From positions 320,001-384,000 of the forward strand of contig OZ242376.1 in NCBI GenBank assembly GCA_965209085.1: a stretch of DNA of 64,000 bases, written 5' to 3'. The notes below the pieces were generated by a model. It did not search any database. It saw nothing but the letters and a program-made list of their open reading frames with translations, and was not told where the DNA came from. The translations under genes and the position numbers were made by a program. The first letter of the stretch is position 1, and each line of letters starts with the position of its first letter. Below, in pieces: positions 1 to 64,000 of the stretch. The DNA comes from Nitrosopumilaceae archaeon. Its GTDB lineage: Archaea; Thermoproteota; Nitrososphaeria; Nitrososphaerales; Nitrosopumilaceae.

Positions 1-2
1 TT

Positions 3-278
3 GCCAAAAGTTTTGCCCGCATACACGAGACAAATCTGAAAAAACAGGGCGTGCTTGCACTGGTTTTTGAAAACTCTGACGATTATGCAAAGGTGCAAGA
101 GGGGGATAAAATATCCCTGCTGGAACTTGGGAGCCTGGCTCCTGACGCGCCGGTAAAATGCATCATACGCCGGAAATCAGGACAGGATGAGATACTGCTG
201 CATCATTCCTATAATAAAATGCAGCTTGAATGGTTTTATGCCGGTTCGGCACTGAACGTTTTGCGCAAAAAACAGTAG
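3..278 (+). CDS. Aconitate hydratase, C-terminal part (5' end outside window)
   Basis: Frame from nt 3 reads AKSFARIHETNLKKQGVLAL..., the aconitase swivel-domain signature, and ends WFYAGSALN. Confidence 0.9.
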   Translation, partial: AKSFARIHETNLKKQGVLALVFENSDDYAKVQEGDKISLLELGSLAPDAPVKCIIRRKSGQDEILLHHSYNKMQLEWFYAGSALNVLRKKQ

Positions 279-282
279 GATG

Positions 283-427
283 TGGGGCCGACCGGAATTG
301 AACCGGCGACCTACGGGTCACTGCAGCTCCAAACTTACATCATTCCTGAGTCAGAAGTTTAGCGACCTCTGGAGCCCTTTGCGGTGATTTATCGCACTGT
401 CGCCCTACCAGGCTAGGCTACGACCCC
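283..427 (-). tRNA. tRNA-Trp(CCA) with two introns (about 378-398 at 28/29; about 319-368 at 37/38)
   Basis: Minus strand GGGGTCG...CGGCCCCA acceptor stem and GCCGG-TTCAATT-CCGGT T-arm; removing both introns restores anticodon arm ACGGG-CTCCAGA-CCCGT and a 74-nt tRNA. Confidence 0.88.
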
Positions 428-504
428 ACGAATGTGCCATGTTGCAACCTGAATTTAAGTTGTTTTTGACAATCTTAATGAATACTCTATAGTGAAAAGC
501 ATGT

Positions 505-1032
505 ATGGTAAAACCTGTAACCGTTTTGGCTGCGGCCATACCCGCAGCTGTTGCAATACTGTTTGCGGCGGCACTTTTGGGACAGGATCAGATTCCGTTT
601 CAGGCTGCCGGTCCATACGACCGACTGGATATAGAGTATGCCCGCCACGAGGTGCGTCTTGTACAGTATGGTGTGGTGGAAAACAAAGTATCGCTATCAA
701 GTGAGTTGCTTTTGCTGCGCGATGACGGTTCTGCAGAATATACTACGGTAACAGCAGATGGCGCATCGTCGACAATACAGTATTCTGTGGGTGCAGATGG
801 CGTCAACCGGCTAAAGGCGCTGATAAAAGAGACGGGGTTTTCCTCCATTAATGCAAAATTTCCAATATCTGAGAACACCCCCGAATATACAGTATCGACA
901 ATAAAGGTAAACCTAAACGGGGATCGATCGCAGATTCGATGGCCCGAGCAGAACGCAACTGACGCGTTTATTCCGCCAGTTATTACAGCAGTAGAGGATG
1001 AGATTGATAAAATAATCCGCATGGCTCCGTAA
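505..1032 (+). CDS. Hypothetical secreted or membrane-anchored protein
   Basis: 175-aa ORF with N-terminal hydrophobic segment. Confidence 0.7.
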   Translation: MVKPVTVLAAAIPAAVAILFAAALLGQDQIPFQAAGPYDRLDIEYARHEVRLVQYGVVENKVSLSSELLLLRDDGSAEYTTVTADGASSTIQYSVGADGVNRLKALIKETGFSSINAKFPISENTPEYTVSTIKVNLNGDRSQIRWPEQNATDAFIPPVITAVEDEIDKIIRMAP

Positions 1033-1105
1033 TTTTTGCAGACTATGGATTCATTGTACAAATCCGTGCCCAAACTAGAAATAGCTACTGCCACTCTCAT
1101 ACAGC

Positions 1106-2062
1106 ATGATCTCACTTGCAGGCAATATTCCTGATGCAAAAGGCAGGGTGGAATCGGAGGGTAGAATTCGAGGATCATCTGAGGTAAAGCGCGGCTTTGC
1201 GCACATGCTAAAGAACGGCGTGGTAATGGACGTTACCACAGTAGAGCAGGCAAAGATTGCGGAAAAAGCCGGAGCTGTTTCTGTAATGGTGCTAGACAAA
1301 CTTCCTTCGGACGTGCGTAAGGCGGGCGGTGTTGCGCGCACTGCAAGTATAAAAATAATAAAAGAAATCATGGATTCAGTTACAATACCTGTAATGGCAA
1401 AATGCCGCATCGGACACGGATATGAGGCAAAAATACTTGCGGAAACGGACGTTGACATGATTGACGAATCTGAAGTTTTAACGCCGGCAGATGAGCTGCG
1501 CCACATTTGGAAATGGGATTACACCACCCCTTTTGTAAACGGAGCTAGGTCTTTGGATGAGGCACTGCGCCGCATAGAAGAGGGCGCAGCTATGATACGC
1601 ACCAAAGGCGAACCGGGTACTGGAAACGTTGCCGAAGCTGTAACCCACATCAAAAAGGTAAATGACGGACTGCGGCTGATAAAATCCGTATACGATTCAG
1701 GCGACACGCAGGAGCTTGTGCGCATATGCCGGCAGATGCGCGTATCGTATGAAATGGTAAAAGAGACCGCAAAACTTGGCCGCCTTCCGGTGGTGAATTT
1801 TGCAGCAGGAGGAATTGCCACACCAGCTGATGCTGCATACCTGATGTCGCTTGGATGCGACGGCGTGTTTGTGGGATCCGGAATATTCTCATCTGATGAT
1901 GCACAACGCCGGGCGCGCTCCATCGTACTTGCCACTACATACTGGAAAAACCCCTCCAAAGTGGCAGAGGCGCAAAATATGATAGACGAGAGGCAGTCAA
2001 TGCTGGGATTGGATGCCGAATCAATCCACCTGAAAATGCAGGAGCGGGGTGCTGACGCATGA
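1106..2062 (+). CDS. pdxS: Pyridoxal 5'-phosphate synthase lyase subunit
   Basis: [53 protein letters not shown] motifs. Confidence 0.97.
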
Positions 2063-2658
2063 AAACTGTGGGGGTGTATTCTGTACAGGGCGATGTTGCA
2101 GAAAACATTGCAGCACTTGAAAACGCATCACTGCACGGCTCTGTAAAATGCACCGCAAAGACTGTCATATCTCCTGAGCAGATAATGAATCTTGACGCAC
2201 TGGTAATTCCGGGCGGGGAGAGCACCGTGATTGGGGGTGCCGGATTTGAAGATGGGGCACTGCAGGCGATAAAAGACAAAGTCGGTGCCGGAATGCCCGT
2301 ACTTGGAGTGTGCGCCGGAATGGTTTTGCTCTCAAAACAGGCATCGGATAAAACAATCGGAACCACAGGACAGCCGCTGCTAGGACTGCTTGACATGCAG
2401 GTGGAACGCAATTCGTTTGGACGGCAGAGCAAATCATTTGAAACCGATATTGACATAAAAGCGCTTAAAATTACAAAAATGCGCGCGTTGTTTATCCGCT
2501 CGCCTTCCGTACTTGCAACAGGTTCCAAAGTTGAATCCATTGCAGAGTTTGAGGGTAAAATTGTGGCAGTCCGTTCGGGAAAAATATTAGCAACCTCGTT
2601 TCATCCGGAACTTTGCGAGGATACCCTGCTGTATGAGCGGTTCCTTGAAACTATTTGA
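2059..2658 (+). CDS. pdxT: Pyridoxal 5'-phosphate synthase glutaminase subunit
   Basis: IPGGEST, GVCAG nucleophile, RNSFGRQ, FHPE; overlaps pdxS stop. Confidence 0.96.
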
Positions 2659-3250
2659 ACCGCTCTAAAATTGAAAATGCCGCCATGTTGTTCATGGCTA
2701 TTCCGCAGTACTGGGCGTTTTTTCTGGTTTTCTCGCAGTATTTGTTTACTTTTTTGTGGGACTGTTCTGCGGCAATCTCTAGGATGACCGCGTGTTTGTA
2801 GGGAAAATCAAATTTCTGCGGAATCGGGGAATGGATGCGCATATTGCATACGCTTGCAGTACACACCCTGTCCCTTTTCACTACGACTGATGCCACACTT
2901 GATACGTCATCCTCGACTGCCTCGTATTCAAGATAATACGCGCTTACAAACGTGGCCCGGCTCTCCAAGTCGCGATCAAAGAGGTCTTCGGCGGTGTGGA
3001 ATACAAACGATGCCTTTTCGGCGCCGTATCCTGCGACGTCTTTTTCAACCTTTAAAGTATCTGAGCATTTTGCAATCATGTACAAATTGGATGTCTCATT
3101 CAGATACTGCTTTACGTCCCTTGGAAACGTTGCCGTAACAAGGAACACCTCGTGGACGTTTTTGGAGTCAATCCACGAGTCTTTTATCCTGATGGATTCG
3201 GCGTTGTGCATGTCCGGCACGCACACATATCCGTCCATATTTTTACCCAT
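2651..3250 (-). CDS. Hypothetical protein
   Basis: 199-aa ORF filling the space, convergent with pdxT. Confidence 0.65.
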   Translation of the reverse strand: MGKNMDGYVCVPDMHNAESIRIKDSWIDSKNVHEVFLVTATFPRDVKQYLNETSNLYMIAKCSDTLKVEKDVAGYGAEKASFVFHTAEDLFDRDLESRATFVSAYYLEYEAVEDDVSSVASVVVKRDRVCTASVCNMRIHSPIPQKFDFPYKHAVILEIAAEQSHKKVNKYCEKTRKNAQYCGIAMNNMAAFSILERFK

Positions 3251-3373
3251 AAGCCTCTTGTCACGACAACTGCTAGGTAATTAAGATTTACAAAAAACCC
3301 GAGTACGGGGTATCTTCATTTATTGTGCATGCTGTACAAACCTGACATCAATTAAATACATGAGGACATTAGC

Positions 3374-3889
3374 ATGCGTATGTTTGGAGGAAAACCCATT
3401 TTACAGGAGGGCCAGTATGTCTTTGCGGCAGTGGGCAATGATGAATACCGCAACTTTGTAATCGGCGTCGTAACCGGAGTGGACGGCAAAAGCGTGGGCA
3501 TTAACGGAATTCTTGTAAACCCTGTAGGATTAAAAAACAAAGTGGGAGAAAATAAAGCCGGACCGCGTTCGGTGGAAATTCTGACAAATCCCACTTCTGA
3601 GAACTGTATATTTTCGCTGATTTACAGGGTAGAATATGAAAATTTTACCGGCGTACTGCACGAGACTGAAAACCGCATAGAGCACATGCCTCCGCGTACA
3701 TATGCAGTTATTGACGGATGGCTGCGCGAATCAATTCCCGATCTGATAAACGCAGTATTATCACAGAATGCCGGCGATGATCGGGACAAGGCAAAGTCAA
3801 TACTGCGTGGAAAAATGGAATCACTGCGCGAGAAAAGCCTGCGCAGAAACTTGTATTCGGTATGCCGCAGTCTGAAAATTCTGACATAA
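3374..3889 (+). CDS. Hypothetical protein
   Basis: 171-aa ORF with protein-like composition, divergent from previous gene. Confidence 0.7.
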   Translation: MRMFGGKPILQEGQYVFAAVGNDEYRNFVIGVVTGVDGKSVGINGILVNPVGLKNKVGENKAGPRSVEILTNPTSENCIFSLIYRVEYENFTGVLHETENRIEHMPPRTYAVIDGWLRESIPDLINAVLSQNAGDDRDKAKSILRGKMESLREKSLRRNLYSVCRSLKILT

Positions 3890-3930
3890 ATTTTGTAAAT
3901 TGACAATATTTGGAAATAATTTTGCCCGGT

Positions 3931-4233
3931 TTATCCAAACAGTGAAGAGAGGCCTTCCATTGCCTCGTCTGCGGATTTTCCATCCTCTTTGGGTTTTTCT
4001 TCCTTTTTGGCATTGTCTTTGGCTTCTGCTGCAGGTGCTGCCGCGGCTGCAACTGTTACCGGAGCTGCCTTTATGGCCTCTTCGATATTTACGTCTGCGA
4101 GTGCTGCAACTAGGGATTTGACCTGTGCCTCGTTTACATTAGTACCTGCCGCCTTTACAACGGATGTAATGTTTTCTTCACTGACATCTTTTTGCAATTT
4201 GTGCAAAAGCAGTGCCGCATAGACGTATTCCAT
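3931..4233 (-). CDS. rpl12: 50S ribosomal protein P1 (archaeal L12)
   Basis: MEYVYAALLLH, Ala-rich hinge, C-terminal GLSSLFG. Confidence 0.97.
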   Translation of the reverse strand: MEYVYAALLLHKLQKDVSEENITSVVKAAGTNVNEAQVKSLVAALADVNIEEAIKAAPVTVAAAAAPAAEAKDNAKKEEKPKEDGKSADEAMEGLSSLFG

Positions 4234-4286
4234 AAATAAAAGCCCCATGGGACATAATATAAAACTATACTGAGCAGTTGCAGTTC

Positions 4287-5141
4287 CTATTTTGATTCGT
4301 ATTTGGAGGTGGATGCCACAGAAGATGCCTGTGCGTTCGCCTTTTGCAGAATCGGCTTTATTGTATCCTTTGTGGGATATCCTGATTCTGTCGAGAGTGA
4401 GAGTGCGTTTCTTGACGCTTCTGCAAGTATGCCCCTGATGTTTTCTGCTGTAACGTATCCGGCCTTTATTGAGAGCGCTACGGCTTTGGCGTGCGAGCTG
4501 GCAAATTCAGCCCTTATCGCTTCAACGTCAACTAGGAGATCCTCTGCGCTATACATGAGACCATCTTCAAGGGCACCATCAAGCACTATGCCAGCCTCTA
4601 TGGGTTTTATGTCAAGTTTTGTGAGTAATGCTGCAATCTTTTCAGGTACCGGCTCGCCTTTTTTGACCGGTATCGTCTCCTCTGTAATCCAAATGGTGCC
4701 CTGGTCTATCTTTGTGGGTATTTTTGCCTCTTTGAAATCAGTAAGCATGGGTCCTGGAGCGACTCCGGTGTTTTTTGGCGGAACCACCACGTCAATGCTG
4801 GCAATATCGCCGCCTCTGGCGGGCATCATTATTTTGTTTTTAGCCAACAATACGTTGAGCTTGAACGGGGACATGTTTGTAAACATTAGCATGCACTGGC
4901 CGCCGAGACGTTCGGCCATCTCTTTTATGCCTAATTCGCCAAATGCTTTTTTGACCACACGGTTTTTGACGCTTAAAAATTCCACATCTCCGAGAAGTTT
5001 TCTGCGCAGATCAAGTATCTGCGATGCGCGAACTTTGTCCATCTTTACAAGCGCCATTACTTTGTATTTTTTTGGTAGCTCTGTTGCCTGTTTGTACATT
5101 TGCACTTTTTTTTCGGGAAACTTTGTACTGTTTTGTCGCAT
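4287..5141 (-). CDS. rpl10: 50S ribosomal protein uL10 (P0)
   Basis: VKNR, NTGVAPGP, TKIDQGTIWI motifs; operon context. Confidence 0.96.
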   Translation of the reverse strand: MRQNSTKFPEKKVQMYKQATELPKKYKVMALVKMDKVRASQILDLRRKLLGDVEFLSVKNRVVKKAFGELGIKEMAERLGGQCMLMFTNMSPFKLNVLLAKNKIMMPARGGDIASIDVVVPPKNTGVAPGPMLTDFKEAKIPTKIDQGTIWITEETIPVKKGEPVPEKIAALLTKLDIKPIEAGIVLDGALEDGLMYSAEDLLVDVEAIRAEFASSHAKAVALSIKAGYVTAENIRGILAEASRNALSLSTESGYPTKDTIKPILQKANAQASSVASTSKYESK

Positions 5142-5144
5142 TTC

Positions 5145-5804
5145 CTAACCCTTTTTCCTAGTCCGTATGATCTGTTTTACCACCGGTCCCATTGTTGTCT
5201 TTACCAAAATTCTCTTTATGTTTTTCTCGCCGTTTGGAAGTTTCTTTTCAACTGCGTTTATTACGATAAGTGCGTTTGCAGCCAAATCCGCATCGTCCAT
5301 CCCCTCGTTGCCTATTTTACAGGACATTGCAAGCGAGCTGCGTACTCTAACTCTGACCGAAGTGCGGAACCTCTCAAGAAAAGATTCAATCGGTGCGTTG
5401 AACGGAACCGGCGTTGGCATTTTGCCTCTTGGACCAAGCATTTGTCCCAAAACTTTTCCCACCAGGGGCATCAGTTTTGTATCCGCCAGAAAAAAATCAT
5501 ACCTGCCGACAAACTTGCGCGATTCGCGTTTGTTTGTACCAAGCTTGTTTAACTCGTCTGTATCCACCACTTTGTCAGCTTTGGCAGTTTTTGCCTTTAG
5601 GTTCATATCGCCTGTGGCCATTACGCACACCTGCGCTGGAGCACTGGTCTTTGCAAGCTGTACTGTTTCGTTTATGGCAAAACCTTTCTTGACGTCAATG
5701 TCCTTGAATGTCATTATCAGCTCTACTGACTGTTTGAATTTTAGCTTTTTTGCACCATCTTTTGCCTTGTTTACCATCTCTAATATCTCAGATTCTGCTA
5801 CCAT
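5145..5804 (-). CDS. rpl1: 50S ribosomal protein uL1
   Basis: FKQSVEL, LGPRGKMPTP, VKTTMGP motifs. Confidence 0.97.
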   Translation of the reverse strand: MVAESEILEMVNKAKDGAKKLKFKQSVELIMTFKDIDVKKGFAINETVQLAKTSAPAQVCVMATGDMNLKAKTAKADKVVDTDELNKLGTNKRESRKFVGRYDFFLADTKLMPLVGKVLGQMLGPRGKMPTPVPFNAPIESFLERFRTSVRVRVRSSLAMSCKIGNEGMDDADLAANALIVINAVEKKLPNGEKNIKRILVKTTMGPVVKQIIRTRKKG

Positions 5805-5896
5805 GAATTAAAACCCCAATCTCCTATTTAAAATCGTTTAGCGAAGAATACTTTACGGGCATGCTTATTAACATACAAACGACGGTTAAAGAGATA

Positions 5897-6346
5897 ATGC
5901 ACCCTTTTGATGATTTGGACAAAAATCTGCTTACCGAGCTCTCAAAGGACAGTTCCATATCAATACCGCTTTTGGCCAAAAAACTAGACTCCAAACAGTC
6001 GGTTCTGTATGGCCGAATAAAACGCCTGCGCAGTGCGGGGGTCATACAAAAATTTACCATCATCGTAGATGATAAAGTGCTCGGAGTGGGAGTAAAGGCC
6101 ACGATTGGCATATCAAGAAACCCGCAGGTAAAAACCGAGATTCACAAGGCGCTTGAATCCACATCCGAAGTGGATGAGATATCCGAGGTGACCGGCAGAT
6201 TTGACATGCTCGTACGCATACGTGCAAAAGATCTTGAAGGGCTGCACAACATTGTGATAGATAAGATTGGAAAGATAAACGGTATTTACAATACAGAAAC
6301 ATTTATCGATCTGCAAAAAACAGAGAAAAATCCAACATTTTCCTAG
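5897..6346 (+). CDS. Lrp/AsnC family transcriptional regulator
   Basis: DDLDKNLLTELSKD HTH, RIKRLRSAGVIQKFT, EVTGRFD RAM domain. Confidence 0.92.
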   Translation: MHPFDDLDKNLLTELSKDSSISIPLLAKKLDSKQSVLYGRIKRLRSAGVIQKFTIIVDDKVLGVGVKATIGISRNPQVKTEIHKALESTSEVDEISEVTGRFDMLVRIRAKDLEGLHNIVIDKIGKINGIYNTETFIDLQKTEKNPTFS

Positions 6347-6825
6347 GCGAACGCCTGATCCCACTTGCCTTCGTTTATCTCAGCTGTAGCTTCGGCGGGA
6401 GTCTTACCCTCCACCTTTATGCCAAGCGTCCGGCAGGTGCCTACAATCGACTTTACAACCGATTTAAGAGATGTCGCATACGAATCATCCATCTTTGTTT
6501 TTGCCACTTTGGCAATGGATTCCATCTTTATGTCGCCAACCCATTCGGTGCCTGCGGTTCCGGTGCCTTTTTTAATTCCAATTTCTTTTAAAATAAGGGC
6601 TGATGCGGACGGAATGCCTATTGTAATGTCCCATTTTTTCGTGTCCGTATCAATTGAAACCGTAACAGGAACCTTCATGCCTTCAAAATCTTTTGTCTTT
6701 TCGTTGATGGCGTTTACGATCTCCATTATATTGACGCCAAGCGGACCCAAAGCCGGACCCAAAGGAGGACCAGCGGATGCTGCACCGCCCGTAACCAGTG
6801 ATGATATTTTCTGCATTTCGCCCAT
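6343..6825 (-). CDS. rpl11: 50S ribosomal protein uL11
   Basis: GGAASAGPPLGPALGPLGVN signature. Confidence 0.98.
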   Translation of the reverse strand: MGEMQKISSLVTGGAASAGPPLGPALGPLGVNIMEIVNAINEKTKDFEGMKVPVTVSIDTDTKKWDITIGIPSASALILKEIGIKKGTGTAGTEWVGDIKMESIAKVAKTKMDDSYATSLKSVVKSIVGTCRTLGIKVEGKTPAEATAEINEGKWDQAFA

Positions 6826-6853
6826 TACAAACGCGTATCCTTGTACATGTGAT

Positions 6854-7321
6854 TTATTCCTTGCCTTTGACTTCTGCGGGTTTTAGATAGTTTGCATCCA
6901 CGGTTACGGGAAGCTGGTATGCGGCGTCTAGCAGCACGACTGTCGCCTCTTCTTTTTCATGATCAATCCTTGATACTGTGGCATTCATTCCCTTGAACGG
7001 ACCGCCGGTAATCTCAACAGTGCCGTCCACATGGAGCTGTTTTACGGTGGATCTCTTTACAAGATAACCCTCTATATCGTCAAATGTAAGCTCCCCTCTC
7101 AGCTGTCCCCTGATGTGGCGCACTCCGTCCACTGCCTGGTATGCAGCATTTGGGTTTTCAACCTCTACTACAACGTATCCTTTTAATCCGTCCACCAAAA
7201 GTACGGACATTACGTTGAGTTTGTTCCTGCGTGCCTTTACCTCCAAAAGACCCATGACGACCTTTTCCTGACCTCCGGTGGTTCTGATTGCAAACAGGTG
7301 GGATTGTTTCTCTTCGGACAT
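6854..7321 (-). CDS. spt5: Transcription elongation factor Spt5 (NusG)
   Basis: RTTGGQE NGN domain, LKGYVVVE, KOW motif VEITGGPFKG. Confidence 0.96.
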   Translation of the reverse strand: MSEEKQSHLFAIRTTGGQEKVVMGLLEVKARRNKLNVMSVLLVDGLKGYVVVEVENPNAAYQAVDGVRHIRGQLRGELTFDDIEGYLVKRSTVKQLHVDGTVEITGGPFKGMNATVSRIDHEKEEATVVLLDAAYQLPVTVDANYLKPAEVKGKE

Positions 7322-7322
7322 T

Positions 7323-7496
7323 TTATTCACCAATTGTGATTACCGAAAAGACAAACTGGATGATAAATCCGATTGTACCCACTCCGGCTATACCCAAAAG
7401 CACCAGCCGCAGGTGTTGTACATAGTCTTCCTTGTCGGATTTTTTGGCAATCTTTATCGTATTTGACATGTTTCTCAGCGTCTGTCTTGGGTTCAC
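7323..7496 (-). CDS. secE: Protein translocase subunit SecE/Sec61-gamma (not in ORF track)
   Basis: Hand translation from GTG: MNPRQTLRNMSNTIKIAKKSDKEDYVQHLRLVLLGIAGVGTIGFIIQFVFSVITIGE; canonical position upstream of spt5. Confidence 0.93.
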   Translation of the reverse strand: MNPRQTLRNMSNTIKIAKKSDKEDYVQHLRLVLLGIAGVGTIGFIIQFVFSVITIGE

Positions 7497-7533
7497 GGGG
7501 GCAATTATTAAGGCGTCCTTATATCCCTTTCAT

Positions 7534-8310
7534 GTGGATTTGTTAGTGGCATCGCGTGAGGATCCCGCCGGTCTGAACATGGCCAATCACATAGCTTCAG
7601 GCATGAATGGCTCCGGCTCTGAATTTTCCGGTGATCTCTATGATCTGCTGATAATTGACACTCCTACAATCTCATCTGATCATCTCTCCGGTATGACCGG
7701 ATATGATGCATGCGTATTTTTATCGCGGCATGCTGCCGAATCCGGCAAACTTGCTTTGACGTGCCACTGTACTGGAAATTTCAACGACGCACTATATGGG
7801 GGATTTCCAAAACAGATGGCAGTGCCGTACCCGGCGTTTCAAAAACAGTACATGAAGGTTCTCTTGGAGAGGGAAAAAGAGTTTGAAAGATTTCAAATTA
7901 CACTGGAAGCTACGCACCATGGTCCGACATCGCTTGGGATTCCGTCCGTATTTGTAGAGGTTGGAACAACGCCGGAACAGTGGAACGATACCCTGCTGTG
8001 CGCCAGGGTTGCTGACGCTGTGACAGAAACGTACAGGAGAAAAATACCCGAGGCTCCGCACGCAATATGCTTTGGCGGAACGCACTATCCTGAAAAATTT
8101 ACAGAAATGGTTTTGCACGGCAAATACGCCCTTGGAACAATCGTGCCAAAACATTCCATGGAATACGTTGATGGGAAAATGTTTTCACACATACTAGAGC
8201 GCAATCCTGGTGTAAAAACCGTGCTGCTTGATTCTGGGGGACTTGGAAAGTACAAGGCGGACATTGTATCAATGGCCGAAACATCAAATCTTGAGGTTGT
8301 AAAACTGTGA
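7534..8310 (+). CDS. dtdA: D-aminoacyl-tRNA deacylase (DTD2/GEK1 type)
   Basis: VASREDPAG, FLSRH, LTCHCTGN, EATHHGPT, FVEVG, GGTHY motifs; GTG start inferred. Confidence 0.93.
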   Translation: MDLLVASREDPAGLNMANHIASGMNGSGSEFSGDLYDLLIIDTPTISSDHLSGMTGYDACVFLSRHAAESGKLALTCHCTGNFNDALYGGFPKQMAVPYPAFQKQYMKVLLEREKEFERFQITLEATHHGPTSLGIPSVFVEVGTTPEQWNDTLLCARVADAVTETYRRKIPEAPHAICFGGTHYPEKFTEMVLHGKYALGTIVPKHSMEYVDGKMFSHILERNPGVKTVLLDSGGLGKYKADIVSMAETSNLEVVKL

Positions 8311-8609
8311 GTGAGCTCTCATCACGCGTGTACAAAAAACTTCTCAAAGTTCCAAAGGGGCGCGTTACAACGTATGCGGAACTTGCAAGGGCAGTGGGCG
8401 TTGAAAACGGCCAGCGCGCCATTGGAAATATTATGAACAAAAACCCAAACCCGATAATCGTCCCGTGCCACCGGGTGGTAAGATCCGACGGCTCGATAGG
8501 CGGATACGCGTTTGGTCAGGCAGAGAAAGAGCTTCTTTTATCATCAGAAGGCGTAAACATAAAGGACGGCCGCATTGTAAATATGGACGAGACAGTATAC
8601 CGGTTTTAG
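8307..8609 (+). CDS. ogt: Methylated-DNA-protein-cysteine methyltransferase (C-terminal domain only)
   Basis: VPKGRVTTYAELA, RAIG, PCHRVV active site. Confidence 0.92.
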   Translation: MSELSSRVYKKLLKVPKGRVTTYAELARAVGVENGQRAIGNIMNKNPNPIIVPCHRVVRSDGSIGGYAFGQAEKELLLSSEGVNIKDGRIVNMDETVYRF

Positions 8610-9061
8610 GATTTTTTTACAACCAGCACTTCTGCCATAAGGGAACGCAGGTGTGCCTTGTTTCTTATCGTATTTCCTCGCGCCATCTTGTAGAGTTTCC
8701 AAAATTCTTCGTTTGGCAGCTCGCCGCGGTCTTTTGCAACTCCAAGCAGATATCTTAACGAGCGGATCTTTTTGACATAGACTTGTTTTTTGCCAACCCT
8801 TGCTCCTTTTCTGCCCTGTTTGGAGCCGGCTTTTTTTCCGCGTTTTGTTTTCTGCAGTTTCTTTTGATGCGCCCTGCCGCGGGATGTTCCAACTATGGGT
8901 TTGAATGTAATTGTATTTGCAGTAATCAGACCGCGTACGTTCTCGCGGGTAATTGCATCTGCAATATCTTCCAAATGATCATTGTCGAATCTGATGCGGT
9001 GTATTCCGACACCGGTAACCCTGGAGACCAGGCGTTTTTTTGCCCTAAGATTTACTACCAA
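8606..9061 (-). CDS. rpl19e: 50S ribosomal protein eL19
   Basis: LRAKKRL, AITRENVR, SRGRAH motifs. Confidence 0.95.
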   Translation of the reverse strand: MVVNLRAKKRLVSRVTGVGIHRIRFDNDHLEDIADAITRENVRGLITANTITFKPIVGTSRGRAHQKKLQKTKRGKKAGSKQGRKGARVGKKQVYVKKIRSLRYLLGVAKDRGELPNEEFWKLYKMARGNTIRNKAHLRSLMAEVLVVKKS

Positions 9062-9449
9062 CCGGACTCACTCTTGCGTTAAACACTTTGAATTTTGCCT
9101 CAATGGCAGCTGCTACGATAACCCTGCGGTTTTTTGCCCCGACACTGTGACCCAATCTTATTCCGTCTTTTTTCGGATCAAGACCTTTGAGATTATTTGT
9201 ACAGTATACAAGATTATCAGTTAAACCGGACGGATGCAATCCGCGGCTTACCCTTGGACCGCCGTATCCTATTTTTACAATTCCTGGGCGTCCTCTACTT
9301 TTCTGCTTGCGCTGGTGGTTGTCAACTCCCTTTGGTTTTCTCCACGTGGTGCGCAGCCTGACATATCTCCAGCTCTCGGGTCTGATGAATTTTGGACGGT
9401 TGGATGATTCCTTTGTCCTCTTTTCCATCATCTCAGCGTTAATTGGCAT
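9045..9449 (-). CDS. rpl32e: 50S ribosomal protein eL32
   Basis: PKFIRPE, WRKPKGVD, GLHPSG motifs. Confidence 0.96.
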   Translation of the reverse strand: MPINAEMMEKRTKESSNRPKFIRPESWRYVRLRTTWRKPKGVDNHQRKQKSRGRPGIVKIGYGGPRVSRGLHPSGLTDNLVYCTNNLKGLDPKKDGIRLGHSVGAKNRRVIVAAAIEAKFKVFNARVSPVGSKS

Positions 9450-9901
9450 AATCGGACTTTTGGAATTTTGGAATAAATAGGTTGCCTAAATATCTCATTG
9501 GCTATTATCATAAAAATCGCATACTTTTGATCTAGGGTGATGATTGTGGGAATAGTGTCACAAATGGACACATGTCTCTCATTATTTCATTGGAAAAGCA
9601 GCCCCTAGCGGATACTGGACAAAAATATAGAAAAATGCAAAGAATATCTAAAAAAGCGGCACATGGATTATACTCCCATCCTCATTTATTATGTAAATTC
9701 TAGGTACGATGCGTCATACTATTTCACGACTCTCAACTGTACAAAACCTGTGAGTTTAGCATCTAATCTTATTTTGTGCTTGATTCTTAATTATTTGTGT
9801 GGATTCGGTACATTGTGAATTCGTATAAACTTGTACTAGCAAGAAATAATAAGGATTTTTCAAGGTCATGAATTGATCCCCATGAAAACGGCAAAGTCAG
9901 G

Positions 9902-11509
9902 TTGTTTGATTTGAGCAGGGAAGAGACCTTCATCTCTGGCAGTTATTTGGAACAGATAAGAAAACTGGGCATAAATCCGGGCAAACTGTACAAAAATCTC
10001 ACAGTGGAGGATCTGGTGTCACATTCTGTCTCAAACGGCGAGGGTAAACTTGTATCCACAGGTTCGTTGGCTGTCAAGACCGGCAAATACACGGGAAGAT
10101 CTCCTGATGACCGTTTTATCGTAAGGGACGAGCTTACAAAAGATACCGTAGACTGGGGAAAGATAAACCACCCGATAGCTCCGGATAAATTTGATGGAAT
10201 ATTTGAGAGATTAAAACAACATTTAGAGGGAAAAGACATGTACGTCTTTGACGGATTTGTCGGAGCGGATCCGGAAACCCGCCTGCCAATACGCGTAATA
10301 AACGACAGAGCCTGGCAAAATCTCTTTGGACGGCAGCTCTTCATACGTCCCACCGATGCAGAGGCTGCATCGCATGTGCCCGAATTCAATCTTGTATGTA
10401 TAAACGACTTTGAGGCAGTACCAGAAGAGGACGGAACAAACTCCAACGTATTCATAATGATAGATCTATCGCGCAAGCTGGTGCTCATCGGCGGAACAAA
10501 GTATGCCGGCGAGATGAAAAAATCAATGTTTAGTGTAATGAACTTTATCCTGCCGCAGCGCGGCATACTTCCGATGCACTGTTCTGCAAACGTGGGAGAA
10601 AACGGCCATACGGCATTATTTTACGGACTCTCCGGCACGGGCAAGACGACGCTCTCAGCAGATCCGGAACGCAAACTTGTCGGCGATGACGAGCATGGCT
10701 GGTCGGATTCGGGAATCTTTAATTTTGAAGGGGGATGCTATGCAAAATGCATCAATCTAAGCCAAGAGGCAGAACCGCAAATCTGGAACGCCATCAAAGG
10801 AGGAACCGTACTTGAAAACGTCGTAATCGATGCAGACGGCAAACCCGATTACGGGGACAATTCACTCACGGAAAACACGCGTGCGGCATACCCGCTTGAT
10901 TACATTCCCGGCGCCGTTATTCCCAGTACCGGCGGGCATCCTGAAACAATCGTCTTTTTGACAGCTGATGCGATGGGGGTGCTGCCGCCGCTTGCACGTC
11001 TCTCAAATGACGGTGCAATGTACCACTTTATGTCCGGATATACAAGCAAACTTGCCGGAACCGAACGGGGGATAAAGGAACCAAAGGCGGTATTTTCTGA
11101 ATGTTTTGGAGCCCCGTTCATGCCCCGCTCTGCGTCCGTTTACGCAAAGATGCTGGGCGAGAAGATACGCAAACACGGCACCTCAGTATACCTGATAAAC
11201 ACAGGCTGGTCTGGCGGATCGTACGGCGTGGGAAAACGCGTCAGCATAAAGTACAGCCGGGCCATGGTGACGGCTGCAATATCCGGAACGCTTGAAAACG
11301 TCCGGTATAGGCACGATGAGATCTTTAATTTGGATGTTCCAATAGAATGCCCCGGCGTGCCTTTTGAAATTTTGGATGCGAGCAGCACATGGCCTGATTT
11401 GAATTCATACCAGAGTACTGCAAGAAAACTGGCCGGCATGTTTGTTCAGAATTTTGAAAAATTCAGCGATGCATCGCCTGAGACGCTCGCCGCCGGTCCG
11501 AGCGCCTGA
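9902..11509 (+). CDS. pckA: Phosphoenolpyruvate carboxykinase (ATP)
   Basis: TGRSPDDRF, YAGEMKKS, MHCSAN, GLSGTGKTTLS, GDDEHGW, NFEGGCYAK; exact start uncertain. Confidence 0.97.
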   Translation: MFDLSREETFISGSYLEQIRKLGINPGKLYKNLTVEDLVSHSVSNGEGKLVSTGSLAVKTGKYTGRSPDDRFIVRDELTKDTVDWGKINHPIAPDKFDGIFERLKQHLEGKDMYVFDGFVGADPETRLPIRVINDRAWQNLFGRQLFIRPTDAEAASHVPEFNLVCINDFEAVPEEDGTNSNVFIMIDLSRKLVLIGGTKYAGEMKKSMFSVMNFILPQRGILPMHCSANVGENGHTALFYGLSGTGKTTLSADPERKLVGDDEHGWSDSGIFNFEGGCYAKCINLSQEAEPQIWNAIKGGTVLENVVIDADGKPDYGDNSLTENTRAAYPLDYIPGAVIPSTGGHPETIVFLTADAMGVLPPLARLSNDGAMYHFMSGYTSKLAGTERGIKEPKAVFSECFGAPFMPRSASVYAKMLGEKIRKHGTSVYLINTGWSGGSYGVGKRVSIKYSRAMVTAAISGTLENVRYRHDEIFNLDVPIECPGVPFEILDASSTWPDLNSYQSTARKLAGMFVQNFEKFSDASPETLAAGPSA

Positions 11510-13463
11510 CAATTTCATATACTGCATATACTGCTGCCAAAGTCAGCGCTGCAATTGCAATAACATCAAACGGTATTGCGGGAAAATTGCGCGCCACGCC
11601 GCCTGCGGATGCATCAGTATCTATTGTTGCATACGCCTCGTATGATCTTCCTGCAGAATCTATTACGGCACTAATCCAATACGTGCCGTTTTCTGGCACC
11701 TGTATGTATGCTGGCGAATCCGGCCTTGCAGTTACAGTATCAGACCATCCTACGGCCGGATTTTCCACTTTTATTCTTGCATACGACCAGTCATCGGGCC
11801 AGAGAATATCTGCACCAAGTGTACCATTTTTAATATCCACACCAATTGAACCGTTTGTTACAGTAACCATCATGGGGATTCCATAATTTACGGCTCCATC
11901 GTCTATCAAAATCCTGCCGTGGTATGTTGCAGGTTTTGAGGAATCAACCTCCACATCCACTTTGATAAAACCATCCCGCACTTTGAGTGCAGCCTTTGCA
12001 CCATCAGAAATTGTAACAGTTGCGCTTATTTTTTCCGGTCCATCACCAATCGGTTTTAGAAAAATGGTGCCTGTAACTGCAGGATTTGCAGGAGATCCGT
12101 GCAGCACAAGCTGGTGTGGATTTGGGGCGATGTTTGCAGCAAACGCCTGCGTTACGTTCAGCCTACCCCCGCCTTCTGCATGGTGGTCTGTACTGCCGGA
12201 TGCGTCAGCGGTGGTCGCAATTATGGATTTAATATCATACGGGGTAAGATTCGGATTTTTACTCATCAGGGCTATTGCAGCTCCGGTAACGTGCGGCGTT
12301 GCAAAACTTGTCCCGCTTGCTATGGAATATCCGCCGTCAATTGTGGTTGTATTGATGTACGCCCCTGGTGCCACAAGGTCAGGTTTTATGTAAAACGGCG
12401 AGATAGGACCTCTGGAGCTGAAATGGGTCACAGTATCTATGCCAAGAAGCGTTTCTAGATTGCCGGTCGCGTCTTCTTCAGCATGCTCTTTTATCTTCAG
12501 ACCATCCTCCCTTGATACGGAGACGATAAGTATGCTCGAAGTATGCTTTACACCGGTTATGTTGTGGTTAAGATCTCCTAAAAATATCCCATCCACGTTG
12601 TTGTATACTATAATGGCCACCGCACCGGCATTTGCAGCAGCAGTCTCTTTTTCGGTAAAATACACCAACTGCTCGGCAATGTCGCTTCCACGTTCTGCTA
12701 TGATAATTGTGCCGTTGTATCCGCCGCCTTGCAGATCCGATTCCCTTGCATATCCGCCGTATGCTAATCTGGCCTCTATTGCCTCCTCTAAAGAAATTGT
12801 GCCGAACATGGGGGCAGCGTCGTAATATTCTCCGTTTACCCTAAGCGATGCCACCGTGCTGGAGGATATGTTGTTGTATGATGCGCCCACCGTAATGGAA
12901 TTAAAATTTATTCCTGGGCTTCCTATGCTGGATTCCTTTGGCCCATCATTGCCTGCAGCCGTAATTACTAAAACGCCAGCTGCCGTTGCGCGGGTTATCG
13001 CCGCATCTATATTTGGATTTGTTCTGTTTATCCCAAGACTGATGTTTACAACGTCCGCTCCGTCGGCCACGGCTTTTTCTATCGCACTGACAATTCTCTC
13101 ATCGGAAATTCCAATACCATCCTCTGATATTTTATACGAGATTACCTTTACGCCAGGAACTATGCCCTGCAGGCTTCCGTTGGCTGCGATAATGCCAAGA
13201 ACCTGCGTTCCGTGCCCGTCAACATCATCTGAAAAGTTTTTTCCAATATTTATAAAATCAGGATGTGTAAAATCAACTCCCGTATCTATAATGGCCACCG
13301 TAATTCCTGCACCATCGTATCCTGTTTTGGCTGGAAGATCCGCTCCAACGTACGGAATACTTGCATCCATGAGCGGTCCGCCGGCATACTGGGCCATTGC
13401 CTGACTTGGCATCAAAACTGCAAATGCACACAATACAAAAACTGCAAACACCCTGACAGTCAT
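11463..13463 (-). CDS. S8 subtilisin-family serine peptidase with PA domain, signal peptide and C-terminal TM anchor
   Basis: Catalytic motifs IIDTG, HGTQV, GTSFATPHV and oxyanion AAGN; PA insert AGAVAIIVYN; hydrophobic termini. Confidence 0.93.
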   Translation of the reverse strand: MTVRVFAVFVLCAFAVLMPSQAMAQYAGGPLMDASIPYVGADLPAKTGYDGAGITVAIIDTGVDFTHPDFINIGKNFSDDVDGHGTQVLGIIAANGSLQGIVPGVKVISYKISEDGIGISDERIVSAIEKAVADGADVVNISLGINRTNPNIDAAITRATAAGVLVITAAGNDGPKESSIGSPGINFNSITVGASYNNISSSTVASLRVNGEYYDAAPMFGTISLEEAIEARLAYGGYARESDLQGGGYNGTIIIAERGSDIAEQLVYFTEKETAAANAGAVAIIVYNNVDGIFLGDLNHNITGVKHTSSILIVSVSREDGLKIKEHAEEDATGNLETLLGIDTVTHFSSRGPISPFYIKPDLVAPGAYINTTTIDGGYSIASGTSFATPHVTGAAIALMSKNPNLTPYDIKSIIATTADASGSTDHHAEGGGRLNVTQAFAANIAPNPHQLVLHGSPANPAVTGTIFLKPIGDGPEKISATVTISDGAKAALKVRDGFIKVDVEVDSSKPATYHGRILIDDGAVNYGIPMMVTVTNGSIGVDIKNGTLGADILWPDDWSYARIKVENPAVGWSDTVTARPDSPAYIQVPENGTYWISAVIDSAGRSYEAYATIDTDASAGGVARNFPAIPFDVIAIAALTLAAVYAVYEIVRRSDRRRASQAMHR

Positions 13464-13549
13464 ACGGATATAAAATCCGCTCTAGGTAAAAACCGTATAT
13501 GCTATATCGCGATAGTTATTTAATGGATGACTGGGCGCCTCACATACGT

Positions 13550-13672
13550 CCCAAGCTAGCTCAGCCTGGTAGAGCTTCCGGCTGTAGTTGTCGGCTGAGG
13601 CTGACCGAATAACAGCATATCAGGCATACAGACACCGGGTTGTCGCAGGCTCAAATCCTGCGCTTGGGACCA
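13550..13672 (+). tRNA. tRNA-Tyr(GTA) with 46-nt intron (13588-13633) at 37/38, CCA encoded
   Basis: CCCAAGC/GCTTGGG acceptor (C1-G72), A73, anticodon arm TCCGG-CTGTAG|A-CCGGG. Confidence 0.92.
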
Positions 13673-14328
13673 CATTTTCATTTGTACTAATACATCATCA
13701 TATGTGAGTAATATTGCCGCACTGAATGTGTTCATGCATGAATAATTTTAACATCCATTTACATACGGTCTTACCGAAATGTGTATTAACAGCCAATTCC
13801 ATATGTAATGATCTTGTTGGATCAATATAACGACCTGGAAAAATGACATTATGATGGTCCACGATTAAAACCAGAACTTTATGCATACAACTGGCAGTAT
13901 GGGAAAAAAATATGTGTAAATTGTTCAAAAGAAACGCAAAAAATACAATTGTCACAAGGTAAACAGATTTGTTGACAGAATACAAGAAACACATTGTAGT
14001 AAACTGATTAAATCTAGAACGAGAAATAATAAACGTATTATTGAAGATTTTTTACACTTACATCAATCCTGTAATGGAATTTAGCGACTCTGAAAGTCCT
14101 ATTCTATTTGGAATATAATTGTTGAAATATGTCTGCTTGATTATGTGTTTTCTTGCAAGTTTGTTTTCTAAAATTTGATTTTTAATACTAGATGAAATCA
14201 CAATAGGCGAGAACATCGATAGTGGTAAATGTGCTAGTTTTATGCACTTTAAAAAATATGCATATTTTACTCTTATGAATCCCAATTTAGTAAGAAAAGT
14301 TTTAATGTGCAAACAACATAATATGCAT

Positions 14329-15618
14329 ATGTCAAATTATAAATTTTTTATCATTTTTCTAATGACTGCATCCATAATAATTATGACCGGTATTTCATAC
14401 GCGCAATTTTCAGAGCAAATTCCTAGTCCAAAAAAACAGATTGACAACGACGTGGCACCATATGATGTAGTTTGCAGAAATGATTTATTACTTGTAGAAA
14501 GGTCTATTGATAACATTGCATGTGTGTCTGAAAACACAGCACAAATATTTAATTGGCATATCATAGATCCATCTTCAAATACAACTACAAAGGATTCTGA
14601 ACCGTCATCTGAAGAATTTTACAGTGATGGACCACATACTCTTGCTGAAGCATTATTTGAACAATCATTCAAACACAGGCAGGATACTTCTCCTAGCATA
14701 TTTACACCTTCTTTGCCCGTGGCATATCCTAGCATATTTACACCTTGGCCCGTAGCATATCCAAATGGATCATTTTCCAATCTTGCATATGTTGATGCAA
14801 TATTCCCACAATCTGTATCTGTTGGAGATGCATTCACTATAGAATATTCATGGTCAACAAATGGTCTAATCCCAATTGTTCGTGATCTCACATCTATGAA
14901 AAAAGATCTGAAAAATTTTAATCATAGTATGATGAAATCTATGACAGAACGTGAAAAACTTAATGTTAGTATTATAACATCAGATGTAGAATTTATCAAT
15001 CCCAAAGTACCTCGTAGTACTTACTGTGATACTGATTATTTACACACGTATATTCTATATGATTCAGATAATATTGAAGATAGATCTGGAAATGTTACCG
15101 TAAAATTTAAAAATATTTTTAACTCAACTGAATATAAACCCGCAATTCTTATTGGATTTCTAGATCATACTTTTATTGAAATACACGCATCATCTGATAA
15201 AGATGGAATGATAAATCTTAAAAGATCGACAGAACCTAGACCTGAATTTAAATTTACATATGACTGTGATGGTATGGATTCACTTCCCACTTCTAATACG
15301 TCAAATCCGCCTGTAGTGGAAAATTCAATTATTTCTGAAATACCTGACTGTATACACGAACAGTCATGGGGATATCTGTACGAGGATGAAAAAATAACAA
15401 TACTCGAAAATCCCACTACGTGTCAAATGATAAATGGTACCCACATAACAAATTTACCCGATGGTTGGAACAGAATACAAAAGCCAGATTTTGATACTAT
15501 GATACAAATAATGGATGATCTGTCAATGAATACTCCTGAGGAGTTACTAGAATTTGGAAATATTTCTGGAAATTGGACTGATGATTTTATTTCATATTAT
15601 TACAATATTTCAAAATAG
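14329..15618 (+). CDS. Secreted hypothetical protein with thaumarchaeal N-terminal SPxxQ...C...AC module
   Basis: Signal peptide then PSPKKQIDNDVAPYDVVCRNDLLLVERSIDNIACVS; markedly AT-rich. Confidence 0.8.
   Translation: MSNYKFFIIFLMTASIIIMTGISYAQFSEQIPSPKKQIDNDVAPYDVVCRNDLLLVERSIDNIACVSENTAQIFNWHIIDPSSNTTTKDSEPSSEEFYSDGPHTLAEALFEQSFKHRQDTSPSIFTPSLPVAYPSIFTPWPVAYPNGSFSNLAYVDAIFPQSVSVGDAFTIEYSWSTNGLIPIVRDLTSMKKDLKNFNHSMMKSMTEREKLNVSIITSDVEFINPKVPRSTYCDTDYLHTYILYDSDNIEDRSGNVTVKFKNIFNSTEYKPAILIGFLDHTFIEIHASSDKDGMINLKRSTEPRPEFKFTYDCDGMDSLPTSNTSNPPVVENSIISEIPDCIHEQSWGYLYEDEKITILENPTTCQMINGTHITNLPDGWNRIQKPDFDTMIQIMDDLSMNTPEELLEFGNISGNWTDDFISYYYNISK
14691..14759 (+). repeat. Imperfect in-frame tandem duplication (36 + 33 bp)
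   Basis: tcctagcatatttacacctt...gcccgt.gcata twice; encodes PSIFTPSLPVAY / PSIFTPWPVAY. Confidence 0.9.
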
Positions 15619-15772
15619 TCATATGATTTTTTTTATCCGTTAAATATTGACATAATACCGACTGTAATGGCACAAACCTCAAACACTATAATCGCGATGC
15701 CAAAAACATAACTGTATCTTGATATTTACATATAATACTGAAAATTAGGGTGATTTTGAACCTAAAAACGGT

Positions 15773-16825
15773 CTATGGATTTATGACCGCACGGCCAAGA
15801 ATCTTTCTGTCTTTTAGATCGTTGAGCGCCGTATTTGCATCATCAAGGGAATATCTCTTGGATATGATTGGACTGATTGAGCCTTTTTTTGCAAGCTCTA
15901 CAAGCTCTTTCATGTCATCAAAGTTTCCAGTATACGCACCCTGTATGGTTATGGATTTTAGCGGTATCGTGACAAGTGAAATATCCAGCGAGCCTCCAAA
16001 GAGTCCGACAAGAACCAGGTTTCCCCTTTTGCGCAGAACGGACAGGCCCATCTTTGCGGTGGGCGGAGCGTTTACAAAATCAATGACGCTCTCAGCTCCC
16101 AATCCTCCGCACGTTTTTATTATTTTCTCTGCGGTTTCAGATTCTTTTGAATTGAAAACATAATCTGCTCCTTTTGATTTTGCAACATCAAGTTTCTTAT
16201 CGTCCAAATCCACACAGATTATCTTTGCACCGGTTACAGCCTTTGCCACCTGCACTCCCATCAAACCAAGACCGCCTGCGCCTATGATTACAATGTAATG
16301 GGGAGAGTTTGCATTTGCTTTTTTTATCGCAGTATATGCGGTAAGCCCAGAGCATGCAAGCGAGGTTGCCTCTTCCGGATTCATTCCCTCTATGTTGACA
16401 AGATATTTTGGATGCGGAACCATCACTTCCTGTGCGTACCCGCCGTCGCAGAACACTCCGATGGATTTTGGCGTATCGCATAAATTTTCATTTCCTGCAG
16501 AGCATCCAGGACAGCTGCCGCATCCGACCCACGGATATACAAGCACCAAATCGCCTTTTGAGACGCCCTGTGAGTCCGGACCCGTTTCCTGTACGGTTCC
16601 AGTAATCTCATGGCCAGGTGTAACGGGGTATTTTACGCCGCGGTCTGTAACTTTCATAAACTGTCCGTCTCCCATGTCGTATCCTCCTTCCAACAAATGC
16701 AGGTCGCTGTGGCATACTCCGACAGATTTTACGCGGATTATCACTTCGGTACCGGTAGGCTTTAGATCCTCAACTTGTGCAATCTCCAAAGGCTGTTCTG
16801 ATCCGATTATACGCGCCGTCTTCAC
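15773..16825 (-). CDS. Zn-dependent alcohol dehydrogenase (MDR family)
   Basis: GVCHSDLH, PGHE, CGSCPGCSAGNENLC structural Zn site, GAGGLG. Confidence 0.95.
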   Translation of the reverse strand: MKTARIIGSEQPLEIAQVEDLKPTGTEVIIRVKSVGVCHSDLHLLEGGYDMGDGQFMKVTDRGVKYPVTPGHEITGTVQETGPDSQGVSKGDLVLVYPWVGCGSCPGCSAGNENLCDTPKSIGVFCDGGYAQEVMVPHPKYLVNIEGMNPEEATSLACSGLTAYTAIKKANANSPHYIVIIGAGGLGLMGVQVAKAVTGAKIICVDLDDKKLDVAKSKGADYVFNSKESETAEKIIKTCGGLGAESVIDFVNAPPTAKMGLSVLRKRGNLVLVGLFGGSLDISLVTIPLKSITIQGAYTGNFDDMKELVELAKKGSISPIISKRYSLDDANTALNDLKDRKILGRAVINP

Positions 16826-16915
16826 GCGCAACAGCCGAATGATAACAATATAAGTCAATTCTGGCATATTATACGATCATTTCACTAAAATTATACGGCA
16901 TACTGTACATGCAGC

Positions 16916-18286
16916 ATGAATGATTTCATGACGTCTGTATTTCCCCATGCGTACGCCAAAATATACAACGGAATGCTTCAGCACAACGGGGCCACGTTTG
17001 TATCAAAATACGTAGCAAATCTCAAAGACGGGGCAACTCCGGACAAGTTTATCGAAGGGCATGCAACCCAGCGTCCAAGCGATCAGGTATATGATGCGTT
17101 AAAACAAGTATACGAAATTTGGCAGGCAGGATACCTGCACCTGCTCTCACACCTGAAAAATGATTCCGGATCGTTTACGATGCGCAATATGCGTGCGGTG
17201 GTTTTACAGATTGACGAGAACGAGAGATGGAAAAAAATGTACGATGTGGAAGGAACGCAGTTTGATCTTTTACTTGCGGTACCTTTGCTGTCAAGAATCG
17301 TATCGGTCAGCACTTCAAAGATTGGAAAGGGGGTGAAAAACGCGCCAAAACCATTTGATGTATTGAATATCAACATGTATGGATTTTATGGCGGATTTAA
17401 CAAACTGCACGGAACATCGCACCGAAGCATCTCAGCTGTGAAACAGGCGGATGTGGAAAAAACAGAAACGTTTGACTCTGTAAAGTTTGCATTCCGTACA
17501 ATCGGTGATGCAAAAATGCTTGCAGGCTGCTCCAATATGGGATTGTTCGCACTGCATATGTTAAATGAGAGGCTGATACTTGGATTAAATTTTTTATGCA
17601 TCTGTAAAATTTCACACGCTGAATCATCCTCGGCAACAATGTATGCACCCGCAGGTTCTGCAGAATTTCTACTAAGCGACGAATCCGATAGCGTACGGGC
17701 CATTATGAGCCCCGAAGCGCTGAAATTATCCGCCAAACTGGCCGGCACTCCTGAGAAATTGGGAATGTGCAGTGGCAGCATCCGTGATGAAAAATTGGAA
17801 AAATTCAAAGATTTGGAGAATATTGAAGGATATTTTGTATTCTTGTGCAGCTGGTCCATGGGCTCAAACATGCCAGTGATAATGTGTGCAATGCCGCTTG
17901 GAGAGAATCTGCCGTACAGGCGATTGTACGTGGAAGCTCTGATGAACACTAGGCGAAAACTGGGACCTGATGATCTAAACTATCTGGCAGGCGTGGATAC
18001 TGCCAAAATAGTGCAGGAGAGCGAACATTTGGCTGCGGACAGATCCGGCAGGTGGGTCTATTACAAGGATCCCAAATGGGACGGGGATGCACTCTCTTTT
18101 CTTGCAGCAAGGGATTTTAAAAAACCAAAACTTTCCGAAGTGTTTAAATCCGGACTGTCAAGGGCTGCCCTGAATGAATGCTACAGCATGACTGATGCAT
18201 ATTTTAGATGCAATGCGTTTGTCAAAAATCTGTACTGTTCAGACGATCCAAAGGCCGATCTTGCATTATTGTACCCAAAGATTTAG
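16916..18286 (+). CDS. Hypothetical protein, no recognised family
   Basis: Uninterrupted 456-aa ORF. Confidence 0.8.
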   Translation: MNDFMTSVFPHAYAKIYNGMLQHNGATFVSKYVANLKDGATPDKFIEGHATQRPSDQVYDALKQVYEIWQAGYLHLLSHLKNDSGSFTMRNMRAVVLQIDENERWKKMYDVEGTQFDLLLAVPLLSRIVSVSTSKIGKGVKNAPKPFDVLNINMYGFYGGFNKLHGTSHRSISAVKQADVEKTETFDSVKFAFRTIGDAKMLAGCSNMGLFALHMLNERLILGLNFLCICKISHAESSSATMYAPAGSAEFLLSDESDSVRAIMSPEALKLSAKLAGTPEKLGMCSGSIRDEKLEKFKDLENIEGYFVFLCSWSMGSNMPVIMCAMPLGENLPYRRLYVEALMNTRRKLGPDDLNYLAGVDTAKIVQESEHLAADRSGRWVYYKDPKWDGDALSFLAARDFKKPKLSEVFKSGLSRAALNECYSMTDAYFRCNAFVKNLYCSDDPKADLALLYPKI

Positions 18287-18376
18287 CATAATGCGATCTT
18301 GTGTGGTAAATCTATTGACCATGTGTGAAATAAAATCAAATCCGACACACAATTAACTTGCGGTGCAGTATGAGAT

Positions 18377-19069
18377 ATGATGAGTGCGGAGGAAAAAAAC
18401 GAGGATCCAAAGACGATCTCAGAAGATCCTGTAAACGTGCTGTTCAATACATCGTCGATCGCAAAAAAAGACATATGGGACATAGACATTGTCGGAATTT
18501 TGGAAATGTTGACGCGCATACTTGAAAAATCAGGAAAAAAAGATCTGCGCGTGGCCGGTATGGCAGCACTCTCCTCGTCTCTGATATACCGCATGAAGGT
18601 GGAGAGCATATTTGCGCTGCACCGTGCGGCAATGGAAAAGAAATCATCGCGCGTAAGAACCGACGTGGATATTCCGCTTCTTGGAATTCCGTACAGGCAC
18701 GAGCCGACGTATCCTGTCACACTTGATGAGCTTTTGGGACTGCTGCAAAACCTGATAGGGTCCATGGCAAATCCAAGGGAGAGGCGCCTAAAGTTTGACC
18801 CCATACAAGAGCAGCCAAAATTCGAGGATTTTTTTACAAATACTGAAAAAATAATTGCCAAATATGAGGATCTACTCATGGAAAAACTCCACCTGTCTAG
18901 CAGCATACTGCTGAGCGAGATTACCCTCTCACTTGAGCCAATCGACGGCGTCAGGTGCTTTTTTGCCGCATTGTTTTTGGCCAGGGATCAAAAAGTGGAT
19001 TTGGAGCAGACAGGCGAGGATATACGCATTACATTGTCAAAGACACCGAATAAATCAGATTCAGCCTGA
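18377..19069 (+). CDS. scpA: Segregation/condensation protein A (kleisin)
   Basis: DIWDIDIV, DLRVAGMAAL..LIYRMK, PVTLDELL, FFAALFLA..QKVDLEQ. Confidence 0.85.
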   Translation: MMSAEEKNEDPKTISEDPVNVLFNTSSIAKKDIWDIDIVGILEMLTRILEKSGKKDLRVAGMAALSSSLIYRMKVESIFALHRAAMEKKSSRVRTDVDIPLLGIPYRHEPTYPVTLDELLGLLQNLIGSMANPRERRLKFDPIQEQPKFEDFFTNTEKIIAKYEDLLMEKLHLSSSILLSEITLSLEPIDGVRCFFAALFLARDQKVDLEQTGEDIRITLSKTPNKSDSA

Positions 19070-20191
19070 ATTGCCCATCGGAATTTCCCTGTACTCTAGT
19101 TTGTCTTTTTCAAGGGATTCTTTTAGATCGTCGGGAATGGATGGGGCAATCAGCATAAATCTGGAAAACTCTCCTGTCTTGTGTTCATAATCGGATTTGT
19201 ATCCGGCAAGCTGGCGTTTGTCTTTTTTTGACGCAGACGGATATTTTAATTCAATTCCCACGTGGGTTCCGTTTACATCGGTGCATAAAAGATCAAGTCT
19301 TCCGGTGTCAAGTGAATATTCTGTCGTCTTTAACAAAATCCCTTCTTCAATCAGCCAGACGTTGTTTTTTATATAATCCTGATAATCTTTTTCTTTTATT
19401 ACCGATCCGCCAAGCCTGTTCTGTAGCCAGTCCGGATTGTCAACATAGCTGAATATCCACTCCCATTCGGGATTTACATAATATGCGGAGATTTCTTTTT
19501 TGGTTGCGATTCCGGCACCGTCCAATTTTTTTAAAAATTCCTTGCAGGGTCCGATTGGTATGCCCGATGATACGATGAGATCAGCTTCAGCGTCCGGTGC
19601 AAGGCCGCCCCTTAGCAGTTTTATCAGCTGGCACTGCCAGTTTATCACGCGGGTCTGCGTGCTGTCAAATATGGCCGCAAGCGATTTCATCCTCTCAGCT
19701 GATTCATCGGATCCTATGATCTTTTCGAGTCTGCCCTTTAGGGAATCAAATTCGTCCCTTGTAACGCTCTTGTTTTTTATGTGACTGTCTGCGAATTTTT
19801 CAATTTCAGCTGACGCCATGCTTATCATCTCGGTCCTTGCCAGATTGAGATCTTCGACCGTATCCCGGCTTAATTTGGAAATTCTCTCCTCCATATTGTC
19901 CCTAAGGGCGGTAAAATCACCACAGAGTTTTGATACATCCTCCCTTACGATTCCAACTTCGGTGCTGCGGGGTATGGCATCCCTAAATTTTTCAAGATCC
20001 GTTGATACGTCCTGGAAATCTTTCTGCAGCCTCTCAACTTCGAATTTTATCTTTGGATCCGCCTTTACGTTCTTTTTTACGGAACGAATCTGTGCTGCGG
20101 CAACTCCTGCCGATATTATGACTGCAACAATTACAGCAGCGCCCAGCATTACCGTGTTGTCCTGAATCTGTAAAATGGCAGGATCAAACAT
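19061..20191 (-). CDS. Membrane-anchored coiled-coil protein with C-terminal NucS/EndoMS-like PD-(D/E)XK domain
   Basis: N-terminal TM helix; EKDYQDYI..EY..TGRLDLL..GIELK..RQLAGY. Confidence 0.8.
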   Translation of the reverse strand: MFDPAILQIQDNTVMLGAAVIVAVIISAGVAAAQIRSVKKNVKADPKIKFEVERLQKDFQDVSTDLEKFRDAIPRSTEVGIVREDVSKLCGDFTALRDNMEERISKLSRDTVEDLNLARTEMISMASAEIEKFADSHIKNKSVTRDEFDSLKGRLEKIIGSDESAERMKSLAAIFDSTQTRVINWQCQLIKLLRGGLAPDAEADLIVSSGIPIGPCKEFLKKLDGAGIATKKEISAYYVNPEWEWIFSYVDNPDWLQNRLGGSVIKEKDYQDYIKNNVWLIEEGILLKTTEYSLDTGRLDLLCTDVNGTHVGIELKYPSASKKDKRQLAGYKSDYEHKTGEFSRFMLIAPSIPDDLKESLEKDKLEYREIPMGNSG

Positions 20192-20210
20192 CGCATATGC
20201 ATGTGCAATC

Positions 20211-20975
20211 TTATGTATTAATCATAGCATCATCATCGTCAAAGCGAGAATATTTTGATATTACATCCTTCATGGGCGTGCGTTTGCCGCCCACTATTTT
20301 CAAATCGACGCTCAATTTTTTATCGTTTATGTTGATTATATTGTAGGAATTTGCAAACAGTCCCCTGACGCGTTCGGAAGTGGCGGTTCCGGCGTTTACT
20401 ATGGACAATCCTCCAAACTGCCACAGCCAGGGCCTGTGTTTGTGTCCGCACAAAACGGCGTTTACATCAGTATCCAGTATGGTACGGAGGGCATCTCCTG
20501 CATCCGTGATGGTGGCCTTGTCTGAACCCGTGTTTGGTATGCCGACTAGATGGTGGTGCATCGCAACTATCTTTACGCGGTTTTTGTATTTTTTCATGGT
20601 TTTCTCAAGCCATAAAGCCTGCCTGTATCCAATCTCCCCGTCGTTTCTGTCCGGTCTTGCAGTGCCCACCGTTACCACAACCACGTCCCTGCCGATTTCA
20701 TTTACGTGATCAAAGGGAAAATATTTTTTAAACAACAAATATCCTGTATTCCTGTAATCATGGTTTCCACTCATCGTGATTAGTTTTTTAGTTTTGAATT
20801 TGGAGACGAGTCTTTTGCATTCCTCGAATTCTTTTACCAGTCCCTCGTTGGTCAGATCACCGGTTATTACTATGGCGTCAGGTTTTATAACGTTCACCTC
20901 TTCAAGTAAAACATCAAAGACATCCGGCTGAAACTGTGAACCCACATGCATGTCCGAAAGGTGTACTATGATCAT
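20211..20975 (-). CDS. Calcineurin-like metallophosphoesterase
   Basis: SDMH, TGDLT, GNHD, HHH, CGHKH motifs. Confidence 0.93.
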   Translation of the reverse strand: MIIVHLSDMHVGSQFQPDVFDVLLEEVNVIKPDAIVITGDLTNEGLVKEFEECKRLVSKFKTKKLITMSGNHDYRNTGYLLFKKYFPFDHVNEIGRDVVVVTVGTARPDRNDGEIGYRQALWLEKTMKKYKNRVKIVAMHHHLVGIPNTGSDKATITDAGDALRTILDTDVNAVLCGHKHRPWLWQFGGLSIVNAGTATSERVRGLFANSYNIININDKKLSVDLKIVGGKRTPMKDVISKYSRFDDDDAMINT

Positions 20976-21072
20976 CTCAACTGCAATCTAACACGTACGT
21001 GTTAATAAATACGCCAGCGTAATGATATTACCGCCAACCGTTAAAATTGCGGCATGTCCAATCTATCGCATA

Positions 21073-22107
21073 TTGGGAAAAACCGCGGTTGTAATGAAAG
21101 GGGATGGAATAGGTCCAGAAGCTGTGGATTCGATGCTAAAGATACTCTCCGAGTGCGGTTTCTCCTCTGAGATTCTCGAGGCTGATGCCGGCTCTGAGCA
21201 GTGGGAAAAAAACGGCAGAAAAGATCCCACGTACATTCCGGATTCCACAATGGATGCACTCTCCTCAGCTGATGCATGCTTTAAGGGTCCGACAACCACA
21301 ATTCCCGCTCCAAATACGCCCCGCAGTGTGGCAGTTACACTGCGGCAAAAATTCGAGCTGTATTCAAACATCCGCCCGTGCAAAACCTTTGAGCGCCTCA
21401 CTCCTGGCCGTACGCTTGACTGCGTCTGTTTCAGGGAAGCCACAGAGGGGCTTTATTCGGGGGAAGAGGCGATGACTTCGCCGGATTCTGCCATTGCGGT
21501 GCGCAAAATAACCCGCAAAGGCTGCAAAAGGTTTGCACAAGCCTCCGCACGGTGGGCAGAGGAGCGCGGAATGAAAAAAATGGTTGCAATAACAAAGCGT
21601 AACATACTGAAAATGACCGACGGAATATTCTGGGAAGAGATGCAAAAGGCCGCAGAATCCGTACCAGGACTGGAATTGTCTGAAATTTACATAGACAACA
21701 TGGCGCAGCAAATGCTGGTAAACACAGAACAGTTTAACGGGGCAGTACTTGCAAGCACAAACCTGTTCATGGACATAATATCCGAGCTTGCCTCCGGACT
21801 GATAGGATCCATCGGGCTGATTTATTCTGCAAACATGGGTGAGAAATTTGCAATGTTTGAGGCAGCACACGGAAGTGCCCCGTCAATTGCAGGAAAGAAT
21901 ATTGCAAATCCTACGGCAACCGTGCTCTCGGGCGCGTGGATGGCCGAATACCTTGGGGAAAAACACGTACGCGATGCCATATTTGGGGCAACATGGGATG
22001 TCATAAACGAGGGAAAATACGTAACATCGGACATCGGGGGAGATGCCACCACGACGCAAATGGCCGGAGCAATATCCGAAATTGCCAAAAAAAATCTGAA
22101 AAAATAA
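21073..22107 (+). CDS. Isocitrate/isopropylmalate dehydrogenase family protein
   Basis: GDGIGPE, FKGPTTT, FREATEGLY, FEAAHGSAP, NPTA; TTG start inferred. Confidence 0.93.
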   Translation: MGKTAVVMKGDGIGPEAVDSMLKILSECGFSSEILEADAGSEQWEKNGRKDPTYIPDSTMDALSSADACFKGPTTTIPAPNTPRSVAVTLRQKFELYSNIRPCKTFERLTPGRTLDCVCFREATEGLYSGEEAMTSPDSAIAVRKITRKGCKRFAQASARWAEERGMKKMVAITKRNILKMTDGIFWEEMQKAAESVPGLELSEIYIDNMAQQMLVNTEQFNGAVLASTNLFMDIISELASGLIGSIGLIYSANMGEKFAMFEAAHGSAPSIAGKNIANPTATVLSGAWMAEYLGEKHVRDAIFGATWDVINEGKYVTSDIGGDATTTQMAGAISEIAKKNLKK

Positions 22108-22111
22108 ACCC

Positions 22112-22630
22112 TTATGCGGTACAGCACACTAGGAGCAGCTCTTCAAAAAAGATTTTTTTCCTGAAAACAATCTCAGCCTTTGTGCCGCACTTTTGGGCCA
22201 CTGCAATGAGTGCCCCATAATTTGAGAGCGACGATGTGACAAAGTAAAACCTGCCGCCTTTGAGAAGATGCGGCACCGCAGAGCGTATTATTTTGGAGGG
22301 CACCTGTATGCCTTCGGGTCCGCCGTCGGTTGCCACATCATCTATTGTATCTGTTGCAAGATACGGCATGTTGCATACGATAACCTCAAAACCGCAACTT
22401 AGGGCACCTGCACCATCGCAGCAGATTAGCTTTCCTTTTCTGCTGCGCAGCACCTCTAAATTTACATCCGTACCGACAACAATTTTGAACTTTTTCTCCA
22501 AAACTTTGGTTATGTATCCGGGACCTGTTCCAATTTCCAGTGCAAGACTGCCGGATTCTTTGCGTATTCCATCCTCTAAAAAATAAGTGTCCTCTGCGGG
22601 AAGATACGGATCATTATGCGGCAGTGTCAA
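22112..22630 (-). CDS. HemK2/PrmC-related methyltransferase
   Basis: YLPAEDTY, EIGTGPG, NMPY, DGGPEG. Confidence 0.85.
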   Translation of the reverse strand: MTLPHNDPYLPAEDTYFLEDGIRKESGSLALEIGTGPGYITKVLEKKFKIVVGTDVNLEVLRSRKGKLICCDGAGALSCGFEVIVCNMPYLATDTIDDVATDGGPEGIQVPSKIIRSAVPHLLKGGRFYFVTSSLSNYGALIAVAQKCGTKAEIVFRKKIFFEELLLVCCTA

Positions 22631-23300
22631 CAGCCTCCATGATTTGCTCGCAGCTTAGATCGTCAAGCCTTGCATTTGATTTTATCTTGAATCCTGGTAT
22701 GTTTGAGAGGATTTTGCGCCTGTATGAAAATATCCTGTTTATTTCCCGTATCGTTTTGAGCGGAATGATGCGTTTTTGCTCCAGATACAGTATCGCAGAT
22801 TCCACACGGGGGGGTGGATCAAAGCTTTGGCGTGAAACGGACGATATTCTCTTCATATCAAAGGCACAGCATGCAAGAACAGAGACTGCCTTTCTTTGTC
22901 CGCCGGATTTGGCGTACAGTTTGCATGCAAATTCTTCCTGCACCATTATAACCGCCCTTGAGAATTTTTTTTGCATCAGCCACTCTATGGCCCTTCTGCT
23001 TTGAGAATACGGCAGACTTGATACAAACACATCAAAGTGTTCTTTTGATTTGAATCCGTCCCCGCATACGGGCCTGATGTTTGGATGTTTTTCCAAAACA
23101 GATACGGCTTTTGCATGCATTTTCATGTCCGTCTCGTACGTTGTCACACTTTTGCCCCCAAGCAGCAGGGTAATTGCACATTTGCCGGTTCCAATCTCCA
23201 AAACATCATCGTCTGCAGTAATGCGTGCAGTCTCTGCCATGAGATTTGCAACGGCTAGCGATCTTAGATAATGTCTTCCGGTATGGTGTCTCTGATTCAT
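22614..23300 (-). CDS. ksgA: 16S rRNA adenine dimethyltransferase
   Basis: VLEIGTG, SLPY, MVQEEFA, SFDPPPRVES; conserved rpl21e-rpoF-DUF655-ksgA context. Confidence 0.85.
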   Translation of the reverse strand: MNQRHHTGRHYLRSLAVANLMAETARITADDDVLEIGTGKCAITLLLGGKSVTTYETDMKMHAKAVSVLEKHPNIRPVCGDGFKSKEHFDVFVSSLPYSQSRRAIEWLMQKKFSRAVIMVQEEFACKLYAKSGGQRKAVSVLACCAFDMKRISSVSRQSFDPPPRVESAILYLEQKRIIPLKTIREINRIFSYRRKILSNIPGFKIKSNARLDDLSCEQIMEAVDTAA

Positions 23301-23863
23301 CTTTTTACAAACACATTGGTTTTGGTATCGTCTATAATCTCTTCTTTTATGCGGCTTGAAATATTTTTTGCAATGTTTCTAACGCTGGCCCTCTCTTCAA
23401 TGTCAGCATAACTGTCAAATTTCCTGTCATCTCTCTCCATGATGATGTTTTGTGACAGCTTTTCACTGATTCCAGGTATGGTTTTTAGCGAATGAATTCT
23501 GTATGTTAGGGGACCTGCGGTATTGATAAACTCGACAAACCTCTCTTCTTCTTTTGCAACAATGGTGTCAACTATGGGGGATATGGCGTCTGCTATGTCA
23601 TCTGGCGTTTTTTTATACTGTACGCGGCCGAGAACCGAGAGTATATTCAAGCGGTTTACGGCATCTATGGGTATTTTTGAACCGGCCTCAAACATCACAT
23701 TATCATATATTAAAATCTCCATAATGTTTAGAAATTTTTGTCCCAGTGCATACAATATGTCCCCTGATTTGTTTTTGATTATTACGGATTTTGCACGTCT
23801 TTTAATTCCAATTACATATGCAAACTTTTCATATTTTTTCCCCGGCGTGCCAAGCAACGGCAA
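23297..23863 (-). CDS. DUF655 family RNA-binding protein
   Basis: EERFVEFINTAGPLTYRIHSLKTIPGI, FDSYADIEER; operon context. Confidence 0.85.
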   Translation of the reverse strand: MPLLGTPGKKYEKFAYVIGIKRRAKSVIIKNKSGDILYALGQKFLNIMEILIYDNVMFEAGSKIPIDAVNRLNILSVLGRVQYKKTPDDIADAISPIVDTIVAKEEERFVEFINTAGPLTYRIHSLKTIPGISEKLSQNIIMERDDRKFDSYADIEERASVRNIAKNISSRIKEEIIDDTKTNVFVKR

Positions 23864-23880
23864 GAAAATCCCGGTTACCT

Positions 23881-24207
23881 CTATGCCTTTCCCGTTATGA
23901 TGGCGAGCATTTTTTCAAGAGTCTCTGCCAGTACAAGTTTTTTCCACCCGAATGTAAATGCGCGAAGCTCGGCCAACGTTGTGGGACCGATGTTTACAAT
24001 TTCCGCGGATTCCTCTTCACTGAGTTGGCATTCTTTTACGAGCCGCTGTCTTATTTTTTTTGCATCTTCTGGTTCAAGTTCGGAAAATTTTGTTACATAA
24101 TCAAACGTCCATCGTTGAAATTGATCCATCTCGTCAACGTTGTTTTTTGAGAGTATACCTTTTACTTCGGATATTGATATTGGTTGTTTTTTCTTTATCT
24201 CTTCCAT
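23881..24207 (-). CDS. rpoF: RNA polymerase subunit Rpo4 (F)
   Basis: QRWTFDYVTKFS, EIVNIGPTTLAELRA. Confidence 0.9.
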   Translation of the reverse strand: MEEIKKKQPISISEVKGILSKNNVDEMDQFQRWTFDYVTKFSELEPEDAKKIRQRLVKECQLSEEESAEIVNIGPTTLAELRAFTFGWKKLVLAETLEKMLAIITGKA

Positions 24208-24208
24208 T

Positions 24209-24508
24209 TTATACACCGAACGGTTTTACGTGGTCAAATCTTGTAATAAGGGTCTTGCTTTTGTTTCCAAGTTTTATATCCAGTGTTAGAGTTCTTCTGC
24301 CTACCTGCTTTATAATTCCAACTTTGCCGTGGTATCTTCTGTGCGGAAGTCCCTTGTGCTGTCTTGGATCTATAATTACAAGAGCACGTTCGTTTTCTAC
24401 ATATCTTCGTAGCAGGAATGATACCCCCCTTGGAGCCTTTTTTGTCATAATTGATCTTGATTTGTGTCTGAATCCATGTGAGCGGCCAGACGGCTTTTTA
24501 GTAGTCAT
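24209..24508 (-). CDS. rpl21e: 50S ribosomal protein eL21
   Basis: SHGFRHKSR, HKGLPHRRYHGKVG. Confidence 0.95.
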   Translation of the reverse strand: MTTKKPSGRSHGFRHKSRSIMTKKAPRGVSFLLRRYVENERALVIIDPRQHKGLPHRRYHGKVGIIKQVGRRTLTLDIKLGNKSKTLITRFDHVKPFGV

Positions 24509-24733
24509 AACGATCGTAGGCACGAACGCCCATATTTTAACACTTATGCAAAATACCCGTATGAAGTCACATCATGCCTAAAATCTACGCAATAAATGAA
24601 GATGTGGGCACAAAATAGCACAAGGTGTTGACCTCACAAATACTCTGCATTACGGACTCATTGTGCATGAATTTGCATCAAATATGACGCGGCAGCGTCT
24701 GCCGTGTGGGTATAAAAAATAAAAAAAATGTGA

Positions 24734-25966
24734 TTATTCTTTTGTATTGTCGGGAACTGTGTCGTTTAATTTTGTTGTTTCCGCAGCGTCTGTAATTTTT
24801 TCATCAGCTTTTGGAGTATCTGTTATCTCTTCAGTTTTTTCAGATTCTATATTTTTTGTTTCTGCAGCATCTGCAATTTTTTCATCAGCTTTTGGAGTAT
24901 CTGTTATCTCTTCAGTTTTTTCAGATTCTGTATTTTTTGTTTCCGTTTTTTCGACTATAGTCTTTTTGGGCGTGGCGACTTTTTTTGGCTTTTTTGCTCC
25001 TTCCGAATCAAGATCTACTACACCTGCTTCGCCTAGTGCAAAGATTACTTCTTCTTCCGGATGGTGCGGACTGTCGACCATGCGTGCAATTCGTTTTTTG
25101 CCGGATTTTTTAAAGTAAATCCTGTATGTACTTGTATGCGCGACAACGTTTCCTCCTACGGGTCTTGTGGGATCTCCAAAGAAAACGTCCGGTGATGCCA
25201 TTACCTGGTTTGTGGCAACGGCTGCACAGTTGTATGTCTCAGCTATTCTTGAAAGCATATGGACAAAGTGGTTTAGCTTTTGCTGTCTGGCTGAAAGTGT
25301 TCCTCTTCCAAGGTATTCTGCTCTGAAAAGTCCAACGGCTGAATCTACAACCAAGAGTTTGACGTTGTTTTCTTTTATTATGGGACCCGCTTCTTCTAAA
25401 ATGAGTGTTTGATGTGCACTGTTGTAGGCTCTAGCAACAACAATTTTGTCTAAAGCTTTTTCAGGATCCATTCCGTTTACTTTTGCAATGGATACAATTC
25501 TTTCTGGTCTGAAAGTGTTTTCAGTATCAATGTATAGCACAGTGCCATCTAGACCACCTTCCTCTTTTGATCGTTGTACCTGGACACATAGGGTGTGACA
25601 AAATTGTGTTTTACCGCATCCGTATTCTCCATATACTTCTGTAAGTGCCTGTGTTTCAACTCCTCCATCTAGGAGAGCATCAAGGCATTCGGTTCCGGTG
25701 GTAATTTTACCAATATCCTGTCTTCTTTTGTATACTTCTGTGGCACTCTCAAAACTTTTTTTGATGAGGCCTTCGGCTTCAAGATGTTCGCGTGACTTGT
25801 TTACGATTTTATCGGCCGTATCTCTTTCCATTCCAGTAATTTCTGCGATTTCAACAGGACCGCGCACGATTATATCCATAATACTGTGGACGCCTGCATT
25901 GCTTAGTTTTTTGGTCGTTACAGGACCCACGCCTTCGAGACTGTCTATTCTAATGTCTTCTGTCAT
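24734..25966 (-). CDS. radA: DNA repair and recombination protein RadA with low-complexity C-terminal tail
   Basis: N-terminal HhH, GEYGCGKTQ, YIDTENTFRPER, FRAEYLGRGTLSARQQ. Confidence 0.97.
   Translation of the reverse strand: MTEDIRIDSLEGVGPVTTKKLSNAGVHSIMDIIVRGPVEIAEITGMERDTADKIVNKSREHLEAEGLIKKSFESATEVYKRRQDIGKITTGTECLDALLDGGVETQALTEVYGEYGCGKTQFCHTLCVQVQRSKEEGGLDGTVLYIDTENTFRPERIVSIAKVNGMDPEKALDKIVVARAYNSAHQTLILEEAGPIIKENNVKLLVVDSAVGLFRAEYLGRGTLSARQQKLNHFVHMLSRIAETYNCAAVATNQVMASPDVFFGDPTRPVGGNVVAHTSTYRIYFKKSGKKRIARMVDSPHHPEEEVIFALGEAGVVDLDSEGAKKPKKVATPKKTIVEKTETKNTESEKTEEITDTPKADEKIADAAETKNIESEKTEEITDTPKADEKITDAAETTKLNDTVPDNTKE
24776..24944 (-). repeat. 81-bp (27-aa) tandem duplication in RadA tail
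   Basis: TKN(T/I)ESEKTEEITDTPKADEKI(A/T)DAAE twice, near-identical DNA. Confidence 0.92.
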
Positions 25967-26114
25967 TAGTACGGTATAGTACGGTACCTATAAAAGAGTT
26001 GTGCTTTTGCCACTGATCGGAACTAATTGCATGATCAAGATGTTAAACTCGATCGGGTGTTATGCTGTAAGATCATTCTAAATAATATATAAGATTCCGG
26101 TGATATTATCTGGC

Positions 26115-28055
26115 ATGAATAGATCATATTATTCTAAACCCATGGGACAATTTTTACAAGATGAGCATATACTTGGGAAATTAACTAAAAATCCTCAATT
26201 TTCATCTGATGGGGAACAAAGAAGTGCTTGGATGGAGCAAATTGATTTTCTAAAAAAAATTTTTAAAAATCTAAAATCTGGTCATATAATATTTGAATAT
26301 GTTATCCCACGAATGGGAAAACGAGCAGATGTGATTTTAATTTACTCTGGCCTTGTATTTATTATCGAATTTAAAATTGGTATGGAAAAATATGAAAAAT
26401 CTGCACTTGATCAAGTTTGGGATTATGCACTAGATTTAAAAAATTTCCAAAAAGAAAGTCATGCCATCCAACTTGTTCCTATATTGGTTGCAACTAACGC
26501 ATCTGACATTGATAACACATTTGAACAAGATGATGACGGTGTCTTCAAACCATTATGTTGTAACAAAAATACATTGCTAGATGTAATAAATCACATATGT
26601 ACAAATTACACTACCGATAATGTAAAACCAATAATATGGGAAGAATCTACATACATGCCCACTCCAACAATTATTGAATTAGCTCAGGCATTATACCGAG
26701 GTCATAGCGTTGAAGATATTTCACGACGTGATGCTGATGCAACTAATTTAACAAATACAACAGATGCAATAAATAATATAATTTCTACAACAAAAAAGAA
26801 AAAACTAAAATCAATTTGTTTTGTTACTGGCGTTCCTGGTGCTGGAAAAACACTTGTTGGCTTAAATGTAGCTAGCATTAGAGAAAAATTAGAACAATCA
26901 GAACATGCAGTTTTCTTATCTGGAAATGGCCCCCTTGTAGATGTTTTACAAGAAGCATTAGCTCAAGATCAAGTCTATAACTCTAAAGTGAAATTAAAAA
27001 TATCTGATGCTAGAAGATCTGTAAAGGTATTCATACAAAACATTCATCATTTTCGTGATGAATATCTGAGAGATAAATCTGCACCAGATGATCATATTGT
27101 CATATTTGATGAAGCACAACGTGCATGGGATAAAAAACACACTTCAAAATTTATGAAACAAAAAAGAGAAGTATTGGATTTTAACATGTCTGAGCCTGAA
27201 TTTCTTATTGATATAATGAATAGACATTCTGATTGGGCTGTTATTATTTGTCTAATTGGTAGTGGACAAGAAATCAATACTGGTGAAGCTGGATTATCAG
27301 AATGGTTTTCTGCATTAAATAATAAATTTCATAATTGGAATGTATATACATCTACAAATGAATCAATTAATAGCTCTATATTACAAAAAAATAATCATGA
27401 ATTTATAGATGCATTACATCTTAAAACAAGCATAAGATCCTATAGAAATAAACATGTTTCAGGTTATATTAATGCTATACTAGATCAAGATATTGATAAA
27501 GCATTAGAGTTATCTGCAGAATTAAAAACTAGAGAAAAACAATACCCAATAGTTTTAACACGTGATTTGAATACTGCTAAAAAATGGATGCGAGATCATG
27601 CTAAAGGTAGTAGAAGATATGGTCTTGTGGCTAGTTCTGGAGCATATCGCCTTAGACCATTTGGTATTTTTATAAACTCTGAAATTAATGCTAAAAACTG
27701 GTTTCTAAAAGATTCACTTGATGTTAGATCTTCATTTTATATGGAATATGTTGCAACTGAATTTCATGTACAAGGTTTAGAATTAGATTGGATTTGTGTT
27801 GGATGGGATGGTGATTTTAGATTTAGTGATGGTGAGTGGACATTTAATCAATTTAGAGGCTCTAAATGGATGAAAATAAATAAAAAATCAAACATGAACT
27901 ATCTGAAAAATGCGTACAGAGTTTTATTGACACGTGCTAGACAAGGTATGATTATATTCATTCCAAAAGGTGATGCATCTGATCATACTCGTGATCCAAA
28001 ATATTATGATGAAACGTATGAATATCTAAAAAAAGTGGGGATACAAGAAATATAA
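26115..28055 (+). CDS. DUF2075 (Schlafen group 3-like) helicase with N-terminal nuclease-like domain
   Basis: KRADVIL..IIEFK..DQVWDY, Walker A GVPGAGKT, IFDEAQRAW, TEFHVQGLELDW, NAYRVLLTRARQG; strongly AT-rich. Confidence 0.9.
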   Translation: MNRSYYSKPMGQFLQDEHILGKLTKNPQFSSDGEQRSAWMEQIDFLKKIFKNLKSGHIIFEYVIPRMGKRADVILIYSGLVFIIEFKIGMEKYEKSALDQVWDYALDLKNFQKESHAIQLVPILVATNASDIDNTFEQDDDGVFKPLCCNKNTLLDVINHICTNYTTDNVKPIIWEESTYMPTPTIIELAQALYRGHSVEDISRRDADATNLTNTTDAINNIISTTKKKKLKSICFVTGVPGAGKTLVGLNVASIREKLEQSEHAVFLSGNGPLVDVLQEALAQDQVYNSKVKLKISDARRSVKVFIQNIHHFRDEYLRDKSAPDDHIVIFDEAQRAWDKKHTSKFMKQKREVLDFNMSEPEFLIDIMNRHSDWAVIICLIGSGQEINTGEAGLSEWFSALNNKFHNWNVYTSTNESINSSILQKNNHEFIDALHLKTSIRSYRNKHVSGYINAILDQDIDKALELSAELKTREKQYPIVLTRDLNTAKKWMRDHAKGSRRYGLVASSGAYRLRPFGIFINSEINAKNWFLKDSLDVRSSFYMEYVATEFHVQGLELDWICVGWDGDFRFSDGEWTFNQFRGSKWMKINKKSNMNYLKNAYRVLLTRARQGMIIFIPKGDASDHTRDPKYYDETYEYLKKVGIQEI

Positions 28056-28095
28056 TTAAAAATTAAAAGAAAAATATTGTATGTATGTGGTTTGA

Positions 28096-28398
28096 TTATG
28101 GAATGACTTGGATTTCGCCGAATTTGCCCTTGCCGATCGAGATTTCGCCCTTGAATGATGACGTGTAGCCGTTTGTGATTTTGATCTTTGCCCCTTGGGA
28201 TATTTTTTCAATATCTTCTGCCCATAGGGTTATTTTGATCTCCTCATTTGCGCTGTCTTTCAAATATGCGTCGCAAACATCGATGGTGCCGCCAGTCTTT
28301 TTACTTACCGTGCGTGTTTCGCCCTTGCGGACGACTTCACCCTCGAGGTTGATACCGTTTCTCATGTTTTTGGCTTGGTCGATTGTGTGCATGCTCAT
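28096..28398 (-). CDS. Single OB-fold ssDNA-binding protein (crenarchaeal SSB/RPA-like)
   Basis: IKITLW, IKITNGYTSSFKGEISIGKGKFG. Confidence 0.88.
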   Translation of the reverse strand: MSMHTIDQAKNMRNGINLEGEVVRKGETRTVSKKTGGTIDVCDAYLKDSANEEIKITLWAEDIEKISQGAKIKITNGYTSSFKGEISIGKGKFGEIQVIP

Positions 28399-28495
28399 GT
28401 ATGCCTATGCCAACATGGTAATTATTAAGTTTTCTTAATAAATGGGGCCTCGAACAGCCGCAATTGAAAAATACGGCTCATTCTGACCGTTATCT

Positions 28496-28595
28496 GCAGG
28501 GATATCGAAGCCTGGTCAACCGAGAAGGACTCAAGATCTATTAAGATATCCTTTCCCTTAGGGGTTCGTGGGTTCGAATCCCACTCCCTGCACCA
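28496..28595 (+). tRNA. tRNA-Leu(CAA) with about 12-nt intron (28536-28547), CCA encoded
   Basis: GCAGGGA/TCCCTGC acceptor, AAGGA-CTCAAG|A-TCCTT arm, long variable arm, GTGGG-TTCGAAT-CCCAC. Confidence 0.92.
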
Positions 28596-28846
28596 ATTTA
28601 TGCAGTCAGTTCTCTGACTGAATGGTGGGAGATCTCTTCGTGCAGTTCTGCATGATCCTGTTCTTTGAAAGTTAATTTACATCTAAAACATTTCCAGACC
28701 GTAGTATCCATAACACTGTTACGTCACCAAAATATAAAAAGATGCCGAAGCATCGATCTTTTTACAATTTCCAAAAATACGGCAAAAACACCCTCCGTAT
28801 GCACGGCAGCAAAAACTGTTTAGTAGAGAGGGGATCATTCAACGGT

Positions 28847-29464
28847 ATGGATATTTTTGAAATGTTTGCAGAACTCTCCTATGTCGGAGTGCTGGCAGTA
28901 CTGGTGGCCGTTAATACGGCTCCAATTCTGATGCCGCCCACCTGGATAATACTCTCCTCGTTTTATGCTGCCGATCCGTCATTTAATATAACATATCTTG
29001 CACTGGTGGGAGCTACCGGCGCCACCGCAGGACGGTTTGTACTGCAAAGAATAAGCGGACAGTTTAGGAGATTTGTGCAAGGCGAGCAAAAATCAAATTT
29101 GGATTACATTTCAAATTATCTTGGAAAAAAACGATTCGGATATGCGCTCGCCTCGTTTCTCTTTGCGGCAACGCCGCTTCCAAGCAATATGCTTTTTGTA
29201 GCGTACGGACTGATGCGGGCCCGCAGCGTGGGACTGTACGCGGGATTTTGGGCGGGTAGGGCGATATCATACTATGTTATGATATCAATAAGCCGGATAG
29301 TGCTTCTTCCGTTTCTGGAACTGTTTGAAGATAGGCTGGTGGGAATACTGGTGGCGGATGTTATCGGAATAGCAGTGGTTGTTTTGTTTGCGTCAGTAAA
29401 GTGGGGCGTACTGGTAAGGGAGAGGAGGCTTCGGTTTGCAAGACCGCACATATGGAAATTTTAA
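28847..29464 (+). CDS. Integral membrane protein (DedA/VTT-like)
   Basis: Multiple TM helices, MPPTW and ATPLPSN motifs. Confidence 0.75.
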   Translation: MDIFEMFAELSYVGVLAVLVAVNTAPILMPPTWIILSSFYAADPSFNITYLALVGATGATAGRFVLQRISGQFRRFVQGEQKSNLDYISNYLGKKRFGYALASFLFAATPLPSNMLFVAYGLMRARSVGLYAGFWAGRAISYYVMISISRIVLLPFLELFEDRLVGILVADVIGIAVVVLFASVKWGVLVRERRLRFARPHIWKF

Positions 29465-30092
29465 AACCGGCAGACTCGGGGGCGTATTTTACGAATCAAA
29501 ACGCCTGATGGGGAATGAACCGGCGCACGATTTTGAACATATAATGAGGGTGTGCAAAAACGCCAAATTTTTGTGCAAAAAGGAAAACCTGGATGCAGAA
29601 CTGGTTCTTGCAGCCTCTTTGCTGCACGATACGGTCTCTTATCCAAAGACTGCAAAGAATGCAAAAAATTCCTCAAAAGAGAGCGCCGATGTGGCAAAGC
29701 CGATACTGGATAAAGCCGGATATTCAAAAGACGAGGTGGGGATTATAGTCGGGGCAATAGCGGATCATGGTTTTTCCCTTGGAAAAAACCCAAAAACAAT
29801 ACACGGCAAAATACTGCAGGATGCAGACCGCCTTGATGCGCTCGGAGCGGTGGGAATTGCCAGGGCGTTTGCGGTGGCAGGATCTGAGAACAGGAGGTTT
29901 TACCATCCGGAGGATCCCTTCTGCAAAGAGAGGGTGCCGGATGATAATGTCTGGACAGTGGATCATTTTTACAAAAAACTGCTCATACTGGAAAAAAGCA
30001 TGCACACAGATTCGGCAAAAATGGAGGCAAAACGCCGTACCGCGGTACTGGGAGAATACCTTGAAGAGATGCGGCGGGAAATTCAGCCATAG
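29436..30092 (+). CDS. HD-domain phosphohydrolase
   Basis: AHDFEHIMRV, LLHD, QDADRLDALGAVGIAR, DHFYKKLL; start uncertain. Confidence 0.92.
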   Translation: MQDRTYGNFKTGRLGGVFYESKRLMGNEPAHDFEHIMRVCKNAKFLCKKENLDAELVLAASLLHDTVSYPKTAKNAKNSSKESADVAKPILDKAGYSKDEVGIIVGAIADHGFSLGKNPKTIHGKILQDADRLDALGAVGIARAFAVAGSENRRFYHPEDPFCKERVPDDNVWTVDHFYKKLLILEKSMHTDSAKMEAKRRTAVLGEYLEEMRREIQP

Positions 30093-30394
30093 TCGACGTA
30101 ACGTTCGTATCGTTTTTCAATTTCTCCATTCTCGCCGGCAAGTATCTTTTTTGACTCTTCGGCATTGCGGTGCCGTATGTACGAGACCATTTCTTCAAAT
30201 TCTTTTGAATCCGGATATACGGAAAATAACGGTTCCAACAGTCCAAAATACTCTGCAGTCTTGCGACGAAACTCTTCGGCGGTGGGATTTTTCTGACCCT
30301 TCATGCGAAACCACACGGTCGCCCAGCTTGCGCCGGCCGCATGGGGCAGAATGTCAAAGGCCCTCTCTATCTCAAAGCGCCAGTCGTCTCTCAT
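30083..30394 (-). CDS. Hypothetical protein
   Basis: 103-aa ORF translationally coupled to hemB. Confidence 0.7.
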   Translation of the reverse strand: MRDDWRFEIERAFDILPHAAGASWATVWFRMKGQKNPTAEEFRRKTAEYFGLLEPLFSVYPDSKEFEEMVSYIRHRNAEESKKILAGENGEIEKRYERYVDYG

Positions 30395-31374
30395 CGGTTT
30401 TCAGCCATTTTTTCTGCAGCCTGCCTTGCAAAATACGTGACTATAATGTCCGCACCGGCCCTCTTTATCGAGGATAAAATCTCAAAGGTTATCTCGTCCT
30501 CATCAACCCATCCCTGCATGGCCGCAGCCTTTACCAGTGCAAACTCGCCAGAAACGCTGTATGCTGCAATTGGAACACTGAATCTTTTTTTCGCTTCTGC
30601 GACAAGATCAAGGTATGCAAGGGCGGGTTTTATCATCAGTATGTCAACTCCCTCATCGTAATCTGCCTGCAGCTCGCTTATGGACTCGCGGCGGTTCGTA
30701 TACGGAACCTGGTATGTCTTTCTGTCGCCAAATTTTGGAGCGCATTCTGCGGCGTCTCTAAACGGGGAATAAAATGAAGAGCGGTGCTTTGCAGAATGCG
30801 ACATTATGGAAACATCCTGGTGTCCTGCATCATCAAGTGCTGCCCTGATGGCTGCAACCTGTCCGTCCATCATTGCCGAAGGGGAGACGACGTTAACTCC
30901 GGCGTCGGCCTGACTTACGGCGGTACGTGCAAGTGCATCAAGGCTTGTATCGTTGTCGATTTTACCGTTTTTTTCCAGCCCGCAGTGTCCTGAGAGAGTA
31001 TACTGGCACAGACATACGTCTGCCATTACGACAATCTTTTCCCCCAAAACAGAACGTATAGAGGATATGGCCTGCTGTACGGCGCCTTTTTCATCGTATG
31101 CAGCAGAGCCGGCATCATCTTTGAGAGATGGAACGCCAAACAGCATGACTGCAGGTATTCCAAGATCTGATGCGGATCCGGCCTCGGATGCGGCATCCTT
31201 TACGGGGAGGCGGCGCATTTGAGGCATTGATTTTATCTCGACGGGAGAATCTATCCCGTCCTGTACGAATATTGGAAGGACCATGTCTGATGGACCAATT
31301 GTGCTCTCGCGTACAAGATCCCTCATGGCGGGCGTGCTGCGCAGTCTTCGAAGGCGTCTTGATGGAAACGACAT
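30391..31374 (-). CDS. hemB: Porphobilinogen synthase (Zn type)
   Basis: RLRRLR, DVCLCQYTLSGHCG, PSAMMDG, FYSPFRDA, MIKP, YSVSGE. Confidence 0.97.
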   Translation of the reverse strand: MSFPSRRLRRLRSTPAMRDLVRESTIGPSDMVLPIFVQDGIDSPVEIKSMPQMRRLPVKDAASEAGSASDLGIPAVMLFGVPSLKDDAGSAAYDEKGAVQQAISSIRSVLGEKIVVMADVCLCQYTLSGHCGLEKNGKIDNDTSLDALARTAVSQADAGVNVVSPSAMMDGQVAAIRAALDDAGHQDVSIMSHSAKHRSSFYSPFRDAAECAPKFGDRKTYQVPYTNRRESISELQADYDEGVDILMIKPALAYLDLVAEAKKRFSVPIAAYSVSGEFALVKAAAMQGWVDEDEITFEILSSIKRAGADIIVTYFARQAAEKMAENR

Positions 31375-31407
31375 TTGAAATGAAAATCCATCCCGCAAAT
31401 ATTAATC

Positions 31408-32664
31408 CTAGTTAGAACCGTAGTCGAAGATCTTTGAGGCAGCCTCTAACACGTCCGTTCTGCCCTCCTCTGAGGCCTTTCTGAGGTTGTTCATCGGACC
31501 TGAGACTATGCTCTCAACAACGGCCTTTGTCAGCTCGTCCACTATCTTTGCCGTATCTGAATCGGCATTATTGAGCATGCGCAGCGCTTTTTGGAGCTCT
31601 TTTTGTCTGAGCGCATCCATGTTTTTGAATATGTCGCTTACCAGCGGTTCTGCATCAAGCCTGTTCATGGACATTTCAATGATGGGAACCTCTTCACTAA
31701 TTATGTTTTCAACCTCGTGCAGCTTGCCCCGTTTTTTGCGCACGTTTTTCTCGACCATCTCCGCTATCTGATCCAAATTCATCAGTTTTATACCGCTTAT
31801 TGTGGCCACGCGCTCATCAACGGTGCGGGGATTTGAGAGATCCAGTATCATAATGCCGCCTGCATTATTTTCCCTGGCAGCAGCTATCTTTTCATGCGTG
31901 ACAAGAAAATACGGGGCCGAAGTTGCGACAAATATCACATCATATTCTCCAAATCCATCAAAGGTGTCTTCAAATTTTACCGCCCGGCCGCCGCCCATCG
32001 TCTCGCAGAACGATTTGGATCTCTGACTTGTCCGGCTTGCCACAAAAAATTTGTAACCGCGGCGTATGAGGGATTTTGCAACAAGGCTTGATATCTCACC
32101 GGTTCCAATCAGCAAAACTTTTTTTGATTTTATATCATCCACGTTCTCTTCGGCAAGCCTTACTGCCATCGAACCAACGGAGGTGCCGCCGCGGTTGAGT
32201 CCCGTCGACTCCCTGATGCGAGCTCCGGCACGCACCGACCTGTCAAATAAAAGATCAAGCCGGCGTCCGCTGGCACCTGCCTCTTTTGCGGCCGATATTG
32301 AGCCGCGTATCTGTCCAAGAATCTGCTCCTCTCCAATCACCATTGATTCAATACCTGATGTAAGACGCAGCAGATGGCTTGTAACCTCGCTGCCGCCGGA
32401 AAACTCGATATTTTTGTACACTGCATCCTCGTCTATTCCGGCAAGCTCGGCCCACGTTTTGCTTATTTTGTTGCGGTCAAGCTCGCTTGCCGTACCGTAT
32501 ACTTCGACCCTGTTGCAGGTCTGAACTATGACGCACTCTTCAAACCCTGAGCGTTTTTTAAATTCCGCAAGCGCCCGGTTTGTATCCTTGAATGTGAATT
32601 TTTCAAGCACGTGTATGGGCGATCCGCGAAAAGTTACACGCGCGTTTACAATAATTCCGCTCAT
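31408..32664 (-). CDS. hemA: Glutamyl-tRNA reductase
   Basis: QTCNRVEVY, SGIESMVIGEEQILGQ, IGTGE, DLSNPR. Confidence 0.96.
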   Translation of the reverse strand: MSGIIVNARVTFRGSPIHVLEKFTFKDTNRALAEFKKRSGFEECVIVQTCNRVEVYGTASELDRNKISKTWAELAGIDEDAVYKNIEFSGGSEVTSHLLRLTSGIESMVIGEEQILGQIRGSISAAKEAGASGRRLDLLFDRSVRAGARIRESTGLNRGGTSVGSMAVRLAEENVDDIKSKKVLLIGTGEISSLVAKSLIRRGYKFFVASRTSQRSKSFCETMGGGRAVKFEDTFDGFGEYDVIFVATSAPYFLVTHEKIAAARENNAGGIMILDLSNPRTVDERVATISGIKLMNLDQIAEMVEKNVRKKRGKLHEVENIISEEVPIIEMSMNRLDAEPLVSDIFKNMDALRQKELQKALRMLNNADSDTAKIVDELTKAVVESIVSGPMNNLRKASEEGRTDVLEAASKIFDYGSN

Positions 32665-33317
32665 TTAAAATCCTCTAGCATCTCCATGGCCCGACTACGG
32701 GCAAGCGTTATCTTTTCCTGTTTTATAAGCCGTATTACCTCCGAATCGCGCATCACCGCATACAGGTATTTTTTGCGCATATTCTGCCCCGGTATTGTTT
32801 TTTTTGCCTCAATCCTGGCCTCCTGCTGGAGGTTTATCTGTGCAATATCCTCATTTGTCACAAGATCGTTTAGATATTTTTCAGCGCGCATTCTAATCTC
32901 TCTTGCCATTGCCGGACTCTTGCTTCCGGTGGAGACTGTAATTTGGACCGTATCTTTGATGTTTATCACCGAAGGGTGGGAAAAATCACTGGATTCGGGA
33001 TCATCAGAGGCGTACGCCATGCAACCGGGAATCTTTTTAGCTTTATTTATAATCGTGCAGTTGAGCGCATGATCGTCTGTTGTCGCCATTACCAAAACCG
33101 GGCTGTACCTTGAGAGAAACGAGCCATCGTGCAAATCCTCCCGCAAAAATTTAATCCTGCCATCTTTGAGATATTTTTCAACCGCGGGGTTTGACTCTTT
33201 TGAGACGAGCAAAATTTCACAATCCTGCGTTAAAAGCGAATTTACTTTTTTGAGCCCTTCAGCTCCGGCACCGACCACAACTGCCAGCCCTCCCTTTAGA
33301 TAAAGATCCACGATCAA
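32661..33317 (-). CDS. Precorrin-2 dehydrogenase / sirohydrochlorin ferrochelatase (Met8/SirC/CysG-N)
   Basis: VVGAGAEG, ATTDDHALN, DDPESSDFSHP, VSTGSKSP. Confidence 0.9.
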   Translation of the reverse strand: MIVDLYLKGGLAVVVGAGAEGLKKVNSLLTQDCEILLVSKESNPAVEKYLKDGRIKFLREDLHDGSFLSRYSPVLVMATTDDHALNCTIINKAKKIPGCMAYASDDPESSDFSHPSVINIKDTVQITVSTGSKSPAMAREIRMRAEKYLNDLVTNEDIAQINLQQEARIEAKKTIPGQNMRKKYLYAVMRDSEVIRLIKQEKITLARSRAMEMLEDFK

Positions 33318-33385
33318 CCATTTGGTGCACCCCGTGCGGCATTTTAAACCCTAATGACAGATTACATTTTTAACCAAAGGAGATC

Positions 33386-34402
33386 ATGCGCGAAATGTTG
33401 AAGCAAAAGATGGACGATTTGGACAGGGAAATTCTCAATGAAATTCAGTGGACGTTTCCCCTTGTTTCAAGACCGTACGATGTGCTTGCGGAAAAATTCG
33501 GTCAGTCGCCGCAGGAGATAAAGGAGCGCATACTGCGGCTTCGGAAATCCGGAATACTGCGGCAGATGAGCGCCATATTTGACACGCGCCGGCTCGGATA
33601 CAAGAGCTCCCTTGTGGCAGCAAAGATAGAGCCGGACAAACTGAACTCTGTGGCAGAGAAGGTAAACCAGCATCCTGGAGTGAGCCACAACTATGAGCGC
33701 GACCATGAATTCAACCTGTGGTTTACGCTTGCCGTACCGCCGGATTCGGATTTGAAAACCGAATTGGATAAATTTTCAACCGTGCCGGGAATCATAAAAA
33801 TGCGCATGCTGCCCACAATACAGCTCTTCAAAATCGGCGTAAAGCTTGACATGGTGGCGAGTGAAAAGCACGAGGTAAAACCAACCGAGCAAAAAAAAGA
33901 GATAGAACACGTGGAGTTTAAACCGACCGAGGATGACAAAGAGTTTGTCCGCCATCTGCAAAAAGATCTTGAAGTTACGGACAGGCCTTTTCTAAAGGCG
34001 GCCGAATCGCTTGGGATGAGTGAGGATCAGATATTTGAAAAGCTTGCACACTATGAAAAAATTGGTGTGATGAGAAGGTATGCTGCAATACTGCGGCACC
34101 GCGATGCGGGATTTGTAGCAAACGGAATGATCGTATGGAAAGTTCCAAAGGAACGCATCTCGCAGGTGGGGCAAACCCTTGGAGCGTTTCCGCAGGTAAG
34201 CCACTGTTATGAGAGGCCATCGTATCCGGACTGGCCGTACAATGTTTTCTCAATGATACACTGCACATCAAAAGACGAGGCCATGGAGGTTGCAGACACG
34301 ATACAAAAACAGGTAAACGTTGACGAATACATGATACTCTTCAGCCTGCGCGAGTTTAAGAAAACACGCGTGGAATACTTTATGGAAAATCAGGCAGCCT
34401 AA
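33386..34402 (+). CDS. Siroheme decarboxylase, fused AhbA-AhbB (NirDL/NirGH-like)
   Basis: Two Lrp-like halves: FPLVSRPY, GVSHNYER, NLWFT; GFVANGM, VSHCYER, WPYNVFSMIH, REFKKT. Confidence 0.9.
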   Translation: MREMLKQKMDDLDREILNEIQWTFPLVSRPYDVLAEKFGQSPQEIKERILRLRKSGILRQMSAIFDTRRLGYKSSLVAAKIEPDKLNSVAEKVNQHPGVSHNYERDHEFNLWFTLAVPPDSDLKTELDKFSTVPGIIKMRMLPTIQLFKIGVKLDMVASEKHEVKPTEQKKEIEHVEFKPTEDDKEFVRHLQKDLEVTDRPFLKAAESLGMSEDQIFEKLAHYEKIGVMRRYAAILRHRDAGFVANGMIVWKVPKERISQVGQTLGAFPQVSHCYERPSYPDWPYNVFSMIHCTSKDEAMEVADTIQKQVNVDEYMILFSLREFKKTRVEYFMENQAA

Positions 34403-35155
34403 ATCCCAGTCATCTTGATTGGCGGCATGATTGTAATCATGCAAAAAATACACCGATTTTGGAGGATTAACCACATCTGAATTTTCAAAAATCAAGGTTG
34501 TGGCTTGTGAATAACAGATCTTGTATAAAATCATTCAAATCAGTTATTTTTATTCGTAAAAACTGTGAATTTGATCATATTCTGATATATAATTATGAAA
34601 AGATCCTTATTCAAGCTGTGGTTTGAATCTTGTTGCGTTAACTTGACCTGTTCTTAAACTCGAAATATGAATATTTGAAATGATCCCTGAAAATATTAAT
34701 ACTCGTAGATGGTTAAAATAAATGAATTGTATGCAGAATTTGATAGTGATTATACCACAGAAGAAGCTTATAAAAAAATTATAAAACAATCCTCATACGG
34801 AGATTTTGAAATAATCTCCTCTGTGAAAAATGAACAAATAGTTTTCAAAGGTAAACGAAATTACAGTAAGGGTGTGATGGGCATCTTGATATTGGTAGGC
34901 TTGTTATTGTTTATTGTAGGACTTGTCTTAGCAGCTGTTTATTATTGGACAAGACCGTATCAAAAAATTGTTTTTGAACTGGAATCCAGAGATGGAGGAA
35001 GTACAATTACCATAAGAACGGATGGCAAAACTCATGATATTATAATACATGAAATTAAAAAATTACTTGAATCCAAAACCGAATAAAATCAAACATGCAG
35101 ATCTAAAAAAACAAAATTGTTAATGAAAGAATAAGAAAATCAGGCAGCCTAAATC
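34385..35155. mobile_element. Small AT-rich insertion bounded by a perfect 21-bp direct repeat
   Basis: gaaaatcaggcagcctaaatc at 34385-34405 and 35135-35155; no recombinase inside. Confidence 0.75.
34709..35086 (+). CDS. Small membrane protein (cargo of the insertion)
   Basis: 125 aa with central hydrophobic segment; AT-rich. Confidence 0.75.
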   Translation: MVKINELYAEFDSDYTTEEAYKKIIKQSSYGDFEIISSVKNEQIVFKGKRNYSKGVMGILILVGLLLFIVGLVLAAVYYWTRPYQKIVFELESRDGGSTITIRTDGKTHDIIIHEIKKLLESKTE

Positions 35156-35484
35156 TCGTTGTCATCGTGCCCCATCAGATGTTTTCGACAGTAATACGCA
35201 TCATTCATCACACAGTAATATGCGGATTTTTTGCCGCATTCTGTACATGATGGAACCGAATCCGCAGGATCTATCGGACGATGATAGTATTTGGTGCGCC
35301 GTCTGACGCTTCCGTTCTTGTACGTGCCGGCCATGGATGCCACGTATGCGTACTCTTCACCGTTCAATCCGACACCTTTGTCCAATTTCTCAAGCATGCG
35401 CTCCCATTTTGCATACTCGCCGATGCGTGCAAGCCTCATCTTTTCTATAATGTCAGCCGTGCGCTGTGCATCCGTGCCGGACAC
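35149..35484 (-). CDS. Hypothetical protein with C-terminal Cys/His zinc-finger
   Basis: CTECG..YYCVMNDAYYCRKH. Confidence 0.75.
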   Translation of the reverse strand: MSGTDAQRTADIIEKMRLARIGEYAKWERMLEKLDKGVGLNGEEYAYVASMAGTYKNGSVRRRTKYYHRPIDPADSVPSCTECGKKSAYYCVMNDAYYCRKHLMGHDDNEI

Positions 35485-35488
35485 GCAA

Positions 35489-36484
35489 TCACGCCTGAAC
35501 CGTGGCCTTTAGCTCGTATGTGGGCCAGTCCGAATACATCCGGCCGATCTCCTGCATGTCCGAATCGGAGAGGTATTTCCCGTCCGCCATTGCGGCAAAT
35601 TCTTCAATCTCATCTTCGCTTATCACGGTTGGAAAAACGGACGTAATGCCGCGCTTTGAGAGGATGAACTTTATTGCAAGCTCTGTAATGCTTAATCCGT
35701 TGCGCTCAGCTATTGGGCGCAACTGTTCCACTTTTTGCAGCGATGCACGAATCCATTCGCCTTTTCTGACAGAGCGGTGATCTTTTTCATCAATCTTTGT
35801 ATCCGCATTTACCTTGCCGGTCAGTATTCCAGAGGCGTCAGGAACCCTGACAAAAACGCCGGTATCGTTTTTAAAAGCGCCATCCAAAAGCTCGTTGCCT
35901 GGGGTCTGCTCTAAAATATTGTATACTGTCTGTACGGCGTCAACTTCCGGACGGGCTATTGCAGCATGTCCCTCCTCTGTCCAGCCGATTGCCGGACCAA
36001 GAGCTGTCTGAATTGCGCGCGTTTTGCCTGAGAGTTTTAGATCCTTTAGCGTTGCAAATATTGCATCATCTTTTACATGGTTCATCTTTGGATTGTGCAG
36101 GCCGTATACGTCCACGTGGTCGGTACGCAGCCTCTCAAGGCTTGCATTCAGCGCCGCTTTGGTAAATTTCTCGTCAAAAAACTGCGGCAGCTCGGTGTGT
36201 CCTATCTGTTCGGCGTTTGCAAAATCATATCCGTATTTTGTGGATATTACCACCTCTTCGCGCACGCCTTTCAGCGCCTCGCCGATGAGTTTCTCACTCT
36301 TCCCCCTCCCGTACATGTCGCCGGTTTCAAAAAAATTGATTCCCAAATCGTACGCTTTTTTGATCATGCGTTTTGCCTCATCCTCTTCTATGGATTTACC
36401 CCACCAGTTCATTGCGATACTCCATGCACCAAAACCAATCTCTGAGACGCTTATGCCGCTTTTTCCAATTTTGCGGTACTTCAT
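35489..36484 (-). CDS. Aldo/keto reductase
   Basis: VSEIGFG, GINFFETGDMYG, STKYG, SLERLRTDHVDVYGLH. Confidence 0.94.
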   Translation of the reverse strand: MKYRKIGKSGISVSEIGFGAWSIAMNWWGKSIEEDEAKRMIKKAYDLGINFFETGDMYGRGKSEKLIGEALKGVREEVVISTKYGYDFANAEQIGHTELPQFFDEKFTKAALNASLERLRTDHVDVYGLHNPKMNHVKDDAIFATLKDLKLSGKTRAIQTALGPAIGWTEEGHAAIARPEVDAVQTVYNILEQTPGNELLDGAFKNDTGVFVRVPDASGILTGKVNADTKIDEKDHRSVRKGEWIRASLQKVEQLRPIAERNGLSITELAIKFILSKRGITSVFPTVISEDEIEEFAAMADGKYLSDSDMQEIGRMYSDWPTYELKATVQA

Positions 36485-37023
36485 GATGTGATACCCTCAA
36501 ATTTTTCAAGCTCTGCGGACAATTTCGATGAATCCAAAACCTGCATGGAATTTTCCGGACTGATATTTATCTCCAACCACGACCTGCACCCTGAATATTC
36601 TGCAATGTTGTCAATTTCAACCGGTTTTATCATACTCACTTTTAGAAATACGGCACGCATGGGCTTTTGGGGCATCCATTTTCCCCTCTCGCGCACAAAC
36701 TCATCACTCCAGATGTGAAATCCGCCAAGTTTTTGGGCAGTCTTTGCATCAACGTCAGCACCGCACAGCACCTCTGCTACAGAACTGATTCGCACTTTGC
36801 CGGGTAGACTGTCGGATTTTACAGAATATTGTGAACCTGATTTACTCAAATGCTCGCTTCTCTGATGCTCGTATGTGGGGAATAGCAAAAACGTACCGGA
36901 TTCCTCGCGGAAACCTGATGCTGCATCGCGTATGCCGCCTTTGCGGAGCAGCACAGTCTGCGCTCCGTCTTCGAGCGCACTCACTATTGATGCCCATTCT
37001 TTTAGCGCCTTCATCTCAACCAA
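36481..37023 (-). CDS. DUF1802 family protein
   Basis: ALKEWA, QTVLLRKGGI, LFPTYEHQ, YSGCRSW. Confidence 0.9.
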   Translation of the reverse strand: MVEMKALKEWASIVSALEDGAQTVLLRKGGIRDAASGFREESGTFLLFPTYEHQRSEHLSKSGSQYSVKSDSLPGKVRISSVAEVLCGADVDAKTAQKLGGFHIWSDEFVRERGKWMPQKPMRAVFLKVSMIKPVEIDNIAEYSGCRSWLEINISPENSMQVLDSSKLSAELEKFEGITS

Positions 37024-37696
37024 GACTCTGTATCATCGGCACTATGTCTTTTTTGACGCACACAATCATGGGCGTATCTGAAGTGATATATTCGGAGACG
37101 CGCGTTGCGCGCAACTCTATGATTAGATCCTGAAATTTTATCAACTCGTCAGTCTCAAAGGCCAGCATGAAATCCTCATCGTGTATTCCAAAAGAATACG
37201 TGGTGTTTAAGATGACTTCGGGATATTTGTTGCCCACCGCAATGTGCTCGTCCATCATGGCCTGCCTTTCGGCTGCCGAAGTGCGGTACCACTTGCGGCT
37301 TTTTATGAACGGATACACGATTGCATATTTTAGCGCCTCTTCTCCTGCAACAAACGCCGGAACCCTGCCGGTTTTGGCGTACATTGATGGACGAGTAACG
37401 GAAAAAAATGTTCTAGACGGAACAATGTATTTTCCAAAAACGGTAAGATACAGCCTCGAGACTGCACTCTGTATCTCTTCTACGGTTTTTGCAGCAAACC
37501 ACAACATAAAGTCGGCATCATCGCGTATGCCAAGCGTGGAATACGACCTGTACATGCAGCTGGAATTTCCAAGTATGTTTTCCACTTCTTTTGCCGATTC
37601 CTGTTTTGCCAAATCCGCCATCCAGCGCCATTTTGGATCGACTTTGAAAAACGAAAATGCAAAGTAATATCTCTCATCCGTATTCTCTGTCTGCAT
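37016..37696 (-). CDS. Chlorite dismutase family / coproheme decarboxylase (ChdC/HemQ-like)
   Basis: ADFMLW, VYPFIKSRKWY, MMDEH, YSFGIHDEDF, LRATRVS. Confidence 0.88.
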   Translation of the reverse strand: MQTENTDERYYFAFSFFKVDPKWRWMADLAKQESAKEVENILGNSSCMYRSYSTLGIRDDADFMLWFAAKTVEEIQSAVSRLYLTVFGKYIVPSRTFFSVTRPSMYAKTGRVPAFVAGEEALKYAIVYPFIKSRKWYRTSAAERQAMMDEHIAVGNKYPEVILNTTYSFGIHDEDFMLAFETDELIKFQDLIIELRATRVSEYITSDTPMIVCVKKDIVPMIQSLG

Positions 37697-37820
37697 GAAT
37701 ATTGTCCATTATGGGCCCATTTTAAAATATGTATGCAGCATATGCGTTGAAAATTTATGCCTGTTTTACACCGTGCAAAAAAGACCAAAATTGCAGTATA
37801 CGCTTGAAATACCTGCCGGA

Positions 37821-37849
37821 TAAAATATGACGCCTATCGTCATATTTTA
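37821..37849. promoter_or_regulatory. Perfect 12-bp inverted repeat with 5-nt spacer in a divergent intergenic region
   Basis: TAAAATATGACG-cctat-CGTCATATTTTA. Confidence 0.5.
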
Positions 37850-37962
37850 GGCATAAACGTTGGTATGCACACGTGCAAATTTGACCGTATTTTACGCATC
37901 TTGGAATCGTATTTCACCTGACAACTCTCAACGCTTAATTAACTAAAAACCCCACATGAACC

Positions 37963-40914
37963 ATGAAAAAAATACTGGCCGTATTTATGATGGCAGTTCT
38001 CCTCGCTCCGGCATATGTTGGGGCGCAGTCTGGAGGCATCGTACTGCTTGACAACTTTGGAGATTTCTCAAAGGGCGATTCTGTATTCATATACGGCAAT
38101 GCCGGAGTGCCCACGCCAAATTCATTTCTCATATTAAAGATTACAAATCCAAACGGCGACATATGCCAGATACAGCAGATTCTCCCTCTCCAGGATGGAA
38201 CGTTTGTAATGGATAAAGTGCCGTTGCGCGGAAACATATGCGGCATGGCCGGATCATATGAGATAGAAGTATTTTATGGCGATAGAAAGAGCACCGCATC
38301 GTTTTCAGTATCAACATCGGTGAAACCTGACCTGACAGATTCCCAGTATGCTGCAGCAGCTGACGAGTATGTAAGCCAGGTTATCGATGACGTGGCTACT
38401 GCGAATTCTGCGAATCTTAAATCGCGTCTTGCAGCAGCCTCTGGCGATCTGCGGGTCATACTGTACATTTTCAAGGATGCTATAGATTACACGATAACTG
38501 ATGATGTACTGTACGGCGTGGATGCAGTATTACGGCCCGCGGTCTATTCGTTTTTGAATGCAGCAGACGATTTGGAACGGTCGGGAAAAATTTCACCCAG
38601 TACAAAAATGACTTTGACAGATGATGTGATAACGTCGATATTTTATTATCAGATAGGGGATAAAACTGCCGCACTTGACATCATATACAGAACGTACGAC
38701 GTGCTGACCGTGGCGGATCCGACAACTGAGATTGCTGCAAGCGTTCCATATGAGGATCTAGAAGATACACTGCTGAATCTGATGACAAAGACCGGCTCGG
38801 TTATGAACCGAGACGTGCAAAAAGAGATTGCGCTGATATTTTCAAGGGGACTGGGTCCGATATACGTGGACGAGCTTGGAGGGATGCTTGACTTTCTGAC
38901 TAAAACGCGGTTCCTTGACGTGGTATTGCTGAAAAACGATCCCCTCTATTCAGTCTTAAAATCCGAATGGGAAACAGAACGCCTCACGCTTGTGGAAAAG
39001 CATACTGTTGCAAAACTTTTGGCTCAATCATCGGATGTTGATGAGATACATGAGGCGGCCATACTGCTGCGGGGATTGGACCGCGTGGAGAGATTTATCA
39101 GCACGCCTACTGGAACTTCGGAGGAAAATCTTGCAGCACTCATAGAGCCTGAATGGACATCCCTGCAAGGATACCTGAATACGGCATCATCAGCACAGTC
39201 CATACTTGGAAAAAGCTCGGAGATTAAATCAATAAAGAGCGTCACGCAGATATCAGAGCGCATATCCAAGGCTGTGGATCTCTCAGGTACTACGGGTATA
39301 GGGGCGGAGCTTTCAGGCGAATGGATGGCGCTACTCTCTAATGTGGACAATGCCAGCTCACTTGAGGAGATTTTATCAATAGTTTCACGCTTTGATGCCA
39401 CGATAACTGAACTGCGCGAAAAACGCAATCCAATAGCAATACTGACTTTTGAGTACCGCCGCATGGCAGAACAGGCCCAGAGGCAGGCAGACTATGCAAA
39501 TTTGGCCGTCATAGGAGAGGCCATAAAAATACTCGAAGCTGCGGCAAGACTGAATGCAGAGGGATCCGCGGCGGGCAGAATCGACCGGGTGGAGTTTCTT
39601 CTTACGTGGATCAGCGAAAAAGCTCCAATCATACGGGAAGATCTTGACGCGTACACGGACGTCCAGTTCAAAGAAAGGGCCGGGAAAATACTGCACCGGG
39701 CAAATTCTCTGAACGCGCTTGTGGATATGGCGCTTGAGAATCACAGATTTGAAGTCGGCTTTGAGGACTTTGCAGACTCGATAATGGCAAAAGTAGACCG
39801 CGTGCAAAGCTTGGTTGTCGCAGAACGGCTCTACGAGGCAGAAGAGGCGCTTGATGCAGCATACGATGAATGGCAGATTATACTAAAGATGTATTCGGAC
39901 AATCCGGATACGGAGGTGCCGTTTACTCTGGTAGAATTAAAACGCATAGAATACCGCAAACTAATCCAATTGGTGGATGATGCGGTGGACAGGTATGCTA
40001 ATGCAAACTTTAACGAGCATACGGCCGACTATGACAAACTGAGATCCTCACTTGATCTCTCACTCTCGCTTGGAAACTTTGCAACGGTGGAAGACAAACT
40101 GGAGAATCTGCTTTCATTTGTCGGCGAAAATTTGGACTCGTCAAACAATTCGATAAAATACAAAGTCGAGTATGATGAGCAGACGGGAACGTGGTCTACC
40201 ACGGGATTTTTGGACAAGGATAATGACAGGCGCGTGAATCTTGTACTTGGAATGTACGATCCGAAAGGCGAGCAGATTCAATTGCTTGAGTTTAGCGATA
40301 CAAAGAGCGGAAGATTCAACACGTTTTGGATTGAAAAAGTGGAACCGGGACTATACGCCACGGTGCTAAACTGGAATGGCGCCACAAGCACCAAAATCAT
40401 GCATATTCAGGACAAGAGCGTTTATGATGCATCAAAGGATGATCCGCAACTTGTGGAAGCTTCTGCCAAATATGAAATGATCAAAGTATTCGTGCAGGAA
40501 TTTGGAGGATCACAGTATGCGGTAAATTCAGCAGCATTTATGGAAATTGAAAAAGATATTGAAGAGGCGATAAATGACGGTGATTACGGGGCGATCGTGG
40601 CAGGAACCTTGCAGCTGCAGACCCTTGCGGAAAGATACCTGCCTCACAGGGATCGCGCAGCTATCATCGAGGTATCTTACGGGAACGGACTGGTACGCAT
40701 TACCGGTGCTGTTGAAAAACTGGTGCAGTTTAGCGAAGATTTGTACGTGGACATTTACGACGGAAACGGGGACGTACTGCTTTCTGTGGCAGTAAAGGAT
40801 ACGCCTACCGGATACATTGAAGAGTCGATAAACATAAACCTTGAATCCGGACTGTACGTGGCGCGCATCCAATACCACGATCTTGTGGCCACCGATTTTT
40901 TCTCGGCAAACTAG
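37963..40914 (+). CDS. Large secreted hypothetical protein (Ig-like ends, helical core)
   Basis: 983 aa, signal peptide MKKILAVF..VGA. Confidence 0.85.
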   Translation: MKKILAVFMMAVLLAPAYVGAQSGGIVLLDNFGDFSKGDSVFIYGNAGVPTPNSFLILKITNPNGDICQIQQILPLQDGTFVMDKVPLRGNICGMAGSYEIEVFYGDRKSTASFSVSTSVKPDLTDSQYAAAADEYVSQVIDDVATANSANLKSRLAAASGDLRVILYIFKDAIDYTITDDVLYGVDAVLRPAVYSFLNAADDLERSGKISPSTKMTLTDDVITSIFYYQIGDKTAALDIIYRTYDVLTVADPTTEIAASVPYEDLEDTLLNLMTKTGSVMNRDVQKEIALIFSRGLGPIYVDELGGMLDFLTKTRFLDVVLLKNDPLYSVLKSEWETERLTLVEKHTVAKLLAQSSDVDEIHEAAILLRGLDRVERFISTPTGTSEENLAALIEPEWTSLQGYLNTASSAQSILGKSSEIKSIKSVTQISERISKAVDLSGTTGIGAELSGEWMALLSNVDNASSLEEILSIVSRFDATITELREKRNPIAILTFEYRRMAEQAQRQADYANLAVIGEAIKILEAAARLNAEGSAAGRIDRVEFLLTWISEKAPIIREDLDAYTDVQFKERAGKILHRANSLNALVDMALENHRFEVGFEDFADSIMAKVDRVQSLVVAERLYEAEEALDAAYDEWQIILKMYSDNPDTEVPFTLVELKRIEYRKLIQLVDDAVDRYANANFNEHTADYDKLRSSLDLSLSLGNFATVEDKLENLLSFVGENLDSSNNSIKYKVEYDEQTGTWSTTGFLDKDNDRRVNLVLGMYDPKGEQIQLLEFSDTKSGRFNTFWIEKVEPGLYATVLNWNGATSTKIMHIQDKSVYDASKDDPQLVEASAKYEMIKVFVQEFGGSQYAVNSAAFMEIEKDIEEAINDGDYGAIVAGTLQLQTLAERYLPHRDRAAIIEVSYGNGLVRITGAVEKLVQFSEDLYVDIYDGNGDVLLSVAVKDTPTGYIEESININLESGLYVARIQYHDLVATDFFSAN

Positions 40915-42107
40915 GATTTTTTTACCATGTGGCATATCTGTCTGATTGTAAAGAGCGGATGCCTTAATGCCATCTTTGCAGCATACTTTGATCCAAAATC
41001 AGCTTTCATAAACTGAACCAGTTCAGAATCATTCAAACAGCGTATTGATTCAAGCTCTTTATCCCACTCTGTATCTGAGAGCTGCAGCCATCTGCGCTGA
41101 ACACGGAATGCCGAACGTATCTTTGCGTCAACCTCGCCCCTCCATCTCTTCTCATACGTGGCAAGATCTTCTGCCCGCGTTTTTCCGCAGAGGGCAGCTT
41201 TTGCTGCAGTCTTCCCTGCACTGTGTCCGTATCGCACAGCGTACCTGATACCCTCCAAAACAAGCGGGTTTGCCTGGCCTGCTGAATCGCCTGCCATGAG
41301 CAGTCCGTCATGTACGGTGCGGCGCACGGTTCCATCGTTTGGTATGATACCACTGTGGAATTCAAACGGGGTTATCTTCCCAAGCGATGCAATAGGTCCT
41401 GTTTTCTCCCTGATTATTTTATCCAGCAATACTGCAGGATTCTCATGCCAGTCCGGTTTGCCAACGCCAACTCCGATACGCACAGTATCCGGACCTACGG
41501 GAAATATCCATGCATACCCTGACGGCGTATACTCAGAACCTACCATGAGCCACCATGTGTCCGCATCCACGTGTTCGGCGTGCGCCTCGTATTCTGCACC
41601 GGCTCCGAATTTTTCCCATTTTTTGATGCAGCCAAGTTTTGATGAGAGAACGGACGAGAATCCGCTTGCATCAACTGCCACGCTGCAAGAATATGATGCA
41701 GAACCGCCGGTTTGAATTGATATTGAACCGTCAGCAAGATATGATGCTCCCGTTACCACAGTATCGGTCATAATTTCAGCACCGGCACTACGGGCGCGCT
41801 CTGCGAGCCATCTGTATGTACCGCGCACGTCAAGCACGGCAGCACCTGGTTTTTCACCCTCTATTATGATCTCGTTGTTTTTGGAGCAGAACGCATAGCG
41901 CCTAATCGGATTGTACAGACTGGGGGGAATTCCCATCGATACTGCATCCTTTAGCCACGTCACGCCGCTGGTTCTGACGGTGGTGGAAACCTGCTGTTCC
42001 CTCTCAAAGACTGCAACCTTTGCACCGGCCTTTGATGCAGCATACGCTGCAGAAGATCCCGCAGGACCGCATCCTGCCACCAAAACATCGTACGTGGGTA
42101 CCTTCAA
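40911..42107 (-). CDS. Geranylgeranyl reductase family FAD oxidoreductase
   Basis: GCGPAG, VDASG, GYAWIFP, AGDSAGQANPLVLEGI. Confidence 0.9.
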   Translation of the reverse strand: MKVPTYDVLVAGCGPAGSSAAYAASKAGAKVAVFEREQQVSTTVRTSGVTWLKDAVSMGIPPSLYNPIRRYAFCSKNNEIIIEGEKPGAAVLDVRGTYRWLAERARSAGAEIMTDTVVTGASYLADGSISIQTGGSASYSCSVAVDASGFSSVLSSKLGCIKKWEKFGAGAEYEAHAEHVDADTWWLMVGSEYTPSGYAWIFPVGPDTVRIGVGVGKPDWHENPAVLLDKIIREKTGPIASLGKITPFEFHSGIIPNDGTVRRTVHDGLLMAGDSAGQANPLVLEGIRYAVRYGHSAGKTAAKAALCGKTRAEDLATYEKRWRGEVDAKIRSAFRVQRRWLQLSDTEWDKELESIRCLNDSELVQFMKADFGSKYAAKMALRHPLFTIRQICHMVKKS

Positions 42108-42158
42108 TTCAAGCCTGAATGGACATTTACGTTGATTTAATCCTTGGCGGTTAAATTT

Positions 42159-42218
42159 GCAGTCAGATACCCCAGGCGTACTTCATCATAGGATCATAGA
42201 GCCTGCTCATCACTCTGC
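42159..42218 (-). ncRNA. Box C/D guide sRNA candidate
   Basis: GCAG-A-GTGATGA(C)-gcaggctct-ATGA(D')-tcct-ATGATGA(C')-agtacgcctggggtat-CTGA(D)-CTGC; 60 nt with 4-bp terminal stem. Confidence 0.8.
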
Positions 42219-42297
42219 AGACTGTCCATACGGTGCCAAAATAAAGACCTGTTGGCCTGTCCGATCTTTTTTATGCCCAACAAAACAACCTATAGGT

Positions 42298-43614
42298 ATG
42301 CTGGATATGATACTGCAGGCTGGACAAATCCAAGATTCTCTTGCCACCGGCGTTGAAAACGTCATAGATCAGATAACTCCGCAACTGCCGCATACGACGT
42401 TTGTTACAGACCTTGCAATAATCATGATAATAGGATCGATAATTACGCTGGCATTCTTCAAGATACGGCAGCCGCTCATCATTGGATATCTTTTTGCCGG
42501 CATGCTGATAGGGCCGCTCTCCCCCCTGTGGTCGAGCATACTTCCAAAAGGCGGATCTAATGCGACAAACGGAGTTGGAATTTTATCAGATGTTGGCGCA
42601 CTGAATCTTTTTGCCGAGATTGGCGTGATACTGCTCTTGTTTGTAATTGGTATTGAATTTCCCTACTCGCGCATACGATCCATCGGCAAGGTCGTGGTCG
42701 GCATGGGGAGCATCGGACTCTTTGCCACACTGGGAGCGGTATTTTTTGCGGCAAGCGCGCTTGGAATGGAGTTTATGGACGCGCTCTTTATTGCAGCGGC
42801 ACTCTCAATCAGCAGTACTGCGGTAATTGTAAAAATACTTACCGACCTTGGCCGGATTAAAAAACAATCCTCGATACTTGTACTTGGAATACTAATCGTA
42901 GAGGATGTCATCGCCGTAATTCTCATATCAACACTACAGTCCGTGGCGCTTGTAGGTTCAGTCTCGCCTGAATCAATAATTGCCGTCATACTAGTTGCCG
43001 CCGGTCTGATTATAGGCACGTTTACTGTTGGAACGCGCCTGATTCCGCCCCTGATAGACAAGGTGGCAGCCACCGAGCACCGCGAGATACTTCTGTTAAG
43101 CGTGCTTGGAGTGTGCTTTGGATATGCACTGCTTGCAAACATTGTGGGACTCTCTGTTGCAATAGGAGCTTTTCTTGCCGGCGTTCTTGTGGCCGAATCC
43201 AAATCCTCAGAGGTCTCAAAGATGCTCTCCAGTCCGATAAAGGACATGTTTGTGGCCATCTTTTTCATCTCTGTTGGAGCTTTGATGGACATTGGGGAAA
43301 TTCAAAACTATATCCTGATTGCACTTGCAGTTATTGCAGTGGCCACGGTGACAAAATTTGCCGGCAGCTTTTTGAGCGGCATTGCGCTGAGGGTCTCAAA
43401 AAAAAATGCGGCACGCTCTGCATTTTCACTTGCCTCGCCAAGGGGGGAATTTTCAATCGTCATAGTAAAAGTAGGGGTGGATTTGGGCGTTGTCAGCAGC
43501 TATCTGTTCCCACTGATTGGAGTCATAACAATCATCACCACGTTTTTGACGCCACTTTTGATAAGACTCGGGGATTCGGCAGTCGGACGGCTGGAGTCAA
43601 AAAATGCCCCATAA
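42298..43614 (+). CDS. Monovalent cation:proton antiporter (CPA2 family)
   Basis: QPLIIGYL, LLFVIGIEF, SISSTAVIVK, LIVED, GAFLAG, PRGEFS. Confidence 0.93.
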   Translation: MLDMILQAGQIQDSLATGVENVIDQITPQLPHTTFVTDLAIIMIIGSIITLAFFKIRQPLIIGYLFAGMLIGPLSPLWSSILPKGGSNATNGVGILSDVGALNLFAEIGVILLLFVIGIEFPYSRIRSIGKVVVGMGSIGLFATLGAVFFAASALGMEFMDALFIAAALSISSTAVIVKILTDLGRIKKQSSILVLGILIVEDVIAVILISTLQSVALVGSVSPESIIAVILVAAGLIIGTFTVGTRLIPPLIDKVAATEHREILLLSVLGVCFGYALLANIVGLSVAIGAFLAGVLVAESKSSEVSKMLSSPIKDMFVAIFFISVGALMDIGEIQNYILIALAVIAVATVTKFAGSFLSGIALRVSKKNAARSAFSLASPRGEFSIVIVKVGVDLGVVSSYLFPLIGVITIITTFLTPLLIRLGDSAVGRLESKNAP

Positions 43615-44035
43615 TCTTGGCACTCCGCACGGCGAGGATTTAAAATCACTCAATGCAAGGGCGCACGGAGATCTTGAAAAAATCACCGACAGCCAAACAA
43701 ACTATCCGTGCATAATTACCGACAATGAGACTTTTGCACGGCTTGCCGGCTCGTACGGGACAGGACCGCTTGCCGTTAACGTTGACCTTGAAATACTGCG
43801 CGATGGAACAGGAAACGTCTTTGTGGACGTAAAGTTTTCAGCCAAGGACATGCGCGAATCATTCCTGATTGACGCATCAAAGCATGATTGGTTTTTTCAG
43901 ACGCTTGCTGAATCCTCCGTGGTGGGAGTTGCGCCAAAAAGCGCCGACGGGCGCATGTTTGCAGTACAGCTTCCAAAACCTCAGGCTGCAAGGGACGCGC
44001 TTGAAAAAATACGCGAGAGTCTTGGAAAAAATTAG
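43604..44035 (+). CDS. Hypothetical protein
   Basis: 143-aa ORF coupled to the antiporter. Confidence 0.65.
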   Translation: MPHNLGTPHGEDLKSLNARAHGDLEKITDSQTNYPCIITDNETFARLAGSYGTGPLAVNVDLEILRDGTGNVFVDVKFSAKDMRESFLIDASKHDWFFQTLAESSVVGVAPKSADGRMFAVQLPKPQAARDALEKIRESLGKN

Positions 44036-44042
44036 TTTAAAA

Positions 44043-44119
44043 TGGTGCAGTTGCCGGGATTCGAACCCGGGTCACCAACTTGGCAAGCTGGAATAATAAC
44101 CAAACTATACTACAACTGC
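44043..44119 (-). tRNA. tRNA-Gly(GCC), CCA encoded
   Basis: GCAGTTG/CAACTGC acceptor, CCAGC-TTGCCAA-GTTGG, CCGGG-TTCGAAT-CCCGG. Confidence 0.96.
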
Positions 44120-44191
44120 ACGGAATGAAATATCGTTAATGTCTATAAAAGCCTAGTGTGTTCTCATGCTGCAAACATTTGCCCATACGGT

Positions 44192-47100
44192 TTATTCGTT
44201 TCTAAGATATGCGGGAAGTTTCTCAAAGGCGCGCTGATATTCCTGACGGAGTATGTCATCAAAACCGTCATTGTTGCGTCCCGGTCCGTGAAATACCCTT
44301 TCTCTGTCATCATGCGGAATCTGATATTCCTGAAAAGTAATCTGCTTTAACATGTTATCCTGCATGCTCCATTTGTATCCGTATTCATCCACCCAAAGTC
44401 CCTGCAACCGATCGGTCTGAATCAGGTATATGTTACCGGTTTTTACCGGATGGTATGTTGTATGTGATGCGCTAATTGCAATGAATGGGCGGTCGTTCTG
44501 GGATATTCCGTCCACCCGTATGCCATCATTAAAGTAAAATTGGTACGCCTGATTATCCCAGTCTACCGGTTTTACTGCCATGGTGTTGTATAGCGGCGCT
44601 TCCCTGTACGAATATTGCAGATTGACAAAGAGACATTCTGGTCCGCCGTTGGAGCATGAAACCTGTGATATTTCTGCTGAAATATGCGAATTTTCCAGCA
44701 GATTCAACTCATCATTAATGATGAGATCTTTTACAACCAATACGTCTTTTTCCATCCACACCTCTATGATTACCTCTGCATCATGATACAGACCTATGTC
44801 CGGTACGCCTAGTGCAAACTCGACGCGTTTTACACCCTGTGGACCTGCACCATCGTAGATCTTTATTTTTATCGAATTAATGTCTCCTACATTTGTACTG
44901 ATTAGCGGAAATTCCGTGTGGTATCTGCCTACATTTACGCCAAGTCCGTTGTAATCAAAACCGTTTGTTACAATCTGTTCTCCGGCGCCGGTTTTGCCCA
45001 GTGTCGGTGCGCCTGAACTGCTGGTTTGTTTGGACGATGAGCTTGCCCTGTCTAGTATTGCTTGAGATAAATGTGCAAACCACAGCGTATATGTTGATTC
45101 TGTTGGATTCCATACGTACATTGAATTATTGTAGTTTTTGTTTGCGGTTAGTATGGAAAATGCGTGGGATGCATTATCAACGATTCCATTGTATTGTAAT
45201 ATTTTTGATATCTCACCCTCGGAATTATTCCTAAACAAAGGCGTGTCTCTGATGGATGCATTGTAAAAAACAATTTTTATGGCGTGATCGCCCACCTCAT
45301 ATCTTACGTGTTCATTGCCAATTTCAATTACCAGGTAGTATTTTGGATCTTCTATTTCACGTACGACAAAACTGACATGGTCGGCATGTGATGCATTTGA
45401 TCTTACAATGGTGTCTTTTTTAATTTCTACAAACGCTCTGGAGTTTGGAATAAATCCCAAATCTGATGGATATTTTGACGTATGTATGCCTGCATTTTCA
45501 TCTGTAATATCAGAATTATTCAATATGGTATGCGATGACATTAACGTAAGCACGTTGTCGTTAGTGATGTTTGAAACTCTTACTCTGATATTTTTTTCAT
45601 GCTGTAAAGTAAATGATTTGTTATGATTAGACGTGGTTAATGCCGCAGAACCGTCGGATTCTGTGACCGTGACGATCCTCTCTGCACTGCTACCCCTGTT
45701 TCCGGCATCATCATCATCTGCAACATATGTGACAAAGTAAACGCCCGGAGCACTGGTGTTGACGTTGTTTTTTGTTGTAATTGTGCCATTATATCTTGGA
45801 TCGTTGTCTGTAACTTTAGCTCCACTGTCTGTATAATTTTCACCATTGGAAATGATGTGGGGGTTTTTACCAAGTATGAGCAGCTTTGGATGCAAAGTGT
45901 CCACGAATATGTTTGATGAATTTAGATCGTTTTGTGTAACGGCAAGAATGCCTCTCCCAAATTCAGTTTCGTTTGAAACCGACATTGAAAATATTGCATA
46001 ACCGTGATCATTGGCAGTTACATTTGTTTCAAACGTGGCAGTATTATTGTATATGAGAACCGGAACAACTCTGCCAAAGATCTGTGCTTTAGCTTCGGTC
46101 AACGGGCGATCCGTGACCAACGTTACATTCAGAACATCGTTACGTTTTGCATATTCTGTATTGCCGTTGTCGCTTGATATGGTCATTTCTAACATAACAG
46201 GACCTGGAATGTTTGTTGTGCTTATCGTGGTAACTGCCAAAATATCTAACACACTATTATTATTGTACGATAATGGTAGTGAATGATCATAATATCTTAC
46301 CGTTATCGTATCCTCAAATGATACAAGTAACATATGTCCGTTTGATCTGCCATTTATTGTAAAGTCTACCGTTCCTTCGAATACACCGGTATCATTTCTA
46401 GTTTCAATTAGGTTTAATGTTATTCCTCCAGGATCGGAATCTGACCAGACATCCACACTGACGTTTTCTACAATGCTGTTGTTTGTATTTAGATCCGGAT
46501 CGATTATTCGTACTAGGCCATTTTCAATTGCGGTATAACCTGACGATCCCCACGTGGCGATTCCGATTGTTTTTGTTGGGTTATCTAAATTGTTGTTTGA
46601 AAAGTTTGCAGGTTTTACAATCACGGTACCAGATTGCCACGGATGAACTATACAAAAATAGTCAAAAGTTTTGATTTCCGTAAATGTATGACTGAATTTT
46701 ACACCGGGGGATATTATTGAAGAGTCAAATTCGCCACCAGGACCGTTAAATGCAGATCCACTTGTCACAGTATGTACGGCAGTATCGTCATTTGTCCATG
46801 TTACGGTTCCGCCTGTTGAGATATTGACATGTGCGGGTATGAAACACGTATCATTTGTTTCACAACCTTGAATACTAGATCCTGAGGGTATGCTGACATT
46901 TACAAATCTTGGATAAGATACGTGTATACTTGCATTAAATACGTGTATACTCGCATTAAATATTATTGATGCGGATTTATTCATACCGTTATAATACGCA
47001 TCAATGGTATACGTGCCAGATTCTGCCCATAAATAATCTACACTAGGTTTGATGTTTATGACATTTTGCATATCTGATATGGGAATAAATTGTCCAACAT

Positions 47101-48067
47101 GTATTAATTGATTAGTAGGATTTGTAATTTTATACGTTACGGCAACATCATATAATGTGGGAAAATGATTGGATGACGAATTTATAGAAATTATTGTGGT
47201 TACTGATTCTCCTAATATGTAATAGTTTTTTATCGTACGCATGGTGATTAATTCATCAACTGTTGGCCGTACAAACATACTAGCATTATATGTGATGAGT
47301 GCTGAGATATGATTTCCTCCATGAGTAACAGTGATGGTATATGTGCCTGATTTATCCCACTTGCTGCTGTCTGTATTAATTACTTCAATTTTTGTAGTAT
47401 TTGTTACATAACCTAAATATTTAAAATAAGTAACATTGTGATAGGGATCTGTGATTGTATATACCAAGGCGGCACTAGTAGAAGAACTTGTAGTAATCGT
47501 CACAATTATTTTTTCACCTGACGTGTAATTATTTTTTAATGTGGACACAGTTACTGTTGGTTTGAATGCCTGATAACTTGAATTAAACATAATTGACGTT
47601 GAGGTTTGACTGCCGTTATAATCAATAATAATGCCATACGTGCCTGATTGTTTCCATAGATAAGCATCATCAGTATTGATTGATAGATTGGTTGAAACAT
47701 TCGACATGTGATTGATTTGTCCAACATCAATAAAATTGCCATCGGGATTTGTAATTCTGTATATCATATCAGTATCGGAAGATGAAGAATTTACAGTAAC
47801 TAGAGCAATTATGGTCTCACCAGATGTGTAATTATTTTTCAAAGGTTTGATATCTATGGTAGTTATTTGTGTAAAATTTGCAGTCTGTGCATACGCGTTT
47901 ATCATTGAATTTCCTATCCTGTGATTAAATTCTCTTTGAAAATCTATTGGACCGTATTTGACATCTGCCGTATCATTGTTTACTGCAAAATCATAACCGA
48001 ACGGAGCTACAAACGGCAGCGGAGACAATAATCCTAAAACCATGAAAAGTATTACATACATATTCAT
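44192..48067 (-). CDS. Large multidomain surface protein: three Ig-like repeats, cupredoxin domain, Ig/DUF5011-like domains, C-terminal domain
   Basis: Signal peptide; KNNYxSGE repeats; GCETNDTCFIP..HTVTSG..YFCIVHPWQ; YTDSGAKVTD..PGVYFVTY; many N-x-S/T sequons. Confidence 0.88.
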   Translation of the reverse strand: MNMYVILFMVLGLLSPLPFVAPFGYDFAVNNDTADVKYGPIDFQREFNHRIGNSMINAYAQTANFTQITTIDIKPLKNNYTSGETIIALVTVNSSSSDTDMIYRITNPDGNFIDVGQINHMSNVSTNLSINTDDAYLWKQSGTYGIIIDYNGSQTSTSIMFNSSYQAFKPTVTVSTLKNNYTSGEKIIVTITTSSSTSAALVYTITDPYHNVTYFKYLGYVTNTTKIEVINTDSSKWDKSGTYTITVTHGGNHISALITYNASMFVRPTVDELITMRTIKNYYILGESVTTIISINSSSNHFPTLYDVAVTYKITNPTNQLIHVGQFIPISDMQNVINIKPSVDYLWAESGTYTIDAYYNGMNKSASIIFNASIHVFNASIHVSYPRFVNVSIPSGSSIQGCETNDTCFIPAHVNISTGGTVTWTNDDTAVHTVTSGSAFNGPGGEFDSSIISPGVKFSHTFTEIKTFDYFCIVHPWQSGTVIVKPANFSNNNLDNPTKTIGIATWGSSGYTAIENGLVRIIDPDLNTNNSIVENVSVDVWSDSDPGGITLNLIETRNDTGVFEGTVDFTINGRSNGHMLLVSFEDTITVRYYDHSLPLSYNNNSVLDILAVTTISTTNIPGPVMLEMTISSDNGNTEYAKRNDVLNVTLVTDRPLTEAKAQIFGRVVPVLIYNNTATFETNVTANDHGYAIFSMSVSNETEFGRGILAVTQNDLNSSNIFVDTLHPKLLILGKNPHIISNGENYTDSGAKVTDNDPRYNGTITTKNNVNTSAPGVYFVTYVADDDDAGNRGSSAERIVTVTESDGSAALTTSNHNKSFTLQHEKNIRVRVSNITNDNVLTLMSSHTILNNSDITDENAGIHTSKYPSDLGFIPNSRAFVEIKKDTIVRSNASHADHVSFVVREIEDPKYYLVIEIGNEHVRYEVGDHAIKIVFYNASIRDTPLFRNNSEGEISKILQYNGIVDNASHAFSILTANKNYNNSMYVWNPTESTYTLWFAHLSQAILDRASSSSKQTSSSGAPTLGKTGAGEQIVTNGFDYNGLGVNVGRYHTEFPLISTNVGDINSIKIKIYDGAGPQGVKRVEFALGVPDIGLYHDAEVIIEVWMEKDVLVVKDLIINDELNLLENSHISAEISQVSCSNGGPECLFVNLQYSYREAPLYNTMAVKPVDWDNQAYQFYFNDGIRVDGISQNDRPFIAISASHTTYHPVKTGNIYLIQTDRLQGLWVDEYGYKWSMQDNMLKQITFQEYQIPHDDRERVFHGPGRNNDGFDDILRQEYQRAFEKLPAYLRNE

Positions 48068-48141
48068 ATCGTAAAAGAGATTCCTGTATTTATGTTTTGG
48101 ATGAGATATTCTAAAACTGTTATTTTAATATGATGTCTGCA

Positions 48142-48636
48142 TTATTTCAAAGGAATTACCTTTATGGTCGGGGTGCACGGAAGTTTGACGCATGCACCCT
48201 TTAGGGCTTTTTTTGCATGATCCAGATATTCCTTTTTGATGTTTACCTCGTATATGCACTGACCGCGTTTCACGCGGGCTGCAAGACTTACCGCCTTGCC
48301 AAAAGCATGTCTCATGCCTTCCTGAAGCCTGTCTGCACCGGCGGTTGCGATCATTTTGTTCTCGCGCAACAATATATGCGGATATATCCGCAGTCTGGAC
48401 TGGTATCCATTTTCTCCCGTAGCTTTTTCTATCGTCTTGTTTGCGGCAAGACGCGCGGATTCTATTGCCATGTGACGAATCTGTACATTTTCATTTACAA
48501 GCAGCTGGACACAATAATCATAGTCGCCTGGTTGGCCACTCTGAAATTTTGCGATCTTTATCTGCGGCTTTCCCTTGATGTATTTTTTTCTCGAGTACGG
48601 CTGACCGTTTCCCCTTCTGTAGTTTGCACCGTGCAT
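48142..48636 (-). CDS. rpl10e: 50S ribosomal protein uL16 (L10e)
   Basis: AIESARLAAN, YPHILLRENK, GADRLQEGMRHAFGK. Confidence 0.96.
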   Translation of the reverse strand: MHGANYRRGNGQPYSRKKYIKGKPQIKIAKFQSGQPGDYDYCVQLLVNENVQIRHMAIESARLAANKTIEKATGENGYQSRLRIYPHILLRENKMIATAGADRLQEGMRHAFGKAVSLAARVKRGQCIYEVNIKKEYLDHAKKALKGACVKLPCTPTIKVIPLK

Positions 48637-48779
48637 ATCATACGCACCCTCTGACCCATATTTTAATGGTCAAAGGATAAAAGCCTCATTTGCCAGTATT
48701 TTGAATAAAAAATACAAATTTCACAGCAGCCTGTACGCATTCATGTTGCCTTATATTGAAAAATCATTCCAGCATACCA

Positions 48780-49328
48780 ATGGATGATGAACGCGAAGAG
48801 CCGGCCGTTGCGGCCGTTCTACGGGGAACTGCGGCAGTGATACATGAAAAATCCGCGCAGGATGCACTGCATTCTCGGGGATACGGGGAGGAGGATGGAA
48901 ATAGGTACATTCTTCGTCCATTTGAATCGCTGTACCTGCTGTACAAGAAAAGCCTGATACTGAAAAAAGCCGGCAAACCTGTGGAATTTGACTCGCTGTT
49001 GCGCACATGCATGTCCGAAGACGGGAACGCGTTTACCGACTATCTGATATACCGTGACTTGCGTACACGCGGATACACGGTGCGAAAAGGATTTGGATTT
49101 GGTTCTGACTTTTTGGTATATGAGCGGGGGGATTACGGACAAAAAGGGGCAAAATATTCTGTCTTTGGATTCAGCGAAGGAAGACGGGAAAAAATTTCGG
49201 CAATGCAAAAGAAAATTCGTACAATGTCTCAGATGGGAAAAGAGCCCATCATTGCGGTAATAGAGCGGCGCGGGGAAATCATATATTATAAAGTTTCAAC
49301 GTCAGTCTTTGCACAAAATTCCAAATAA
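48780..49328 (+). CDS. endA: tRNA-splicing endonuclease subunit, probably the structural (non-catalytic) one
   Basis: ESLYL, YRDLRTRGY, GFGFGSDFLVY, IIYY; no catalytic His visible after the DFxVY strand. Confidence 0.85.
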   Translation: MDDEREEPAVAAVLRGTAAVIHEKSAQDALHSRGYGEEDGNRYILRPFESLYLLYKKSLILKKAGKPVEFDSLLRTCMSEDGNAFTDYLIYRDLRTRGYTVRKGFGFGSDFLVYERGDYGQKGAKYSVFGFSEGRREKISAMQKKIRTMSQMGKEPIIAVIERRGEIIYYKVSTSVFAQNSK

Positions 49329-49997
49329 TCATCCAAGATCAATTGCCCATTCGGCAGAATATTTGAGAATATTTTCCCTCTCAGCTTTTACATAATCGTA
49401 CATTTCAAGATTTTTTGTTTTGTTGTCCCAGAGGTTTTCAAAATCGGCAACCTTTGTTTTTGTCCTGCTTGATTCGTTCCACGAGGTGAAAACGTCCACC
49501 GACTCAAAGTCCTGATCCTGCATGTCAAAGGTGTGTGAAGAGGTGCCGGTAAACGTCACCACGTCGCCTAACTTGTCCGTGAATATTCCGATGCGCTCGG
49601 TAAATAATCCTGAAATTTCCTCGTCATTTGGAACTGCAACCTTTACGGCCAGGTGGTTTCCGCGTACGGCCTGCTGCAGTCTGTTAATCTTTGTGTCGCG
49701 TATAAAATCTCCGACAACCTTTGTACCGCTCCCTGAAAATATCTTATTCATCAGGGCAATGTCGGCAGCACCAAATCTGTGCCCTGAAACTATGCGGACT
49801 CTGGTATCAGGATCCTCGCCCATTGCCAAAATTATGGTCGTAAGACTCTTGGCGGATATGCGCTCCACACACCTGCTGTATTCTATACAGTTGGCAAGAC
49901 ACGGGACAAAAAATTCCGATATAATGTCGTCACGGTCTGATCTGTAAATTTCCTTTAGAGGCAAGCTGCGCAGACCCATCGCATAATCAAAGTGCAC
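49329..49997 (-). CDS. Stand-alone degenerate PLD-like domain
   Basis: YRSDRDDIISEFFVPCL, GLFTERIGIFTD, FTGTS, FESVDVFTSW, FENLW resemble the N-terminal PLD domain of restriction-type SF2 helicases. Confidence 0.7.
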   Translation of the reverse strand: MHFDYAMGLRSLPLKEIYRSDRDDIISEFFVPCLANCIEYSRCVERISAKSLTTIILAMGEDPDTRVRIVSGHRFGAADIALMNKIFSGSGTKVVGDFIRDTKINRLQQAVRGNHLAVKVAVPNDEEISGLFTERIGIFTDKLGDVVTFTGTSSHTFDMQDQDFESVDVFTSWNESSRTKTKVADFENLWDNKTKNLEMYDYVKAERENILKYSAEWAIDLG

Positions 49998-50091
49998 TCG
50001 TATAATAAAATGTTGCAGATACGGGCATTTTGAATTACCGTAAGAGGTTTTTTTATATCGGTATATATTACTAAATATACATCATACGTGT

Positions 50092-50895
50092 ATGTCAACC
50101 ACATTGAAGGTCATAGTTATCGTGGCTGCGGTTGCCGCACTCTCGGTGGTGGCAGTTTACTCGCTGGATGTCTGGGAATGGGAAAAATTTGCGCAAAATA
50201 ACGAGATTTCAGTCAAACACGCCAAAGATAAAAACGTCTATGCGGCGGAGACGGACAGTGAAAAACCTGGAACAATCTCGGTTACGGGAACTGCCACAGC
50301 CTCGGTGGATCCTGATATTTTCACCGTCAGGCTTGGTGTGCAGACACAGGATAAAAATGCCAGCAAAGCACTCTCGCTAAACTCGCAGACAATGAAAAAT
50401 GTGATCGCCGGCATAATGAATGCTGGAGTTGAGAGAGATGAGATATCTACATCGTCCCTGAACATCCATCCAGTATACGGGGATTATGATCGGGATACAA
50501 ACACCTCGCCGATAGTCGGTTTTAGGGCCGAAAACATCGTATCGGTTAAAACAACAAAACTTGATTCTGCTGCATCAATCATTGACGGCGCATCAGAGGC
50601 TGGAGCAAACCGCATCGAAGGACTGTACTTTACACTCTCTGCGGAGCTGCGTAAAGAGACGGAAAATTCGCTTTTACAGGATGCGGTCCGAGATGCCAAA
50701 AAACATGCAAACGATGCCCTAGAACCGCTGGACAAATCCGTATCAGACGTAAAGACTGTAAATCTCTCACCCGTACGTTACGGCGGATACGACGTACAGT
50801 ATTCGGCAAAAGCGGAATCATTTTCATTGGCACCGATATTTTCATCATCTGAGGATGTAACGGTAAGCGTTCACGTGATATTTACAATTCAATAG
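50092..50895 (+). CDS. SIMPL/DUF541 domain protein
   Basis: TISVTGTATASVDPD, ISTSSLNIHPVY, IIDGASEAGAN; N-terminal TM. Confidence 0.9.
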   Translation: MSTTLKVIVIVAAVAALSVVAVYSLDVWEWEKFAQNNEISVKHAKDKNVYAAETDSEKPGTISVTGTATASVDPDIFTVRLGVQTQDKNASKALSLNSQTMKNVIAGIMNAGVERDEISTSSLNIHPVYGDYDRDTNTSPIVGFRAENIVSVKTTKLDSAASIIDGASEAGANRIEGLYFTLSAELRKETENSLLQDAVRDAKKHANDALEPLDKSVSDVKTVNLSPVRYGGYDVQYSAKAESFSLAPIFSSSEDVTVSVHVIFTIQ

Positions 50896-50971
50896 TGCTC
50901 CCGCCGGGATTTGAACCCGGGATCACTGCCTTGAGAGGGCAGTATGCTTAGCCGGACTACACCACAGGAGC
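50896..50971 (-). tRNA. tRNA-Glu(CTC)
   Basis: GCTCCTG/CGGGAGC acceptor, CTGCC-CTCTCAA-GGCAG, CCGGG-TTCAAAT-CCCGG. Confidence 0.95.
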
Positions 50972-51005
50972 CTCTAGTGTAATAAACGAATGTAGCAATT
51001 TAAAT

Positions 51006-51566
51006 CTAGTTTGAAAATTTTCTAATGCCACGTTTGCGCATCTTTTTTGATTCTTCCACCACTGCGTCATGACGGCTGTTTTTAAATTTTACAAGCTTTG
51101 CGGCAATGTCGGAAAATTCATTCGCAAGTATCTTTGCAGCGTATATTCCTGCGTTTTCAGCTTTGTTTATGCCGACACACGCAACAGGGGATCCGGTGGG
51201 CATTTCGGATATGGATACCAAAGAGTCAAGGCCGCCAAACGCGGAGAACTTGTGTTTCTCTCCCTGTTTGTCATTGTACACCATTATTGGAACGCCAATT
51301 ACCGGCATGTTCGCATATGATGCAATCATTCCGGGAAGGTGTGCTGCCCCTCCAGCTCCTGCTATTATTACGCGAAATTTTGATTTTTTTGCATGCTTTG
51401 CATACTCTTCAAGTCTTGTGGGCGTTCTGTGCGCGGAAACTATCTGATCCTCATGCTTTATGCCAAACTTGTCCAAAACTTCGGCAACCTTTACCATTAT
51501 TCTAGCATCGGAACTAGAACCCATGACAATTCCGACAAGCGGGGATTTTTTATAGCTCATTTTCAT
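51006..51566 (-). CDS. purE: N5-CAIR mutase
   Basis: MGSSSD, SAHRTP, AGAGGAAHLPGM, GLDSL, MPTGSPVA. Confidence 0.96.
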   Translation of the reverse strand: MKMSYKKSPLVGIVMGSSSDARIMVKVAEVLDKFGIKHEDQIVSAHRTPTRLEEYAKHAKKSKFRVIIAGAGGAAHLPGMIASYANMPVIGVPIMVYNDKQGEKHKFSAFGGLDSLVSISEMPTGSPVACVGINKAENAGIYAAKILANEFSDIAAKLVKFKNSRHDAVVEESKKMRKRGIRKFSN

Positions 51567-51620
51567 TTAAAACAAGAACGTGGGTATTTTTATCTATTGC
51601 CGTTTTACACCTAAATACTC

Positions 51621-51872
51621 ATGAGTGGGAAACCCCGTATGCCAGAATGGACGGGAAGACCGGTAGTAATGAACATCAAAGCGGGGGATAGTATAGCGTA
51701 CTGTATGTGCGGACTCTCAAAGAACGGTCCAGTATGTGACGGCACCCACAAGGGTACTTCAATAAAGCCCCAGGTGGAAAAATATGACGCTGATGCGCGC
51801 ATATCCTCATGCGGATGCAAACGATCCAAAGCAGTACCGATGTGCGATGGCACGCACAAAGAACCCGAATAA
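51621..51872 (+). CDS. Double CDGSH iron-sulfur domain protein
   Basis: CMCGLSKNGPVCDGTH and CGCKRSKAVPMCDGTH. Confidence 0.92.
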   Translation: MSGKPRMPEWTGRPVVMNIKAGDSIAYCMCGLSKNGPVCDGTHKGTSIKPQVEKYDADARISSCGCKRSKAVPMCDGTHKEPE

Positions 51873-51933
51873 GTCTGCGTACGGTTTGTTAAATTATGCA
51901 GGTTTAAGAAATGCCACAGATACTGTGGATGTG

Positions 51934-52812
51934 ATGGATTTTCAAAAGATACTAAACGAATACACTTTGGAGGATTTTCCTGCAGGCCTGACCGGATGCA
52001 GAAGTGACGGCACATCGCACGAATGCTGCGAATATGATCTTACTGTATTTGATGAACGCAATGAGCTTGATACTGTGGCAGAATACGGGGATTCACTAGT
52101 ATGCATAAGACACCGTTCACTTTCATCGCCGCGTTCTCCGGACATGGTAAGATATGATGATATGAAAATAATTTCCGATGCATCGTGGGATCTGCACATG
52201 TTACTTGCGCGCATACGTGAAAAACGAACCGAACTGTATGCCGATTACATGAGGGATTCACTTATCGATTCGATGTTTTGCACCACAAAATTTCGAGAAG
52301 GGTTGAAAATGTCGGATCCATTTGCAATCTGCTGGATAAAATGTGCCGCGTTGTACCTGGCTGATGCCGCACTTTTATCATGCATGGAAAGACCGTCTCC
52401 AACACACGCACTGCATAAACTTCGCATGGTGCAAAAAAAGATCTCCGGTAACGCGTTTTCACTGGTAAACGAATGCATGGGAGCTGAACGCGCCACACCT
52501 TCGCTGCTTGAACGCATGGCAAAATCCACCGCGGGATTTTCCGATACGGTGGAAGGAAACGATCATTCAAAAATAATACTGCACAAAACCAAATATCTTT
52601 TGTCCGAATCGCTTTTGGCAGACTGTTATTTCTATCTCCAGTATGAAAACAGGAACATGCTGATAAAAATAAAAAACCAACTCCGAAAGAAACCCGATCT
52701 GATTTACATATTAAAAGTGTCAATGGATGTGGGGGTGGATACGGGCATGCTGGAAAATTACGCCCACAGGCTGTACGGGGAGGCAAGCCGTATACTTGCT
52801 GAACGTACGTAA
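51934..52812 (+). CDS. Hypothetical protein, possible Pol-beta nucleotidyltransferase-like fold
   Basis: GLTGCRSDG..CCEYDLTVF followed by a helical domain. Confidence 0.7.
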   Translation: MDFQKILNEYTLEDFPAGLTGCRSDGTSHECCEYDLTVFDERNELDTVAEYGDSLVCIRHRSLSSPRSPDMVRYDDMKIISDASWDLHMLLARIREKRTELYADYMRDSLIDSMFCTTKFREGLKMSDPFAICWIKCAALYLADAALLSCMERPSPTHALHKLRMVQKKISGNAFSLVNECMGAERATPSLLERMAKSTAGFSDTVEGNDHSKIILHKTKYLLSESLLADCYFYLQYENRNMLIKIKNQLRKKPDLIYILKVSMDVGVDTGMLENYAHRLYGEASRILAERT

Positions 52813-52885
52813 AATGATACGAATATGTGAAAACACCTGTGTGGTTTTTCTAAACCTTTAAACTAAACTCTTTGAAAATGTCACC

Positions 52886-53026
52886 ATGTCAGATGCATCA
52901 TGCGGTTGCGACGCCTCCAACGAGACCGGTAACATATGTGATTGCGACATACAGGGGCAATGTTTTTGCGATGCAACATGCGAGTGCAGATCCAACCTTT
53001 GTAAAGACGCAACAAAAGACATGTAA
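52886..53026 (+). CDS. Metallothionein-like Cys-rich micro-protein (not in ORF track)
   Basis: MSDASCGCDASNETGNICDCDIQGQCFCDATCECRSNLCKDATKDM; TTTAAA at 52857-52862. Confidence 0.85.
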   Translation: MSDASCGCDASNETGNICDCDIQGQCFCDATCECRSNLCKDATKDM

Positions 53027-53130
53027 AATGTCCATTATGCACTATTTTTTAGATACTTTTACTATGCGTGATCATTTTTTTGATAAATATACCGTAATGT
53101 ATTAAAGCAAATTTGGCATGTGGTAATTAT

Positions 53131-53919
53131 ATGAAGTACGTTTTACTTGCATTTACAATTCTAACCGTTTTTGGAGCCATACAACATGTTGCTGCACTGG
53201 ATACAGGCACTGCGGCCGAAAACGATTGTCCAAGAGACTATGATTATGTGCAAATCCAAAAAAATTCTTCGCTCTCATCATACCTAATCGATGTGACATA
53301 CGGTCCGCCTGAGATTAAACTTGGATGTGACATTGAATGGATCATAAATTTTTTAAACCCGCGCAACCAATCTGAATTTTTAGAAAACGTCCAGTATGAC
53401 ATTATTTTGGATGCATCCGTGAATAATAACGATCCGCACATTATCCAATCACTTGCATCAGACGAAGGAGGTCGGTTCCTATATTCGTCATCAGGACAGG
53501 CTGAAAAATTTATGACGGTAAACCATTCCATCAATCCGACAAAATATGTGATTCTAGTGTACGGTCTCTCACCTTTGGATGTAAAACCGTCTGGATTCTT
53601 TGAAACTTTGGAGATAAACGTACCATTTAACGAACCTACCGTACCGGTAAAGTTCGTACCGGAATGGATAAAAAAATCCGCCTCGTTTTGGATTCAGGGT
53701 CATACCGGCGACATTGAATTTGTCTCCGCAATGCAGTATCTGGTAAACGAGGGCATCATAGTACTGCCTCCTACAGAAAGCGGCTCTGACACGGACGGAG
53801 GTATCCCAGGCTGGATCAAAAATACGGTGGGATTTTGGGTGGACGGACATACAACTGATGCAAAATTCACAAGTGCCATACAATACCTTGTAAAACAGGG
53901 CATCATTGTTCTCTCATAG
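53131..53919 (+). CDS. Secreted protein with thaumarchaeal tandem C-terminal IPxWIK modules; short paralogue of next gene
   Basis: Signal peptide; VPEWIKKSASFW and IPGWIKNTVGFW..AIQYLVKQGII. Confidence 0.85.
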   Translation: MKYVLLAFTILTVFGAIQHVAALDTGTAAENDCPRDYDYVQIQKNSSLSSYLIDVTYGPPEIKLGCDIEWIINFLNPRNQSEFLENVQYDIILDASVNNNDPHIIQSLASDEGGRFLYSSSGQAEKFMTVNHSINPTKYVILVYGLSPLDVKPSGFFETLEINVPFNEPTVPVKFVPEWIKKSASFWIQGHTGDIEFVSAMQYLVNEGIIVLPPTESGSDTDGGIPGWIKNTVGFWVDGHTTDAKFTSAIQYLVKQGIIVLS

Positions 53920-54053
53920 ATGCAAACTCTGGTCAGATATTGCCAAAATCGTTCATAACGGGATAAAACACATGTTACGTTTAGTGCCTAACATGTAAAA
54001 ATTTTTGAAAAATCTGGCATAAAATATTATAATGGGTGCGAATAAACAACATT

Positions 54054-55487
54054 ATGAAATACATATCTGCTGCATTTGTAATTTTATTTGTAATCGGTGC
54101 AGCACAGCATGCTGCAGCGCAGGATATCGGAGGCGGCGTGGACAAGAAAGGAACCTGGTACGTGGGCGAAGGTCTCAAAATAGGAGAAAGATTTGAATAT
54201 TCTGTGTGCCATGTGGCGTATAAAGAGTGCACGCCTTTGGTAATGGATTTTTGGATCAAAGGTAATATTGTAGAAGGCACTGAAACCAAATGGCTGGTCG
54301 AGACTGTCGTATATGATGGAAAAAAAATAATCAAAGGCCAGATGCATCTTGGCAAAGTGGCTCCGGAACCTACGGGAGGCTCACTTGAATTGCGTTCGTA
54401 CGCAAGCGTATTCAAATCTTCGATTGTATGGCTTTCTGCATTTGCAACCTCTTATGGCGGCGAAGGAGGGGAAGGTCCAAAAGAATTCAAGGCCGTCTCG
54501 TGGGGCAAAATAGGCAACATTGGAGGTCAGCAGGTAAAACCAACCCAGATAGAAACTGTAAGCACAAGAGAGGGCATAATATATGATGCGGTGCAGGTAT
54601 CGTGGCGTACCGGAGGCTCGACTAGCAAGATTTGGATTGTAGATGAATTCCCGTTCCCGGTTAAAGCTAGTACGTGGGTACACGTAGCGGAAGGCATTCC
54701 GCCGCAAGAATACAAATTTGAACTGTTAAATTATGAAGATGGAGTAACGGAGGATCCGTATGCTGACATAGTACCGACCGCTCTAAAAATCAAGCCAATA
54801 AACTGCCCAACAGATTATGATTATGTCAAAGTCAAAAAAACATCATCTGGGAATTCTTATCTGATAGATCTCAAATACGGTCCGCCGGAGATTAAATTTG
54901 GATGCGACATTGAATGGATTATAAACTTCCGCAGTCCGTACGATGAATCTGACTTTGTGTATCAGGTTCAATACGATATTTTTGTGGAAGATCCAAACAA
55001 TGCAGAGATTGTCCAATCGCTTGCAAAAGATGAAGGTAGCCAGTTCCTGTATTCGGCGTCGGGGCAGATTAGAAGACACATGGAAACTGACACTTTTTTT
55101 AATCCTACAAAATACATCGTCATAGTGTACGGGCTGGCGGCAAAGGATGAGGTACCAAAAGAATTACCTGAAACTCTGGAGATAAACGTACCATTTAACG
55201 AACCTACCGTGCCAGTAAAATTCGTACCGAAATGGATAAAAAAATCCGCCTCGTTTTGGATTCAGGGTAATACTAGCGACATTGAATTTGTCTCCGCAAT
55301 GCAGTATCTGGTAAACGAGGGCATCATAGTTTTGCCACAGACTGAAAAAACCCAGGATTCTGGAGGAAATATTCTAAATTGGATAAAACAGACAGTGAGA
55401 TTCTGGGTGGATGGCCATACAACTGATGCAGAATTCACAAATGCCATACAATACCTTGTAAAACAGGGCATAATCGTCCTCTCCTAG
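54054..55487 (+). CDS. Secreted protein with thaumarchaeal tandem C-terminal IPxWIK modules
   Basis: Signal peptide; WYVGEGLK, WGKIGNIGG, IWIVDEFPFP; same C-terminal modules as previous gene. Confidence 0.88.
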   Translation: MKYISAAFVILFVIGAAQHAAAQDIGGGVDKKGTWYVGEGLKIGERFEYSVCHVAYKECTPLVMDFWIKGNIVEGTETKWLVETVVYDGKKIIKGQMHLGKVAPEPTGGSLELRSYASVFKSSIVWLSAFATSYGGEGGEGPKEFKAVSWGKIGNIGGQQVKPTQIETVSTREGIIYDAVQVSWRTGGSTSKIWIVDEFPFPVKASTWVHVAEGIPPQEYKFELLNYEDGVTEDPYADIVPTALKIKPINCPTDYDYVKVKKTSSGNSYLIDLKYGPPEIKFGCDIEWIINFRSPYDESDFVYQVQYDIFVEDPNNAEIVQSLAKDEGSQFLYSASGQIRRHMETDTFFNPTKYIVIVYGLAAKDEVPKELPETLEINVPFNEPTVPVKFVPKWIKKSASFWIQGNTSDIEFVSAMQYLVNEGIIVLPQTEKTQDSGGNILNWIKQTVRFWVDGHTTDAEFTNAIQYLVKQGIIVLS

Positions 55488-55532
55488 GCGTATCGGGGTA
55501 GACTTAAACCGTACACGTGATCAAAACTGCTC

Positions 55533-55886
55533 ATGACAGGATTTTTTTCAAAACCAAAGCGCACGCTGCGTAAAATGGCAAAAAACGGCGATTACAAGGA
55601 GGCACTTGAATACGGGCGCAGCATTGCCGCACAGTACGAAAAGGATCATGATTATCTGTTCATAATGGGCGGCATACACTATATTTTGGATGATGCAAAA
55701 AACGTCTTTTACTATATGGACAGGGTTCTTGAAATAAATCCGTATGATACTGATGCTTTGCATCTAAAGGCCAGCGTATACGCTGCATCGGACGATAAAA
55801 AAAAGACGACCGAATACTGTGGAAAAATTCTGGACATTGATTCTGAACACCAGGGTGCAAGGGAACTGTTAGACCGTTTGAGGTAA
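55533..55886 (+). CDS. TPR protein
   Basis: TPR-like helices, DRVLEINPYDTDALHLKA. Confidence 0.8.
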   Translation: MTGFFSKPKRTLRKMAKNGDYKEALEYGRSIAAQYEKDHDYLFIMGGIHYILDDAKNVFYYMDRVLEINPYDTDALHLKASVYAASDDKKKTTEYCGKILDIDSEHQGARELLDRLR

Positions 55887-56348
55887 AAGATAGACATTCT
55901 TCATGAGCCAATCGCAGTATTCTGTGACCTGCGGGGTAAATTCACACCATATGTGCAGCGAGTGGGGGAGAATATCTATGCGGCCTCCCTCATGAAACAC
56001 TTTTGCACCTTCCTTTCCCTCGTACATGTACGCATCCTGTGTTTTAGATCCGGGTATTTTTTCATGCGCTGTGGTTTTTATAATTCCGCGTTCTATGGGG
56101 AACCTGGTTTTACTCTGATCCATAATTATGCTGATATCGCGTTTGCCGTACATGTCAAATTCTTCTATGCGGCTCTGACCTGGAAAATTTACGATGATTT
56201 TTACGCCGTATTTTCCCCCCACCTCGCCCCCAAGTTTGGTAATCAGCGTATACGCCATGGCAGGATTCTTTTTTAACATGACCCTGATCTGTGGCATGTT
56301 GGATTGAAGATGTGTCTGCAGTGCTCTGGTAATTTCCGTAAAGAACAT
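55869..56348 (-). CDS. Hypothetical protein
   Basis: ORF from MFFTEITRALQ, convergent with TPR gene. Confidence 0.7.
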   Translation of the reverse strand: MFFTEITRALQTHLQSNMPQIRVMLKKNPAMAYTLITKLGGEVGGKYGVKIIVNFPGQSRIEEFDMYGKRDISIIMDQSKTRFPIERGIIKTTAHEKIPGSKTQDAYMYEGKEGAKVFHEGGRIDILPHSLHIWCEFTPQVTEYCDWLMKNVYLLPQTV

Positions 56349-56430
56349 TATACAAATGACCTTGAATGGCGCAGTATATTTGTAAAGCGTCATGATCGGG
56401 TTTTTAACACAACATGGCGGCAAAACTTTG

Positions 56431-57069
56431 ATGGCGATGCCTATGCAAGGTTCCGACGCATACGATGAATCCGAGCGTACGACCAACGTGGACAGCTACC
56501 GTATAACGTGCACATCTTTCATCGAGGACATATCCAAGGACTATCTTGAATGGGTTGACAGGTACGAGCTCCCAAAAGAAGAGGATGCCCGACGCCGCAC
56601 CGAGATTGCCGCCACGATTGAAAAAACAAACCACTGGATTTCCAAAATTGCCCAGTCGATACGCGCAATAGACGTGGTAATGAACGATGGAATTCAAAAA
56701 ATGGCCGAAGCTACGGCGGGAAGGCCATTTGAAATTGGGGTTTTTGTAAACGGTGCCGCCGGATATACTGTGGCAAATCCGGGCAGCCTAAAGGTGCTTG
56801 TAAAAGCCTCGGGTAGGGAGGGCAGGCAAACAAAACTTGGATTCTACTTTAAGGATATGAGGTTTCGTGTGGAATCCACCGCGCATGCCACACTTGCGGT
56901 ACAGCAGGAGTGCGAGTCCGAATACGACCTGATGCAACTACATCTGACACTTGATGCCAGCCTGTGCAAGCCGCGCGATATTGTTTCATTTACGGTGACA
57001 GTCTCGGAGATAAAAGACGGCCAGGAATCGGACAGACGCGGACTTAGCACTATTGTACATTTAGTCTGA
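56431..57069 (+). CDS. Hypothetical protein
   Basis: About 210-aa ORF; start uncertain. Confidence 0.7.
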   Translation: MAMPMQGSDAYDESERTTNVDSYRITCTSFIEDISKDYLEWVDRYELPKEEDARRRTEIAATIEKTNHWISKIAQSIRAIDVVMNDGIQKMAEATAGRPFEIGVFVNGAAGYTVANPGSLKVLVKASGREGRQTKLGFYFKDMRFRVESTAHATLAVQQECESEYDLMQLHLTLDASLCKPRDIVSFTVTVSEIKDGQESDRRGLSTIVHLV

Positions 57070-57367
57070 CGCGTATTGCAACCCTGCGTTCTGCGGCGCG
57101 CGCATCATCTGAATATTTTATTCTGCATACGCGGCGTACAATCTCCTCGTCTTCTACAGGCTCTGCCGTACCCGGAAGAGTCTTACCTTCGATGGTTACA
57201 GTTACCGCGCCGTTTGCCACGCAGTTTTTGTACCAGTCGCTGTCCGGCTTGTGCCGGGTAAGATACACGTCGCCGCCGTACATTACCGCCAATAGTTCTT
57301 TTTTATGTTCCCTGCCGGTTATTCTGCCGTGCGCTGTAAGCACCGTATGAAAGCGGCTATTACTCAT
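57050..57367 (-). CDS. F420/deazaflavin-dependent nitroreductase family (DUF385-like)
   Basis: LTAHGRITGREH, SDWYKNCVAN..VTV. Confidence 0.8.
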   Translation of the reverse strand: MSNSRFHTVLTAHGRITGREHKKELLAVMYGGDVYLTRHKPDSDWYKNCVANGAVTVTIEGKTLPGTAEPVEDEEIVRRVCRIKYSDDARAAERRVAIRVRLNVQ

Positions 57368-57454
57368 GTGTGATATTATAATGTCAAGTAATTTAACCCC
57401 GCTGTCTGATTTATCTGATTTTTATGCTGATATGCTCATATCAAAACATACGGT

Positions 57455-57907
57455 ATGTCAAATATGATGGATGGAATGCGCGAATGTGCGGCAACAGCTG
57501 ATACGTTTACCGGCAAAAAAGTAGTGGACAAAGAAGGCATTGAATATGGAACTGTAAAACACGTCTTTGTGGGTCAGGACAGCCTAGAGGTTACAGGTGT
57601 GGCGATAAACTATGGATTCCGCAAGGAATACTATCTGCCAAAGGCGTTTATAGCTAAATTTACGGAAAAAACACTCCAGCTCTCAAAATCCCCCGTCCGC
57701 AAGGGCGTCAAAGTGGTGGATATTGACGGCAAAAAACTGGGCAAGGTGGGAAACATACACCGCGATGCAAAGACTGGAAATTTGGAATCAATTACGGTCT
57801 CATCCGGACCGCTTTCAAACAAAGTGATCGGCAAAAATTCGATATGGGGCGTGGGCAAAAATGTTTCCCTGAGTCTCACGCGTGAAGAATTTAAAAAACT
57901 GGACTAG
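57455..57907 (+). CDS. Tandem PRC-barrel protein
   Basis: GKKVVDKEGIEYGTV and GVKVVDIDGKKLGKV. Confidence 0.88.
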   Translation: MSNMMDGMRECAATADTFTGKKVVDKEGIEYGTVKHVFVGQDSLEVTGVAINYGFRKEYYLPKAFIAKFTEKTLQLSKSPVRKGVKVVDIDGKKLGKVGNIHRDAKTGNLESITVSSGPLSNKVIGKNSIWGVGKNVSLSLTREEFKKLD

Positions 57908-58005
57908 TTTTTATTTTTCTCAAAGCATTCCTTGCATGTGGGAAGTCCGTCCATTATGACGGTCTCAAGATTGGATCTGTTGCAGATGTGGCATAAGCCT
58001 TTCAT
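57904..58005 (-). CDS. 33-aa zinc-finger micro-protein (not in ORF track)
   Basis: MKGLCHICNRSNLETVIMDGLPTCKECFEKNKN. Confidence 0.75.
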   Translation of the reverse strand: MKGLCHICNRSNLETVIMDGLPTCKECFEKNKN

Positions 58006-58076
58006 AAACGGTTTAAAATCATAGAGTATTTTATCCGTTTCCCGTCATTTATAATCGGAATAAACGTGGCAATCGT

Positions 58077-59069
58077 GTGTATGCCGTAGAAACAAAATCC
58101 CTTACAAAAATGTACGGGAATTCGACGGCGCTTGATTCAATATCCCTCAAAGTTGAAGAGGGTGAGATCTATGGATTTTTGGGACCAAACGGGGCCGGAA
58201 AGAGCACCACCATGATGATACTGACAACACTGCTAAAACCTACGTCCGGTTCTGCATTTGTATTTGGCGACAACGTTCTTACCGACGCCCGCAAAGTGCG
58301 ATGCAACATAGGATGCGTACAGCAGGATACGGTGGCAGATGAATTTCTAACCGGAAGGGAAAACCTGTATCTGCAGGCCCGGCTTAGCCACATACCTTCT
58401 GGGGATGCAAAGCGGCGCATAGATGAGATACTCTCAATGATAGAGCTTGAAGACCGGCAAAACGATCCGGTACTGACGTATTCTGGAGGAATGCGCAAAC
58501 GGCTTGACATTGCCAGCGGTCTGCTGCACATGCCGCGTGTGCTGTTTCTTGACGAACCAACGGTAGGTCTTGACACGCAGACGCGCAGAAGAATATGGGA
58601 ATACATACGCAGAATAAACGGCGAGTACGGAATGAGCGTGTTTTTGACCACGCATTATATGGATGAGGCAGATCAGCTGTGCAGCCGCGTGGCCATAATA
58701 GACAAGGGAAAGATACAGGCGGTGGATACGCCTTCGGCCATGAAAAAATCACTCGGTGGCGAGGTTGTACGGCTTTCCGTGGAAACCGGTGCAGCAGATC
58801 TGGCAAAAAAACTGGCAGAATCCAAGTACGTATCGGAGGTGGCCTCGGTTGCAGGCGGAGAGATAAAGATGTACGTCAACGACGGGGTAAAGGCAACGCG
58901 TGATGTGATGCAGATATGCGGCCAGATTGGTTCTGAGATTGTCTCGCTTTCAGTGGGACAACAGACGCTTGATGACGTATTTGTCTCGTATACTGGCCGT
59001 GATCTGCGCGACAGCGGAGGATTTGACAGAAAAAAAGAGAAACGCAAAATGAGGAAGATGCGGCTGTGA
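58077..59069 (+). CDS. ABC-2 exporter ATP-binding subunit (DrrA-like)
   Basis: GPNGAGKST, YSGGM, LFLDEPT, TTHYMDEA. Confidence 0.96.
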   Translation: MYAVETKSLTKMYGNSTALDSISLKVEEGEIYGFLGPNGAGKSTTMMILTTLLKPTSGSAFVFGDNVLTDARKVRCNIGCVQQDTVADEFLTGRENLYLQARLSHIPSGDAKRRIDEILSMIELEDRQNDPVLTYSGGMRKRLDIASGLLHMPRVLFLDEPTVGLDTQTRRRIWEYIRRINGEYGMSVFLTTHYMDEADQLCSRVAIIDKGKIQAVDTPSAMKKSLGGEVVRLSVETGAADLAKKLAESKYVSEVASVAGGEIKMYVNDGVKATRDVMQICGQIGSEIVSLSVGQQTLDDVFVSYTGRDLRDSGGFDRKKEKRKMRKMRL

Positions 59070-59842
59070 TAGTATCCGACGTGTACACTGTATTTTGGAG
59101 GGAGATGAAACGCTATAAAAAATCTCGCAGCGGCGTGCTCATACGTCTAATACAACCGGCAGTATGGATTATAGTTATAGGAAATACGTTTTCCGGAACG
59201 CAGCCTCTCATAGAGGCGGTTGGATTTGACGGGGAATATATTGAATTTATGGCTCCGGGTGTAATCGTACTTACGGCAATATTTACCAGCATCTTTGGAG
59301 GCGTTAATACACTGTGGGACAGACGGTACGGATTTATGAACAAAGTTCTCATGTCGCCAATCTCGAGAGTTTCAATAGCTTTGGGCAAAATGCTCGCAAT
59401 ATCGATGATTGCCGCAATGCAGGCTGCATTAATAATCGCAATAGCATTGGCAATCGGCGTAAGCTATCCTGGAGCGGGCGCCATAGCACTGGTAATGGGT
59501 ATTGTGGTGCTGTTTTCACTGGGATTCTCCGGCATTTCAGTTGCAGTGGCCGCAACTGCAAAGTCGCAGGAGACATTTTGGGGAGTGATCAATTTTCTTG
59601 GAATGCCTCTTTTTATGCTCAGCCCTGCACTTTTTCCACTGGAACTGCTCCCCGATTGGCTCGCTTTTGTGGCAAAACTCAACCCTGTAACGTACACGGT
59701 GTTGTTAATACGCAGTCTAATGACCGGCGTAGACGCGGGCGTACCAACATTTACCAGTCTTGGCGTGATATTCGCATTCGTAATAGTGATGGTATTTGTG
59801 GCCGGATACGTCTTTACACGTGAGGCTACAAAGCCGTTTTAA
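59066..59842 (+). CDS. ABC-2 exporter permease
   Basis: FMAPG, DRRYGF, LGK, LPDWL..NPVTY; six TM helices. Confidence 0.95.
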   Translation: MIVSDVYTVFWREMKRYKKSRSGVLIRLIQPAVWIIVIGNTFSGTQPLIEAVGFDGEYIEFMAPGVIVLTAIFTSIFGGVNTLWDRRYGFMNKVLMSPISRVSIALGKMLAISMIAAMQAALIIAIALAIGVSYPGAGAIALVMGIVVLFSLGFSGISVAVAATAKSQETFWGVINFLGMPLFMLSPALFPLELLPDWLAFVAKLNPVTYTVLLIRSLMTGVDAGVPTFTSLGVIFAFVIVMVFVAGYVFTREATKPF

Positions 59843-59914
59843 TCGTCAAAATTGACCAAATCAGCAAGAAATAATCACACAGAGGATCTTTTTAGATAAA
59901 TTAGAGTAAAATAC

Positions 59915-62900
59915 ATGAAATTCTGGCACCTGTTACCAGCATTGGCGCTCTCTATGATGCTTGCTGCAGCAATTCCTGCAGTCAGTGCAAGCTATGATTA
60001 TCCGTTTGTTCTAAAATGGGGGGAGCGTGGAATTGGAACTTTTGGAGAATTTTCCAGTCCGCAGTATGCAGCAGTTGATTCCAACGGTTCAGTATACGTT
60101 ACGGATCTTGGAAACAAACGAGTTCAAAAATTCAGCGGAGACGGGGAATTTTTAACCGCATGGGGAAATTCCGGCAGCCTGCCAGGAGAGTTTAACGCGC
60201 CGGCAGGAATAGCCGTATACGGGGAGAGTGTTTACGTGGTGGACAGACACCTGCACCGCGTGCAGCAGTTTGATCTTGACGGCAATTTTGTAAATGAATG
60301 GGGATCGAAAGGATCCGGAGACGGGGAATTTTTACTTCCAAATGGAATTGATACTGACATCAACGGTTCCGTATACGTGATTGACACCGGAAACCAGCGG
60401 GTACAGGTATTTACATTTGACGGGGAATATGTTTTTGAATTTGGCTCAAGCGGAACACAAGATGACAAATTTCTAAACCCGGTGGGAATATCCGTGGAGA
60501 ATGGAGCAGCGTACGTGACGGATGCGGGAAACAACGCGGTCAAAAAATTCAAGACAGACGGAACTTTTATAAAAAATTATGATTCAAGCAGCGGCGGACT
60601 TGTGATGGGTCCATACGGAATACAGGGCGACGGGGACGGAAACATGTACATTGCAGACTATCGCAACAACCGCATCCTGTATCTTGGAGGCGACGGTCTT
60701 GCCATAACCTCGTGGGGCAAAGGAGGTGTAAGAGACGGGGACTTTATGTCGCCAACTGATGTTGTCATGGATGATAACGGATATCTTTTTGTAACTGATA
60801 CAAACGGCAACAGAATTCAAAAATTCAGCTCCCCCATGGTGCGGGAGATGTCCATGCCCGAGGAGATTCCTGACGCACCGGAGCAGGAAATTCCAGCAGA
60901 GCCTGAACCCATACAGGGACATCCTGACACTATACCGCCGATACTCCAACTTCCAAACCATATCTCTGGAGATATTGTAAAGCCCACCATACTTGTGCCG
61001 GCGGATCTAACCGTAGAGGTCACCGGACATCTTACCGCGATAAACATTGGCCACGCATCAGCACATGATGAGAGCGGAATACAGTTGCTAACAAACAACG
61101 CGCCTTCAAAATTCACGCTTGGTACCAGCACCATAATCTGGACTGCCATAGACGGTTCGGGCAATTTGGCAGTGGCGCCCCAACAGATAACCGTACAGGA
61201 TACAATGCCTCCGGTAATAACGCCGATGGACAACGTTACACTGCTTGCAGTGCATCCGACGTTAAATTTGGTCCTACTAAATGCCCCTAACGTATATGAT
61301 ACACTGGGCGTACTCTCGCTTACAAATGATGCGCCAGAGCACTTTGTAATCGGAACCACCGCCGTAACGTGGACTGCAATGGACGTGGTGGCAAATACTG
61401 CAAAATTCGTCCAATACGTCCATCTGGTGGATATTGAGCCGCCCGTACTGTACGTGCCAAAAGCAATAGTGCAGGAAGCGGTTGCAGTTTTTGAAAATCT
61501 CGTAGATCTTGGGAATGCAAACGTGACTGACAACAGCCTTGCAGCGCACGTGGGCAACGACGCTCCTGAATACTTTCCACTTGGAAACACCACTGTAATC
61601 TGGACTGCAACTGACGGTTCGGGAAATTCGATATCCGACGTGCAAAACGTTATGATAACTGACACGACAGCGCCGCAGTTTGATCCAATAAATGCAATCC
61701 TATCCGAGGCTGTCACGGCTGTGGCCAACAAAATAAACCTGACCGAACCTTACGCATATGATGTACAAAATTTTACGATATCAAACAATGCCCCGGACGC
61801 ATTTCCAACGGGAACCACCCTGATAACATGGGTTGCAGTTGACGCGTACGGAAACAAGGCCACAGCAATTCAAAACGTAACCATACGGGACACGACGCCT
61901 CCGGCAATAAACCATACCGGAGATGTAATCGCAGAGGCGGCCGGACCGCACGGAACCCCCGTGGTACTGCAGATACCCCAAACAACTGATGCAATATCTG
62001 CAGTCAACGTGACAAATGACGCACCGGATCTTTACGCACTTGGAGAGACAAACGTAACGTGGATTGCTGCGGATGAAAACGGCAACAATGTGAGCATTAT
62101 ACAAAAAATAACAGTCCTGGATACGATTGCGCCTGAAATTACGATACTGACGGAAATCATTGCAGAAGCTATAGGATACATGAACAATACCGTGGATATC
62201 GGCCTGCCTGTGGTGTATGACATCGTAGGAGTGGAAAATCTGACAAACGATGCCCCGCAGGCGTATGCGGTGGGAACCACGACTGTAACATGGATTGCAT
62301 CTGATGAATCTAAAAACACAGCAAATGCAACGCAGACTGTTACCATAGTGGACACAAAACAGCCATCCATTACTGCACCATTTGACATTATAGTGGAAGC
62401 TCAAAACCCCAACGGCGAACCGGTCGCAATAGGCAAAGCATCGGCAGGCGATGCGGTGGGAATATTCGAGGTGAGACACGACGCGCCTGAAATATTTCCA
62501 TTTGGAATTACAAACGTAACATGGACTGCCACGGACATGTCTGGCAATTCAAATTCCACAGTGCAGACTGTAACCGTACATGACACCGTACCTCCAAGCA
62601 TAACGGCACCGCAAAACGTGACAATAGAGGCGCAAAGTCCTGCATCAAACCGGGTGGAACTGGGCGTTGCACTGGCAGATGATGCAGTAGGCGTGGTGGA
62701 ATTAAGGCACAACTCTCCGCTACTCTTCCTAATGGGAACCACTCTGATAACGTGGACCGCCACTGACGCTTCGGGCAATTTTGCATCAGATGTGCAGACT
62801 GTTTTAGTGCATGATACGAGCAGTCCGGCACTTGAAATTCCAGCGGATATTACAGCAGAAGCTGTATCTGCAAACGGAACCGCGATACCGATAGGTGATG

Positions 62901-64000
62901 CTACGGCAACTGACATTGACGAGATTGAAATTACAAACAACGCTCCGGAACTTTATGCAATCGGAACAACACTGGTGACGTGGACCGCCACTGACGCTTC
63001 GGGCAATTTTGCATCAGATGTGCAGACTGTTCTAGTGCACGATACGAGCAGTCCGGCAGTGGCGGCACCTGCGGACATAACATCAGAGGCAATTGCGACA
63101 AACACCCCCGTTAATACCGGAATTGCAATAGCATACGATACTGCAGGCGCAGTATCTGTCACAAGTGACGCTCCGGCCGCATTTCTGATTGGCGTAACGC
63201 AGGTAACATGGACTGCAACAGACGGCGCAGGAAACACCGCTTTTGCCGTACAGGAAATAAACATCATAGATAGTACATCTCCAATAGTTGCAGCTCCGGC
63301 AAACGTTGCAGCAGAGGCTCAATCCGAGAACGGGGCAAAAGCTGACATTGGTACTGCCACTGCAACGGACATTGGAGAGGTAACAATATCAAACAACGCC
63401 CCTGAAATATTCCCAATTGGAAAGACACAGGTAACATGGACTGCAGTTGACGCATCAGGCAACGGGGCAACTGTTGTACAAAACATCACAGTATCTGATA
63501 CAACAGCACCTGTAATAACGGCGCCGGCCAACGTAACAGCAGAAGCGGTTGCACACAACACGCCTGTGGAAATAGGCATTGCAAAGGCAACTGATACGGC
63601 GGGAAGGGTTTTGATCTCAAACAACGCCCCAAAATCATTTTTGATGGGTTCAGTACAGGTAACGTGGACTGCAGCGGATGATTCAGGTAACATTGCTGCG
63701 GTAATACAGATTGTGACCGTACAGGATACGACCGCGCCTGCCCTGACGCCTCCGGCAAACGTTACAGCAGAGGCTGAATCTGTAAACGGTGCGGTAGTTG
63801 CCATCGGTACTGCCACTGCAACGGACATTGGAGATGTAACAATATCAAACAACGCCCCTGAAATATTCCCAATTGGAAAGACACAGGTAACATGGACTGC
63901 AGTTGACGCATCAGGCAACGGGGCGAATGCGGTACAGACTGTGAAAGTCTCTGATACAGTTGTGCCCGTAATAGTTGCACCTGTGGGAATTACAGCCGAA
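59915..64000 (+). CDS. Giant surface protein: signal peptide, NHL beta-propeller, then a long array of HYR domains (3' end outside window; not in ORF track)
   Basis: MKFWHLLPALAL..; FSSPQYAAVDSNGSVYVTDLGNKRVQKF-type NHL repeats; repeated NDAP..F.LG.T.VTWTA.D..GN....Q.V.V.DT units of about 76 aa. Confidence 0.92.
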   Translation, partial: MKFWHLLPALALSMMLAAAIPAVSASYDYPFVLKWGERGIGTFGEFSSPQYAAVDSNGSVYVTDLGNKRVQKFSGDGEFLTAWGNSGSLPGEFNAPAGIAVYGESVYVVDRHLHRVQQFDLDGNFVNEWGSKGSGDGEFLLPNGIDTDINGSVYVIDTGNQRVQVFTFDGEYVFEFGSSGTQDDKFLNPVGISVENGAAYVTDAGNNAVKKFKTDGTFIKNYDSSSGGLVMGPYGIQGDGDGNMYIADYRNNRILYLGGDGLAITSWGKGGVRDGDFMSPTDVVMDDNGYLFVTDTNGNRIQKFSSPMVREMSMPEEIPDAPEQEIPAEPEPIQGHPDTIPPILQLPNHISGDIVKPTILVPADLTVEVTGHLTAINIGHASAHDESGIQLLTNNAPSKFTLGTSTIIWTAIDGSGNLAVAPQQITVQDTMPPVITPMDNVTLLAVHPTLNLVLLNAPNVYDTLGVLSLTNDAPEHFVIGTTAVTWTAMDVVANTAKFVQYVHLVDIEPPVLYVPKAIVQEAVAVFENLVDLGNANVTDNSLAAHVGNDAPEYFPLGNTTVIWTATDGSGNSISDVQNVMITDTTAPQFDPINAILSEAVTAVANKINLTEPYAYDVQNFTISNNAPDAFPTGTTLITWVAVDAYGNKATAIQNVTIRDTTPPAINHTGDVIAEAAGPHGTPVVLQIPQTTDAISAVNVTNDAPDLYALGETNVTWIAADENGNNVSIIQKITVLDTIAPEITILTEIIAEAIGYMNNTVDIGLPVVYDIVGVENLTNDAPQAYAVGTTTVTWIASDESKNTANATQTVTIVDTKQPSITAPFDIIVEAQNPNGEPVAIGKASAGDAVGIFEVRHDAPEIFPFGITNVTWTATDMSGNSNSTVQTVTVHDTVPPSITAPQNVTIEAQSPASNRVELGVALADDAVGVVELRHNSPLLFLMGTTLITWTATDASGNFASDVQTVLVHDTSSPALEIPADITAEAVSANGTAIPIGDATATDIDEIEITNNAPELYAIGTTLVTWTATDASGNFASDVQTVLVHDTSSPAVAAPADITSEAIATNTPVNTGIAIAYDTAGAVSVTSDAPAAFLIGVTQVTWTATDGAGNTAFAVQEINIIDSTSPIVAAPANVAAEAQSENGAKADIGTATATDIGEVTISNNAPEIFPIGKTQVTWTAVDASGNGATVVQNITVSDTTAPVITAPANVTAEAVAHNTPVEIGIAKATDTAGRVLISNNAPKSFLMGSVQVTWTAADDSGNIAAVIQIVTVQDTTAPALTPPANVTAEAESVNGAVVAIGTATATDIGDVTISNNAPEIFPIGKTQVTWTAVDASGNGANAVQTVKVSDTVVPVIVAPVGITAE

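Follow-up and report, generated by a model that had tools for sequence, protein, structure and literature searches.

Metallothioneins are small proteins (below about 10 kDa) in which about 15-30% of the residues are Cys, arranged in CxC, CxxC or CC motifs, with few aromatic residues and with metals held in metal-thiolate clusters. The vertebrate metallothioneins are rich in Lys, and the nine-Cys beta-domain carries three divalent ions (Zn/Cd) as an M3S9 cluster or about four to six Cu(I) ions. The fungal Cu(I)-thioneins and the mycobacterial MymT are cytosolic, CxC-dominated peptides of about 25-55 aa with one Cu(I)-thiolate cluster, and they are metal-induced stress proteins. The fold of SmtA is zinc-finger-like with His ligands. 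Ammonia-oxidizing archaea of the family Nitrosopumilaceae rely heavily on copper proteins. No characterized archaeal metallothionein was found in the literature covered, and neither was a paper on a metallothionein of ammonia-oxidizing archaea, most subscription journals lying outside this literature. The mentions of metallothionein in the available passages of PMC11849506, PMC8490943, PMC13003922, and bioRxiv 10.1101/175141 are generic or unrelated, while in PMC10694973 and PMC9781358 the relevant terms occur in the reference lists only. As far as its available passages go, PMC13003922, a 2026 paper on the copper requirements of ammonia-oxidizing archaea, only presumes homeostasis mechanisms. 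The word ‘metallothionein’ is absent from the supplements of PMC6593220 (five files) and PMC9723733 (two files), where a listing by locus tag is possible.

The window (the whole stretch of DNA analyzed here, i.e., 64,000 nt of contig OZ242376.1, positions 320,001 to 384,000, from a Nitrosopumilaceae archaeon) contains on its forward strand a CDS at 52886..53026 (ATG to TAA, stop codon included) that encodes a mini-protein of 46 aa, referred to here as Cys9, with the translation MSDASCGCDASNETGNICDCDIQGQCFCDATCECRSNLCKDATKDM. The nine Cys residues (9/46, 19.6%) are found at positions 6, 8, 18, 20, 26, 28, 32, 34, and 39, forming four CxC pairs and leaving one Cys on its own. The charged residues are seven Asp, two Glu, two Lys, and one Arg, giving a net charge of about -6, and the only aromatic residue is a single Phe (F27), with no Tyr, Trp, or His. 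By its length, Cys share, four CxC motifs, and one aromatic residue, the protein falls within the operational sequence definition of a metallothionein. An earlier note on this DNA had described exactly such an acidic 46-aa ORF with four CxC pairs, a lone Cys, and few aromatics, and re-translation returned the same protein. The note had also called the gene hidden. This holds as well, since the exact product is absent from the public protein collection in which a 452-aa paralogue of the same genome (P0209) is present, indicating that the gene has remained uncalled in its own genome. The source organism is an ammonia oxidizer, given the archaeal amoA gene in its genome.

The composition by itself is weak evidence for a gene. 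Short Cys-rich ORFs arise by chance: with all six frames of this genome taken together, there are 5,484 ORFs of 35-70 aa that start with ATG, and 14 of these contain at least nine Cys, the Cys9 ORF being the only one among them all with at least four CxC motifs. Moreover, a 77-aa frame (52872-53105) and two antisense frames are open in the window. The ORF could thus be no gene at all but a chance ORF, with the overlapping 77-aa frame, an antisense frame, or a non-coding RNA in its place. Comparison with 38 orthologues speaks against each of these options. The frame of the 77-aa ORF, whose conservation in place of the Cys frame the earlier note had named as a reason to give up the gene, is stop-free in only eight of the 38 orthologues, the third forward frame in none, and the reverse frames in 6, 8, and 16 (the Cys frame is open in all 38 as a consequence of how the loci were found). 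Nonsynonymous differences are the rarer ones throughout, with pN below pS in 703 out of 703 orthologue pairs and a median dN/dS (Nei-Gojobori) of 0.25 over the 384 usable pairs; against the nearest relative, dN is 0.106 and dS 0.61. Two or three synonymous codons are mixed in every invariant Cys, Asp, and Gly column. Rfam gave no match at E up to 1 in the region 52600-53300. As far as comparative data go, the reading as a non-gene is refuted, leaving it a negligible probability, and the Cys9 ORF is almost certainly a real gene.

Cys9 orthologues are encoded in 36 out of 36 genomes of the same family (tblastn with the protein, E-values between 9e-20 and 1e-5). A profile built from 38 orthologues matches all 73 genomes of a wider sample of the family (72 out of 72 without genome G291, which is unpublished), and the profile search places the match in a short open frame in 74 out of 74 family genomes, including the genome of the window (G000). 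The same profile matches none of the 227 genomes from 19 sister families of the same order. Among the 38 sequences (37 genomes), residues M1, D3, C6, G7, C8, C18, D19, C20, C26, C28, C32, C34, and C39 are invariant and Q23 is kept in at least 90% of the sequences; when extended to 111 sequences, the nine Cys, M1, G7, and D19 are all still invariant. The orthologues are 44-49 aa long and have one or two Phe/Tyr each, some with one His (38 sequences). The window protein fits the family pattern M-x-D-x-x-C-G-C ... C-D-C-x5-C-x-C-x3-C-x-C-x4-C with all nine Cys. Both the conserved Cys spacing and the dN/dS below one, which the earlier note had proposed as checks, were thus found. Purifying selection acts on the gene, which is a universal and exclusive feature of the family. 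Three tblastn matches outside the family (E-values of 0.037-0.54; genomes G056, G053, and G050) were rejected as orthologues on inspection: one is a start-less 60-aa frame with a partial CxC resemblance, and the others contain stops or nothing comparable. No relative of the protein was found in viral contigs.

The family is already present in databases, where orthologues have been deposited and some have been automatically named metallothionein. We found 139 Cys9-family proteins in public databases at E-values up to 0.01. The deposited orthologues are 44-49 aa long, originate by source name from Nitrosopumilus, Nitrosopelagicus, Nitrosotenuis, Nitrosotalea, and Nitrosarchaeum, and bear the automatic labels ‘hypothetical protein,’ ‘Metallothionein’ (UniRef), or ‘metallothionein 4’ (JGI). 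The full Cys pattern is present in 150 of 159 public proteins of at most 50 aa, the remaining nine being truncated, frameshifted, or single-Cys variants. An exhaustive profile search of 1.84 billion representatives yielded 31 matches at E-values up to 0.001, which all correspond to the free form, a fused form (see below), or fragments, except for one unrelated repeat protein. Cys9 thus appears as a closed, lineage-specific family.

The gene is preceded by a TATA box (TTTAAACT, 52857..52864, forward strand) that starts at -29 from the ATG and is conserved in the orthologues. Its core TTTAAA (52857-52862) spans positions -29 to -24 relative to the A of the ATG, and either TTTAAA or TTTATA starts between -28 and -31 in all 38 orthologues and precisely at -29 in 30 of them, with T at -29 and A at -25 each in 38 out of 38. 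Directly 5′ of the TATA box lies a BRE-like element, CTAAACC (52850..52856, forward strand), with conserved columns as well (A at -33 in 36, A at -32 in 29, and C at -31 in 26 of the 38 orthologues), which may serve as the TFB-recognition element. The 38 upstream regions show no conservation in the columns further upstream. In the genome of the window, a TTTAWA start between -31 and -28 precedes 403 of 79,289 ATG triplets (0.5%) and 58 of the 1,326 first ATGs of ORFs of at least 150 aa (4.4%), with a sharp peak at -29. Given this background peak, Cys9 follows the geometry of the leaderless genes of the organism. From the spacing between TATA box and ATG we infer a transcript start at or beside the ATG, and the transcript is probably leaderless, in agreement with the earlier note, which had assigned the gene its own promoter with leaderless geometry. 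The promoter looks constitutive. On the other side, a first oligo-T tract (T6, 53045..53050, forward strand) lies 19 nt after the stop codon and likely acts as an archaeal terminator; a second tract (T7, 53075..53081, forward strand) could, judged by its sequence alone, be a back-up terminator. A run of at least five T begins at most 30 nt after the stop in 36 out of 38 orthologues, compared to 11% of random 35-nt stretches of the same genome.

The surroundings of the gene are conserved without being informative about its role. A homologue of a 342-aa ORF is located upstream on the same strand in 32 of the 38 loci and a homologue of an exported protein of about 480 aa downstream in 33, both neighbors being present in 31, and the window has one of each. 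We draw no function from this synteny, as stable genomes alone could explain its occurrence across the family. Housekeeping genes make up the remainder of the window, and no metal-resistance genes were found in the neighborhood. The earlier note had pointed to a CDGSH protein two genes upstream. This gene is indeed there (51621-51869, PF09360, E-value of 2.4e-17), but a CDGSH gene lies within the retrieved flanks of only two of the 38 Cys9 loci, which makes the link a local accident. The 342-aa ORF itself (51784-52812, forward strand) has no match in Pfam or NCBIfam and no significant PDB sequence match. In its listed form, it shares about 90 nt with the CDGSH gene, but its relatives align only from about residue 45 on, so that its true start is probably a later Met. 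Downstream, two adjacent genes on the forward strand (53131-53919 and 54054-55487) encode exported proteins of 268 and 483 aa that belong to no Pfam family. The 268-aa protein matches the C-terminal half of the 483-aa protein, including two copies of a motif of about 35 aa (...W-I-K-x-x-x-x-F-W-[IV]-x-G-x-T-x-D-x-x-F-x-x-A-[IM]-Q-Y-L-V-x-x-G-I-I-V-L). At this place, most relatives carry just one gene (about 480-500 aa), which suggests a local duplication of part of that gene as the origin of the 268-aa one. Another protein of the window, encoded on the reverse strand (44195-48067) about 5 kb upstream of Cys9, is 1,291 aa long and combines a copper-binding domain of the plastocyanin/azurin type (PF00127, E-value of 2.5e-5) with a bacterial-surface Ig-like domain.

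A second conserved mini-gene, encoding about 50-58 aa, is oriented tail-to-tail with Cys9 in 33 of the 38 loci, 25-156 nt beyond the Cys9 stop codon (e.g., L030:3185-3355, minus strand). The encoded protein starts with M-C-[ED]-C and contains the sequence ...P-T-H-K-N-C-G..., belongs to no Pfam family, and could form a zinc site from C2, C4, H25, and C28. The mini-gene is missing at the locus (53027-53130) in the genome of the window and in a congener; the former contains only a Cys-less relative elsewhere (G000:C1:842755-842910; tblastn E-value of 1.4e-12). This CxC...H...C mini-protein may belong to the same system as Cys9.

The Cys9 domain also occurs in a fused form. Outside the window, it makes up the C-terminus of the 452-aa paralogue (G000:C1:1329028-1330362), and the profile search detected a fusion to such a membrane protein of about 450 aa in 47 out of 74 family genomes. 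These proteins begin with a signal peptide and an ectodomain of about 300 aa that is free of Cys. A single TM helix followed by basic residues comes next, then a linker that is conserved and a spacer that varies, and the Cys9 domain closes the chain. This order predicts a cytoplasmic location of the fused domain, and the cytoplasm is where thiols stay reduced. In 64 fused proteins, the nine Cys and the Asp of the CDC motif are invariant; over 51 free and fused domains taken together, invariance is confined to the nine Cys and D19. The ectodomain belongs to no Pfam family, the paralogue has no significant PDB sequence match, and the nearest language-model neighbors of the ectodomain are only unnamed clusters with scores of 0.84 or below. 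In the AlphaFold model of the paralogue, the ectodomain is confidently predicted, most of residues 30-210 and 261-270 having a pLDDT above 90; the TM helix is placed at residues 318-343, and the tail is of low confidence (pLDDT below 50). Foldseek found nothing for this model at E-values up to 0.001 (TM 0.13 or below), and the best VIA match (3eoj_A, Z 5.1, rmsd 4.8 over 125 aligned residues) is below the noise level stated for the tool.

In five fusion-less genomes, the membrane protein is still encoded but has a tail that lacks Cys9. Four of these five tail-less orthologues (G007, G013, G024, and G020; L056-L059) share an alternative end motif, ...[KR]-G-[SA]-M-P-K-[GD]-W..., while the fifth (G011, 26% identical) has no MPKGW-type motif. 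The tail of the membrane protein thus seems to be modular, with two alternative end pieces. Free and fused copies are close to each other in two genomes: in G023, the fused tail (L051) and the free gene (L040) are 90% identical in protein, 92% in DNA, and 90% at third positions, and in G014 the corresponding values (L050 and L026) are 81, 79, and 64%, compared to 59% (DNA) and 30% (third positions) in the genome of the window. The fused tails of G023 and G014 even keep the initial Met of the free gene. Such similarity is indicative of recent gene conversion or domain replacement between both copies, and the high identity suggests that the domain has recently been exchanged between the two contexts and works in both.

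This architecture bears on two other explanations of the protein. First, Cys9 could be a metal-stabilized docking or adaptor module: a fixed mini-fold, kept in shape by at least one structural ion (probably Zn), would bind either to a conserved partner in the cytoplasm or to the tail of the membrane protein itself. Following Rosetta-stone logic, the free gene would then give in trans what the fused tail gives in cis. Such a module would account for the frequent presence of the domain on the cytoplasmic tail of a membrane protein that is itself conserved, for the other conserved end motif that replaces the domain in four of the five fusion-less genomes, for the invariant or nearly invariant D3, G7, D19, and Q23, and for a universal core gene with a constitutive-looking promoter. 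However, no partner is known, nine Cys within 34 residues exceed the needs of a structural site, and the swapping between free and fused contexts fits an autonomous function equally well. We consider docking unlikely, though worth keeping in view. Second, a short Cys-rich protein might be a secreted disulfide-rich peptide or the precursor of a ribosomal natural product. The free protein has no signal peptide or leader and is conserved from residue 1 (M-x-D-x-x-C-G-C), no maturation enzyme or exporter is conserved alongside it, and the position of its fused counterpart relative to the TM helix is cytoplasmic, all of which renders secretion scarcely credible.

Comparison with described protein families returned few leads. 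The window protein matches no Pfam family at E-values up to 1 and nothing in NCBIfam. Among the 38 members of the family, weak matches to only two Pfam families were found: the metallothionein family PF00131 in five members (best E-value of 0.019, below the curated threshold) and PF22906 in eight (best E-value of 0.034), the latter taken as a chance match. The bacterial metallothionein family PF02069 (SmtA/BmtA) is matched by none of the 38 members at E-values up to 10, and the Cys9 protein has no HMM match to DUF326/Csp (PF03860). With 46 aa and three short predicted helices, it could not form the four-helix bundle of a Csp according to the model. The free protein had no match in PDB sequence searches. 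For the fused copy, there is a weak and non-significant alignment with the beta-domain of human MT-1A (E-values of 0.069 and 0.72), and in this alignment the six central Cys share the spacing CxC-x5-CxC-x3-CxC with MT-1A while the other three are spaced differently. The named language-model clusters nearest to homologue P0020 are three metallothionein families (scores of 0.84, 0.81, and 0.78), which we regard as leads only. AlphaFold models the free protein in its apo form with a pLDDT of 72.9, a pTM of 0.41, and helices at residues 8-14, 19-23, and 37-45; no Foldseek match at E-values up to 10 and no VIA match at Z of at least 2 was found for this model. The Cys pairing, the spacing, the language-model neighbors, and PF00131 all point to a domain of the beta-domain type while being individually non-significant. 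The metallothionein-like make-up claimed by the earlier note stands. No curated metallothionein model matches the protein.

The same searches bear on the option that Cys9 binds an iron-sulfur cluster or that its thiols act as an element reactive to redox state, NO, or peroxide, be it as an electron carrier, a sensor, or a sacrificial antioxidant. Ferredoxins are likewise small, acidic, and Cys-rich, as is Cys9, and the amoA gene marks the organism as an ammonia oxidizer; ammonia-oxidizing archaea produce NO and are peroxide-sensitive. The peroxide sensitivity of such organisms is the subject of PMC6593220. The CxC pairs of Cys9, however, do not follow the usual spacing of Fe-S proteins. No Fe-S family in Pfam or NCBIfam is matched, and the 38 loci contain no conserved adjoining gene for Fe-S assembly, a redox partner, a maturation enzyme, or an exporter. 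The usual Fe-S spacing is of the CxxC type. Altogether, an Fe-S or redox role is an improbable explanation.

The genome of the window encodes no HMA domain (PF00403; CopZ/CopA type) and no DUF326/Csp protein (PF03860). HMA domains occur in only 10 out of 36 family genomes, compared to 16 out of 24 genomes of sister families. Nine of these ten family matches are located in frames of 790-837 aa, the size of an ATPase, and one in a 216-aa frame (G021), whereas an HMA domain in a frame of CopZ size was found in none of the 36. DUF326 is present in one of the 36. The absence of both HMA and DUF326/Csp leaves a cytosolic Cu(I) buffer otherwise unaccounted for, which is circumstantial support for Cys9 in that role. 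The earlier note had additionally argued from the copper dependence of ammonia oxidizers. That argument is weakened, as the gene is found in none of the 227 sister-family genomes, among which we assume other ammonia oxidizers to be present.

We propose that Cys9 is a monocistronic gene, which would be transcribed from the BRE/TATA promoter 29 nt upstream and terminated at the oligo-T tract. The 46-aa chain, rich in Cys (nine) and Asp (seven) but nearly devoid of hydrophobic residues, should be unable to fold on its own, and a metal-thiolate cluster would be the simplest way to structure it. The nine invariant thiolates would enclose a small cluster of three Zn/Cd or about four to six Cu(I) ions. 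In the cytosol, the free protein would then constitutively buffer or donate thiophilic metals, namely Cu(I) and/or Zn(II), and the fused copy would be a membrane-tethered version of the same domain on the cytoplasmic side. Metal binding, stoichiometry, metal identity, and the buffering role are what we infer from the conserved thiolates and their context. We regard Cys9 as a probable metal-thiolate domain, and we see an even chance that metallothionein-like buffering or donation of metal is its function.

Several observations weigh against this proposal. Cys9 has no significant similarity to any metallothionein family. The invariance or near-invariance of D3, G7, D19, and Q23 and the negative charge point to a defined fold or a partner, strict invariance outside the Cys residues and a strong negative charge not being typical of metallothioneins. 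A universal, single-copy, and syntenic gene looks like a housekeeping component and not like an accessory of metal stress. Its lack in all 227 genomes of the 19 sister families speaks against linking the gene in general to copper-dependent ammonia oxidation, and the fusion to a membrane protein could indicate a docking or signaling role instead of bulk buffering. Since a housekeeping component fits the data at least as well as a detoxification protein, we retain docking and redox/Fe-S roles beside metal buffering. The furthest-reaching option, put forward tentatively and with more doubt than confidence, would make the Cys9 domain the first metallothionein family of the Archaea and, at the same time, a metal hub with a housekeeping role that is peculiar to these ammonia oxidizers. 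If it is true, the soluble and membrane-tethered forms would together replace the missing CopZ-type chaperones and Csp-type stores, and Cu(I) (or Zn) would be buffered and passed to or from the membrane by them in archaea that rank among the most abundant of the ocean. In genomes that are mostly devoid of HMA-type chaperones and Csp stores, Cys9 is a concrete candidate for the role of the missing buffer. Should the protein bind metal, it would offer an experimentally accessible archaeal metallothionein and possibly a marker of metal status in marine nitrifiers; if it binds none, it would still be a core mini-protein of the whole family.

Among the described systems, SmtA/BmtA share with Cys9 a prokaryotic origin, small size, a high Cys content, and a candidate role in metal buffering, but the window protein has no His and no counterpart to their fold. 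The fungal Cu(I)-thioneins and MymT are, like Cys9, small stand-alone CxC-rich peptides, although no sequence match between them and Cys9 was found in any search. In contrast to these peptides, Cys9 is encoded by a core gene of a whole family with a constitutive-looking promoter. Cys9 also resembles the beta-domain of vertebrate and crustacean metallothioneins (PF00131), which likewise has nine Cys in four CxC pairs plus one within about 30-35 residues and is cytosolic and without a hydrophobic core. Cys9 differs from it in the distance of 9-10 residues between the first and the second CxC and in the last Cys, which follows after four residues, and it is a strongly acidic, single-domain protein with invariant Asp, Gly, and Gln residues that is restricted to one archaeal family. 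The likeness to the animal metallothioneins is thus more likely to have arisen by convergence than by common descent.
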